Source: Orbicella franksi
Lineage: Eukaryota
Length of the DNA stretch: 64,000 bases
Reading direction: 5' to 3'
Assembly (NCBI GenBank): GCA_964199315.1
Contig: OZ116700.1
Span: forward strand, 32,674,001 to 32,738,000
Position 1 is the first letter of the stretch; the number at the start of each line of letters is the position of its first letter. Both the position numbers and the translations under genes were made by a program. Below are positions 1-64,000 of the stretch, in pieces. The notes below the pieces were generated by a model. The model was not told where the DNA came from, made no database searches, and worked only from the letters and a program-made list of their open reading frames with translations.

Positions 1-3000
1 CATCTCGTCTAACCTGTCATTGATGGCCCAGTCAAACTGGTCAGGCTGGTTACTGGCGAGTACGAGCATAAACCTGCACACAAAGAAAGAAAAATGAACA
101 AAAACAGAGGAAAAAAATTATGAAGAAACGATTCAATACCGTGCAGTTGGGAATTTGAGAATAGCAAAACAAACAAAAAAAATTTGCATTACAGAATTTT
201 TCAATTTCTAGCTTAAAGTAAAAAGAAAACTTTCGGTTTTAACACCAAGTAATAAATCTCTTACTTGCGCGAAGATTCTCCAGTTCTGTAGAGGAAGGCA
301 TTGAGTGTACTTCGCAAGTCTTCGCTCATCTTTTCCTGAGTGGCCAACAAAATATCTTGTACTTAGTCAAGTTTACACTACACCCTCAGTAAAAGGTACA
401 CATTCTTCCTCGTTTAATTCGACATCATTATTTCTAAGGCCTACAGTCCACACTAATCGGCCATGAAAACGGAGCTTTTCGAAAACGCTCTTCAAACCGG
501 AAGGAATTTGAAAATGCCAGGTTTTTGTTTCCGTGTGGACAGAGAACATTTGGAAAACGGAGCTTTTATTTCGAAAGCGATGGCGTCACGATAATCATGT
601 GATTTTCCTGACCTGGTTTTCCTCAAACACAAATCCAAAATGAGCGGTGATCGTTGCGTTTTAAAATTTCCCCGGCGTAGTGTGGACGGAAAACATTTAA
701 TGCGTTTTCAGAGTGAAACGCCGTTCTCAAATTTCCCTGGGGTAGTGTGGACGGGGTCTTGCTCTATTCAATCTTTTTTGTAGTAGCGTTAAACACTATT
801 GACGCGCGCATGTAGGAACTCTGTGTTCTAAGGACAAAATGTCGCCCTTACCTGATTACGTTTCCGCAAAAAAGCGTCCGCTTCGTCAACAAAGAGCAAA
901 AGCCTGGAGGACAGAGGCGAACGAAAAAATAAGGTATTTAACTCGCAAACACAGGACAACGCGAACAATTTTTTGCTCACCCTCTCCTTGAAGTCTGTGC
1001 CCAGTCAAATACTTTATGCATGGCCGTCACACCCTCCTTCCCCATAGGAACAATGTCACCTCCCGTCATGATGCCGTAATCCATCCCAGAATGCTTGGCG
1101 AGGCTCTGAAAAACAGAGAGTAGCTTTTAGAAACTTTTTCGATTCAAAACTTTTAAGTGTAGAGATAAAAGCTAGTGAAGTTGCTTCCAAGTGATCGTTG
1201 CAGCCCCTAATGACCACTTTATTGCGGGATAAGTCAAGAAAATTACAACACTAGACCGAGATTGAATATAACTGAATGTACGGCCCAGAAATATCGTCTT
1301 CGCTTACAAGAGAAAGAATCACTTTACGAGACGTTTCCTGGGATTAGGGAAAGAGTTAGGCGACTTATATCTATGAATTCCAAAGACTGCCAGCGATCAC
1401 CAACGAGCAAATCCTCTCACCTTTGCAAACATAGTCTTCCCAGTTCCTGGTGGGCCATAAAACAACAGATTTCTGTAGAGTCCTTTGTTTTTCTTTGTGT
1501 TGGCTGTTGCTTTGCTAACTTCTTGAAGCCTTGTTTCGAGGGAGGGCTGTAATGAAGTGATTAAGGACACAAAAATTTACATTGAAGTATTTTTAATAGA
1601 TTGGAATATCACAACTTATTACATGACTAAGTTAGTTCAGAGGGCCAGCAAGTAAAATCAACCAATCACACTGCTCCATTGCCGGCCCCTGGTCTTTTTT
1701 GTACGGACCTTACTATGTCCATTCTGTACTATCAAAACGTCGGGCCAACATTTTTCCAGTACAGTCCTTGCGCTTGGATAATAAGGCCCCGACCACACTG
1801 AATAAATGCGCTTTCGTTTGAAAACGCATACTTTTGGATACGTTTTCTTCTACTGTCCACGCTAAATGCCCGAAAACGCTGATGCAAACAGAGACTTTTG
1901 ACGACGGTGTTTAAAGTGGTGCGTTTTGCAAACGCATCCTTTCTAGTATGCACAGGTGAAAACGGAGACCTTTGAAAATGGTGACGAAAAAATGCATCTA
2001 AAATGATGCGTTTTCACACAAAAACGCATTAGCGTGGACAGTTGAAAACAAATGGAAAACAAATATTTTGCTTCGTCATGTTTGAGACAAAAACGGACAC
2101 TTTCAAAAATGCTGTAGTGTGACCGGGGCCTTAGATATCTAAAATGTTCTTTTCCAAAAAAGTGATCCAACTGTGTGGTGATCATGGGTGTGATCATATT
2201 TTTTAAAATGAACATTTTTCACTTACCTTTAAAATAATTCCTTGTAATGAATCTTCATAGTTAACAAACATTTTTCTAACAGTCTGGAAAAAAAAGAAGA
2301 AACAAAGATTTGTCCCAGCACAAGAATGCTCAGTTTCCAGCAAAAAGAGGGAAGGAAAAATGAACTTTAATGTAACAGTGAATGAAAAATGAAAATAATA
2401 CCTGGATTGGGTGCCTTACAGCACCAAAAACACTCAACCTTGATGTGTCTCGAACAAGACTTGGTTTCCCTAAGCGTGCTTCAACAAATCTACAATGTAT
2501 AAGTAGGCATTAAAATTTAACGTCAGCGATTGATATTTTTTCTAAGAGTGATTATTATATCTAACCTCAGAATAAGAAAGGTGAGTGGAGGCTTAGACTT
2601 TCCTATCATTTCTGTGTTTGGAAATCCCACAAACCTCACAAGTTCTTCAAACAATTTCTCACTATAATTACAACCAGCTGCAAGTCACACAAGACAAGTG
2701 TTTCTCAGAGAGAAGAGAAAGCAACAATGTAAACCTGACCTCGCAGTTACTCCAGTACCATATTTAGCTGTGTACACTCCCAAGGCAAGAAGAGTCAAAC
2801 CAGCTGCCTGGAAGGTAAATCAATCACATAAGTACGATATTTAGAAAACAGAATGGCCAAATCAGGAGCTAATCTATTCTGATGTCACCAAATTTGAATA
2901 TCTTGTTCCCAGGGAGAAGAAGGGCTACCATATGAAAAGGTCCAGGATGCTTGTCCTCTCACTTAGGGGTATAAATCAAGGATTCTGGTCTCACTCAGGG

Positions 3001-6000
3001 TGTTGATGACCAAACCCCACTATTTTAACTTTTAGGGTGCACTCAAAGAAATAATAAGAAAAGAGATGATCTTAATTCTGTTTTTAGGCTTGATTTCTGC
3101 TGGTCTTTTGAGTTCCAGTCTACTGGCACAGGCTCCTTTCCTGAACAGTGGCTGGTAATCAAACTTATCCCATTTTAAGTGGTATCTTTTAGGGGTCAAA
3201 TAAAGATCGAGCCACGCTCAGATTGGTCTCCTTTGGGGGTTCAATTCAAATTTTCTGACTGGGATACAGGAGTCTCCCTCCCCCAGGATCTTGTTCTACA
3301 TGTAACATAACACGTCAATATTCAATGTTCCCAGCATTTTTCTTTTCAGGGAGGGGGGGGAGAGGTGAGTTTGAACAGGTGTAAATTCATCGCAGTTAAT
3401 GAAATTCTCCAAAATAACAATTAGTCAGGAGTCCCTCCTGCAATCAGTATAATTATATAATAAAAAGGGATCCTTACTGTGGCTGATATTTTGTCCCAGT
3501 CTGAGATGAAAGCATCAAACCCTGCTCCAAGTATACTTCCAGCTGTCCTGGAGGAAAACACAAAGAACAAAAACAAATATAAATACTTATCATATCACAT
3601 TATATCAAAAGGGATTGCAGATAAATTAATATAATATTTAATCCAAGAACTCACTTGATTGACTGCAGCACAGTTTCTCTTTGCTCAGCTGCCTTGACTC
3701 TAATCTTTTCCAGTTTGATATCCTTGTTTTCACGTTCTATCTTGGCTCTAAAATTTAACATCAAGAGTATTAATTCTAATAATTAATTAATTTCGTAGAC
3801 TAAAAAAACGTCTGCAAACATGCAGATATTTTGAGTTTCGTTGAATTTATGGGAAGGGATGGTTGAACTTAAAAGTCACATTTGGACAGAATTAACTGGC
3901 TGTTAGAGATTTCAATATAGGTAAGCAATGTAGACTGGTGTATGGTGGGAACAAAAAATCCTCAGGGGTGGATCTAGGACTTTCAAAGGGGGCAGGGGTG
4001 GCTGGTATCTTGAGGTTGCAGAATCATTGGGGTATGCCAACAAAATGTCGGAACTGGAACTTACTGTGAAAACTGTTGCACCAGGAATACTGAACTAGCA
4101 CTGCCACGAGGTAGAGATTACAACAAGGTGCCTGTCCAGAGAGTTTGCCTTTATTTCTGTCATAATATTCACAATCTTTTTTATTTTTGTTTTAATTTTT
4201 TGCTTGTCCCAATCCATTCATCCCCCCCCCCCCCCCAAATCTGCCCCTGATCCTGGTCTTTGTAAGTGGCTACTACAGAGAGGTAGCTACTAATTAATAC
4301 CTGATCAACCTCATCACTTACTTGCCACGAAGCTCTGCTTCCAGCCTCTTCATTTCATTTTGATGTTTTAAATCAGCCTCATACTCAATTGTACCTGAAG
4401 AGGTAATAAACAGGCATCTTTTCACTTGCTGATAAGGAAGTTAATTTAAATGTCAGTTCTTGCCTGTTACAACTGTTTTCATGTCAGTGTTAATTTAACT
4501 ATCACAAGCAATAATTCAGTTAGTGTAATGTACTATATAACAAAAATAATAACGGGTACAACTTAATTATCTACTGAGTGTAGTTTTCAAGCTTTTTAGA
4601 CAAATTCCTTGTTTGGAATGAAAATGTAAAGGAACTTCAATCAAGGAAAACTGAAGGTCTTCTTAAAAAGCTTTGTTCCTTCCTCGGACAAGTTAACATA
4701 AAAAGCCTAACTTGATCATCACAAAAATGTGAAAAAGGCGCACCAGTTGCCAGGCACCAATTTACTGCATTAGTTAATTCAAGCTCTGTTTTACTAAAAT
4801 AATTTGGCATTTTGACTACTAACAATAAATACATGGCTTTAAACATGGCACACAAACAGAAAGCCACTGAGTACCTCTTTTCATAGCCTCTTGTTTCTTG
4901 ACTGACTCTTCTTGTTTAGCCAAGTTGTCTTCATTCATACGTCGCTATGAAGGGAATAAATTTTACTTGTCAGCGATATTTAATATCCACCACTGTGGAG
5001 GCGCGGTGGCCTCATGGTTAGTGCATTCATCTCTGGACTGAGCAGACCAGGTTCAAGCCCTTGCAGGGGACATTGTGTTGTGTTCTTGGGCAAGACACTT
5101 GACTCTCACAGTGCCTCTCTCCACCCAGTTGTATCTATGGATACCAGCAAACTCAATGTTTGGGTTAACCCTGCAATGGACTAGCATCCCATCCAGGGGG
5201 GAGTAGAAATACTCCTAGTCGCTTCATGCTACAGAAACCAGGATAAACTCTGGCCTGATGGGCCACTTAGCTCGAATGGAGGCTTTACCTTAGTTTACCT
5301 TTTTACTGACAGCTAATGTAACACACTACAGACTGATTTCAATGAAAGCAAAATGGCTCCAGAATAATAAAATGTTTTTTATCTTTTTACTTTTTTTTTT
5401 AAAATAATAATAATAAAATGTTGGCATTACCTGTTGCAAAAGCTGATCATCATAACGCTTCCTTGCTAACTGGTCTTGGTACTCAGCACGCTGATGAAGA
5501 ATCAGAAAAAAAGTATCTTTTTAATGTGTAGTTTCTTAGTTTCTTCATTAATATCCTAGATTACTCCTGTTAGACAGAGATAATAAAAATATATCTTGGT
5601 TAAAGGTTTTTTTGGCCATCCATTTACTGGATAATTTGCAGTCAACGAGAAGTAGTTTTGGGTGAAATCTTTTCCCAGCAGATATGCTCTTTTTCTGTAA
5701 GCAGGCAATGTCCTCTCAGTTCAAAACATTGACATTTAAACAGAAAGGAGTTTTAAGATCTAGACTGCATGCCCAATAAATATCATGTCCCTTTGTTTTG
5801 ATTAGCTCCCTGTTTCATACCTTCTGGTGTTGCTGAGTTTCTGCTGCAAGAGTTTTTCTCTTTTCTTCCTGTTCCACTCGTATTCTGTCCAATTGCATGT
5901 GTTCAATATTTGCCTCATATTCCTAAACATAACAGTGACAGCAAACATTTTAAATGTAAGGGCATATTAGGGCATTGGTCTCCAGAGCAATACACTAACC

Positions 6001-7156
6001 AGACCAGAACTAACTTGCGTTAAAATGGCACTACAGGGGCACTACAGATCTAGGATTTTTCTTAGGAGGAGGTGCACCACTGAGGAATGACGTAGCTGAC
6101 TGGTCCAAATATGAAGAAGAAGGCTTCATTTCAGGGGGGGGGGGGGTGTGCACCCACTGCCCCTGCCCTAGATCTGCCCCTGTACTAGTTAATTTGTACA
6201 GGCAAATTATCTGGTAAATGCCAGGGGACCTGCAAAGGACTAACAACTCATACTGGGGGAATTGCATTACTCCTAGCCAGTCCATTCTGGGGTAGGTAGA
6301 GGATTTTAGAGAAGGGGGTTCAAGGTACTGTAGGGGGTCAATTTTAAAAGTCGAGGTCCTCAGAAATGGAATTTCTAACATTCTGAGGCCAAGTCAGTGT
6401 GTTAGAATGTCTCATGGGTTTCGACTGAACCCCCTGAAACCTCCTAGATCTGCCCCAGCCTGTGCTACAGGTGCCCGGTGCTGCCAGTTACGAGTCACCA
6501 GGATGTGAAGATTTACCTTGATTTTCTTCTGCTGCTCCAACTGTTTTGTTGTTTCCTGAATTCTAGCCATCTCCAGTGCTTCTTGAGAGTGATCTTAATA
6601 TAATATATAGTTGGATATCTCAGCATATCATTACTTTCTCTCTAATTTAAAATCAGGAATGATCAATTATTATCCAGAGGAATGGGGGATGGAGGAGGGT
6701 GCAGTGTTTGCTTCATTGTTTTATAAGACGGACAGATTGTTTGATTGGGAATAATGGCAACAGAAATACACAAAGAACACAAACAATTTGTGTCGCTGAA
6801 AGGCCACAGCATAGTAATACAGCGAAGAAGTAAACCGATTTGCGACATCAGCTGTTTTAGTGTTTATGGTTATAGTGAAAATTATGCCTTACACAGAGAT
6901 TATCAGAATACATCTCCGTGCTTTACAGTATTTATCACTCACGTGATTTCTCAAGTTCTCTCGCAGCTTTGGCAGCTCGCTCAAGACCCGACGGATCAAA
7001 GCTTCTCCAAACTGGGGCAGCTTTGGACCCTTCATTCTCCGGTTTGTCATCCTTCCCTCCACCGTCATCACCGCCTGCCCCAGGCGGAGCGCCAGGGATC
7101 AGGGGCGGTCCTTCTCCGGGCGGAGGCGGCTTGTTTACTCCAAATATCCAGGACAT
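1..7156 (-). CDS. ATAD3: ATPase family AAA domain-containing protein 3 (mitochondrial), 3' end outside window
   Basis: Exons with GT-AG ends and consistent phases: 7156-6943, 6593-6517, 5922-5821, 5490-5431, 4944-4875, 4394-4322, 3747-3655, 3547-3478, 2807-2740, 2489-2402, 2283-2227, 1546-1421, 1105-981, 903-852, 335-265, 73-<1. Translation MSWIFG...[19 protein letters not shown], coiled coil, [15 protein letters not shown], Walker [10 protein letters not shown], Walker [36 protein letters not shown] matches ATAD3. Confidence 0.97.
438..758. mobile_element. PIF/Harbinger-like MITE (abundant GGCCCCGTCCACACTAC-type family) in an ATAD3 intron
   Basis: TAA left flank, degenerate inverted termini, internal TTTGAAAACG repeats; related copies at 27577-27936, 46632-46850, 47790-48062, 52405-52680, 54869-55329. 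Confidence 0.8.
1785..2130. mobile_element. PIF/Harbinger-like MITE
   Basis: Inverted termini GGCCCCGACCACACT / AGTGTGACCGGGGCC flanked by TAA / TTA. Confidence 0.8.
2907..3287. mobile_element. Probable MITE in an ATAD3 intron
   Basis: Degenerate CCCAGGG(A)G...CTCCCCCAGG inverted ends, non-coding; family assignment from pattern recognition only. Confidence 0.4.
3963..4249. mobile_element. MITE with CAGGGG(C/T)GGATCTAG termini
   Basis: CAGGGGTGGATCTAGG ... AAATCTGCCCCTG; related copies at 6034-6182 and ending near 6457. Confidence 0.65.
4996..5276 (+). mobile_element. tRNA-derived SINE with conserved core (GGCAAGACACTT..CTCTCACAGTGCCTC..CCACCCAG)
   Basis: A-box-like GGTGGCCTCATGG and B-box GGTTCAAGCCC; fragments of the same core near 10740-10810, 52810-52900, 53130-53250, 57060-57140, 59300-59400. 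Confidence 0.75.
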
Positions 7157-7417
7157 CAAAAACGAAGGAGATCTCTACTAAATACGAAAAGTTTTACCAA
7201 AAGTTTCCTTCGGATCTGATATAAGTTTCACACGTGCAAGGCTCCAAACCGGTAGCCTCGCTCTCACACCAATGGGAATCTCCGCTGGATTTGCAAATCA
7301 CGGCTCAGTACGAATGACGTCACTGCCGAGTTTATCAAGAGGAAAAAGGAACGAGGGTTAAATTTTTCCTTCATTTGCTGCATTGGTTGGGCGTCTAACC
7401 CATCGTAATTCGTCAAA
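7157..7417. promoter_or_regulatory. Candidate bidirectional promoter between ATAD3 and VAMP
   Basis: Only about 260 bp between divergent start codons; CCAAT (~7269), ATTTGCAAAT (~7289), CRE palindrome TGACGTCA (7315-7322), ATTGG (~7382). Confidence 0.6.
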
Positions 7418-10400
7418 ATGTAAGAAGAGACAGTTTCCTTTTTTAATATTATACACCGAACTATGAAATTTGTCGAATGTCCTCGTTATCCTGCGTAATA
7501 TCTTGTGCCGTTAAGCCTTCCGTCCAAATTTGGCGGGCAGTTTCGATGATCTGCACCCCTCTGCTCGCCTCATCCACATTTGATTACTCAAAATTTCTGT
7601 TTCTTTTAATTTCAGGTCGAACAAAAGGTTACAGCAAACGCAAGCCCAAGTAGATGAGGTGATTTCATTATTATGAATTCTCCACTGTTTGGTCTGAATG
7701 TTGAAAACGCACCATTCAAAAACTCCGTCCTCACTGTTTATAAGCTTCCTGTGCTTCGGGTTTTCGGGGAATCAAAGCTTATGTCAAAACAAGATTCTTT
7801 TTTTGTCTCACTGTTGTTTCGTTTTTGATTTGTCTTTTTTAGGTGGTAGATATCATGAAAGTTAATGTTGATAAGGTGTTGGAAAGAGATGCGAAGCTGT
7901 CAGAGCTAGATTCACGGGCAGGTACGAAACTTGTACTTCTCAGTGTTCAACATGAAACAATGCTTGTAGCTTCTTATAAAGGACTCCGTATTTTTTATTT
8001 GTTCGTGCAAAAGGTGTTTCTGTGTAGCATGTCACCAGTGATTTTATACCAAATGTAACGAAAGAACACAGAGAAGCATACAATAAAAAAATTTGTTGTA
8101 TGATTAGTTCTGAATTTGTGATTGCATGTCGCTGACTGACTTAATTTAAATAATATAGGGTTACATGTAATTTTAGACTTGATGTCAATATGTATAGCTA
8201 CCCTCTGACGTATGTTCTCTTAAGTTTGGAATCAAACTGTAGTCCCTCCGAGATTATTGGTGATATTAGTCATTATCGGAGAAAAATACTTAGAACAGTA
8301 CTGTTCCTACAACTTGTGTTATTGAATGTTTTTTTGCAGCCAGTTTTTAGGCTGTACTGCTTTTTTGTTAGTAATTAGTCGTGCAGTCTGATAGTTTCGA
8401 TGTTCAGGAAATAACTTCTCGCATGATAAATTTTTACAATCAGTTTAACGTACACCCAATTTAATGCATTTTGAGTACAAAGACATTTTTTGAAATTTTT
8501 CAGTCAGATCAAAGTCAATATTAAAAGGGCTATTTAAAAAACTTTTGTAATGAAGAAGTGTGCTCTTGTTTTAAGTAGAGACTTAGCAGTGACCTGACGA
8601 GGCATGAAGTACTTTTGTTAATGAGTAGAACGTGCAGCCCTCCAAACCGTCATTTGCCACATACTTGTAACTATTATTATTTTCATCAGTTATTTTTGGA
8701 CAGTTTGGTGTCAGAGCACATTTCAATCTATAAAAATGGTTTCCAAGTTGGAAATTTTTGTTGGGCATTTTCTGATGTTGGACCAGGTGTTATTTCCATA
8801 TAAATGCATGCTGCCGGTCTGTCCTAAAATAGGGATCAACAACTGTCACTTTTTGTTGTGATCAGATCAACTGCAAGCTGGAGCATCACAGTTTGAGCAC
8901 AGTGCTGCAAGACTGAAACGCAAGATGTGGTGGCAGAATTGCAAGGTATGCTAAATCTTTGTAGCTATTCAAATGATGTGTTGTGAATGTCTTGGCCACA
9001 GGTCTCAATGAAAGGGGATACTTCACATCTTGCAAAGCAGTGAATGCATTTACTCTTAGACTTTTTGGAGCCTTAGTTGGATTAACTTTGAAAATCTCCT
9101 AGTTGTCATTTAAGTTGCATGTGTCGATTAAAGTACATACCTAGATAAAGAAACATCAACTCAACTTTGTATCAGCTGGCAGGCATCAGTTCTGTCCAAA
9201 CTAACTAATTCTTCCCCCTGCCCCCTCTAAAGAGCATCTCCACAGAATCATGAAATTGAAAATTCAAAGCCACCCCTCTCCTGAAAACTATTTAGAATGA
9301 AAGTATATTAGGTGAGAAAAGGCAGAGTTGCTCCGACCATTTTCTTCCTCAATGTAAAGCTGATCAATCATTGACATTGACAAGGCTAAACATGCCATGA
9401 AATGTGAAATAAATACCCCAGGTACATACATAGGCAGGGTATCTAGGATTTTGCTTTGTTTGAGAGTGTTCTTATTGCTGGTGTTTGTACAGTTTAAAAC
9501 GAGTTAACTTTTTAAGCCAATGATGTTTTCCTCAGATTGAAACTAGAATTCCTTGTGTTTTGGTACAGTACAAGTTTTACCAATTATAGGCAAACTGATC
9601 TTTGCTGACATCATTGTTTACATTTTTCTTCATTAACATATGACTATGCACAGAGAAGGCATCATGGTAGACACAAATTGATTGCAAACATTTAAAGAGC
9701 TTGTAAAACTTAGTAATTTGTGAAATGTTGGGCCCTTTGGGTGTAATACTTCAGGAGAAATTGGCTTTCATAAACTGGTCAGAAAATTTTTGGGTGGCAA
9801 AAGTGCTAATGTACTCATAAATTCTTTGCATTGCACAAAAACGATTCAATACATCAGACACAAATTCCTTGCAACAGTTGATTGTGCTGTTCAGGCACTG
9901 ATATTTTTTGTAGCTCTATCAGAAACTGTATATTGAAGCTTGCAAATAAACAGATTCTCCTATAGGATGGGAAATTGTAATTTGACTATTTGAGTTTACT
10001 CTTGCTTGTTCAGATGCTGAATATCTTTTTCTGTTAATTTGACAGATGTGGATCATTCTCATTGTGGTGATCCTTGTGATAATTGCTGTCATTGTCAGTA
10101 AGTGTATTCCAGTGTCTTCCTTGCTGAGATCTTGTGGTTTAATATCATTGCATTTATAAATTCAGACATTCATTTGCTATTTAGATGCAGGGGACTAATG
10201 GTTTACCCATGTATTGGACTCCATATCGAGTGGTCTTGGTACAAACTTTGTTAGAGTTGTTGTGCTGTGTTCTTGGACATGATACTTTACTCTTGCAGTG
10301 CTTTCCAAGGGGTTTCTTAAAGGGCTGGGCAATGGGCAAAATGACGGGCTGTGAGGATGATTTTTTCCTACCTGGTTTGACCCTGTAGAGGACGGTTTTT

Positions 10401-11265
10401 CTTGTGAAGAAGTTCAGTTCAAAACGTTTTGCCAGTATGTGAAAACCTTTTGCTATCCTGTTGAAAATGTTATTGAAACCCCTGGCTTCCTGATTATAAA
10501 TGGGTAGCGACAAATTGAGAGGGGAATCTAACAAAATACGTGGGATGATCTTGTGCTGGACTAGTGCCCCTAGTAGCTTTATGCTACAAATTCTGAGTGA
10601 ATTTCAGGTGGTTTTGGGCCACTAGGGTAGTGAAGACCTCTCCCTTTGCCTGGTAAAACCATTTCTTTTTTTGTGGCCATTCAAAGGGTAGATGTTCTGG
10701 AAGACATGGTAGAAGTTTGGTTTTGATGGAGAGTTACTGGATTAGGGCATCCAGGGCTTGAACCCCGTCCATTGTCAATTTTTTTGTGTGTGTTTTTGGG
10801 CAAGACACATCTGTTTTAGTGGTTCTCCTTCTCCCTCCAGCAGAGATGCTGTTATAACTCGGGGAAAAGCTAGTATGTAAATTGAAAGGGTGCATGGAAA
10901 AAGACTCTAAGTGACATCTGATAGACTGTAAGATTCTCCAACAAACTGTTTTTCGCTTCCCTCCACAAAAAAGGGAGAATTTGACATGCGATCAAGAGTC
11001 ACTTAGGGCTTTTTTTTCATACACCCCTTCAATTGTGACTAGCCTCCCTTCTCAAAGAGAAGCACTACATGTACTTCAATCACAAAATTGCTAGGTTGTG
11101 GAATATTTTGTATTCACAAGGTCATTAAGCCTCAACACATTAGCTCTGTTTGATCTGTGTGCTTTTTTTTCTTTCTTTATAGTTTGGGTGGTGACAGACA
11201 ACCAGAAAAATAGTTCAAGTAGTGGTGAAAAAGCTACTGTGGCTTCTACCACAAAAGCAAAATGA
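7418..11265 (+). CDS. VAMP: Synaptobrevin / vesicle-associated membrane protein (R-SNARE, VAMP2/3-like), about 112 aa
   Basis: Exons 7418-7419 (AT, least certain), 7616-7658, 7843-7921, 8866-8945, 10046-10097, 11183-11265. [112 protein letters not shown]; zero-layer Arg and TM helix present. Confidence 0.95.
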
Positions 11266-11589
11266 CGTTAACATACAAAAGGACCCTGAGATATTCTTGT
11301 AATAAAGGGAACAAGGGCTTTTTACAAGTATAAGCTTATTTTGTAGAAGCTGTACATAAAAAGGAGTCTTCTGTGGTCAATCTCAATGTGTGCACTGGCA
11401 AGCACAACTCTAACATAAAGTAATTATAAATTAGTTAGTTTTATTTTGATTAAATAGGTCCCACAGAACCAAACTCTGTAACATAATATTGTAATGCAAA
11501 TCAACTGTGTTGATTGTCCTTGAGTGCAGAGGCCTTTTTTTTTTCAGTAGAGCAATGGAAGCTAAGAATATCATGACTGTAAACTGAAA

Positions 11590-11814
11590 CAGCTCGAAAG
11601 CCGGTTAACGCTAATCCAGGATTAAAAGTTAACCCAAGTATTAATTTTGCTTATAGAAAATGTTTTTCACTGTGTAGTTTGTGATTTTTCAAACTCAAAA
11701 CAGAAGGACAAAGAATATAAACTGACATACCTACTTACCGAAAAGTTACAAAACAAACCAAAATTCTCGCTAATCCTGGATTAGCTTAATCGGGCTTTGA
11801 ACAACCCAACCCTG
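11590..11814. mobile_element. MITE in the VAMP 3'UTR (second copy 34316-34550, opposite orientation)
   Basis: Shared GGTTAACGCTAATCCAGG and GGGCTTTGAACAACCC..CCTG motifs at both loci. Confidence 0.6.
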
Positions 11815-12523
11815 GAATCTATGTAATCCAAGTTACCCAGTGTAGCTGGTAATTATGTGGGGGGACTGAGTGGGAAGGTGCTAGTTGCAGCACTTAAGGG
11901 TTTTTTCAAGGTTTTGTTTGTTCATTACATAAGGTGTTGACACAATTCGAATTACCCAATAATACACAGTACATTAAGATTCTATGGTTGATCAAAATGG
12001 TTTGTTGCTACTATATCTGGGACCCAAATTTCTCGAGGAGCAAAATGAACGCATTTCACATCGCTATATTTGCTAGGATACCAGTTCCTTCAGGCAGTAT
12101 TACATGCATATCTCATAAGAGCTTTTTCCTCAGTTGTAAAATTATGAAAGGCTTTCATATAGACCGACAGGAAAATGTTTCAAGTTTTTGTAAGTTTTTG
12201 CACGGCAGCTGCCTTGTTTTCTTTTTTTAGCTTCAAAAAACATGGACCTAAAAAATTTCCAAAACATTTTCAGTATACAGTGTGGTATAAACTGCTGCGG
12301 TGAAGTGCAAATTCTAAGTGGTGTTTTGCAAAATAAGTATTATATTCAATTTATTATTTACCGAGTTACATTTGATTTACACTGCTATTTTCATTATGTT
12401 AAAAAGAACATTAAACATAAATGATTGTACTTAAATTGTGTATTTTTTTGTTCCTGAAGTGTATGGATGATGGCACTGATTACCATTCATTGCATCTGAG
12501 TACATGTACAGCTACACTGCAAA

Positions 12524-12529
12524 AATAAA
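12524..12529 (+). terminator. Probable VAMP polyadenylation signal
   Basis: AATAAA at the end of about 1.25 kb of AT-rich 3'UTR-like sequence after the VAMP stop. Confidence 0.4.
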
Positions 12530-12812
12530 TTAAAAAAAAAACATTGTTTTATAAACTAGACATGAAATGAAGCCTTGATTTCTCCCCCAGTAACTGCAAC
12601 CACAGATTTCCGCTGACTTTGTTTCTCAAGTATCTGAATCATAAATAACTTTCCCTGAAGAATTACTGTGTCGCAAAGGAAAACCAAATTCCAATTTAAC
12701 AGTACTAAGTTTTCGTGGCTTTGGGGGCTGCCTTGTTAGTTACTCCAAGGTTGACATGTCAAATTCAAGTAAAGGGATCCACAGTGTAATTGCTGTGTTC
12801 TCATACTGGGCA

Positions 12813-12997
12813 TAGCCCGCGAACGCAGACGTATTTCCGGCTGTCGCTTGTCTCCGCCAAAAATAACGTCTGGGAACCCGAGCCAGGAGACGATTTCTGT
12901 GGCTACGTCACAGAAATCGTTTCCTGGCTCGGGTTCGCAGACGTTATTTTTGGCGGAGACAAACGACAGCCGGAAATACGTCTGCATTCGCAGGCTA
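12813..12997. mobile_element. Fold-back (fully palindromic) MITE, TAGCC..GGCTA termini, 8-bp TSD ACTGGGCA
   Basis: Left and right halves are near-perfect reverse complements around a 7-nt loop; identical 8-bp direct repeats flank it. Confidence 0.85.
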
Positions 12998-13588
12998 ACT
13001 GGGCATGGCGATCTTGTTAGATCGTGTAAAACCCATCGACCTATAATTGTTGCGGATTTTGCGGATGGTACTCATCCGCAAAAATAAGTTCCAGCAGAAA
13101 AAAAAACACCAGCAAAATTAATGTAAAAACTGAAAAAATTTAGTCCCGTTAATATAATCAAAAATGTAATCTTGCATTTCATCAGCCGCTTCAAAATCGG
13201 CTTTTACAGCTTGACTGGAAATGTTTTGTAACCGGAAACACTTTGTTTGTACAACGGGCTTGTCGTTGACTGAAATGTCTGAGAAGTATAGACTGTTGTT
13301 TTACGTAAAAAATGTTATAAAAGTTAAAAATGTTACATTTCCTTGTTGATGTTGTTCCTTTGTTGATTCCCAGCGGAAATTTCAGTCAATTCGAGCCGCA
13401 AAAATTTGTTCCCAAAAGCCTCAAAAAAATCGCCAATCCGCAAAAATAAAAGTTCGCCGCAAAGATTTCATGCTACACGGTATGTGCTTCCAGTTTTTGT
13501 TAAGTCCACCCATTCTTGACTTATTTGGAAAGAAGCTGTCAATAAAAGCTGTTACTCTTGTGAAAATAATTATTACACTTTCATTTCA

Positions 13589-13800
13589 GGCAGCGTGGCC
13601 GAGTGGTTAGGGCGCCGGACTTGCTGGAGGTCACGGGTTCAAGTCCCGCTCTGACCACTAGGATGGAGTTGTTTCTCGGTAGACCCTTGTTCAACTCTTC
13701 GGTGATGTTTGTAAATAGCCAACTGGTCTGCCTCCTGCCAGTTGGGATTTTTAAGCCTATTATGTTTATTTGCAGTATTTCTTTCATCCAGTTTAAGTGG
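13589..13800 (+). mobile_element. tRNA-derived SINE (family also at 36844-37070, minus)
   Basis: Head GGCAGCGTGGCCGAGTGG..GGTTCAAGTCCCGCTCTGACCAC, body TTTGTAAATAGCCAACTGGT shared with the 36.9 kb copy. Confidence 0.85.
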
Positions 13801-27521: not shown

Positions 27522-28685
27522 TATTGCCAAATCCATTCAAGTCAATACTGAGATTTAGGCTCCTGGAAAACCCTGAGGCCCCGTCCTCACTTACGCCGGA
27601 GGAATTTGAAAACGCAGCTTTATTTCTACGGTTAGGCCTACCGTCCACACTAATCCTTCACTAAAACGGAGCTTTGCGAAGACGCTCTTCAAACCGGAGG
27701 AATTAAAAAACACCGGCTTTGCGTTTTCGTGGGGACAAAACATTTTGAAAACGAGGCTTTTAGCAAACGATGTGGCCACAGTAGTCATGTGAATTTCCAG
27801 ACCGAATTTTCTCAAACACACCGGTGATTGTTGCGTTTTCAAATTCCTCCGGTGTAGTGTGGACGGGAAACATTTGATGCGTTTTTAGAGTGAAACCTCC
27901 GTTTTCAAATTCGTCCGGCATAGTGTCAACGGAGCTTCAGATAATCAATAACTTATTAGACTATGTCGAGCTCCAATCATCTTCGTTACAGATGAATACT
28001 TTATTGATAATTTATTAAGTAATTTATACTAGAAAAGTGGTCGGCGCGAATCTTGCGTAGTACTGCTGTTGCTTATTTATGCGTGAATTCTACTCGTAAT
28101 TTATGCTTCGCTTCTGTCCCTAGTTTACCCATTACTTGATGGGAAAATTTATTCCAGTGTGTATCACGTGGTCCTCATGTTGACTTCTCACATCCCTTAG
28201 CTTTCAACACGTGACCATGAGTTTTTTTACGACAGGAACGAATCATTATTTTTTGGGGGTAATTTCCAAAAAATCGAGCTTTTGCTTTCTACTACCATAA
28301 TTTTGATTTTTGATATTAAAAAATATTTATAGTGCACAAGCTATTGGACACCAAAAATAATCATGCGCGACCTAAAGGTGTGAAATAATTTTATACCCCA
28401 GAAAATTAACCACCCCGCCCCTCCTCAAAAACATAATGGTCCGCCTCTAACTGGCTCTTATTGTGAGTTTATACCTCGTAGCTTTTTTGGAGTCTTCTCG
28501 CTCTGGTAGGGCATAGTTCTACTATTGCAATAGCAGGTCACAGGTTCGACCACTGCTGGAGGAATTCAGTCAGATTTTCTCTTCTTTTGTAAAGTGACAC
28601 GCGCTTGAGGTGATATTGATATTGATATTGAGTGGCGCGAAGATTTAGAATTCTCAATCTTCTCATTGCCTTGGTGTCTTGTTAA

Positions 28686-28930
28686 AGGAGCTTAGTCACG
28701 TTTTCTTTTTTTTTTTTTGAGTTATTTTGGCCAGGTACAAAATTAATTTTAAATTGAAGGAAACCTGAAAATAGTAGTTTACTAAGATAGAAAAACACCA
28801 AAGAGATAATAATAAACCATCAAGAAACAAGGATGGTTAAGGATGGAGGAGATTAACACGGATTACAAACGACGAACGTGAAAAATTTAGGCTAAACTTT
28901 TCAAGATGCGCAAACCGTGACTTAGCTCCT
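28686..28930. mobile_element. Kolobok-like MITE (related copy ~51305-51520)
   Basis: TTAA|AGGAGCTTAGTCACG ... CGTGACTTAGCTCCT|GTAA; body shared with the 51.3 kb copy. Confidence 0.65.
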
Positions 28931-29350
28931 GTAATGTGTGGTGTTTGTGTGTGAAATTTCTGCTTCGTACGTTCACTTCTGTAGCATTCAATAATAAGCT
29001 TACTTAATGTTGTTTTTAGTTGTATATATAGGTCAGGTATAAATAATCCTTAGTGCACGAAGAACAAGAAATATTTATTAATATAACTGCTGATACCAAG
29101 CAGTATGCAGTGATTAGAAGATAAGCCTAATATAATGAACTTTGGTCATGTAGTGCCGAGGAATTATCCTATAGATATAAGTATTCGACTTGACATACTG
29201 AGATTATCTCCCTCAGAGCGTGAAACACTGCTGTTAATTTTGTCATTTATATCTTTGGTAACATATCGCGAGGACTGTTACTAAGCGTGTCTCCAAAATG
29301 AGGCTGTGGGCCTCGCTACTTTGCTACGTGACTGTAAACGGTCAAGCGGA

Positions 29351-29466
29351 TTTCGTTACATTGTAACGTGACAGCAAACGAGCCTGCGGGTTTCGTAACT
29401 ACGTAACGTGACGGCAAACGGTCGTGCGCGTTTCGTTACTCTGTAACGTGACGGCAACGGTCGTGC
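29351..29466. repeat. Three tandem 40-bp units with internal GTTAC-N3-GTAAC palindrome
   Basis: TTTCGT(T/A)AC starts at 29351, 29391 and 29431. Confidence 0.8.
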
Positions 29467-30830
29467 TTTATTCAGAGCACTCGTACTTTGTTCTGATTGG
29501 ACCGTACGAATTGGAACTTGTCGAACTTCTCGTATCCGTTTATCAACGATTTGCTCTGTCGTACAGTTTTCTTCTGTCAGGCAAAGTGTCATACTTACAT
29601 TATCATGCAGTGCGTGCTTTCACTTTATTTGTTGCTCAGTAATGCTATTTGAATTACCAAAAATTGTCTTTTCTCTCGCAAAGTGATAGTCTGTGAGCAG
29701 TGTTCGAGATAAGTTTTAAATGTAAATTTAAAGACCGCAGTGAAAAAAATCTGTTGGAGCAGTGAGCCAAACTGCAAGGTTTTGATCTGTGATCCGTTTC
29801 TCATGTGGAACACTGTGTAAGTCTGCAATAACGTAGTTCAGTTTGCTCCTTGCCCTCCCCACCCTTCCAAGAATTAGCTGTTGTTTGTTGCATACACAAA
29901 TCTGTGTCTAAACTTATCATCTCCAAATTTTTTCCGCACCGCAAATTTAGCTCAATACTCCCAAAAAGTTCCTTTTTTTTTTCCAAACAGAATACAGAAC
30001 TGAATCTAATGGCAGCAGGATAGGAAAAAAATAGTTTGTTTATAAGGGAGTCCAAATCCGCTGTGACAACGACGATGTCATAACTTGGTTGTATCATATG
30101 CAAAGATCTTTATTACATCATCAGTATTTAATAATATTTAATTTGTATCGATTATCTGTCAAAGAGCGGTTTTCAATTGAGTGTCGCCGGAGAGTAAGCA
30201 GACAATTACTTTGGTTTTAGTTTTGGCTTTACTTGGGTTTGAGATTGGCTGAGTAGTCTAATTGGTGAGTAATTGGTTAGGTTTTGGTTTTTCGACCCCT
30301 CGAGCATGAAATGCATTTTGATCTCATCGTGTTTAAATAAATGATCTTACGACACTCAATTGAAAACCACTCTAATCTCTTTGAATCATTTTGTATTATT
30401 TAATTAGGCGCCGAGGCAGTGTGATGTCCGAAGGCGGACATTCTAACAACGCTTGATGATAGCGGCGTTGGTCATTAAATGAACCAAACCCAGGGAAGGC
30501 TTTTTGTTTTCCTCTTGTTACATGTCAGTTCATTAATAATTCATCAAAATTTTAAAAAGGAAGTAATGACCGTGACGGTGTTTGGATATCTGGTCTTAAT
30601 TACGATTTTATTTCTCCGTTTTCTCCCCAGTTTAAGTTTCGATTGAGAAGATATATCAGAGACTATCCAACACGAAAGATCGTGTTTTAACACGTTTCCA
30701 AACACCTCCAAGTTTGTCAAAACAAAAATGCGTCGTGCTTTTAACTCTTGGGGTTTTAAATTGTGGTTAAATACAGTCCGTGTTTAATAAACTACATCAG
30801 AGTTGACTTTGATAGTACAGGGAACTGTTA

Positions 30831-31314
30831 GGGCCGATTTACAGGATACGACTTTGTCGCATGCGACAAGTTGACGACAGGCCTACGACATGAATTGTTT
30901 CGTGTAGGATTTTAAACGTGTTTTAAAGCGCCGCGACAATCGTAGCCGAAATCGATAGAAAATGACGTGTTTTGTGACAAATTTCTACTGAGTAGGGGAC
31001 GAAGGAGAAGTTTTCTTGCGTCAAAATGGCGGACGAAGTTGTTCTTGACTGATTCACATGAAGTAGTTTCTCGAAAAGCACTGAACAGATTAAAACGAAA
31101 AACAACTCGTTAGAAAGTTTTTTCAAAGCGCAGGACAGCTAAAATATTTGTTTACCGTTTGTTAGAACTTTCGCTCCGTAAATCCCGGTGCAAACCTTTG
31201 CATATTTAATTTTGTAAGTGAAAATGTCGTGCGCGTGTAAATGGTCCTAAGTCATGTAGTAGGCCTGTCGTAAGCTTTTCGCATGCGTCAAAGTCGTACC
31301 GTGTAAATCGGCCC
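30831..31314. mobile_element. PIF/Harbinger-like MITE with ~65-bp TIRs
   Basis: GGGCCGATTTACA..TACGACTTTG / CAAAGTCGTACCGTGTAAATCGGCCC, flanked by TTA on both sides. Confidence 0.85.
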
Positions 31315-31877
31315 TTATATGGCTTGTGTTTGAAGCCGATGTTACGCGCGCTCTTATTGCCTATCTGTAAGACATTATTCTCCCGTTATGCCCACGGGCC
31401 GATTATGGGCCTGCAAAGACAAAGCAAAACGCCATGTGTTAAACAACGTATTAACCTGGAACGTTCGGTCTTTACGCCAAAATCTCAAACCTCCACCTAG
31501 CTGTATCAAAACGACACGGTCCAGGTTTGAGATTTTTTCGTAAAGACCTCACTCGCGGTTAATAAGTAGTTATTGTTAGCTATTTCGGCGTATTCTATTT
31601 CATCCGCAAGAAGACGAATTACTCTTATTCCATTTTCAAAAACAAAAAGATACTAAAAGGAAGGGAGGGAAAGCAAGTTTATCGAGTTTATGAGAGTAGA
31701 TTCTATGAAAAAAGGACAGTAATGGCACTGTTAAACATGACGAAGACATTGATAACCTTTGCAGCGTTAAAGAATTCGTGAGCAAAATCTTAAATGATTT
31801 TCGTATCAGAAAATTCTTCCTTAAATTAGCATGAAAAGATCTCTTGTACTTACCATTCAAATGATTTCTGTCAAGGT

Positions 31878-33962
31878 TTATCCTGCAAATTTGCTTGTTC
31901 CCCCTTGATCTACCGTTAGAAGCAGTTTGCTAACTTGAGCGATTTCAATTGTGGATTCATGAAGTCTGTTAAAGTCCCTGTGTACTCGAATATCATTGCC
32001 AAGGTGTCTTGCAAGCCAGTCGACTTCTGTTTCTTTCAGAGACAATACTAGCAAAACAGTTTCACTGTACTTCCTCAGCCTGGTACTGGTGATATTTGTA
32101 AGGTTTGACAAAGGTGGTTCACAATTTGTGCTTAATATCTTGAGATAATTCCAGACATGCATGGGCTCTAACGACTCTCAATTTGGTCTTGCAAACACGT
32201 ACGGATTTTCATCTGCGATGCCCACTGTTTTTCTCCTCTTGATAAGAATATCAATGCCGTTGATCATCTCAGGGGTCAAAATGACTGGAACCTTTCTGCC
32301 TCTCTTGCCGCGAATCTTCTAGCCTGTTCCAAGCTCTCGGTAGCTGGGCTCTTGGTAGTTGGGGACGAGCGAAAACGAGCGAGAGAAAAAACGAGGGAGG
32401 ACTAAGGCGAGTCCTTCCTCATTGTTTCTCTCGCTCGCCCTTTTTTTCGCTTGTCCCCAACTACCGAGAGCCTGGAACAGGCTACGAATCTCCACCATGT
32501 CTAGTCTAAATAAAATAATAGAAGATAACTGTCTTCATTTGTGCAAAGTCCACTCTTTCGAAAAAATGGAGTTCTTCTTAATGAAAGCGCAAAATAGGGT
32601 TTGGTCAACCAGCCATCTAAACAAAGAGCGAAGCGAAAAATACATTTATAAAGTGACATAGTTAGATAACCATTTTCGCCTTTAGCTAGTCTAACTGAAA
32701 ATCAAGAGTTAATTAAAGTTTCCTGAATGATATACAGCAGCATTATATCAGGCAGTCTAGCTTATTTTCAGCATGTTAACGTACATTTATGCACATATTT
32801 AAATAATTATTTCACTGACCTATAATGAGTTTAAAACTTGACAGTGAAAGCTTGAAGATGTCGAAACGTTCTTTCTCTGGCCTAAAGGCTTGGAAAAGTA
32901 TTAGAAATTTGACAAAACGCGCGTTTATTTTCTTACTGTACTCGTCGCTATTTGATTACCCATACTTATAATATATCTTTGACCAATGCAGTTGCAAAAG
33001 CCTAAGACATTTAACTTCACGGACACTCCGAGTAATAGTTCCGTATCTTCACTTGCCTTCTGGATAATTCTCTTTCAAAGCTGCTAAATGCTGACATTCT
33101 TTCAAGATTGTTCAATTTTGTCCAGTCTGGTCTGTTCTGGTAACTGTTCAGAAGCATCTTCATCCCTCTCTTCGTTTGTTAAATATGACCAGCCTTGCTA
33201 GAGTTGCTTGGGCTAAATCACTTCACGCTTGTAGCTCAGGCTGTTCTTCCAGAAGTTTTACACTAGAGGACACCTTGACGAGGACAAACTTCCGTAGTTT
33301 ATCAAGCTCATCTGCGAGAGACAACAGCTTCACTTTGTTGAATTTGCTTGCACTGAGAGAGTTAAGAGAACGGTGAGATACACAATGACTCCACTCAGAT
33401 TCCAAAAGTTTTTCAAAATTGTCTGCATCCTCTTGCAAGTCCTTATCTTTCCTGCACAACGCTTGACCCCGAAGAATGTGAACACACTTTTTAAGGGAAT
33501 GACTCAGCTTTAAAGACAGAGAGGGAGTAGCCACATTCTGGACGCCTCCTTGAAAATGAAACTTTAAAACCTTTTTTACAGCACTAACGACATCAAACTT
33601 GTCAGGTTTCATGAAATCAGAGAGCTGAGCATCAGGTCGGAAATCGGTTTTACGAAGCTATATACAGCGCGAGCAGAGCGAGCTCCCTCATTTTTTGAGA
33701 AACCAGGTTGTTTTTCTTTTCTCTTCTCGAGAAGCATCACTCCAACATCTCTGATGAGCTCGTCATTTCTGGCGATTACTGAAATTTCATCCGTTTTCAT
33801 AGTTGCGAGGGGGCAATGGCAACTTCTCTTCCAGACTTGGTGCTTTAGCTTATAATGCCTTGCAATTTCAGAAAACAAAGTGCCACAATAGTAACAAGCT
33901 TGTCTCTTGTCATAAAACCTTATTCTTTTCTTGTCTACTTGTCTGTGCACCTCGTAAAGACA
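31878..33962 (-). pseudogene. Decayed intron-containing tyrosine recombinase of a Crypton-like DNA transposon
   Basis: Fragments: ACYYCG..IARHYKLKH (zinc finger-like), TPSLSLKLSHSLKKC, ARLVIFNKRR (first catalytic R), RLDMVEIRGKRGRKVPVILTP, STRLRKY, LGNDIRVHRDFNRL (expected H and Y both N). Frameshifts, stops, a GC-AG intron (33056-32506) and a MITE insertion. Confidence 0.8.
32320..32484. mobile_element. MITE (TAGCCTGTTCCA termini, 9-bp TSD) inserted in the recombinase exon
   Basis: CGAATCTTC / CGAATCTCC flanks; removing the element and one TSD restores MVEIRGKR. Confidence 0.85.
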
Positions 33963-34638
33963 CTGAAATGATAATGATATGAGTTATATAAGTACGTACG
34001 GTGACGTCATAGGCAAAGCTTTTGCCATCCATAGGTTACCACTTCCATATGACAACAACAACAACCATTTATTTGTACTCACAATTTATAAAATAATTAC
34101 AATAAACATTAAATTAGTATAGAGTACTGCCTGCCCAAAATAACCATAAGGGCTAAAAAGAATGGGCAGACATTAAGTTACATAGATTATTGCAAACACG
34201 TACGGATTTTCATCTGCGATGCTCACTGCTTTTCTCGTCTTGATAACAATATGCATGATGCCCCGCTAAAATGATATATAGATTTAGCCAAGCCTAAAAG
34301 CGGAGCTCCTAGGTCGGGTTGTTCAAAGCCCAATAAAGCTAACCCAGGGTAAGGGATAATTTTGATTGGAGTTTTGTAACTTTGCGGTGAGGTTTTCTTT
34401 ATCTTGTTTGGCTTTCTGTTTTGAGTTTGAATAATCTCAGACTAAACCGTGAAAGCAGTGAAAAACACTGTTATATAAGAAAAATTTATTTCTTCGGTTA
34501 ACTTTTAATCTTGGGTTAGTGTTAACCGCCTTCCGAGCAACCCGGCCCTGATTACAACAAGACGCATATCTGCGTAAACTTGGGCGTCTTTCCTGGCATA
34601 TCGAGCTGTAAACGCCAGGAAATCGACATGGTGAAGTC

Positions 34639-36144
34639 TTAGTTGTCTTTTGTCGATAGATTTACTTCAGATCTAAAAATTTCAACAGTCTTTGGCAAAT
34701 GAGCTGGTGAAAAATTCCCATTTAAACTTAGATTGTCACATAATCTTTTTCCATTGTCCACAATTTCTGCTAAAGTGTTTGAATTCCAATAACTACATGA
34801 TTTTATTAAAGAGTAGTAGAGAGAGTAGATAGCTACTGCACAACTAAGATTGAAGTTTTGCATTCCAAAAGAATTGTTTGAGAAAGTGTGCTATTTTGAG
34901 CTTGATTAATGTGTACCCCTTTTATTTCAAGTATTTCATTTTCATGTATACTCTGAAAATAATGTACCAAGCTAATCAGTGATGGTATTTCAAACAGTAC
35001 ACATGTACCTTGAGGATGCCCTCTGCCATACAAATCCCTTGCATGAGAATCAAATATTTTAAACCCCATATTACCATTACAGTAGAAAGCAACACTAATA
35101 ACCCCTACTGTTAATATAAAATTAGTGTGACCATCAGATATGAGTGATTCAAAGGCTCTTTGTAAAGAGGTACAGTACTGATATCCTTCTATTATTGTCT
35201 CTCGATGCACAGTGCCAGAATAGCTTTCACTGTATTCTAATTGATAGTCATCCTGAAACACATTTAACATAGTTGGCAATTCTGTCTGCATTAAACAGGA
35301 CTGTCTTGCTAATTGAGACAAACTTAAAACAATTGATTTCCAAAATTCATTATGTTGATGAGATCTTGAGCAGAACTAATGCTTTGTCTGGTATTGTAAA
35401 TCAAAGAACATAAACTCATTGCTACACATTGTTGCCCGGCATTTGCCCAAATACTAAACCATTACCTTGGCTATATGGTGCTGCAATTGTTTTGCTGGAG
35501 TCGACAAGCATTGGGGTAGGACCAGGGTTCTTTTCTATGTCTGAAATCAATTTAAATTTACAATAATTCGCTGCATGGGCCTGACTCTTGTAAAGACACA
35601 GTCTATTTGGAGAAAACAATGACAAATACCGACTAGCTCTCTTTCTCAACTCTAATAGACTTTCATGGATTGTCCCAGATCCTTTAAACAAAAACTTCGT
35701 TTTATTTCGTTGTTTTATAACTGTTACATAACAATGCACTTTGGAGGACTTCGGTGTACATGAACGAATACCTTTATAAAGAAATTCTCTAACCTTTCTG
35801 TTCTTGTTCCTCAATCGTTCCAGAGTTCGTATTGGTATTCTGCTGGGTTCACGATCACGTCTAAATACACGATAATGCTTGTGAAGCTTGTTCTTTGCAT
35901 GATTAACATTGGATAGCTCATTTGATATACATCTAGCATGGTTCTCGATAGGTTCACTCAGAAATCTTCGCTCGTAAATTGATCTCTCGTAAAGTCCGCG
36001 GAGCGACCCTTTCAAAAAACGTTCAAAAACGTTTAGCGTGGGTCTACCGCAAACGGTGTGTGCATTTGTATGTGGTTTGAGCGTAGAAGAAATCATAGTG
36101 TTCGTGCTTCCTTCTAAGGACGACGCTTGAGATAAATCCACCAT
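34639..36144 (-). pseudogene. Decayed transposon polyprotein: basic N-terminal ORF, 2A (DIEKNPGP), herpesvirus-tegument-type (peptidase C76-like) deubiquitinase domain, start of a second similar domain
   Basis: 2A core at 35541-35518; across three 1-nt frameshifts TIAAPYSQGN..FG(.)AGQQCVAMSL...KIFDSHARD gives Cys plus D-x-H; second repeat SCAVAIYSL..KSCSYWNSNTL..IVDNG. Confidence 0.72.
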
Positions 36145-36843
36145 TTTTTACCATGTGCTGATGTGCATACGTGCGCATGCGCAGAGATAACAAGCAGGGA
36201 CGCAAAGGGACGCATGCGTTGTAAGGCCCAGACGGCGATTTGTGACTGAACGCAAACAAAAATGAAGGGCAATTTTAAACTTGGGCTCCCTTTGGGATAC
36301 GCCCAAGTAACAAGTTAAGTCGACATGAGCCCGCGATCCAATCGAAAACGAGCAATTGGTCAGCGGTAGCTCGTCGCTGTAATGGGGCCTACAACTCTCT
36401 GTTTCTCTCGCCGTACAATTTTAAGTAAAAAATAAGTCAATGTCATTCGAGTGTCTGGTCGTTGCTATATTTGAGAGAATAAACTTCACGGATTTCCTCG
36501 CCTTCTGCTATTGAATTTGCTGTAGAAAAGTCCGATTTTAAGTGGGATTTATTGAGGTATATACAGTTTAAACAGGATGAGCTTCATCGACACCCCTGAA
36601 GGTATACGGTAACCTTAATGAATTTTAACAGGCTTATTTAATTAGGAAGCAAAGTGTTGCCCCTGATACGTTCTCGGCTTGATTTTTCAATATATTTATA
36701 TGAACAAAACTTGTAAATAAAATGGAAGAAGCGTGGAAATAACAGTAGTTATTACAATACGAAATCGAGACAGTTCATTAAAAGCTGGACAACATTGCTA
36801 TATATAACCTTTATTTACCCTCGGCAGTGTTATAGCACAAGTG

Positions 36844-37070
36844 CTAGTGGGGCCGAGCAAACAACTGAAGCAAATAATTCAAATTGAACATAACATTGTT
36901 AAGAATCCCAACTGGCCGGAGGCAAACCAGTTGGCTATTTACAAACATGGCAGAGGATTTGAACTTGGGGCTACCGAAAAACAAATCCCGGTAGTGGTCA
37001 GAGCGGGACTCGAACCCGGGACCGCTGGATTGCGAGTCCGACACGCTGACCACTCGGCCACGCTGCCTCC
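36844..37070 (-). mobile_element. tRNA-derived SINE
   Basis: Reverse complement matches the 13.6 kb SINE. Confidence 0.85.
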
Positions 37071-37316
37071 TCTATCCATGTACATTTTCATTATTATCGA
37101 GTAGCCTAAATATTTTTGGGATAATGAAGAACTTTTTTTAAGTCTTAAAATGGTACAGCGCACGGGTTACTGGAGTAAAAACACATGTACCACAACTGTC
37201 AATGAAAGACATATTCGATAACAACCTGTTGAGGTAACTTTATTCTGCAAGAACAGTGTCACAAGCTCTTATGAGCACATACATCAGTGTATATTAAAAT
37301 TTAAAACGACAGTCTC

Positions 37317-38363
37317 TTAAATCTGGCTGCATGTTTTTGCTTCCCGGGCGTCTATCAAGGGAATTCCGGCGGGTTTAAGCGAAGCTGCCCGTGCAGTGTT
37401 ATAAGGACTAACCAATGGACTGTGTGAAGGGACGCGAGTCATTGACGTGCTACTGTCGTAGGTAATATCTTGCAGCAGCACATCTCGACCCTCACTGCGG
37501 GGTTTTGGACGACGAATTGACACCAATATTGCTTCCTTAAACTCTGGAATCCTAAACGTGTACACCGCGGCGTTCATGAAAGAGTTACTGTAGTGTAACA
37601 GCTTTATAAAGAAAACAGTGTTCATGGAAAAGACGCATGTCTTACAAAAGTGGACTAAAATGAAGATGAGTTGAAACGGAAGCCATGAAAGGACAAAAAT
37701 AGCCGTTACACACAGCAAGGTTATACTCAACCGACGTTCAACCGTTAAATCTTTCTGATCTTTTGCACTGTTATTTTTCTGATTGATTTTAAAAATGATG
37801 GCTATGTAAGCAAAACAGGCAACAGTCAACGGCAAGGACAGAGAGAAAATCACGGCTGTGTAGAAGGCTTCTCTCACAATCCGCAAATAAAAAGCAATGC
37901 TAATGGCTGCAACGCATCCAGCGAGACACCACGTCGCCGCAACACAGCAGAAGTAAACCTTTCTGGGTATCATCCTGTATTTGAATGGAATCGAGACAGC
38001 CAGGAGCCTCTCTAGGGACACAATCGCCAGCGTGAACACGGACGCAAGTCCAGACAGGATATCCACTGTTGAATGAATCATCGGCAACACAAGACTCTGG
38101 CTCCACATCTGTGGATGCACCAGGTAGGAGATAAACAGAGGCACGGACACGGCTCCGACCATGAAGTCAGCAATGGACAGGTTGATCAGGAAGTAGTGGG
38201 TATGTTTTCGACGTGGTTTTGTCTTCATAAACGCAGCAATGGACACCGTGTTGGCCAAAATTATCAAGATGGCCACAATACCGTAAGACGTACCCCAGAA
38301 CGCAGCTTGGACGCTGGAGAGAGTGGTCGGTAGTCGTCTTTGGGGAAGTGAGGAATTGTTCAT
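37317..38363 (-). CDS. Intronless rhodopsin-like (class A) GPCR, 348 aa, orphan
   Basis: Seven hydrophobic segments; TM1 AN, TM2 LSIADF, TM3 SLERL (DRY variant), TM4 W, TM6 FVLSWLPF, TM7 NSFMNAAVY (NPxxY variant). ATG at 38363 follows a polypyrimidine/AG acceptor, implying a 5'UTR intron. Confidence 0.93.
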   Translation of the reverse strand: MNNSSLPQRRLPTTLSSVQAAFWGTSYGIVAILIILANTVSIAAFMKTKPRRKHTHYFLINLSIADFMVGAVSVPLFISYLVHPQMWSQSLVLPMIHSTVDILSGLASVFTLAIVSLERLLAVSIPFKYRMIPRKVYFCCVAATWCLAGCVAAISIAFYLRIVREAFYTAVIFSLSLPLTVACFAYIAIIFKINQKNNSAKDQKDLTVERRLSITLLCVTAIFVLSWLPFQLIFILVHFCKTCVFSMNTVFFIKLLHYSNSFMNAAVYTFRIPEFKEAILVSIRRPKPRSEGRDVLLQDITYDSSTSMTRVPSHSPLVSPYNTARAASLKPAGIPLIDAREAKTCSQI

Positions 38364-40137
38364 ACTTATTCTGCGATACAACAAGAAAACGAAAAAAATC
38401 ATCAATGAGATGCAAACACAGTCATTTCACGGTTTAGTGCTAACGAAGCCAGTTGTAGCATTAAATAGGTGACGTGCGTCAAATGTAAATTAGTGTTCTG
38501 GCGTTGTTTTGAATTTATAATTGTGTAATATTGGAAAGCTTAATCCTTTTTATCTCCGGCACATCACGATTATGGTTGACAAAGTTATAAACGTGACCTG
38601 ACGGATCTATTTAGTTGAATATAAAGCTGATGTTGACATTTTACTTTAATTGCATCTCAAGTCAGAGAGATATAAAATCGGGAGCTAAGACTTTTCAGCT
38701 TTTATTTCCTTTCAGAGTGTAAACACAATAGCAAAACTCTTGACAAGCAGTCTTGAATTACATCGTATTTACTCGAATTAATTACTCCTTTACCATACGA
38801 AACAATAAATCCCTTTCAACCAAAGCGGGCCGTAAAATAACATTATGACTTAATGTTGCCAAGAGCTAATATCATTTTGTAAGTGTCATATCTTTAAAAA
38901 TCTCTTCACTTATATTTGCTATTATTTTTTAATATGATTGTAGCCCTTAATTACTTCCTACAAGATACAAGGAAGAACGTGATTGCCCTTGTCACATTTT
39001 TCCTTGAGGCTGGTCTAACATAATTTGCAGCCGTTTAAATCACAATAAAAAGTACACCTGTGCTGAATTTTAATTTAGTAAAGTTACTGAGAAGGTTTTA
39101 AAAACATTCCCAGTTGAAAACGAGTCCAAAAGTGTGCAATTTTGTTACATTACTGTAGTGCCTCTTTGTATAGAACAAAGTGAACATCAACGGATGATCG
39201 ATCTACATGATTTAGCCGATTTTTTTAAGCTTGTTGTTTGTTTGTTCTTCTAAATCTCATCTAATCCTTCTTTTATGTACATTTGGGAGGCAGCGCAGCA
39301 AAAGTGATTTTTCACGCCGGCAGCGATGCTCTCAAAGTCACCGCGCCGACCTCAAACCCTACGGCCTGCCAAAACAGCATGCATCTTAGGTAGATAGGCG
39401 CGAGATTTTCTTCAAGCCAAAATTTATGTTTCTAGCCAACTAATCAGCCTCCACAAGCTGGAGTCTACCTTTTTTTATTCGAGGGTCGAGAGCAGCGGTT
39501 TAAGTCAAGTCCAAATGTTGAGGGAACAATGTGGCATAACCGTTGAGGAGCTTTTAATTCCAAAGTAGCCTTTGTCGGGAGATTTATATGCTTTGTCTTG
39601 AACAAAAATGACATTGTTAATCGCTGTAAAAAACACACAGAGAGCGGGAGTCAAACTCAAATTTAAACAGTTCACTTTGACATGTTAAAAGCTTTCATTG
39701 TCTTAAGGGTTGCCAAAGTAATTAATGCATCCCTGGTCTTTCAAGTCCGCTTTGCTCACTTGGTAAATTTTTGACTTTTTTCGTCACACACAATCACAAA
39801 ATGAAGATTTTGTTTTGATTAACAGAAGGATAAATAAAAATGCAGGTGAATCATTTTCAAAAATACTTCATTCAATTATCCGTTATCTTTTACCTTTCAC
39901 AGGAAAGACTTATCTGAACGACGTGATCACAGTAAGGTTATAGTAAAACTAGTCGTAGTCACATTCAGAGTTTTAGACGTTACGTAATCCCGCACATCTG
40001 TTCATTTCGAGAGACAAGAAGAGACGCAAGAGAATATTTCCAGAACACTCCACTACTCCAAAAAATAAATAAAGAAATAAATAATAAAAAAATATATCAC
40101 AGGATGCCAAAAACTGCACCTCTCAAAACAGCCTTAA

Positions 40138-40550
40138 GCCCTGGCCAAACGGGCTCTCATGTAGTCGCAAGTAGACACAAGTTGAACTTGCGTAGAGACT
40201 TGTTGGGTGGTCAAACGGACTCGCAAGGTTTCCTCGCAAGCACACACTACTGGCAGAAAAAAACATTCTCAATTCTCAAAGCAACGGGCTATATACATGT
40301 CCTGTATATCATTGGACGTTAACAACGAATGGACGTCACTCAACCTGCGTTGACTTGGGTTGGGTGGCCAAACGGTGAAAAAGTTGCGTCGACTTGCGAG
40401 CAAATTTCAGCTGGAATTTGATCTTCACCAAAGTCAGCGCAATTCATCGTTCAAAGTTAACGCAAGTGCACGCAAGGCCTGGCCAAACGGAGTCGCAAGT
40501 AGACCCAAGTTTTCCACTCGCGTCTACTTGCAAGTCCGTTTGGCCAGGGT
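40138..40550. mobile_element. PIF/Harbinger-like MITE
   Basis: TAA|GCCCTGGCCAAACGG ... CCGTTTGGCCAGGGT; internal GCAAGT repeats. Confidence 0.8.
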
Positions 40551-43500
40551 TTTATGCAGAGTTTTGATCGGTGTGTTGCTGTCGTCATTTTGTACTAAAG
40601 GAGCGAGCGAATAGCGGGTTCCGCTAAACTTGGTTTCGGTTCTTTTGTTTGTTTGTTTTTTGTAAGTTGTTGTTTTGTTATTATTTTTGCTTGTTTGCTT
40701 GTTTATTTGTTTATATTTTGATTCGTATATTTTAATTGTAGCTGTTCAAAACTAATTGGCTGTGAAGTCTGCTTTTCATTTGGACATAAGCACAAGCATA
40801 AGCATAATGGGAACTATAGCTTCATCTTAACAAGCTATTCGCTATCAAAGGAGCATGATGTGAAGGTTAATGGGCTGGTTATGAAACTTAGGGTTTTTTT
40901 TTCAGCCAACTTGCAGCTTTCGAAGCACGCGCTGGGCTGCAGCCTGGTTGAATGAAACCAATTTTGGTTTAACTCGGCGCCTTCTTTCGTTTTCGCCGAT
41001 GCTTCGTAGACCTTAACGAAATTTCTGTAGTTCCTCTAATAAATAAACGGTGAAAAAAATCGGAATTCAAGTAACTCGCCACAATTGAATCCAAAATAAC
41101 TAAAAAATTAATTGCGTGTAAACGGTACTCATGACAAAGCACGACACAAGCGACATGCTGACGTGTTCGCGCATGCACGGTAGGAAATCGAGCGGTTGCG
41201 AGCAGAAGTTCTGATAATCTCGTTTCCCACCGAGCAGAAACAGAAGGAAATCCCTCTCAGGGATATATTCTGATATATGGGTAGTCTGAGTCCCGTAGTC
41301 GACTTAACAGAGCTTCAGTGGAAAGACAAGATTTCGCAATTAGCCTGCAATTAGGTAGACATTTTGGAGGGATTACAGCAAAGACTTGCGTCACATGTTT
41401 GCTCCATAAAAAGATTTGATCTATATTTCACTTCACTGGACATCTGCAATAATAGCTTTGCGTTATTAAAAACCGCATATGGTCGAAGTTTTCACTAAAT
41501 GTTGTACCACAAAAGAAATGTGCATTAATGAAATTATAAAGGTCCCCCCCACACTTTATTATCGAGTGCTTCAACAGTCCTCCATTGGGCAAAATTGAAA
41601 TACATTTGACAAGTGAACCGTATTTATGTGTATCTGCTTATGTACAGGTAAATAAAGATCTCGACTAAATGATTTATTCTTTTCCATCAACGCCGCAAAT
41701 TTTGCTTTTATCTTAGATGTGATCAAAAAGATCAACTAAGATTTTACGTGAAAATCTGCTCCGAGCTTGTGGTCCGGCTGCCAGACCTTTCTCCGATAAT
41801 TTTTCAACAAGAAAGATGCGCGGAATAACAATCTTGATGATTTTCTCAACATTTATATATGTTTCGACATCCGACAACGCCAAGAAAAACAATACATTTA
41901 AAAACCATTTGATTGCAGTGCACAAGAAGCCCACAAGTCTTATTTACAGGCGAGCAAATATTGCTAGCCGTAAAATCAAGTAACATGACTCCCAAAAGCG
42001 AAAGAGTAATTTTAAATTTGTTTTGTAGCAGTAAATATCGCCAGGATATTAAGGGAGTGTTACAATTTATGTACATATTCTAATAGAGCACAAAAAAATG
42101 TTTCTATCTATATTTGGGTAAACTATTTTCGGTTACTGTAGTATAGCGGATGAAAGTAAAACAGTTTGCGCAAATCTTTTCGAAAAACAAGACTTAAATG
42201 AAAATTCAACAAAATTGAATGACCAATTCCCTGTAATTACCGCGTTAACGGATTCGGCAGACACTTGTCTTTGAAAACTCTGCTGGAATATAGCGGAAGA
42301 AAGCACACCAGTTTGCCTGTTTTTTTTTAATTCATTTTTTAATAACTAATTAAATGCAATGAGAATAAACGACGAATCCATAAAAAAACAGCGTCAAATG
42401 GAATATTCGGCAGACACTAGCCTTCGGAAAACACTAGATAATTTATCTTCGAATAAGTCTGGAATGGATCGGCGGGGAACCGATAATATTTGGTTTTGAA
42501 AACCTCCCGCAAAGTTCATTTAAACCGATAATAGCGGAAACATTGAGGGTTTTCATGCTAGCAGTTTTCACGATTTTCTTTCAGACATATCGTGTTGTTT
42601 TGTATCTTTCTATCTTTGAAGGAAGACACCGTTGTAGTTTTACTGTCAATGTAATTGAACAAAAGATGAAAAAAAACAGGTTGCTAAATTACCGTGTGCA
42701 CCGTTTTGGAAGGACTTTAGTATGGATATATTTTACTTCAAATCAAATATTTCATGGACACTTTGGACTAGCTGTATTTTAGAAGAACTCGTGGCTAAAA
42801 AGCTCAGCAAATTTTGAAGTTGCCAATGATATAATAACGTGACTATACGGCAACTAGGAATGAAAATGAAGGAATATTTGAGGTTAAACTATCGTGCAAG
42901 AGCGACTTCCAGATAACCGCGTTCCATTGAAAATGAAAATGAACATAAATATTGAGCAAGTACGTACATATGTTTATTCTGGTTTTCAATTTTAAGCTAT
43001 GTCGCTTTTGGTTGTCAATGGAATCGCTGAATATTAAGGAATAATGTAAATTGAACACCTTTGTAAGTTATCTTTATGAATTCATTGGTCGGCAGTGCGT
43101 ATCTCTTGTGTCTGTCTGTCATCATTTTGGAGAGCCCCACTTAGAAAAACACCGCAATACTATGGCCTCCAAAAAAAGATATTTTCTTTTCTTTTCCTCT
43201 AATTTAGTGAAAAGTAAATTATTAAACACTTTACTCACTGCGGTGTCCGGTCGAATTTAGGCTTTCACCAGTTGCAAAATTCTTTCAAACTTTTAAAGTC
43301 TTCATGTTTAGCTTCCTGGTTTGTTTTGCTTGACAAGTAAGAGCAAGCCGTTTTTCGCGACAAACACACATATTTATTAAGCGTCTAAAATCGACGTTTA
43401 TCTTGTGCTTAGACTAAAAAATGAAAGCAAACAATTACTGTGCAAAAACAAAAACAAAAAAAAAAACACACACGTTTCTTCAAGAAGACTTCTTCCGCCA

Positions 43501-45924
43501 CGAAGCCAATCAATAAAGCGACGCACAAAAAGTTTAACTTACCTTCCTGAAATGTTTTGCGTACGTTTCCGTGTGACAAAATTAAATATTCTCCCTTGGC
43601 TCTTGATCTTAATTGTAACTCTAGCTAGCTCACCCTGGCGATTGAAGCAACTTCTCCGACAGCTTTGTTGAAAACTGATATCAGAAAGCAATTCGCTGAA
43701 CATTTTAACTGATCTCAAGATAAATTATCAAAATTTAATGACGTCTTCGTAAAATTAGGATCCGATCCAACTGGACTGGACCAGATGGTAGATGGTGGAC
43801 TTCTGTCGGTTTTGTCTGGTGTTGTGTTGAATTATCTTGGACACCGACTGAATTTTCCATGACCAGAAAAGCAAAACCTCGCGGATTATATTATCAAACA
43901 ATGTAAATTGCTTCCATTTGTAATTGACTATAGATAGGAACATATTACTTTGATTTCATGAAATTTAACGAGACGTTCTTTAAAAATCTTACTTGAGCAA
44001 CTCAAAACCTCTCTTGGCGATCCAAACGGATGTCACTTACATTGAACAGGAAGAACTGTAAAATAAGTTTTGACGACCCAAAAAGAGGCACTATAAGTCT
44101 ATGTGTGTATTTGGAGAAGGGAAAAAAGATGGAGAACGGGATATTTTCTCAAGTGCAGTCTGAGCCTTTCCGGTCCTTTCCGATCCTAAATTTACAAAAC
44201 ATAAAATATTCATGCAAGAAAGATATCTCATACTTTTGTTGTGAAATCCACGTCTGTGATGATAAATGATCGCTCATGCTATGGGAACGGACTTCAAATT
44301 GTTATTTTCACTCAAGAGCTGCGTATACATAATAAAATTCAGACTTTTCTGCTAGAACAAGAGTACAACGTTATTCAGAAGTATTTCCTCAAATAAAATT
44401 CATTTACGATGTCTTCCTTGCTTGTCGAAATATATAAATCACGCGCGTAAAAAAAGAAGTCGTGACTTTAACCGCTAAAATAGCACTACTTGGTAAATAA
44501 AAGCTCTCTTAGAATTTCCTCTTTCACGAAAAGTTTAAAAAGGAAGTAATTAGGCCTCTTCTTTCTTGGATTAGGCAATAAAATGACAGCACCTCTCCAG
44601 GACTTAAGTAAATCTTGAAAATGACCCCTCCAGATACGTTTTCTAACGTAAAGAAATGGCGCAAGACATTCATGAGTGGACAAGTCAATGAACACTAAAA
44701 GAAATTTCTTTAATCCCGCTCATCTTCTCTTTAACAATTAACACCTACAAGAACCATGGAGTTTCACCTGCATGTAATTACTCGCATGAAAATGTAAAAA
44801 AAAATTCGTATTCTTCAGTATCGTGAGAAACATGATCACATGGAGCAGATGCATGTTGTAAGAATTGACAAAACATAATGGAACATTTTGACTAAAGCGT
44901 TCAATTTTATATTTGACCCAGAAGAAACTTAAAAAATGAACTGGTCAAATTCAGACTAAACTTATCCCCACAGTGACAGTGCGAAAAAAACGTGTGAAAT
45001 GTTTCGTCTGATGCGTTACGTTACGTTGCGTTAATGTTGTCTTTGTACGTTAGCTCATGAATTTGAATGAATCAATTCTTTCTACTAATTTTTATACGCG
45101 AAATTTTTTTCTCATGAGAATTTTCTACTTCAATGAACTAATCTTTTGACATCCCCAATAATTTATGACATCAATAACTTTTTATTCTGGTGCCATTTAG
45201 CGCTGTGCATTCTCACGAGAGAAAAGTGGCTACCCTTCTTTAAATGGAACATCGATATTCGTCTCATAAAGTTAATGTATATAGAAATTGTTTAGTCAGG
45301 GCCGAACATTTTGGTCTTTTAAATTGAATTAATAAGTTTAGTTAAGGAGTTTCGTTTTAGGAGAGATTTACACTTTTAGAAGCAAGGACCAAATCAGCAA
45401 GGTTTGTTCAGTTCATTGTTCGTTCAGACGTTATTGAAAGCAAACGAACTGGAAATAGCTCTTCAGTAATACACATTAAACAACCCGGATGCTCAATTCT
45501 TCGGAGCCTCCGGTTAATTCCCTTTTTCATGGCATGAATTGATTAGCTTCTCACTCGTAAAACGGAGGCCAATTCATTGCTGAACACTTTGCAGTATTTC
45601 TTGAACTTGCCTCTGTAATTCGGCAAAACCGCGCTCTTAGGCCCTTCTGGTTATGGAGAGACTTTATTTGGGATGATGGCTTTGCCAAAGATTGTAATGA
45701 AGCATATATTATCCTAGTTTCACTTTTAATCTGAGTTCTATGCGACTTTTTGTTGGATCGAACCAGCGAGTTGCAATTTTTCGCCTTTCTTAAAAATATG
45801 TAATTACTCTAACACATCTTGTGAGAAACGACGCATTATTCTTTTAAAAAAATGGCATTGATTTTTGAAATATAAACACCACAAATATATTAGCTCATAA
45901 GAGCTGCTGTGGCTGATACATATG

Positions 45925-46151
45925 AGTTATTGACCAAGTGTGAGGTCAAGATGGCTGGATATTGGCCAAGTTCTTTTTTTGCGAGTTTATGGGCCGAGAC
46001 GGAGTCGAGGTCCATAAACTCGCAAAAAAAGAACGAGGCCAATATCCAGCCATCTTGGCCGAACAAGCTTGGTCAATAAAGGATTTATTATATGGCTTTC
46101 GGGGAAATTTTTCTTGCGGGACACGGCGGGTAGTCCCGAGCGGGCAAGATA

Positions 46152-46182
<31 letters not shown>

Positions 46183-46204
46183 CAGCGCAGGATTTGATTC
46201 ATCT

Positions 46205-46235
<31 letters not shown>
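45925..46235. mobile_element. Non-autonomous repeat with ~150-bp internal hairpin and CTTGCCCGCTCG subrepeats
   Basis: TTGACCAAG..AAGATGGCTGGATATTGGCC..TTTTTTTGCGAGTTTATGG mirrored by CCATAAACTCGCAAAAAAA..GGCCAATATCCAGCCATCTT..CTTGGTCAA. Confidence 0.7.
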
Positions 46236-46236
<1 letters not shown>

Positions 46237-49200
46237 GGATTTATAGTATTAGTGCAATATCTAGAGGTGAATATTTGAATTGAACATTCTGATTGGTAGA
46301 AAAGTTCGGCTTATGACATTATATTTACGTTGAAAATAATATTTCTAACCTTGGTTACCAAGCTTGCCACCTTTGCAGTTTTGGCAAGTAAACATGGTAG
46401 ACAGTTGATGAATGAAATTTTCATTTATTCGAAAGACATCGCTTCAAGTCCAGGATATTTGAAAGCATGGGGAATTTTTAAAGTGACTACTGTCGCCCTT
46501 GGGTCACTTGATGATTTCAAGAACTCGTATTCCAGGCATTTTAGAATCGTAAACACAGTAGCTTCATTGATCGCAGATTGATCGCCAGCAGATCAGAACG
46601 AGTTCCCGAAATTTATTTTTCTTCAAATTGAGGCTCTCACCACACTACAGCGGAGAAATTTGAAAACGAGGCTTTTGCTTTGAAAACGCATCAAATGTTT
46701 TCCGTCCACACTACGCCGGAGAATTTTGAAAACGTAACAATCACCGGTCATTTTGGATTTGTGTTTTGGGGAAACACGGGCAGTTAAATCACATCATTAT
46801 CGTGACTTCATTGTTTTCGAAAAGTTCCGTATTCAAGGTGATTTCCACCCACACGCCATTAGTGTGGGTGGAAAACGCGTCCGTTTACACGGACGCGTTT
46901 TCAGTTGTAACCGCATATTTTTCGATGCGGTTATGCCTTCCGTTTACATGGCGACGATGGAAGAAATAATAAAACCGCGTCTTTTTGAAAACGCTGTCAA
47001 AAGTGGAGCGTTTTCAAAACGATACGGTTTCATGTGCCATGTAAACGGGAGTAATTTAAACATGTCTTTTTAAAAACGCCTTTGATGTACGGACTCCCAG
47101 TCAAACTTTTCTGCACTTTTAGCGACTTTCAATGTTCACTTCGCTTTCGGCGAATAATGCTTAAATGAAACCCCTGAATATTCTTTCGACTTAGTAAAAC
47201 GCCAAAACTTAATATGTTACCAACACCGTAATCGGCGTTAGAAGATCGTTTTGGCTTGGTAAGCTTGAACAGCACCCTGGCTAGCCTACATGAATGTAAA
47301 TAGCATTTGGGCGAACCTACATTGTGAGCGCAATTGAAAGGGCTACTTACAGCTCACAATTATCGAGAGCTATCCGTTTACGATACTGTGCCATTTAAGC
47401 TAACCGGAGTGCCTTAACTTTTAGCGCCAACCTTCCGAAAGAAGATTAATTGCACGCTATTTTTAAAAACATTCCCCTCGTTAAACGTATTTTCAATGTT
47501 TGCCTCATTAGCATAAGCGATACAGTTTCTGATAGAGGTACAGAAACATTAGTTCTGAATATTGAAAGAGCACAGCTTGATTCATTGTCCCAATTAAGGA
47601 TTTTCAGGCCGATGTATTGAACACTTCTTGTGCGATGCAGGTCTAAAAACTCAATTTTTACAAAGAATATGTGAGATCATTGGCGATTTTGCCACTCAGA
47701 AATTTTGCAAAGCCAATTTCTCCTCGAATATTACACCCAAAGAGCCAAGAATTTCACCAGTTACTAAGGGAGTTTTACAAGCTCTTTAAATGTCGCCGGA
47801 GAAATTTGAAAGCGGAGGTTTCAATCTGAAAACGCATCAAATGTTTTCTGTCCATACTACGCCGGAGAAATTTTGAAACGCAACGATCACCGGTCATTTT
47901 GGATTTGTGTTTGGGGAAACTCGGCCAGGAAAATCACGTGATTATCGTGACGTCATCGTTTTCCAAAACGGCTCTGTTTATGTTTTCAAAAATGTTCTAC
48001 GTCCACGGTTAAAACGCAAAGCCGACGTTTTCAAATTCCACTGGTTTGAAGAGCGTTTTCGAGAGCGTACGTGATCAGAGGCAAAATCGGCATTTAACAT
48101 TATGCGTAGTAACCCTTATTTTCGCATTCATTTAAAGAAAGTTGTGGGAAAGTCAGAAAGCACCAGAATGATGAATAATATGTGAATAATATTTTATATG
48201 ATAAAAACTTCATCTACTTCCTACCTATTTTTTTAGGACAGATTAACTATTATGCATTGAAAACTGAAAACTGCCTGTTCATTAGTAACATTGTGTTTCT
48301 TTTTATTTAAATTTTCGTATGAAAAAAAAAACGAATGAAAGTATGTTTGTCATTGATAAGTGTTACTTTGGACGACGTTTCCATGTCATAAGAATGACGT
48401 GTGAATTTCTATCGATAATTTACACAAAATTGACAGAGCATACAGAAGGCGATAACTAGTTTTCTTTTGGCAAACTGCAGGCTTTAAAACTGATTGAATG
48501 TGATGGCTCTTAAATTGTCTTTAATCCTCTCTTTTACCTCTACACTCAAAAATTCAGTGCAAAGGTTCAAAAACTGTTGAAGGCTCCACATTGGGTGATG
48601 GTGTTGTTCTTTCAAGTTTTCGAATATTAAATCTTAGGACCAATTTGTGAATGTCGCTGACTGTAATTTTAGCGCTAGCACCACTGATCTCAGTGGTATT
48701 ACATTATTGAGCGACTATAGAAACAACATGTTCTATTTTGCCGGTTCTGATGGCACTGCGCTGCTTGAAAGCAATTTCAATGACTTTTCTGAGAGTCGAA
48801 CAAGTAAACATTTGACACGACTGAAATAGAACTTACCAATTAAGCCTTATTTTCAGATTCCAGTTACTTGATGGATAGATCTTTATCCTAAACTTGTTTG
48901 TCTAGTAGCTAGTAGATATTGATTGAATTTTAGTCACCAGCAAAAATACGAGCGATTTATCAGGAAAAACGTCTGCACCTAGCAGCTGTTTTATTTTTGT
49001 TTTTAATATGGAGGTGAGTTTATTGAATGCGTTTAGATTGGTCGGGTTTTGTTTTAGTTTCCTTAATTTTCAATGTTTGACAATGCGTTCGAGTGTGGAT
49101 CTTGGCAACACGCGGCGTCGCGAATTGAGAGTTCTTACATTAGAAACAAACCGAAACATAATGATTTCGCATTCGATTCGATGCCCCCTGTTACTTATAT

Positions 49201-49922
49201 GGCTTGCCTTGCCATATTTGGACTGAACATGTGCTTTCTAGTTATATGTGTCTTACATGAAGCAGGCATTAAAATGAATTGAGTTACGTTTCAACGGGTG
49301 TCTTGTTGTGCCATCTGCCCCGCCTCCCTTGACAAAAACGTTCAGCTATCGAGTGTGACTTACATTGTGTTCGCTTTATTCACCTAGGCAGAAGAATAGT
49401 TAATAACTGGATGAGTTTGAGTAAAATACTGTGGTTTGTCAATGGCGAGTAGATCAGTTATTTGCCAGAACCGAACGAAAGACGAGGAAAATAATTCATC
49501 TGCGAAACACTGACAAAACACGATATTTTGCCACAACTGAGATCAATAATTGTTTTATCAATCGATCACCAAGTGTGCTTTCATATTTAAATCACTTTCT
49601 GATAGCTCAAGGAAGCGATCTGCCATTTTTTACACAAGAGCGCGGTTACAATTACGCACGAGCAGAATATTATTTGCAGAAAAACACATTTAGACGGTAC
49701 TACGCATGACCAGACCTTTATTTGTAGGCATTTATTTGCAGGTCACGTGGTGGGGTCTCGCCCAGTGAAAAGGAAGAAAAAATGCATCGACTGATAACAA
49801 CCTGTAACACATTAGATATTTACTCCTCAGAATAACATCGGACTAGATATGTTGGTATGTTAACTGAGTTGTCTTTGCCAAGCAATTAAAACAGAACAGG
49901 ACTACTACAACTGTTATTTTAA

Positions 49923-50340
49923 TCAACCGAACAGCCCCGCTGAAGGAAGCTTTGTTGCCTTTTTGCGCCCTTTTGCTTTTTTCTTTTGATTAGGACTTGC
50001 ATCTTGGTCTGCAGCTGTTTCGCGCTTCGTGAAACTGTCTCCAGTGTTTGTTCCAGTGAAGACCTTGGTCAAACCACCCTTGCCATCTGCAGTTATGGCT
50101 TCATTGCTGAGGGACTTTTCTTCTTCAGATATTATTGCCTGGAGATTTTAAATGACTAATTTAGTGGGTCTCAAGGGAGTATCAATTTCTCGGTTGAGAG
50201 GGAAAAAAGGGTATTAAAAATCATATATCTTGGAGTGAAATAGGTTTATAAACCCATGAATTTCGTAGAATACAATGTAAGTGACAAACGTGAAAACACA
50301 CTGCGAAAAGAGAAAGCCAAATGATCGGTTTGTGCACCAT
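49923..50340 (-). pseudogene. Secreted peptide precursor family, copy A (frameshifted)
   Basis: Exon 50340-50290 MVHKPIIWLSLFAVCFH; exon 50139-49923 carries a +1 shift; corrected it ends ..GDSFTKRETAADQDASPNQKKKAKGRKKATKLPSAGLFG*. The acceptor before the ATG reads CAT instead of CAG. Confidence 0.7.
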
Positions 50341-51641
50341 TTTATGGAAACGCTTCAGTTCAAACGCTGAGAGAATAGAATAACACATTACGTTAATACT
50401 TGACGTGACATACTAAATCAGTTGACTATTCTGCACTCAAATTCAAATTCATCTAGGAATCGCATACATAATCAAGAGAGTTAATACATATCATTTTGAT
50501 ATCCAGCAAACAATTTAGTTGCATTTACAGGGAAACAAATCTGAGCACTTTCGCAAATCATCAGATGCCCGTCATGTTTTCCCTTGGATTTGAACGAAAC
50601 CCGAGTCTAAACCCAGTTTGCCACTTTAAATTGAAGGAGTACTGGCCTATCTGATGGTGGTTTGCCAGTGGGCAGTTGTCAAAAGCTCACAGAGGGAGAG
50701 CGTGTCTTTTTGTGACACCTTTGCTAAGTTAGACACTAATTCACTAAGTAGGACACAAAGTTTTGAATGCTAAAAAAGGGTGATTATGACTGTTAAAAAT
50801 TGCTAGAGGGTTCTGCGTTGAGAGAGGACCCTGTTGGAGACCGATGTTAAATAGATGAGTGACTGGCCATTCTCCTAGCCAGTAGGGTGATCAAGGGGCG
50901 CGAGTCCCCTTAATCGGCCTTCATGCGGCAAATTAAAATTGGCGAACTATTTTTTGGCAAACTTCAAAACGTTGTTGCCTTCACATGACCAACACGCGTC
51001 AAATCACGGCACACGGGAGCGGCAGGAAGGAAACGAGGTTGCATAGAATGAATGTCATGGCGTAAAGCCTCCTAGAATGTCCATATAAGTTAAATCACTT
51101 TTCTGTTGCTCTTCATTTTCTCTGAGGTTAAAAATGATTCTAAATCAACCTTTCCTCAAGTTTAACTCACCTTCAGGAAATTAACAGAATGAAAGTCAAT
51201 ACGGCGACAGACTGACATATATTCACCAGTCCGCCATGTTGACCTTTGTTTTCTTTCAGAGAAGGACAGCTAAACTAGCCAAAAATTCGATTTAAAACAT
51301 ATTTTAAGAGCGCACACTCATGGTTCTTTGAGTTATTTTGGCCATCCACAAAATTACCTTTAGAAGGAAACCTGAAAATAGTGGCTTACTGAGATTGAAA
51401 AACACCAAAAAGATAATAATAGACCATAAAGGAACAAGCTCGGTTAAGGATGGTGAAGATTACAAACGATGAACTTATAAAATTTAGGCTTACCTCTTCA
51501 AGATACACAGGGCTTTAAACTTCAAAAGAATCCCGAGGAAAGAGAAAGCAACTCTTAATTTCTTACCAGCTTCTTCATAAAAGTTTCTTATATAGTCAAT
51601 GTTGATATATAATTATAAGGACATAATGATAGTTCACCTAC

Positions 51642-51719
51642 CTTCTTATTTTCTCCAGAGCAAACGTTGTCACCGATCGAGACTCAACAGAATGAGTGAA
51701 CTCAAACCGCAGTCAGTTT
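51642..51719 (-). other. Conserved 5' non-coding exon of copy A (paralogues 53863-53941 and 57910-57986, plus)
   Basis: All three are 77-79 nt, AG-bounded and GT-bounded, and share TTCAC.CA.TCTGTTGA. Confidence 0.6.

Positions 51720-64000: not shown

Follow-up and report, generated by a model that had tools for sequence, protein, structure and literature searches.

VTD deubiquitinases are an already published component of Helentrons (PMC9741609), in which they are reported from vertebrates, insects, cnidarians and molluscs. They are described there as ubiquitin/NEDD8 proteases, cleavage of ubiquitin has been demonstrated for the VTDs of zebrafish Helentrons, and the Pfam family Herpes_teg_N has been assigned to HLE2 subgroup b (PMC11417382). 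2A (StopGo) recoding has been described in RNA viruses, non-LTR retrotransposons and a few host genes, and no DNA transposon with it was found in the literature searched. The core motif by itself is inactive (PMC3708506), full activity of the FMDV 2A requires more than 30 amino acids (PMC12846837) and truncation of P2A brings activity down to about 8% (PMC12338488). Gly before the Asp is preferred by D-type viral 2As (PMC12846837), and the activity of 20-mers is associated with at least three Leu at positions -19 to -10 (PMC13405545).

Here we describe a locus in a window of 64,000 nucleotides from the coral Orbicella franksi, for which an original prediction had proposed a mobile element that releases a basic N-terminal protein from a virus-like deubiquitinase by means of a 2A-like motif.

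A deleted Helentron inserted into a high-copy repeat

The feature is a non-autonomous, internally deleted Helentron copy of the HLE2/HINE type, an identity that we regard as virtually certain. The whole element, about 1753 bp long, occupies 34557..36309 and lies entirely on the minus strand, which the original prediction had not given. Its limits are defined by an empty paralogous site and by the ends that it has in common with a sister copy (L039/L040), which matches the window copy at both ends at 95-98% and carries a different internal deletion. The left terminal inverted repeat of 12 nt (36297..36308, minus) is nested in a 5' hairpin (36279-36308, minus; DNA fold -10.3 kcal/mol, calculated with no shuffle control); the right terminal inverted repeat (34578..34589, minus) is identical to the left at 11/12 positions, and beyond it follows a 3' stem-loop (34562..34575, minus) with the same layout in L039/L040 and L031. 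These termini were derived from the comparison of copies and are absent among the best 25 of 131 pairs returned by a generic inverted-repeat finder. The insertion is hosted by a high-copy repeat (left half 34279..34556, right half 36310-36365), recognized by high contig depth and by the empty site: the paralogues L040 and L090 join the window flanks without the element, and the insertion is read as T/T, with ownership of the T ambiguous by a few bases.

A DNA search of the 497-Mb genome with the window element gave 55 matches. The closest long copy (L021/L022, 75-79% DNA identity) runs on into DUF6570, Helitron_like_N and PIF1, and the Rep-helicase frame with DUF6570, present in the relatives L021, L071 and L074, has been deleted from the window copy. 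Rep motif 2 reads EFQMRGSPHL in L021 and L071, with the Ser between Gly and Pro that serves as a Helentron criterion (PMC4067079). Strings resembling the motifs of a C-terminal AP endonuclease are found at the ends of L071 and L021, with no Pfam endonuclease match at E 0.01. Named homologues come from corals. The proposed mobile element is borne out by its termini, the empty site and the Rep-helicase relatives. An endogenous herpesvirus was also considered and rejected, because the copies run into Helentron domains or host DNA and have no viral neighbour genes.

Several other features were observed along the way. Upstream of the closest long copy, one frame at L022:7886-9064 (minus) gives matches to a Ulp1-type protease, a PHD finger and an SprT-like protein. 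A second subfamily of non-autonomous elements (L023-L038 and related loci) shows about 73% identity to the window; many of its copies keep leader-2A-VTD open over 270-440 aa, often with a change of the D or H of D-x-H. The Helentrons L104/L105/L115 and L107 contain very long in-frame tandem repeats open on both strands, one frame of this group reaching 4554 aa. Elsewhere in the window, an 810-aa frame with an IPT/TIG domain and ankyrin repeats (21629-24061, plus) and a single-frame rhodopsin-family 7TM receptor of 369 aa (37317-38426, minus) were detected. Decayed frames with a Cys/His cluster (33983-33609 and 33657-33223, within 33000-33983, minus) yielded no passing Pfam family and, genome-wide, a single further match that is weak; we take them to recall the front of tyrosine-recombinase (Crypton-like) elements.

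Coding sequence of the window copy

The coding remnant begins with a leader of 209 aa, counted from the first Met (35518..36144, minus), which ends in the 2A-like motif and matches no Pfam family. With 42 K+R against 16 D+E it is the basic N-terminal protein that had been expected, and its REPS block (35853-35842) is common to VTD and OTU families. The predicted string CKFKLISDIEKNPGP, directly followed by TPM, was found as proposed: its core DIEKNPGP (35518..35541, minus) fits (D/G/C/N)(V/I)ExNPGP, and the skip is predicted at the bond that joins Gly 35523-35521 to Pro 35520-35518. The only other NPGP in the window, at +37013, is without D-x-E; it is a chance product of a tRNA-like repeat (36960-37070, plus; identified by inspection), and similar DNA occurs after the sister copy L040.

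From Met 36144 the frame reads through DIEKNPGP and enters the beginning of a cysteine-protease domain; QQCVAMSL then lies in a second minus-strand frame and IFDSH in yet another, in agreement with the frameshifted reading first proposed. This first VTD domain (34890..35508, minus) contains two frameshifts, has its Cys codon at 35428-35426 and D-S-H at 35051-35043, and is 69-79% identical to intact relatives, compared with which the frame changes near 35443-35434, 35327-35324 and 34890-34857. A contig of the public DNA run X4, possibly the window's own source, covers 35150-35589 free of differences and gaps, and a contig of run X2 covers 35192-35506 with 5 differences and 0 gaps. Because both cross the first two frame changes without gaps, sequencing or assembly error was rejected as their cause and the window copy is truly broken; with its internal deletion and frameshifts it is dead.

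A second similar domain had also been predicted. Its start is present at 34657..34857 (minus), where the internal deletion ends it, with a match to the VTD profile that is weak (hhalign E 0.002, probability 14). The corresponding part of the relatives L021 and L071 has no D-x-H, and the repeat is probably inactive. Pfam gave no VTD match on the window's own fragments, and one RNA run, of which about 12% was read and which carries a related label, contained no reads from the 2A-VTD stretch.

Deubiquitinase fold and domain order in intact relatives

The identity of the domain was established on intact relatives. Herpes_teg_N scores above the Pfam cut-off in L035, L071 and L074, and the domain of an intact copy matches 8ADD, a zebrafish Helentron VTD, by sequence (E 9e-6). 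An alignment-based model of L071 residues 20-375 (mean pLDDT 79) retrieved 8ADD with a Foldseek E of 3e-16 and MCMV M48 (2J7Q) with an E of 7e-14 and a TM of 0.74 by target; a single-sequence fold of a VTD copy reached a pLDDT of only 36. The herpesvirus-tegument-type, C76/papain-like fold proposed at the outset is therefore confirmed by profile and structure matches, obtained on intact relatives and not on the window fragments. The notion of a virus-like deubiquitinase module holds for the fold; the domain is not stand-alone and forms the front of the Helentron Rep-helicase protein. The coral domains, as homologues of the zebrafish Helentron VTDs whose activity has been assayed, would be expected to act as deubiquitinases.

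The genome search for intact copies and their downstream domains yielded L071 (2549 aa) and L074 (2924 aa), single frames with the order leader, 2A, VTD, DUF6570, Rep (Helitron_like_N) and PIF1 helicase, whose VTDs are 37% identical to each other. Every nameable domain after the Helentron motif is a deubiquitinase, either VTD or OTU. The OTU family L128 bears a leader of the window type (31% identity, E 3e-10), and a second leader type, with 38 homologues, is followed by OTU in 21, VTD in 7 and no recorded domain in 10. An affinity of this second type to retrotransposon leaders was considered and is unsupported, a reverse-transcriptase or endonuclease family being found in 0/38 homologues. Of the 2A-VTD pairing originally noted, the order stands, with the motif preceding the VTD; since OTU families have the motif too, the 2A belongs with Helentron leaders and not specifically with the VTD. 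Family L092-L095 is devoid of both leader and motif, and its VTD begins at the first Met. The motif-OTU unit occurs twice in L091, as a tandem duplication in a Helentron frame (L091:2072-6394, minus) in which the second motif is without Leu-rich upstream context.

Conservation of the 2A-like motif and its upstream register

NPGP is conserved among the copies, having been kept before the same domain at 15/19 other loci. Genome-wide, the coding pattern D[VIM]ExNPGP has 226 occurrences and its reversed control 0. Of the first 30 pattern matches, 16 were read as Helentron-deubiquitinase sites, 5 as retrotransposon-like, 8 as members of one short repeat family and 1 as unclear. This abundant short repeat family (L138, L139, L146, L148, L154, L156, L160 and L164) encodes a peptide of 27 residues that starts with Met and closes with a canonical Leu-rich 2A, after which only a short frame follows.

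Among the 68 DUF6570 sites on C1-C7, 31 are preceded by the motif on the same strand at a distance of up to 6 kb (chance 0.001 each), and none has it downstream or on the opposite strand. The motif is found in 12 of the 20 stretches around the longest DUF6570 frames and in 5 of 20 further, mostly more decayed ones. An earlier count of 54/60 motif-bearing homologues was set aside, as its query contained the motif, and was replaced by a search with a VTD-only profile. After 84 of the best 150 matches had been dropped for want of a domain start or of 15 upstream residues, the 66 informative ones showed the strict form D[VI]ExNPGP in 34 and looser forms in 43. Named long VTD matches without the motif come from pipefish, crinoid, limpet and hagfish, so the motif is not needed for this class of protein. 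A quick Rep tree of 29 rows, from which L085 was left out, spreads the motif over three deep lineages, and a non-coral clade without it is placed among these. This tree and a second one, both quick and without bootstrap, show clustering and not the number of origins; P0055 was scored 'no' in this context solely since its N-terminus is missing.

Codons vary at all eight positions of 19 Helentron-linked motifs (rows chosen by motif presence), while D, E, N, P, G and P hold. The conservation extends upstream into a context of Tyr -24, Lys -23, His -19 and Leu -10 (35542..35592, minus). In a set of 35 non-redundant homologues, selected for having the core and a His around -19, 35/35 had Leu -10, 32/35 Tyr or Phe at -24 and 26/35 Lys -23, and this register is free of indels, whereas the spacing after NPGP varies. 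Core and upstream residues are kept even across homologues less than 60% identical around the motif. Taken together, these comparisons indicate that the motif is under selection at the protein level, and its place between the leader and a deubiquitinase, VTD or OTU, is fixed.

Proposed skipping and its alternatives

In intact elements, some ribosomes would skip the Gly-Pro bond at the motif and thereby release the basic leader from a deubiquitinase-Rep-helicase transposase starting at Pro. Such skipping would be partial and would require about 25-30 upstream residues; the leader, being basic, may bind nucleic acids, and the deubiquitinase may shield the transposase from degradation, as PMC9741609 suggests. 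The motif is somewhat likelier to cause StopGo skipping in intact relatives than to have another function.

The assay data available come from a preprint that screened 20-mers for skipping in HEK293T cells (PMC13405545). Of its peptides, 22 were assigned to these families, 3 with certainty and 19 by resemblance, four doubtful ones being excluded; the certain cases are peptides identical to those of P0069 or L101, or entered together with a VTD protein to which the authors give the label DNA helicase. By the preprint's class calls, made by a classifier 86% right on its own training set, 17 of the 22 are non-skipping, 4 falloff-only and 1 skipping. Skipping was called for 0/7 20-mers with the window's His register, one of them identical to the P0069 peptide, and the peptide identical to that of L101 is listed as non-skipping. 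The single skipping 20-mer is similar to an OTU family in which SLSG precedes the core. All screened peptides end at -19 and are thus without the conserved residues at -24/-23. In the window the permissive context is absent, with Ser and not Gly before the Asp and one Leu within -19 to -10; Gly before the Asp is present in L071 and several OTU families.

An alternative that we consider unlikely, and the strongest of those weighed, is that the motif acts as a nascent-peptide pause or drop-off signal, chiefly lowering the amount of transposase relative to leader. The 4/22 falloff-only look-alikes against a single skipping one point in this direction (PMC13405545), down-regulation of the downstream product has been proposed for retrotransposon 2As (PMC3708506, PMC13405545), and a register fixed out to -24 fits contact with the exit tunnel. 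However, falloff calls are frequent also among motif-less peptides of the same table, and none of the 22 falls into the reduced-protein class of a classifier with the accuracy given above (PMC13405545). Furthermore, the constant site at the start of the deubiquitinase corresponds to the Met start of the 2A-less family, which favours a defined new N-terminus.

It is less likely still, and improbable in our view, that the motif is kept for a non-recoding role, for instance as the cut site of a protease or as a binding motif with which the leader ends. The mostly negative screen results would be consistent with this (PMC13405545), the leader's own conserved REPS block suggests that the leader is itself a selected peptide, and a cysteine protease directly adjoins the motif. 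Against it, the VTDs are described as proteases of ubiquitin and NEDD8 (PMC9741609), and the motif stands before two unrelated folds at a distance of 4-50 residues. All six invariant StopGo positions are matched in several lineages, which would be unexpected for an extension of the fold, and the L071 model puts the motif in a predicted low-confidence linker outside the VTD core. Finally, that the window lineage is a weakened relic of a formerly active 2A, with only the Gly- and Leu-rich versions of other families still skipping, would accord with the negative His-register peptides and the SLSG-type sole positive (PMC13405545) and is very improbable, because relaxed selection would not keep core and upstream residues invariant among such divergent homologues.

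Skipping at the Gly-Pro bond in intact relatives stays our preferred reading. Beyond it, we give about even chances to a wider proposal: that coral Helentrons are DNA transposons with a 2A-processed polyprotein, made by an undescribed long StopGo class, Y/F-K-x3-H-x8-L-x2-D-I-E-x-N-P-G-P, which sits on a leader cassette that has been combined with one or the other of two unrelated deubiquitinases, and that these elements are the largest source of 2A motifs in the genome.

Comparison with known systems

The identity of the element, its ends and insertion, the one-frame domain order, the VTD fold and the selection on the motif are established here. As far as a search of the full-text literature shows, most subscription papers and Repbase aside, no Helitron or Helentron with NPGP or a 2A-like motif has been reported, and 2A in Helentrons is unpublished. 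This study adds the 2A before a VTD, a leader cassette exchanged between VTD and OTU families, a family whose VTD starts at Met, the long motif upstream of the core and assay results that are mostly negative. Should the motif skip, coral Helentron transposases would be polyproteins, the deubiquitinase would gain a defined N-terminal position by three converging routes (2A-VTD, 2A-OTU and Met-VTD), and the upstream context would represent a new class of 2A that short-peptide screens would score as inactive. Should it not skip, it would resemble StopGo, be under strong selection and serve some other purpose, which would also be a test of what makes a 2A work.

Compared with the herpesvirus large tegument deubiquitinase (C76, MCMV M48), the coral domain has the same fold and D-x-H order (2J7Q), whereas its neighbours are Rep and helicase, with no viral context. 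With viral StopGo/2A sequences it shares the core, the octapeptide DIEKNPGP being identical to Providence virus 2A2, which has an activity of 0.94 (PMC12338488 supplement 2); the context Y/F-K-x3-H-x8-L-x2, however, fits no motif group named in the available text of PMC12846837, and NDIE, TDIE and SDIE strings are absent from the table of Rao et al. As in the 2As of APE-type non-LTR retrotransposons (PMC3708506, PMC13405545), D(V/I)ExNPGP follows a leader near the N-terminus of the main protein, but here the motif is carried by a DNA transposon and is followed by a deubiquitinase in place of an endonuclease.

The element resembles HINE/DINE-1-type Helentrons (PMC4067079) as a deletion derivative with short terminal inverted repeats, a 5' repeat in a hairpin, a 3' stem-loop, TT at both ends and an empty paralogous site, and differs in that 1.5 kb of decayed 5' coding sequence has been retained. 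Closest are the VTD Helentrons (HLE2 subgroup b; zebrafish DrT1/DrT2; PMC9741609, PMC11417382), which likewise open a DUF6570-Rep-PIF1 frame, possibly extended by APE, with a VTD bearing Cys and D-x-H, and have a second VTD repeat, and OTU in related families. The window copy differs from these in being deleted and frameshifted, and its deubiquitinase is preceded by a leader and a 2A-like motif, the latter absent from the fish, crinoid, limpet and hagfish relatives found.
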